Assembly (NCBI GenBank): GCA_937888485.1
Contig: CALAQQ010000187.1
Location: 1 to 13,058, forward strand
Length of the DNA: 13,058 nt
Origin: an uncultured Clostridia bacterium
Lineage (GTDB): Bacteria; Bacillota; Clostridia; Oscillospirales; Acutalibacteraceae
Reading direction: 5' to 3'
Below the pieces are notes generated by a model. That model saw only the letters and a program-made list of their open reading frames with translations, had not been told where the DNA came from and searched no databases. The position numbers and the translations under genes were made by a program. Positions 1-13,058 of this stretch are shown piece after piece. Within the stretch, counting starts at the first letter, position 1. Every line of letters begins with the position of its first letter.

Positions 1-55
1 GAGCAGCGGTCTCCAAAACCGCGTGCCGAGGGTTCAAGTCCTTCTGCCCCTGCCA
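1..55 (+). tRNA. trnW: tRNA-Trp (anticodon CCA), 3' portion only; the 5' part is off the left edge
   Basis: Anticodon stem GCGGT(6-10)/ACCGC(18-22) around loop CTCCAAA, with anticodon CCA at 13-15. T-arm GAGGG(28-32)-TTCAAGT-CCTTC(40-44). Acceptor 3' strand TGCCCCT, discriminator G, encoded CCA at 53-55. Confidence 0.9.
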
Positions 56-167
56 GAAAAAAGTCCGGAAATCCTTGATATATAAGGGTTTGCGGGCTTT
101 TTCTTTGTCAAAAATTATTTTTCTAAATCCGCACTTTACCGTAAAATATCGTACATTTTCGAGGGCT

Positions 168-190
168 ATGTGCCCCCCAATGTGCCCCCC
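168..190. repeat. Tandem direct repeat ATGTGCCCCCC x2 (168-178, 180-190); inverted partial copy GGGGGGCA at 261-268
   Basis: Read directly. These are the only C6/G6 runs in the window, and they sit in an otherwise AT-rich non-coding stretch between the tRNA and the first terminator. Confidence 0.7.
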
Positions 191-296
191 GCAGAAGACC
201 GCTATCCCTATATATATCAACAGTTTTTATACATTTCTATGTATAAAAAACCATTATTTTGGGGGGCAATTTTTACCGCGTGCCGTATTTTAAAAC

Positions 297-335
297 AAAA
301 AAACAGAGCAGAAAGACGGTTAAATCTTTCTGCTC
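297..335 (-). terminator. Rho-independent terminator of the Fic operon; copy 1 of a perfect 39-bp direct repeat
   Basis: 11-bp perfect stem GAGCAGAAAGA(306-316)/TCTTTCTGCTC(325-335) with an 8-nt loop. A7 on the plus strand (297-303) gives a T7 tail on the minus strand. It lies 6 nt past the Fic stop codon. Confidence 0.8.
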
Positions 336-341
336 ATAATT

Positions 342-1058
342 TTATTCTTCACTGTATTCGTGCGGTCTTTCTTTATACTCTTTTACCTTATAATTACCAA
401 TGGTATCGTATTTATTCTGCTTAACGGGTTCGTTTGTGAGCATATCTTCTGTATTTTTGTGCAGTATAGCATCAAAAAAGATCCTTTCAAGATATTCATA
501 CTTTGAGTAAATACCTTGTGAACACCACACCAATGCATTGCGAACATAGTTGGAATTTGTTTTAAAAAGTTCGTGCTCAACATCAAAGCCAAGAGAGTTG
601 GCGAGGAGTACGGCAAAAACAATTACGCTTCTTGTATTGCCTTCTCTGAACGGGTGTATTTGCCATATCTTTGCAATAATTCTTACCAACCGAAAAACAA
701 CATCATCATCGTTATCTCCGGTTCTTTTCAGCTTTTTAATTTCTTTCATTGTTGAGTTTAATTCTTTTTTTATTTCTTTAGGGAAAGCATATCTTACAGT
801 ATCTCCGCCAAGAACATCTTCAGGCTTTGTCATCTGAATTGTTCTGAATTCTCCCGCCCAAGCATAGATTTGTCCGAATATTTTCCTGTGAATATCCTGC
901 AAGGTTTCGGTGTCAAATTTATCGTATTTCAGATTATATACCCCAACCATTGCAATGTTTGTTATATCGGCCTCGGCTTTCCTTAATAATTCAGAGTCCT
1001 TAATGTTTGCAAGATTTATCAGAGTTTTAACATCATCATATAAATAAGGGTCTCGCAT
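342..1058 (-). CDS. Fic/DOC-family protein (putative AMPylating toxin, class-I-like)
   Basis: 238-aa ORF carrying the Fic core motif HPFREGNTRS. GGAGG lies 9 nt upstream of the ATG, inside the end of the upstream gene, with a 3-nt intergenic gap. Confidence 0.85.
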   Translation of the reverse strand: MRDPYLYDDVKTLINLANIKDSELLRKAEADITNIAMVGVYNLKYDKFDTETLQDIHRKIFGQIYAWAGEFRTIQMTKPEDVLGGDTVRYAFPKEIKKELNSTMKEIKKLKRTGDNDDDVVFRLVRIIAKIWQIHPFREGNTRSVIVFAVLLANSLGFDVEHELFKTNSNYVRNALVWCSQGIYSKYEYLERIFFDAILHKNTEDMLTNEPVKQNKYDTIGNYKVKEYKERPHEYSEE

Positions 1059-1061
1059 CTC

Positions 1062-1586
1062 TTATACCTCCACGGGAAAGCCGTATCTCTTTAATGTGCT
1101 TTCAAAAACTGAAATGAATGTTGCTTTACCCGATAACCAGTTGTCGAGTTCTTCTTTTGCTGTTTTGCTGACGGGTACACCTTCAATCGAAGTCATTGCA
1201 TCAGCAAAGGTTACGCATCTGGTTTTGGTTAAATCGGCTATTTCGTCCATACCTGCGCTCAGCTCTAACATATCAAGTTTTCTGATAAATGATGAATCTA
1301 AAAGCTTAACGGCTTCTCTGATTTCTGAAAGACGCTTTTCAACATCACTTAACTCAGACTCATATTTTTTACGAAGCTTTAACTCTCTGTCAATCGAATC
1401 AACGCTTTCAGTTTTAATGTAAACACTTGTTATCTTGCCACGAACTCTGCATTGAAGATAGCAGTATTCGTTTCCGTTGATGTTTTTCTTTGAAATATAT
1501 CCATTGGGTAACACGGAGAGTTTATTGATAAAAAAGACCTTTTTAGCTAAAAGGTTTTTATATTCAGTTGTAATTGTTTTTAACAT
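1062..1586 (-). CDS. VbhA-like (alpha-inh) Fic antitoxin domain fused to an approximately 125-aa N-terminal region of unknown function
   Basis: The C-terminus FADAMTSIEGVPVSKTAKEELDNWLSGKATF resembles a Fic-antitoxin inhibitory helix. I place the start at Met14 of the tracked ORF (MLKTITT...) because GGAGGTG lies 7 nt upstream. The tracked ATG at 1625 lies upstream of the predicted -10 box. Confidence 0.75.
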   Translation of the reverse strand: MLKTITTEYKNLLAKKVFFINKLSVLPNGYISKKNINGNEYCYLQCRVRGKITSVYIKTESVDSIDRELKLRKKYESELSDVEKRLSEIREAVKLLDSSFIRKLDMLELSAGMDEIADLTKTRCVTFADAMTSIEGVPVSKTAKEELDNWLSGKATFISVFESTLKRYGFPVEV

Positions 1587-1613
1587 AAATACACCTCCGT
1601 ATATCTTATGTGT

Positions 1614-1642
1614 ATTATAACACATTATAACCTACAAATCAA
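1614..1642 (-). promoter_or_regulatory. Sigma-A type promoter for the antitoxin-Fic operon
   Basis: On the minus strand: TTGATT (1642-1637), a 17-nt spacer, then TGT-TATAAT (extended -10, TATAAT at 1619-1614). It lies about 28 nt upstream of the ATG at 1586. Confidence 0.6.
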
Positions 1643-1665
1643 GAAAATATTATATTTGTAGGTTA
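1628..1665. promoter_or_regulatory. 12-bp perfect inverted repeat (candidate operator) in the divergent promoter region
   Basis: TAACCTACAAAT (1628-1639) and ATTTGTAGGTTA (1654-1665) are separated by a 14-nt spacer. The left arm overlaps the -35 box and spacer of the minus-strand promoter. Confidence 0.6.
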
Positions 1666-1697
1666 ATTATTTATATCCTTAAAACCCATTATGTCTG

Positions 1698-1726
1698 TTG
1701 ATACTTTTTATTTTGTATGATAAAAT
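1698..1726 (+). promoter_or_regulatory. Sigma-A type promoter for the HipA-like operon
   Basis: TTGATA (1698-1703), a 17-nt spacer, then TGA-TAAAAT (extended -10, 1718-1726). GAGG follows 10 nt before the ATG at 1751. Confidence 0.6.
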
Positions 1727-1750
1727 AACCGAAAGAGAGGAAGTGATTAA

Positions 1751-2833
1751 ATGAACAAGAAATCATTTGAAATCTTAAGTGCCGATTCAGTTGTGGCTGT
1801 GTGGAATGACGGACAGCTTACAGTTATTAACGACGCTTTACTTCCTTTATATTTAAAACATATCAACGATTCCGAAAAGTGGCTTGCAAGCAGAGCCGCT
1901 GACAGAAAAAGAGTTAATATACGTCTTCTCAAGAAGGCACTCAGACTTGCTGAAAAAGATGATATCTCAACGGTTGTTCACGTAAACGGTGCCACAATTA
2001 CAGATAATTATTGGGTACGCTCCATTGATTCAGAGCTTACTTATGCTGACATCAAGTTTGATAATGACTACTTTTCTAACCTTGCTCTTAAGGGTACTTA
2101 TGACAGCTTTAACAGAGCCGCTAACAGCAAGCACAGCAGAACACCTGAGCTTACTAATGTAGGTAGCTTTGAAAAATGCTGGAAGCTCCGTGACGGCAAA
2201 TGGTGGATGTATAAAAAAGCTAATCATAACGAGCTGTTTTCTGAACTTTTTGTTTTTGAACTCGGTAAAGCTCTCGGAATGAATATGGCTCATTATGAGC
2301 GTGGTCAGGGCGTTATTAAATCTCTTGACTTTACTGAATCATCAAGTGTTAATTTCGAGCCTGCTTCAACATTTATGGGCAATAATGAAGATTATGAGAA
2401 TGTTGTTTCCAAGCTTCAGAAGATTTGTCCCGAAGCAATTGCGGATTACATCAGAATGATTTTTCTTGACACTATAGTTGCCAATCCCGACAGACATACA
2501 AACAATTTCGGCTTGCTCCGTGATATTCATACGGGTAAGCTTGTCGGCTTTGCCCCTAATTTTGATAACAATATGGCTCTTATCGCCAGAGGTTATCCGA
2601 AGAAATCAACATCAAAGGATTTGCTTGTTCGACTTTTCAATGAGCTTCTTAAAAATCATCCCGAGTATAAATCCTATCTTCCCAAACTTGATGAGTTAAC
2701 AGTCAAGAATATTCTTGATAAATTGAATATGAAAGTAAAAAGGCAAGAGATAATCACCTTTGTAATTGACAGATATAATATGATTGTGTCTGCAGAAAGG
2801 AGTGATAGAGATGTCACCGCAAGTTTATGCTAA
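1751..2833 (+). CDS. HipA-like serine/threonine kinase (short form, 360 aa)
   Basis: Catalytic-loop-like IVANPDRHTNNFGLL is followed by FAPNFDNN (Mg-binding, DFG-like). The upstream segment PELTNVGSFEKCWKLRDGKWWMYKK resembles the nucleotide-binding region of HipA_C-type kinases. Confidence 0.8.
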   Translation: MNKKSFEILSADSVVAVWNDGQLTVINDALLPLYLKHINDSEKWLASRAADRKRVNIRLLKKALRLAEKDDISTVVHVNGATITDNYWVRSIDSELTYADIKFDNDYFSNLALKGTYDSFNRAANSKHSRTPELTNVGSFEKCWKLRDGKWWMYKKANHNELFSELFVFELGKALGMNMAHYERGQGVIKSLDFTESSSVNFEPASTFMGNNEDYENVVSKLQKICPEAIADYIRMIFLDTIVANPDRHTNNFGLLRDIHTGKLVGFAPNFDNNMALIARGYPKKSTSKDLLVRLFNELLKNHPEYKSYLPKLDELTVKNILDKLNMKVKRQEIITFVIDRYNMIVSAERSDRDVTASLC

Positions 2834-2990
2834 AAGACTCTCGGCTATTAAGCTTGCAGATACCCTTAATAAAATCGAAGGAGCACCTGTAACGGACTAT
2901 GCTCGCCAGCTGTCTGAAAAATGGGCTAAGGGTGAAATTACAGGTCAGCAGATGAAAGAAGCTCTTATCGCTTCGCACAAGAAGGTATAG
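2811..2990 (+). CDS. 59-aa VbhA-like (alpha-inh type) mini-protein, overlapping the kinase gene by 23 nt
   Basis: AGGAG lies 8 nt upstream of the ATG at 2811. LADTLNKIEGAPVTDYARQLSEKWAKGEIT aligns with the C-terminus of the 1062-1586 product through a shared ADxxxxIEGxPVxxxAxxxxxxWxxGxxT pattern. Confidence 0.75.
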   Translation: MSPQVYAKRLSAIKLADTLNKIEGAPVTDYARQLSEKWAKGEITGQQMKEALIASHKKV

Positions 2991-3050
2991 TTTACGAACG
3001 GTTTATAATTGCAATTATGAGCCGACAAAGCACGAATATCTTGAATAAAT

Positions 3051-3090
3051 AAAAAAACAGAGCAGAAAGACGGTTAAATCTTTCTGCTCT
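3051..3090. terminator. Bidirectional terminator between the convergent HipA-like operon and int; copy 2 of the 39-bp direct repeat
   Basis: 3051-3089 is identical to 297-335. The stem extends to 12 bp here, with a T7 tail on the minus strand. It lies 8 nt past the int stop codon. Confidence 0.8.
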
Positions 3091-3097
3091 TAATCTT

Positions 3098-4264
3098 TTA
3101 TGATACCAATGTCTCCTTAATAAATTTATCCTGCAGCATAGCGGCATTTGCCTTGGATTGCTCGTCAACGTGAGTATAAATGTTAGCTGTTACACCGTAC
3201 TCACTGTGACCCATAAGCTCCTGTGCCGTTTTAATATCTACCCCCGACCATTGAAGCATTGAGCAATAGGTATGTCGTAGCTGATGTGCGGTAAACTCTT
3301 CAAAACGCTCATCTGCAAAGCAAAGCGAATCTTCGTCTCTGCCGTCAGCCGCCCTTAATGCTTCCATATAGCTCTCAAAAAGGCGTTTCCAAGCTGTTTC
3401 CGTCATTCTTCCTCCGTAAGCCTTCTGAACGATATAGGGACCCTTGGAATGCTGCTTCGCTTCAAGAAGTAAGTTGTAAAGGAAATCATTCATCGGTATT
3501 TTTCGCATACCTGCTTTTGTTTTGGTTTCCTTTAATTCAAACTGCTTGAAATCATAGGATTTGTTTACATTTATGATTCTGTTTTTGAAGTCAATATCAA
3601 ACCAAGTCAGTGCCGTTACTTCACCACGTCTGAGACCGGCAAGAAGCATTATACAAGCTGCAACCTTTGCTCTGTGTTCGGTAGTGAGAATTAACTGAAT
3701 TGTATGTTTGTTTATTGCGGTTCTTGTTTGTGTTACAGCGTTTTTAGGCGGCTTCAAATCACTGCAAGGATTGCTGAAGTTATACGCTCTTTCCTTTCGT
3801 GCAAATTCAAATACATTGGATAAAGCACGGATATACCGCTGTATGGTTTTCTTTGCCGTAGCCTTGCCTGTTGAAGGGTTACACCGATATAATTCATTGA
3901 CTGCAGGCTGAATGTGAGAGGTAAGAACATCCTTAAGCTTTGTTTTGGCAAGCAGACCGCCCTTGTAATCAACAAAATACTGCAGCCTCGCTTTCAGGGT
4001 TTTATACTCGGATTCCTTGATGTTTTCACAATCAACCTCGGTTTCCATATAATCAAGATAATGATTAATCCAACTGTAAAGGCTGTCATTGTTTTTCAGA
4101 ACATCAAGACCGTCATCAATATCATTTCGGTATTCCCTTACTCTCTTCTCAAGCTCCTTTTCTGTTTTAGCCTTCAGTTTTTTGTATTTTGGTTTTCCGT
4201 TAGCATCTGTACCGATATAAATTTTGGTACAAAAGCTACCTTTTTCTACATAAAACTTATTCAT
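3098..4264 (-). CDS. int: Tyrosine recombinase / site-specific integrase with an N-terminal arm-binding-type domain
   Basis: Catalytic signature: LRRGE (Arg), HQLRHT (HxxR), GHSEYGVTANIYTHV (His and the nucleophile Tyr). The N-terminus KIYIGTDANGKPKYKKLKAKTEKE looks like Tn916-type Int arm-binding domains. GGAGG lies 8 nt upstream. Confidence 0.95.
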   Translation of the reverse strand: MNKFYVEKGSFCTKIYIGTDANGKPKYKKLKAKTEKELEKRVREYRNDIDDGLDVLKNNDSLYSWINHYLDYMETEVDCENIKESEYKTLKARLQYFVDYKGGLLAKTKLKDVLTSHIQPAVNELYRCNPSTGKATAKKTIQRYIRALSNVFEFARKERAYNFSNPCSDLKPPKNAVTQTRTAINKHTIQLILTTEHRAKVAACIMLLAGLRRGEVTALTWFDIDFKNRIINVNKSYDFKQFELKETKTKAGMRKIPMNDFLYNLLLEAKQHSKGPYIVQKAYGGRMTETAWKRLFESYMEALRAADGRDEDSLCFADERFEEFTAHQLRHTYCSMLQWSGVDIKTAQELMGHSEYGVTANIYTHVDEQSKANAAMLQDKFIKETLVS

Positions 4265-4287
4265 TAAAATTCCTCCTTAAAAGTTTC

Positions 4288-4309
4288 GAGGGATGCTTTC
4301 GCACCCCTC
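4288..4309 (-). other. Stem-loop in the xis-int intergenic spacer
   Basis: GAGGGATGC-TTTC-GCACCCCTC forms a 9-bp stem with one mismatch and a tetraloop. There is no clean U-tail. Confidence 0.4.
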
Positions 4310-4318
4310 ATGTCAATG

Positions 4319-4552
4319 TTACTGATTTATGTCATTATCATCAAATGTGCCAAGTCCCATTTTAAGAAAATCATCCTGACTGATACGCCATTCTCTGCCG
4401 ATTTTGCGGGCCTTGATAACACCTTTCTGACAATACTTTTTAATGGTTTCATAATTAAAGCCCGTAAGCCCTGCCACCATTTCAAGAGTGAGCATATAAG
4501 GTAAGCCTTCAAGGCTTGAAATATAGTTTCTTTTAATAGCATTAATCTTCAA
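4319..4552 (-). CDS. xis: Excisionase-family helix-turn-helix DNA-binding protein
   Basis: LTLEMVAGLTGFNYETIKKYCQKGVIKARKIGREWRI is a typical excisionase/MerR-like HTH. The start is TTG at 4552 with GGAGG 9 nt upstream; the internal Met (MLTLEM) is an alternative start. Confidence 0.8.
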   Translation of the reverse strand: MKINAIKRNYISSLEGLPYMLTLEMVAGLTGFNYETIKKYCQKGVIKARKIGREWRISQDDFLKMGLGTFDDNDINQ

Positions 4553-4566
4553 TAAACATCACCTCC

Positions 4567-5415
4567 TTACCTCGCATCTCTGTCTTTCTGACGCTGTAAT
4601 ACTCTGTAGTAATACGCACAGGACTTAATAACGAAATCTTCAAAATCTTTTTCTTTGATTTTCGGGGCAACCCTTTTCAATCGCTCCATCGGCATTTTGA
4701 AAAACTCCTGCTGATTGGGTTTGTCACGGGACATAATTTCCGTTATTACTTTTTCGTTCAGATTACCCGCCGAAGAAAGATTTTTTAGCTCAACCGCCTG
4801 AGAGTATGAGGGCGTAACCTCCATTTCATCATAAAAACGGTATATCGCACTTTGCTCCTCGGGTGTTAAATATGACAAGGCAACGGCAGGAGTAAATGCA
4901 ATTCTTCCTTCGTCCACGAGCTTTAAAATTTCGGGAATAAGAAAGGTCAGACGGATATACCGCCTGACCTGCGTTTTACTGTCGTCCGATTCACTTGCAA
5001 TAATCTCTGCCGATTCACACTTCCGACCAGCCTGGTCGGAGGTTAAGTCTGAACGGAAACCCTGTCTTTTCATTGCATCGAGTTTCATTTTGTAACCGAA
5101 AGCCTTTTCGCTCGGCAAAACCTTGTCACGCTGAAGGTTGGAATCAACATGCATAACAATAGCTTCTTCCCTTGTAAGGTCTTTGATGATTGCAGGGATA
5201 ACATCAATGTTAAGCCTTCTGCAGGCCTCAACTCTGCGGTATCCGCTTATGATTTCAAACCCGCCGTCTCTTTCACATACTACAATTGGTGAAATAACAC
5301 CGCTTTCCGATATACTCTCAAAAAGCTGGGCAAAGCCTTCATCTTCCCTGAACGCAAAGGGACTGTCTTCAAATGAAAATAAATCCTTAATTTTTACTTC
5401 TTTAACTTTAATCAT
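4567..5415 (-). CDS. ParB/Srx N-terminal-domain protein (ParB-like, element-encoded)
   Basis: GVISPIVVCERDGGFEIISGYRRVEACRRL contains the ParB-box GxRR motif. GGAGG lies upstream. Confidence 0.85.
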   Translation of the reverse strand: MIKVKEVKIKDLFSFEDSPFAFREDEGFAQLFESISESGVISPIVVCERDGGFEIISGYRRVEACRRLNIDVIPAIIKDLTREEAIVMHVDSNLQRDKVLPSEKAFGYKMKLDAMKRQGFRSDLTSDQAGRKCESAEIIASESDDSKTQVRRYIRLTFLIPEILKLVDEGRIAFTPAVALSYLTPEEQSAIYRFYDEMEVTPSYSQAVELKNLSSAGNLNEKVITEIMSRDKPNQQEFFKMPMERLKRVAPKIKEKDFEDFVIKSCAYYYRVLQRQKDRDAR

Positions 5416-5435
5416 AAATAATATTCCTCCTTAAA

Positions 5436-6821
5436 TTATCGTTCAATTTTTCTTTGATGTGTTTTGTTTGTATTGGTTCGTATTGAGTCGTAAGCATAAC
5501 GCTCATACATTTTTGAATGTTCGTTGATGTTGTCCATTTTGGTAACGACATCCTCGGCTCTGAGTTTAACTCTGTTCAGGATTTTAAGATTCTTTCTTGA
5601 AATCCTCATAGCACCGGTGAGCGTTGAGATGTGGTCACGCAGTTCCTTCTGCTGATTCTCATCACCTGAACGCACGGCCTTCTTAAATTCGTTTCTCAAA
5701 ATCTCTCTGGCTTCGTTCATTTCCTGCAAATGTTTTTCAGTATCCTTCATCAGTGCATCAAGGTCATCGTAGCTTTCAACATCGTTGTCGCAAAGCAAAT
5801 TCTGTTCCTCGCAAAGCTGGTGAAGTTTCAAAATTTCTTTTTCAAGATAACCTTCAACCTCGTTGCAATGCGGATGCTTCTTAAAAATTGACAGCCCCTT
5901 ACACAGACAAGTGTAGGAGCTGTTGATACCGCTTTTGTAATTGAAAGGATTGCCGTCGAAGAATAAAGTTTTGAGAGTTATTGAATCGTGAACAACTCTT
6001 CTTGAAGAATGCCGTCTCGTAATAATTACATCTTCAATATCGTTAATGGAATAGCCCTCGCCGATGTCGCAAAGCCATACGGGGCGTTTAAATCTTTTGT
6101 GATATACCGTCGGCTCGGGTCGGTTGAAATCAAATTGATAACCCATTTTTTCCATATTCCACACGAAAATTCTGAATGTTGAACTGCGTGAAAGACAAGT
6201 ATCAATATGAAACTTTAACAGGTCGTACTGATGGCTTTCGCCGTTTTTCTCGGCAAGGTACTGCACTCTTCTCGGTGCCTTGTGCGGCTTTTCAACAACG
6301 GATAAACCGTACTTGATACAAAGCTCATCGGATACTTTTCGCATTTCGTTATAGCTTTGCTTGCAGGCGTTGAACTTTTTTCCGTCAACCATTGAGACAC
6401 TGTTCACAACAAAATGATTATGAATGTGACCTCGGTCAAGATGGGTTGCCACAACAACCTCGTGTCGGTCTCCCCATAATTTCTGTGCAAGTTCTTTTCC
6501 GATTTCGTGAGCAAGCTCGGGTGTAACCTCGCCCGGCTTAAAGCTCTGATAGCCGTGAAAAGCAATTATCCCGTCCTGCTTTCCGTAAACCTTTTTTGTC
6601 TCCGTCATCTGGTCACGGGCAAACTCGGGGTTGCAATTTATGCCGCTTACAAAATATTGCATCTCGGTTTTTTCGCTTTCAACAGCGTAATCAATAACGT
6701 CCTTAAGCGATTGCAGTTCATCGTTGCTGTAATAATCATTGAGCGTTTTATCGGGATTCATTGCGTAATCAACAACGCTTTTCAGCGTTCCTTTAATTGA
6801 CCATATTTTAGTTACCGCCAT
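5436..6821 (-). CDS. Relaxase / mobilization nuclease (MobA/VirD2-type, MOBP-like)
   Basis: The N-terminus MAVTKIWSIKGTLKSVVDYAMNPDKT and the histidine triad THLDRGHIHNHFVVNSV fit this family. I place the start at Met42 of the tracked ORF (ATG at 6821), which overlaps the mobC stop by 14 nt. Confidence 0.9.
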   Translation of the reverse strand: MAVTKIWSIKGTLKSVVDYAMNPDKTLNDYYSNDELQSLKDVIDYAVESEKTEMQYFVSGINCNPEFARDQMTETKKVYGKQDGIIAFHGYQSFKPGEVTPELAHEIGKELAQKLWGDRHEVVVATHLDRGHIHNHFVVNSVSMVDGKKFNACKQSYNEMRKVSDELCIKYGLSVVEKPHKAPRRVQYLAEKNGESHQYDLLKFHIDTCLSRSSTFRIFVWNMEKMGYQFDFNRPEPTVYHKRFKRPVWLCDIGEGYSINDIEDVIITRRHSSRRVVHDSITLKTLFFDGNPFNYKSGINSSYTCLCKGLSIFKKHPHCNEVEGYLEKEILKLHQLCEEQNLLCDNDVESYDDLDALMKDTEKHLQEMNEAREILRNEFKKAVRSGDENQQKELRDHISTLTGAMRISRKNLKILNRVKLRAEDVVTKMDNINEHSKMYERYAYDSIRTNTNKTHQRKIER

Positions 6822-7224
6822 AATTTTCTTTATCCTCTGAAGAAAACTGTGATGAGATTTTCTTTTCGGTTTCACGAAGAGAAAGAATCGCATTTCGTAT
6901 TTCATTTGCGTTACTCCAACCCCTTGTGTTTGCAACCGCCGCAAGCTGATTCAAGCTGTTGCCTGCAGCACGTATCTCTCTTATCAGAGTTACATAATCA
7001 ACCGTCGGTGCTTCCTTCAGCACTTTGAAATTAATCATCATCCTAATTACCTTAGACTTGGAAAAGCCGGATTTTTCACAAAGATAACACAGATGCTCAT
7101 ACTCCTTTTCTCCGAGATATGCTTTAACAAGCCTATCCTTTTTATTTTCCTTCACGGAATGTTTCACCTCCTTTTCTATGATTTGTTCAGGCCAGATGTA
7201 CCCGAACGGATTTTGTGGTACCAA
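6808..7224 (-). CDS. mobC: MobC-family relaxosome accessory protein
   Basis: RAAGNSLNQLAAVANTRGW matches the MobC GNxLNQxA signature. The 5' end is uncertain: the tracked start is TTG, and an internal GTG after AAGGAGG near 7150 is possible. Confidence 0.8.
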   Translation of the reverse strand: MVPQNPFGYIWPEQIIEKEVKHSVKENKKDRLVKAYLGEKEYEHLCYLCEKSGFSKSKVIRMMINFKVLKEAPTVDYVTLIREIRAAGNSLNQLAAVANTRGWSNANEIRNAILSLRETEKKISSQFSSEDKENYGGN

Positions 7225-7244
7225 AATCCAATGCTCGCTAAACT

Positions 7245-7298
7245 TCGGACAGCAATAAATATTGAGTGTTCAATCGTCCTCGTTTAATAACTGTCCGA
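7245..7298. promoter_or_regulatory. Inverted repeat upstream of mobC (one of two oriT/operator candidates)
   Basis: TCGGACAG (7245-7252) and CTGTCCGA (7291-7298) lie in the 87-bp gap between the 95-aa gene and mobC. Confidence 0.25.
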
Positions 7299-7311
7299 CA
7301 AGAGAGCATTC

Positions 7312-7599
7312 TTAATTGTTGCTTTGGTTTTTAAGGTTCTTACGGTTTCGTTTACCGTTTTTTGAAAACGCTTCCTTTGCTTCTTCGGTATGTGGCTTGA
7401 TGATTTTGAAAGTTATGTTTTCAAGCTTAACCGCCGCACGAAGAAATCCCGGCTGTTCATCATCGATGATATAAACTGCATCGGGTATTTCCTTATGAAG
7501 ATCAAGAATCTTCTTGTTAAGGTCTTTCAAATAGCTCTCAACCTGAATTTCATCATCGCCTACCGCAAACCAATAATGGTTTTCTTTTACCCTCGGCAT
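7312..7599 (-). CDS. Hypothetical 95-aa protein with a basic C-terminal tail
   Basis: AAGGAGG lies 8 nt upstream of the ATG. It is the first gene upstream of mobC on the same strand. I recognise no family motif. Confidence 0.7.
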   Translation of the reverse strand: MPRVKENHYWFAVGDDEIQVESYLKDLNKKILDLHKEIPDAVYIIDDEQPGFLRAAVKLENITFKIIKPHTEEAKEAFSKNGKRNRKNLKNQSNN

Positions 7600-7631
7600 A
7601 CTTCTTTCCTCCTTTCAAAAATTTTTTAGTG

Positions 7632-7760
7632 TACCGTTTTAGGCGTATTTTTATCGGACTTAACTCCGTGTTTTTGAGCATTTATCGAATGGAAATTTAC
7701 TGAACGATGATTTGTTCAACAAAACAATTTCTATCGAACAAACGGTAAATCCGATAAAAA
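7632..7760. repeat. Cluster of TATCG(G/A)A motifs plus two interleaved inverted matches
   Basis: TACCGTTT (7632-7639) matches AAACGGTA (7740-7747) in inverted orientation. TTTTTATCGGA (7648-7658) matches TCCGATAAAAA (7750-7760) likewise. TATCGAA also occurs at 7683-7689 and 7732-7738. Confidence 0.5.
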
Positions 7761-7782
7761 AGGCCTGCCGAAACAGTAAGTC

Positions 7783-8004
7783 TTAAGAATCAATTATTCG
7801 TTTCATCAACGCCTTATTCTCGGGCAGTACCGACTCAAGAAAGTATCTGCAAACAATGTGACTCGGTGTTATGAGCTGAGGACAGATGTGGGTTTCTCCG
7901 TCATCAAGCAGCAAACAGTTACTGTCATAACAGTTGCAGCATTGAGCCTTAATAAGGCTGACCACCTTATCAAACGACTGCGGGTTCAGTTTTAATTTCC
8001 GCAT
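7783..8004 (-). CDS. Cysteine-rich VLP-family protein (typical of Firmicutes conjugative/mobilizable elements)
   Basis: Cys cluster CCNCYDSNC...HICP...C plus the eponymous SVLPEN motif. AGGAGG lies 9 nt upstream. Confidence 0.85.
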   Translation of the reverse strand: MRKLKLNPQSFDKVVSLIKAQCCNCYDSNCLLLDDGETHICPQLITPSHIVCRYFLESVLPENKALMKRIIDS

Positions 8005-8038
8005 AGAGCGTGCCTCCTTTCTTTGGGACTTTGGTTAT

Positions 8039-8066
8039 AAAAAAACACCCGTCAAAATCTGACGAG
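8039..8066 (-). terminator. Orphan minus-strand terminator-like hairpin in a divergent intergenic region
   Basis: Minus-strand read: CTCGTCA-GATTT-TGACGGG, a 7-bp stem including one G-U pair, followed by TGTTTTTTT. On the plus strand the same position is a C-A mismatch and there is no T tail. Confidence 0.45.
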
Positions 8067-8079
8067 TGCATGTATGCGG

Positions 8080-8109
8080 TTGATTTATTCGGGACAGGTA
8101 TGTTATAAT
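8080..8109 (+). promoter_or_regulatory. Near-consensus promoter of the glycoside hydrolase gene
   Basis: TTGATT (8080-8085), an 18-nt spacer, then TGT-TATAAT (TATAAT at 8104-8109). AGGAG lies 6 nt before the ATG at 8158. Confidence 0.6.
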
Positions 8110-8157
8110 CATCTCGACAAATAAGAATTTGCGGAACAGATATAAAAGGAGAAACGT

Positions 8158-9747
8158 ATGACACAAATCATTTCATTTTTTCTATCCGTTGTGTTTGCAA
8201 TTGATATGTTTTTTGTCGGCTTATTGCCTGAAAAAAAGCTCGTTATTACGCAGACGGAAACTGAAACGGAATACTATATAAACGGCGAAAGCGATTGCTT
8301 ACGTTTTGGAGTTGTTGGTAAAGATAATCTGTTTGAGCCTGACGATGAAATTAAGGTTGTTATTGAATGCCTTGATGAATCTCTTAACGGTACAAGAGCA
8401 AAAATCTCCGTTAAGAGTGAGCAGACAGGCTTTGATAAGCGAGGATATGTTAATTTAATTTTTGATGTGCCGTATAACACCTTCACTTTTTCGTCAGATA
8501 AAAACGGAATTTTTACTGTTACGATTGAACTGACCGATAGAACCAAATACAGTTTCAACATCGGTGTTCTTCCGAAAAATACACAGGCAAGCGACGGCTT
8601 TTATTACGGAATTCAGCCGTATATAACCCGTGCTTATACTTGGGGTCAGGGTTTTCAGCTTCCGAACTATACTGCAGATGAATCAGTAGATAAAATCCTT
8701 GATGCAGCTGAATATCTCGGTGTAAATCTTGTTCGTGAGGACAGTGTTGGTTGGGGTGCAATGCAGAGTGAGGCTTACGGCGAAGTGAATTTCTCCGTGC
8801 AGGATTACCTTGTCGGCAAGGTCAACGAGCGCAATATGAAATATAACTGGCTTCTCGGCTTCAACGCAGGCAAATGGTCTGCCGCAGAAAAATATAAAGG
8901 AAATTACGATGAATCAATCGGTTGGACTTACCCTCCCGATGAAAATATTTGGTCGGGTTTTGCAGGCAAGATTGCAGAACATTACGCAGACAATACCGAC
9001 ATTCTGTGGGAAATCTGGAACGAGCCGAACTGGTATTTCTTCGCAGGCACTCCCGAAGAATATTTTTCGCTTCTTGAAAACACGGCATCAATTATCAAAG
9101 CCGAAAATCCATCAGCATATATTTATTCGGGCGGACTTGCAGTTGCAGAAAAAGAGAGCAACCTTGTTTTTTATCAGAAATCTGCAGAGTTGATAAATAA
9201 AAATCTGCTCGATAATTACGGTTATCACAACCACGACGGACTCGATAATTACTATAATTATATGGGCAAGATGTTATCGCTTACAAAATCTGCGGGACTT
9301 TCAAACGGCGGTTTCAACAGCGAAAGCGGTGTAGGCGGTACAGATGCGGCAACAATCGCATGTAAGGCACTTTACACCCGTTCAACAGGAGCAAGCGGAT
9401 TTGTTTCGTTCGCATTCAGAAAAACTGTTACACCCGAAAACGATATCAACGATTTTGCTTTTTTCAATGAATATTTGCAGCCAGACGAAGCTGTAATTTC
9501 TTACGCAACTGTTATCCGTTTTCTCGGCAATGCGGATTTCGTTAAGAATATTTCAAGCGAAAAGAATCTCGTGATTGACGAATACAAGGCAAGCGGGAAT
9601 AAAATTGAAGTATATTACAGCCTTGGTAATAAAACTAAAATCGCTGCACCCGAAGGTGATTACACCGCTTATGATATGTACGGCAATGAAATACAAATCG
9701 GCAGGAAGCTGACTGTCAGCAATACACCGATATATATTGTTTATTGA
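8158..9747 (+). CDS. Clan GH-A (TIM-barrel) glycoside hydrolase, GH5/GH39-like, with an N-terminal membrane anchor or signal
   Basis: The N-terminus IISFFLSVVFAIDMFFVGLL is hydrophobic. ILWEIWNEPNW matches the acid/base Glu motif. GGFNSESG is a candidate nucleophile strand. The family within the clan cannot be fixed by eye. Confidence 0.8.
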   Translation: MTQIISFFLSVVFAIDMFFVGLLPEKKLVITQTETETEYYINGESDCLRFGVVGKDNLFEPDDEIKVVIECLDESLNGTRAKISVKSEQTGFDKRGYVNLIFDVPYNTFTFSSDKNGIFTVTIELTDRTKYSFNIGVLPKNTQASDGFYYGIQPYITRAYTWGQGFQLPNYTADESVDKILDAAEYLGVNLVREDSVGWGAMQSEAYGEVNFSVQDYLVGKVNERNMKYNWLLGFNAGKWSAAEKYKGNYDESIGWTYPPDENIWSGFAGKIAEHYADNTDILWEIWNEPNWYFFAGTPEEYFSLLENTASIIKAENPSAYIYSGGLAVAEKESNLVFYQKSAELINKNLLDNYGYHNHDGLDNYYNYMGKMLSLTKSAGLSNGGFNSESGVGGTDAATIACKALYTRSTGASGFVSFAFRKTVTPENDINDFAFFNEYLQPDEAVISYATVIRFLGNADFVKNISSEKNLVIDEYKASGNKIEVYYSLGNKTKIAAPEGDYTAYDMYGNEIQIGRKLTVSNTPIYIVY

Positions 9748-9810
9748 TGTTAGAGCGATTTTTATGACAAATTCCAATTTGTCGAATTAAATTTAATAAT
9801 ATACCTTAAA

Positions 9811-9849
9811 CTCCTTCGATGGATAAACCGTCGGAGGAGTAATTTTTTT
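9811..9849 (+). terminator. Rho-independent terminator of the hydrolase gene
   Basis: CTCCTTCGATGG / CCGTCGGAGGAG forms a stem of about 12 bp (two G-U pairs) with loop ATAAA, followed by TAATTTTTTT. Confidence 0.7.
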
Positions 9850-9850
9850 G

Positions 9851-10056
9851 AAAAATTTTTAAAAAGTGGACATTAGGTTTCCATTTTAAGGTTTATTTTA
9901 CTGTTGTAAAAATTTTTCAAAGCGGAAGTAAAGCTTCCGGTTTTAGGTTTATTGTAATTTTATGAAACAGTCTATTCAAACGAAACAGCAAAAAATTTAA
10001 AAAAATTAAAAAAATTTTTTTAAATGGGCAAAAATCTTGCCACTTTAGGTGTTAAA
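9851..10056 (+). repeat. Three copies of a composite unit: A/T palindrome, short GC hairpin, TTTAGGT(T/G)TTA-like motif
   Basis: Unit 1: A5T5 at 9851-9860, hairpin TGGA/TCCA at 9867-9883, TTTTAAGGTTTATT at 9884-9897. Unit 2: A5T5 at 9908-9917, CGGAAG/CTTCCG at 9923-9939, TTTTAGGTTTATT at 9941-9953. Unit 3: A7T7 at 10008-10021, GGCAA/TTGCC at 10027-10041, CTTTAGGTGTTAA at 10043-10055. An extra TTAGGTTT lies at 9873-9880. Confidence 0.65.
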
Positions 10057-10213
10057 AGATAATTAAAGACACTTATCGGGATTGTGCAACATCAAATGTA
10101 AACGCTCAGCAAATAAACAGCTAATCTGTCCATTTAAAATTTATAAATGATTTTGTAAGCAATATTTACAAGTTAATTCACATCACAAAAGAATACCGAA
10201 AAAGGAGCAAAAC

Positions 10214-10276
10214 ATGAAAATTAACTTCAGAAATATAGTCTCAAACAACAGTTTTTTTAAGAGTAAACCGCCTTAG
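10214..10276 (+). CDS. Possible 20-aa leader mini-ORF (MKINFRNIVSNNSFFKSKPP)
   Basis: AAAGGAG lies 6 nt upstream of the ATG. The stop codon TAG is the first 3 nt of a perfect hairpin, TAGGGTA-TATT-TACCCTA (10274-10291). Coding status is unproven. Confidence 0.25.
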   Translation: MKINFRNIVSNNSFFKSKPP

Positions 10277-10356
10277 GGTATATTTACCCTACCATGCTCG
10301 AAACTCATAAATCAGACGATTTGAGGATAAAAACAAAGACTTAAAAGGAGGCATAA

Positions 10357-10647
10357 ATGAAACGATTAACCAAATATGAAAAAGAGAATATCTTTCTCTC
10401 AAATGCTGCGGAAGATTACTGGTCTGTTTACATTAACTCAAAGCCGTTTAAAAGGCGTTTTAAGGAGTATGATGACAAATATGCCGGCATTTTGATTCAC
10501 GAGCATACAGACCAATACGGAGGCGAATTATACAAAGTTCCGAAAAACTGCATATCAATCAGACTGCTCCCTCCGAGAACGGATGAACAGAAAAAGAAGG
10601 CAAAAGAACACGCAAAAAACGTCGGTCTCGGAAGAAAAGCGGGGTGA
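10357..10647 (+). CDS. Hypothetical 96-aa protein with a basic C-terminal tail
   Basis: AAGGAGG lies 5 nt upstream of the ATG, directly upstream of the rep gene. I recognise no family motif. Confidence 0.7.
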   Translation: MKRLTKYEKENIFLSNAAEDYWSVYINSKPFKRRFKEYDDKYAGILIHEHTDQYGGELYKVPKNCISIRLLPPRTDEQKKKAKEHAKNVGLGRKAG

Positions 10648-11473
10648 TAAATTGAGCGATAATTCAAGCAACAATTTCCCGTTTATTAAATTGCCGAGAG
10701 CATTGATTGACGATCCGAATTTTTCAGGATTATCTGCAGAAGCCAAACTATTATTTTCTCTTATTCTTGACAGGATGGGAGTATCGCAGATAAATGCGGA
10801 CAGATTTACGGATAAGAACGGTAATCTGTTTGTGTACTACACCATTCAAGAAATCTGCATAAAGCTTGGCTGTAGTCACGGAAAAGCGGTAAGACTTGTC
10901 AACGAACTTGAATATCATGGACTTATTTTCAAGCAAAGAAAAGGTTGCGGGAAACCGAATAAAATCATTGTTTTACCATCCGTTCTGAGAATTCTCAAAA
11001 CAGTACATAAGAAATCCGATAATGAGAATTCAGAAGTTCCCGAAAACGGAAATCAAAAGTTCTCAATATCGGAAGGAATCTATAATAACAACAGTTACAA
11101 TAACATCAGTTACCTCCATCCATCTATCGAGTATGAACGGTTGATAGAAAGCATCGAAGAACAGATTGAATATGATTGCATAAACGCAGATGCGGAAATA
11201 GTCAGGGAAATAATTCTCATTATGGCAGATGTTATTTCCGGGACAAGCTCCACCGTCAGAATCGGCGGAAGTGATTTTCCGAGAGAAGTTGTTATTTCAC
11301 GATTCAGAAAACTTACTGCAGAACACATTGAATATATTGTCGGTTGTATTGAAAGCAGTGAAACAAAAATCAAAAACATAAAAGCATATCTGATTTCAGC
11401 TTTGTTCAATGCACCGACAACAATAGCAAACTCTGTTTCGGCGGAATTTGCATATTATCAAAATTTATCTTAA
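10583..11473 (+). CDS. RepA_N-type replication initiator protein
   Basis: FPFIKLPRALIDDPNFSGLSAEAKLLFSLILDRMGVSQINADRFTDKNGNLFVYYTIQEICIKLGCSHGKAVRLVNELEYHGLIFKQRKGCGKPNKII matches the RepA_N winged-helix N-terminus of Firmicutes plasmids and ICEs. The start may instead be the in-frame TTG at 10652, which follows GGGGTG and comes just after the upstream stop. Confidence 0.85.
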   Translation: MNRKRRQKNTQKTSVSEEKRGDKLSDNSSNNFPFIKLPRALIDDPNFSGLSAEAKLLFSLILDRMGVSQINADRFTDKNGNLFVYYTIQEICIKLGCSHGKAVRLVNELEYHGLIFKQRKGCGKPNKIIVLPSVLRILKTVHKKSDNENSEVPENGNQKFSISEGIYNNNSYNNISYLHPSIEYERLIESIEEQIEYDCINADAEIVREIILIMADVISGTSSTVRIGGSDFPREVVISRFRKLTAEHIEYIVGCIESSETKIKNIKAYLISALFNAPTTIANSVSAEFAYYQNLS

Positions 11474-11483
11474 GGAGAAACAA

Positions 11484-11669
11484 ATGAATAATACTTTCAG
11501 AGATTACCCCGACGTTGTGAGCATTGAAGAACTTCAGGATATGCTTCACATCGGCAGAAACGCCGCCTATGACATTGTCAAGGAAGGCAAAATCAAAACT
11601 ATCAGAATCGGCAAACGATATATCATTCCGAAAACAAGCGTTATAAATTTTCTCGAAACAGCGTCTTAA
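11484..11669 (+). CDS. xis: Excisionase-family helix-turn-helix protein
   Basis: VSIEELQDMLHIGRNAAYDIVKEGKIKTIRIGKRYIIPK fits the family. AAGGAG lies 6 nt upstream of the internal ATG at 11484. The tracked start at 11448 overlaps rep and has no SD. Confidence 0.85.
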   Translation: MNNTFRDYPDVVSIEELQDMLHIGRNAAYDIVKEGKIKTIRIGKRYIIPKTSVINFLETAS

Positions 11670-11672
11670 CTC

Positions 11673-11700
11673 TTGTAAACAGTAAAATATTATGTATAAT
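11673..11700 (+). promoter_or_regulatory. Possible internal promoter ahead of int
   Basis: TTGTAA (11673-11678), a 16-nt spacer, then TATAAT (11695-11700). Confidence 0.35.
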
Positions 11701-11747
11701 TTTAATTACGGAATGATTGACTGTTTTCCAATCAGAAAGGAGTATCA

Positions 11748-13058
11748 ATGGTAACAGGCAATCTGCAAATCAAAGACGGCAAGTATTATGCCGTTGTCAA
11801 TCTCAGAGATGAAACCGGCAAAAGAAAGCAGAAATGGGTCAGCACGGGGCTGTCTGTCAGAGGCAACAAGAAAAATGCCGAGCAATTCCTTAGTCAGGAG
11901 CTTGAAAAATGGAACTACCATAACGGCGTTTATTACGGTATTTCGGTTGCGGAATACTTTGAAATATGGCTGACAGAGATTGAAAAAGAAGTCAGACCGA
12001 ACACCTTCCGTTCCTATAAGGGTAATATGACGAATCACATTATTCCGTATTTCAGGAACAAGAAGATTCAGCTTCAGTCAATCAAGCCAATCGACCTCGA
12101 AGATTACTATTTCTCGCTTCTCAAACCCGAAAGCAACCTTGAAAACGGAGCGGCACTTTCCGCTACAACAATAAGGCACCACCATCAGAACATAAGCAAG
12201 GCACTTGCCGATGCGGTCAGAAAAGGATATATTCCGCTCAATCCCGCAAGCTCTGCAAGATTGCCGAAGAAAGAGAAATACAAAGCTGAATTTCTCAACC
12301 ACGAACAGCTTGATGAACTTATTTCTCTGTTCAAAGGAAGTCCCGTTGAATTGCCCGTCAGACTATGTGCAATTTACGGTTTCCGCAGAAGTGAGGTGCT
12401 GGGTCTTAAATGGAAGAACGTCGATTTCATCAACCGCACAATAACAATAAGCGAAACACTTCAGCAGCACACAGGCGGCAATTACACCGACCATCCCAAG
12501 ACAGAAAGCAGTTACAGAACTCTGCCGTTAAACAATACGGCTTATGACCTTCTGAAAGAACAGAAGAAGCTTCAGGATGAACGCAAACTGCTTATGGGCA
12601 ATTATTACATATATAATGACTATGTCTGCACCTGGGGTAACGGAGAAGTAATTGCACCGAATTATCTGACACGCACTTTTCACTCGGTCATTCAGAACAG
12701 TACACTTCCGCAGATAAGACTGCATGATTTACGCCACAGCGTTGCGAGCAATCTTCTCAATCTCGGATTTTCGGTTGTTCAGGTTCAGGAATGGCTCGGT
12801 CACGGAAGTGCATCAACAACACTTAATTTCTATGCTCACGTTGATAAGAGTTCAAAAATCAGCATCGCAGACACTCTTGACAAATTAAATTCGGAACAAG
12901 AGAAAAAAGAGGACAAAGTGTTAGAAAAAGTGTTTGAAGAAAAGACCCTTTCAGAAACAAAAAAAGACCCCGTAAAAGGGTCGGAAAAAGGCCTGAAAAA
13001 AGCAAAAATCAGCACAAAAGTTGTGCCGATAAAAAAACAAAGCCTGAAAAAGTGTTAG
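11748..13058 (+). CDS. int: Tyrosine recombinase / integrase (Tn916-Int-like architecture) with a long Lys/Glu-rich C-terminal extension
   Basis: The N-terminal arm-binding-type domain reads LQIKDGKYYAVVNLRDETGKRKQKWVSTG. Catalytic residues: FRRSEV (Arg), HDLRHS (HxxR), GHGSASTTLNFYAHV (Tyr codon at 12831-12833). AAGGAG lies 7 nt upstream. The stop codon is the last 3 nt of the window. Confidence 0.95.
   Translation: MVTGNLQIKDGKYYAVVNLRDETGKRKQKWVSTGLSVRGNKKNAEQFLSQELEKWNYHNGVYYGISVAEYFEIWLTEIEKEVRPNTFRSYKGNMTNHIIPYFRNKKIQLQSIKPIDLEDYYFSLLKPESNLENGAALSATTIRHHHQNISKALADAVRKGYIPLNPASSARLPKKEKYKAEFLNHEQLDELISLFKGSPVELPVRLCAIYGFRRSEVLGLKWKNVDFINRTITISETLQQHTGGNYTDHPKTESSYRTLPLNNTAYDLLKEQKKLQDERKLLMGNYYIYNDYVCTWGNGEVIAPNYLTRTFHSVIQNSTLPQIRLHDLRHSVASNLLNLGFSVVQVQEWLGHGSASTTLNFYAHVDKSSKISIADTLDKLNSEQEKKEDKVLEKVFEEKTLSETKKDPVKGSEKGLKKAKISTKVVPIKKQSLKKC
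12959..12982 (-). terminator. Minus-strand terminator-like hairpin inside the int tail
   Basis: On the plus strand, A7 (12959-12965) precedes GACCC-CGTAAAA-GGGTC. Read on the minus strand this is a GC stem followed by T7. Confidence 0.35.

Follow-up and report, generated by a model that had tools for sequence, protein, structure and literature searches.

Closest described systems

Class I Fic modules (VbhT/VbhA, FicT/FicA; Bartonella VbhTA, E. coli YhfG-Fic, BiaA-Bep) carry the antitoxin gene immediately upstream of fic, and feature an antitoxin helix with an invariant Glu-Gly. Both traits recur in the stretch of Clostridia DNA analyzed here (13,058 nucleotides, the window), in which antitoxin and fic genes are separated by 3 nt. 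The canonical Fic active-site motif is HxFx(D/E)GN(G/K)RxxR. The motif found here reads instead HPFREGNTR(S/T)(V/I/T)(I/V), with Thr in place of Gly/Lys and no second Arg, and in the inhibitory motif, (S/T)xxxE(G/N) in class I antitoxins, position -4 is Leu or Met. The solved structure closest to the resident Fic of the window is VbhT (E 1e-13). The 174-aa protein encoded upstream, P174, is three times longer than VbhA, to which it adds a DUF6788-like domain at the N-terminus as well as a long helix. Among PDB entries, BiaA is matched best by the profile of a second small protein, of 59 aa, the EG of which aligns to the inhibitory IEG of BiaA.

CtkA (JHP0940) of Helicobacter pylori is a stand-alone HipA-like Ser/Thr kinase residing in a mobile plasticity zone and, as the kinase of the window, is encoded by a single gene devoid of an adjoining antitoxin. 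The Foldseek TM, normalised to CtkA, is 0.59, but identity is only ~17%. In contrast to CtkA, the window kinase appears from its model to possess the entire N-terminal region of HipA, belongs to a gut Clostridia lineage, and shows no evidence of secretion. It retains the HipA_C core of the HipA family, with catalytic Asp/His/Asn, Mg-binding Asp and Gly-rich loop, and its model matches the full-length HipA fold, though the likeness to HipA is detectable by structure only. The monocistronic organization is known for HipH/YjjJ; differently from HipH, some relatives of the window kinase carry the DUF6788-like N-terminal domain of P174, fused to their own N-terminus, in place of the HTH. Ten gene organisations have been described for HipA-family kinase toxins (PMC8262856). 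An XRE-HTH gene is found directly upstream, as in hipBA, in only seven loci of the window kinase family. No HipB-type HTH or HipS-like gene adjoins the kinase in the window, as an earlier note on this DNA had stated, nor do HIRAN, Stl-like, resolvase-like or other partners listed in the same survey, in contrast to hipBA and hipBST.

Orphan antitoxins encoded by the FicTA-bearing plasmid pVbh have been proposed as anti-addiction genes (PMC5675462). The locus described here similarly has a toxin-less antitoxin gene on a mobile element, and close competitors with an intact module. Differently from pVbh, the history of the orphan is visible (a junction, a scar, and three or more separate lesions in the toxin) and the selection acting on it can be measured, its role being a predicted one.

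Organization of the locus

The earlier note had described a divergent locus, in which a Fic protein and a HipA-like kinase were each paired with a VbhA-type inhibitory domain. The four ORFs, their motifs and spacings, and the 23-nt overlap between kinase and 59-aa ORF are all as described, and the domain assignments are supported by Pfam for Fic, HipA_C and, in the 59-aa ORF, VbhA. Yet the four genes are three unrelated cargo pieces, grouped together towards one end of a mobile element. An integrative mobilizable element has its variable cargo slot here (292-3097), bounded by tRNA-Trp/attL on one side and by the integrase on the other. The relevant features are:

1..55, plus strand: 3' part of tRNA-Trp(CCA), 5'-truncated, integration site of the element (Rfam tRNA, 31.3 bits)
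58..291: attL-proximal conserved element arm (alignments with L006, L007, L011 and L012)
293..343: 51-nt direct repeat, copy 1 (repeat search, 94% identical to 3047-3097)
342..1058, minus strand: Fic toxin candidate, 238 aa (Pfam Fic, 54.5 bits, cut-off 24)
1062..1586, minus strand: P174, predicted two-domain Fic antitoxin (family alignment, Fic adjacency, cross-profile matches, AF2, BiaA match)
1614..1642, minus strand: promoter-like site of the P174-Fic operon (TTGATT-17-TATAAT with TG extension, consensus match only)
1698..1726, plus strand: promoter-like site of the kinase (TTGATA-17-TAAAAT)
1751..2833, plus strand: stand-alone Ser/Thr kinase of the HipA superfamily, nearest to CtkA, 360 aa (Pfam HipA_C, PDB profile, AF2/Foldseek)
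2786..2794: recombination junction (360-aa vs. 348-aa kinase alignment, comparison with the region upstream of native vbhA)
2811..2990, plus strand: orphan vbhA, 59 aa, putative antitoxin of the deleted fic' (Pfam VbhA, homologue neighbourhoods, purifying selection)
2994..3048, plus strand: fic' scar, 55 nt (alignment with the fic' pseudogene of L008)
3047..3097: 51-nt repeat, copy 2 (bidirectional terminator, stem 3059-3090)
3098..4264, minus strand: tyrosine integrase of the element (Pfam)

L011 has complete tRNA-Met and tRNA-Trp genes at the corresponding position. The conserved arm, which aligns also with L089 (local score 218/234), contains tandem ATGTGCCCCCC motifs at ~168-190, and the cargo slot begins immediately past ...GCCGTATTTT (291). 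Repeat copy 1 marks the left edge of the Fic/P174 cassette and is a bidirectional hairpin terminator (stem 306-335; terminator scan) lying just 3' of Fic, while copy 2 separates the slot from the integrase. The integrase is followed, up to ~7224, by an excisionase-like HTH_17 gene, ParB_N, a MobA/VirD2 relaxase and a NikA/MobC-like gene (Pfam). Taken as a whole, the locus probably consists of three independently acquired cargo pieces, with the 59-aa gene a leftover antitoxin of a deleted toxin gene, fic', kept most likely as immunity.

The P174/Fic pair

The resident Fic matches PADLOC PDC-S04 (169.7 bits). Its core motif is HPFREGNTRS, the full non-canonical motif being HPFREGNTRSVI (motif alignment); the complete canonical motif is absent, with Thr substituting for Gly/Lys and Ile for the second Arg. 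The sequence HPFREGNTR(S/T) is conserved in both the resident Fic and the fic' lineages (motif alignment). Inhibition by the VbhA-type mechanism is thus an extrapolation, as both lineages lack the canonical second Arg.

In P174, a DUF6788-like beta-sheet domain at the N-terminus is followed by a long helix and then by a VbhA-like C-terminal domain, in which E135-G136 is invariant. Its stop codon is located 3 nt before the Fic start, and the ATG at 1586 is preceded by a GGAGGTG ribosome-binding site, an alternative start yielding 187 aa falling at or before the predicted -10 box. The earlier note had likened its C-terminus to the alpha-inh helix of Fic antitoxins. The match to Pfam VbhA (PF18495) is below threshold (15.4 bits, E 0.019), but the C-domain and the 59-aa family exhibit reciprocal profile matches (E 2e-6 to 1e-5, among 9866 ORFs), and in the AF2 model (pLDDT 90.5) the C-terminal domain gives a local superposition on BiaA, a Fic antitoxin (5eu0_B; TM 0.68, rmsd 2.4 A). 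A Fic gene directly follows P174 homologues in 4/4 and in 44/48 independent loci, and a kinase occurs in neither set. P174/Fic is a class-I-type antitoxin-toxin pair conserved as adjacent genes, as had been proposed, and P174 is predicted from these data to be a genuine, conserved Fic antitoxin. By analogy with VbhA/VbhT, its VbhA-like domain would place the invariant Glu135 in the Fic nucleotide site; more tentatively, the rest of the protein, beta-sheet domain and helix, may serve dimerisation, or DNA binding for autoregulation. The two-domain architecture appears undescribed, as a literature search returned neither a description of it nor papers on DUF6788.

The kinase

The kinase features the motifs NPDRHTNNFG and APNFDNN. 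The match to Pfam HipA_C is barely over cut-off (32.7 vs. 30.5 bits), and neither couple_hipA nor HipA_N was matched at E<=1. The best solved-structure match by profile against the PDB is CtkA (E 1e-12), and the AF2 model (pLDDT 94.4) is aligned by Foldseek with full-length HipA over ~440 columns (TMq 0.62-0.69). Catalytic residues were checked for degeneracy in 34 diverse homologues and are intact: R248 is invariant, D247, H249, N252 and D272 are at least 90% conserved, and the Gly-rich loop has an invariant G138 and K142, as well as an E141 at least 90% conserved.

The family is large (2346 and 2267 matches, 527 species genomes), and clustering of the neighbours of 84 kinase loci revealed no conserved partner gene. 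The promoter-like site upstream of the kinase is common to all variants of the element, with or without the Fic cassette. The kinase is probably the ancestral cargo of the element family, having its own promoter and no dedicated partner gene. That it limits its own activity through autophosphorylation, in the manner of HipA and HipT, would be our guess by analogy.

Origin of the 59-aa gene

The 59-aa protein matches Pfam VbhA (PF18495) with 36.3 bits (cut-off 25.9). Homologues 69-97% identical are followed by a gene encoding a 236-aa Fic, fic', in at least 23 places (those shown, dozens more having been collapsed as similar). The gap between vbhA and fic' is ~3 nt, replaced by a 4-nt overlap in L095/L096. 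The very same 59-aa sequence (P0349) is the upstream partner of intact fic' in elements lacking the kinase. Glu-Gly is invariant in both the 59-aa and the P174 families, and the hydrophobic residue at position -4, which the earlier note had flagged as a caveat, was confirmed, being Met in the latter and Leu in the former, which has an invariant Thr at -5. Over 31 aa, the identity between the 59-aa protein and the C-domain of P174 is ~35% (hand count).

Sequence derived from the kinase extends to ~2785, the vbhA leader, with its RBS AAAGGAG, starts at ~2795, and the tail of the kinase, residues 346-360, derives from the junction. L089 retains the native vbhA promoter, which the window lacks. 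The scar located downstream includes the former start codon of fic' (ATG changed to ACG) and ~6 codons, followed by the last 12 codons and the stop (..NYEPTKHEYLE-stop), ~655 nt having been deleted internally between the two pieces. The 3' piece is near-identical to fic' of L008 (2 mismatches over the aligned ~50 nt, last codons and stop included), and the 5' piece matches it at 17/21 positions (hand count). The vbhA-fic' module of a sibling element would have become attached to the kinase gene at its 3' end, an event that would have replaced three kinase codons by 15 new ones, removed the vbhA promoter and created the 23-nt overlap; fic' would have been destroyed later, leaving the 55-nt scar, with the orphan vbhA now presumably co-transcribed with the kinase. 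Having lost its own promoter at the junction, the 59-aa gene depends for expression on the kinase transcript. Its cognate toxin would be the product of the deleted fic', not demonstrably the resident Fic.

The earlier note had alternatively seen in the 59-aa protein a VbhA fold recruited as antitoxin of the kinase. As such an antitoxin, or as a regulator, it would have its expression coupled through the 23-nt overlap. The gene does overlap the kinase 3' end and relies on the kinase promoter, all orphan copies are kinase-linked, and purifying selection extends to L006 and L100, where Fic is missing nearby; moreover, a small VbhA-like gene lies just upstream of a kinase, without Fic, in L082. 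Yet this pairing is very unlikely, as the overlap arose at a recombination junction and is followed by a fic' scar, and kinases 90-94% identical, carried by the same element, lack the 59-aa gene (L007, L009-L012). A 59-aa-type ORF was found downstream of the kinase in only 4/84 loci, all belonging to one lineage at least 90% identical, an outcome that the earlier note had set against the pairing, and a kinase in none of the 48 loci with a P174C-like domain. Since P0349 pairs with intact Fic' where no kinase is present, juxtaposition brought no sequence adaptation. What looked like a new pairing of kinase and antitoxin is probably a chance product of recombination.

Assortment of the parts in sibling elements

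Sibling elements, with integrases 88-99.5% identical, carry the same parts in different assortments. The kinase is alone between attL and integrase in L010-L012, accompanied by Fic and P174, without vbhA, in L007 and L009, and by vbhA, without Fic and P174, in L006 and L100. L008 hosts kinase, vbhA and a fic' interrupted by an in-frame stop; L089, L092-L094, L158 and L159 contain vbhA, intact fic' and integrase, and no kinase. The combined arrangement of Fic, P174, kinase and 59-aa gene recurs in the window, L001, L005, L090 and L091.

This recurrence fits the second proposal of the earlier note, that the four genes form one circuit, in which the 59-aa protein, its supply tied to that of the kinase, would act in trans as a spare inhibitor of the resident Fic. 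The homology between the 59-aa protein and the P174 C-domain (profile E ~1e-6 to 1e-5), the Glu-Gly invariant in both, and the unusual HPFREGNTR(S/T) motif common to the two Fic lineages point in the same direction. As parts assort independently and are found in every combination, one interlocked four-gene circuit is contradicted. In addition, P174-Fic occurs as a self-sufficient pair, with no 59-aa gene, in more than 48 loci, the 59-aa gene stays intact in L006 and L100 despite the missing resident Fic, and the resident Fic is just 33% identical to the cognate Fic'. We regard the circuit as unlikely; what survives of the proposal is a predicted inhibitor of Fic, as opposed to one of the kinase, tied to the kinase transcript, its presumed cognate being fic'.

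Selection on the orphan antitoxin

Orphan antitoxins are a common outcome of the decay of toxin-antitoxin modules, and the 59-aa gene, deprived of toxin and promoter, might be a functionless relic still awaiting loss. The changes between copies make this improbable. Synonymous and nonsynonymous changes are 9:1 between the window and L005, and 11:0 between L005 and L006, where ~77% nonsynonymous changes are expected by chance (pN/pS ~0.03; binomial p ~1e-5 per pair, the pairs being non-independent). This strong synonymous excess is seen among copies sharing the same fic' deletion, though part of the synonymous divergence could have been introduced by gene conversion with intact alleles, instead of accumulating once the gene was orphaned. 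None of the nine orphan copies has lost its reading frame or RBS, while the adjoining scar erodes further in L090, L091 and L006. Judging from these substitution patterns, the orphan vbhA remains under purifying selection.

Purifying selection suggests anti-addiction immunity against sibling elements. In the window vbhA is intact and its cognate toxin is missing in cis, and an intact vbhA-fic' is carried, without kinase, by L089, a sibling whose integrase is 99.5% identical. Most likely, the orphan would be kept as immunity against the Fic' of abundant siblings competing for the same att site. Every orphan copy found belongs to a single kinase-junction lineage, so that kinase-linked and immunity-linked retention are genetically inseparable.

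Two further observations concern the relationship between kinase and VbhA-like genes. The fic' gene is intact in all 23 kinase-less contexts, and hit by at least three different inactivating lesions wherever the kinase lies upstream, a split that the recombination account does not fully explain. In L082, a 77-aa stand-alone homologue of the P174 C-domain is located 78 nt upstream of a kinase 67-68% identical to that of the window, with no Fic within 11 kb, a second and independent juxtaposition of a VbhA-like gene and a kinase.

Genes of the window and element context

Four open reading frames precede the first integrase gene in the window, and the positions, motifs and spacings attributed to them in the earlier note were confirmed by the ORF list and the sequence.

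Main features of the window
1-55: tRNA-Trp gene, 3' part
342..1058 (-): Fic, 238 aa, motif HPFREGNTRS, Pfam Fic 54.5 bits
1062..1586 (-): P174, candidate Fic antitoxin of 174 aa, with its stop 3 nt ahead of the Fic start
1751..2833 (+): kinase, 360 aa, motifs NPDRHTNNFG and APNFDNN, Pfam HipA_C 32.7 bits (cut-off 30.5)
2811..2990 (+): vbhA, 59-aa ORF preceded by AAAGGAG, Pfam VbhA 36.3 bits (cut-off 25.9)
3098..4264: tyrosine integrase (Pfam), 3' of the four-gene region
Beyond the integrase: HTH_17 excisionase-like gene, ParB_N, MobA/VirD2 relaxase and NikA/MobC-like gene (Pfam)
11748..13058: second tyrosine integrase

The integrase, excisionase-like, ParB_N, relaxase and NikA/MobC-like genes form an integrative mobilizable element. 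No repeat of the tRNA 3' end, which would mark attR, was found in the window. The kinase 3' end and vbhA have 23 nt in common, and promoter-like sites in the interval 1587-1750 point outward in both directions. Hairpin terminators at 293-343 and 3047-3097 constitute a 51-nt direct repeat (94% identity), the two copies being bidirectional terminators which flank the entire four-gene region. The first copy, in direct and not inverted orientation, is the left border of the Fic/P174 cassette; the second is the native terminator separating the cargo slot, the variable region next to the tRNA, from the integrase.

Tandem ATGTGCCCCCC motifs lie at 168-190, in the conserved att-proximal arm (2 copies in the window, 3 in the sibling locus L012), and may be integrase arm-type binding sites. 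A 72-aa ORF (75..293) was discarded, and is probably not a gene, as it coincides with the conserved att arm, is of low complexity, and shows no protein-level conservation of its C-terminus among loci. Past the mobilization genes, a protein of 529 aa encoded at 8158-9747 gives a weak match of GH5 cellulase type. It is followed by another mobile-element module (10357-13058), in which a small HTH gene accompanies a RepA_N/DUF6017 replication initiator and the second integrase.

Partners of the antitoxin-like genes and of the kinase

In the 23 places shown, many more being collapsed as similar, the gene for a homologue of the 59-aa protein (69-97% identity) precedes one for a Fic of 220-236 aa, mostly 236; the two genes are separated by about 3 nt or overlap by 4 nt. 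The set includes P0349, a protein identical in sequence to the 59-aa protein of the window. For P174 homologues (44-66% identity), 4/4 look-ups showed a Fic of 237-239 aa immediately after. Scanning metagenome contigs for a pattern of the P174 C-domain gave 48 loci, of which 44 have the same order, a P174-like ORF and immediately after it Fic, the remaining 4 being cut by contig ends; a kinase is in none of the 48. Clustering of all ORFs within 3 kb across 84 kinase loci revealed no conserved kinase partner, and a VbhA-like ORF resides directly 3' of the kinase in 4 of these loci only, all of one junction lineage.

These counts argue for P174 and Fic as a genuine pair, as previously proposed, for the 59-aa protein as the antitoxin of Fic', the product of a second Fic gene (fic') deleted in the window, and for the kinase as a solo gene. 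The suggestion that a VbhA-fold antitoxin had been recruited by a HipA-like kinase dissolves.

The kinase-vbhA junction

The genes encoding the 360-aa kinase and its 348-aa sibling form are collinear up to position ~2785 of the window; past this point, the last 3 kinase codons are exchanged in the longer form for 15 codons read from the vbhA leader. The overlap between the two genes is a recombination junction. All loci are metagenome or MAG assemblies; an assembly chimaera was nevertheless rejected, the same junction being found in at least nine independent assemblies (window, L001, L005, L006, L008, L090, L091, L100, L101). Gene adjacency in the cargo slots of mobile elements, even when genes overlap, can be a recombination scar and not functional coupling.

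In kinase-less elements vbhA is preceded by the promoter-like sequence TTGTAA-N17-TGATACAAT, which is missing in the window. Directly past the vbhA stop, the interval 2994-3048 is a remnant of fic'. Its first part aligns with the fic' start, ATG being changed to ACG (17/21 nt, hand count), and its 3' piece corresponds to the last 12 codons and stop of fic' (...NYEPTKHEYLE) with 2 mismatches only, ~655 nt being gone from the interior. The same scar is found in L090, L091 and then L006, with nested, larger deletions, and fic' carries an independent nonsense lesion in L008. The gene is intact in 23/23 kinase-less contexts examined (L089, L092-L099, L150-L163), and inactivated wherever the kinase joins vbhA upstream (window, L001, L005, L006, L008, L090, L091, L100), by at least three lesions (nonsense codon, ~655-nt deletion, nested larger deletions). 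Without the vbhA promoter, lost at the junction, the Fic' toxin may have become untenable.

Assortment of parts among sibling elements

Loci with integrases 88-99.5% identical to that of the window were compared. L010-L012 feature tRNA, kinase (348 aa) and integrase, and no other genes. Fic and P174 are added to the kinase in L007 and L009, which lack the 59-aa gene. L006 and L100 carry the 360-aa kinase and the 59-aa gene without Fic/P174. In L008 the kinase and the 59-aa gene are followed 3 nt on by fic', interrupted by an in-frame TGA. L089, L092-L094, L158 and L159 have the 59-aa gene, an intact 236-aa fic' and the integrase, and no kinase. Both additions are present in the window, L001, L005, L090 and L091. 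Siblings carry the parts in every combination, and the interlocked four-gene circuit envisaged earlier finds no support.

DNA alignments show that the Fic/P174 cassette (window ~292-1690) stands in place of ~110 bp, and that all element variants share the promoter region of the kinase. The element family is a mosaic. The integrase of the window is 99.5% identical to that of L089, a vbhA-fic' locus with no kinase, but its identity to the integrases of L005, L006 and L100, loci that have the kinase-vbhA junction of the window, is only 88-89%; the vbhA genes of the window and L089 differ at 16 synonymous positions.

Selection on orphan vbhA

Among vbhA copies next to the same fic' deletion, synonymous to nonsynonymous changes were 9:1 (window vs L005), 11:3 (window vs L001) and 11:0 (L005 vs L006), where ~77% nonsynonymous changes are expected by chance (binomial p ~1e-5 for single pairs, the pairs not being independent). 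The neighboring scar meanwhile gains substitutions and further deletions. Orphan vbhA is, on these figures, not decaying. A role confined to the resident Fic is unlikely, since the gene is kept in L006 and L100, where this Fic is absent. As intact vbhA-fic' is borne by siblings whose integrases are near-identical and whose att arm is the same, the most economical reading, we infer, is that orphan vbhA would provide immunity against a competitor's toxin. Such anti-addiction has already been proposed for orphan antitoxins of the FicTA plasmid pVbh (PMC5675462). The locus is a well-resolved natural series of toxin-antitoxin decay with an orphan antitoxin still under selection, which makes the anti-addiction idea directly testable between siblings.

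The kinase family

The kinase is one of a large family of CtkA-like kinases, uncharacterised and without partners, found on mobile elements of gut Clostridia (2346 homologue matches, 2267 cluster representatives, 527 species genomes). Most hosts are MAGs of animal-gut Clostridia, among them Acutalibacteraceae and Oscillospiraceae. Across 34 diverse homologues, R248 is invariant among catalytic and Mg-binding residues, and D247, H249, N252 and D272 are found in at least 90%; the Gly-rich loop has invariant G138 and K142, with E141 kept in at least 90%. The best solved relative of the family profile is H. pylori CtkA (E 1e-12), followed by HipT (1e-3). Over its full length, the AF2 model (pLDDT 94.4, below 50 at residues 355-360 only) can be aligned with HipA (TMq 0.62-0.69), and it also aligns with CtkA.

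Ten gene organisations have been described for HipA homologues (PMC8262856). A VbhA-type partner features in none of them, and the nearest organisational analogue is the monocistronic HipH/YjjJ. Literature joining HipA and VbhA was limited to general reviews and a genome survey. Within this otherwise partner-less family, seven homologues (L022, L025, L040, L045, L056, L071, L077) are directly preceded on the same strand by an XRE-type HTH gene of 70-100 aa, an organisation similar to hipBA.

VbhA-like domains and the DUF6788-like N-domain of P174 might alternatively be genuine regulators of the CtkA/HipA-like kinase family, a single antitoxin fold controlling, if true, two unrelated nucleotide-using toxins, Fic and kinase. 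This would fit the purifying selection on orphan vbhA only where the kinase is upstream, the loss of fic' by at least three independent lesions exactly in the kinase-vbhA lineage, and the fusion of the P174 N-domain to the N-terminus of ~430-aa kinases. It would also fit the L082 locus, in which the gene of a free-standing 77-aa protein homologous only to the P174 C-domain (4686-4919, +), with its own promoter and RBS, lies 78 nt upstream of a kinase 67-68% identical to that of the window (4998-6032, +), no Fic being found in the 11-kb locus. We regard such regulation as highly improbable, and read the kinase-linked orphans, the fic' lesions and the L082 arrangement as likely products of stacking and decay in cargo slots. 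In L082 a VbhA-like gene and a kinase of this family have come to lie side by side a second time, independently.

Fic proteins and their antitoxins

The P174 C-terminus matches Pfam VbhA weakly (15.4 bits). Its likeness to the 59-aa protein is real: among 9866 ORFs, the 59-aa family profile retrieves P174 at E 2e-6, and the P174 C-domain profile the 59-aa protein at E 1e-5. The reservation made earlier on the inhibitory motif was correct, residue -4 being Leu or Met instead of Ser/Thr. With the 59-aa profile, the top PDB match (E 0.08) is the Fic antitoxin BiaA, whose IEG lies opposite the invariant Glu-Gly; the candidate inhibitory Glu is E23 in the 59-aa protein and E135 in P174. PDB searches with the 59-aa protein alone or with the P174 profile gave no significant match. 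The P174 AF2 model (pLDDT 90.5) matches BiaA (5eu0_B) at the C-domain (TM 0.68 over 50 columns, rmsd 2.4 A), a local and statistically weak match with a poor Foldseek E-value, and full-length P174 had no significant global match in Foldseek. As the N-domain matches, to integrase arm-binding domains and the CarD N-domain, are of low probability, DNA binding by the modelled domain is a guess.

The two Fic lineages (window, with the motif at 600-640; L085-L088 and L089:2683-3393) are 33% identical to each other and feature HPFREGNTR(S/T)(V/I/T)(I/V), which differs from the canonical Fic motif in the missing second Arg and in Thr for Gly/Lys. In VbhT/VbhA the second motif Arg pairs with the inhibitory Glu. 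As this Arg is missing in both lineages, how inhibition works here and which reaction is catalysed are extrapolations. The two lineages also have a KY..Y...HEY C-terminal tail in common.

No literature was found on GNTR in combination with Fic and adenylylation, or on DUF6788. NCBIfam gave no match for kinase, P174 or the 59-aa protein. PADLOC listed only two of the proteins as defence candidates, Fic under PDC-S04 and the kinase under PDC-M03A, and had no match for P174 or the 59-aa protein. Fic/P174 appears to be an architecturally new form of class I Fic module, the antitoxins forming a conserved family with an extra N-terminal DUF6788-like domain (motif LPxGYISKKxIxGKxYxYLQ). This domain is also found on HipA/CtkA-like kinases, as in homologues of ~430-460 aa (P0145, P0150, P0127) the N-terminus is extended by a homologue of the P174 N-domain (BLASTP E 3e-11), and on a class-II-like Fic (L139:1-814, -). 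Its presence on Fic antitoxins, kinases and Fic points to a common regulatory module of toxin systems, and the domain looks like a promiscuous regulatory or DNA-binding one.
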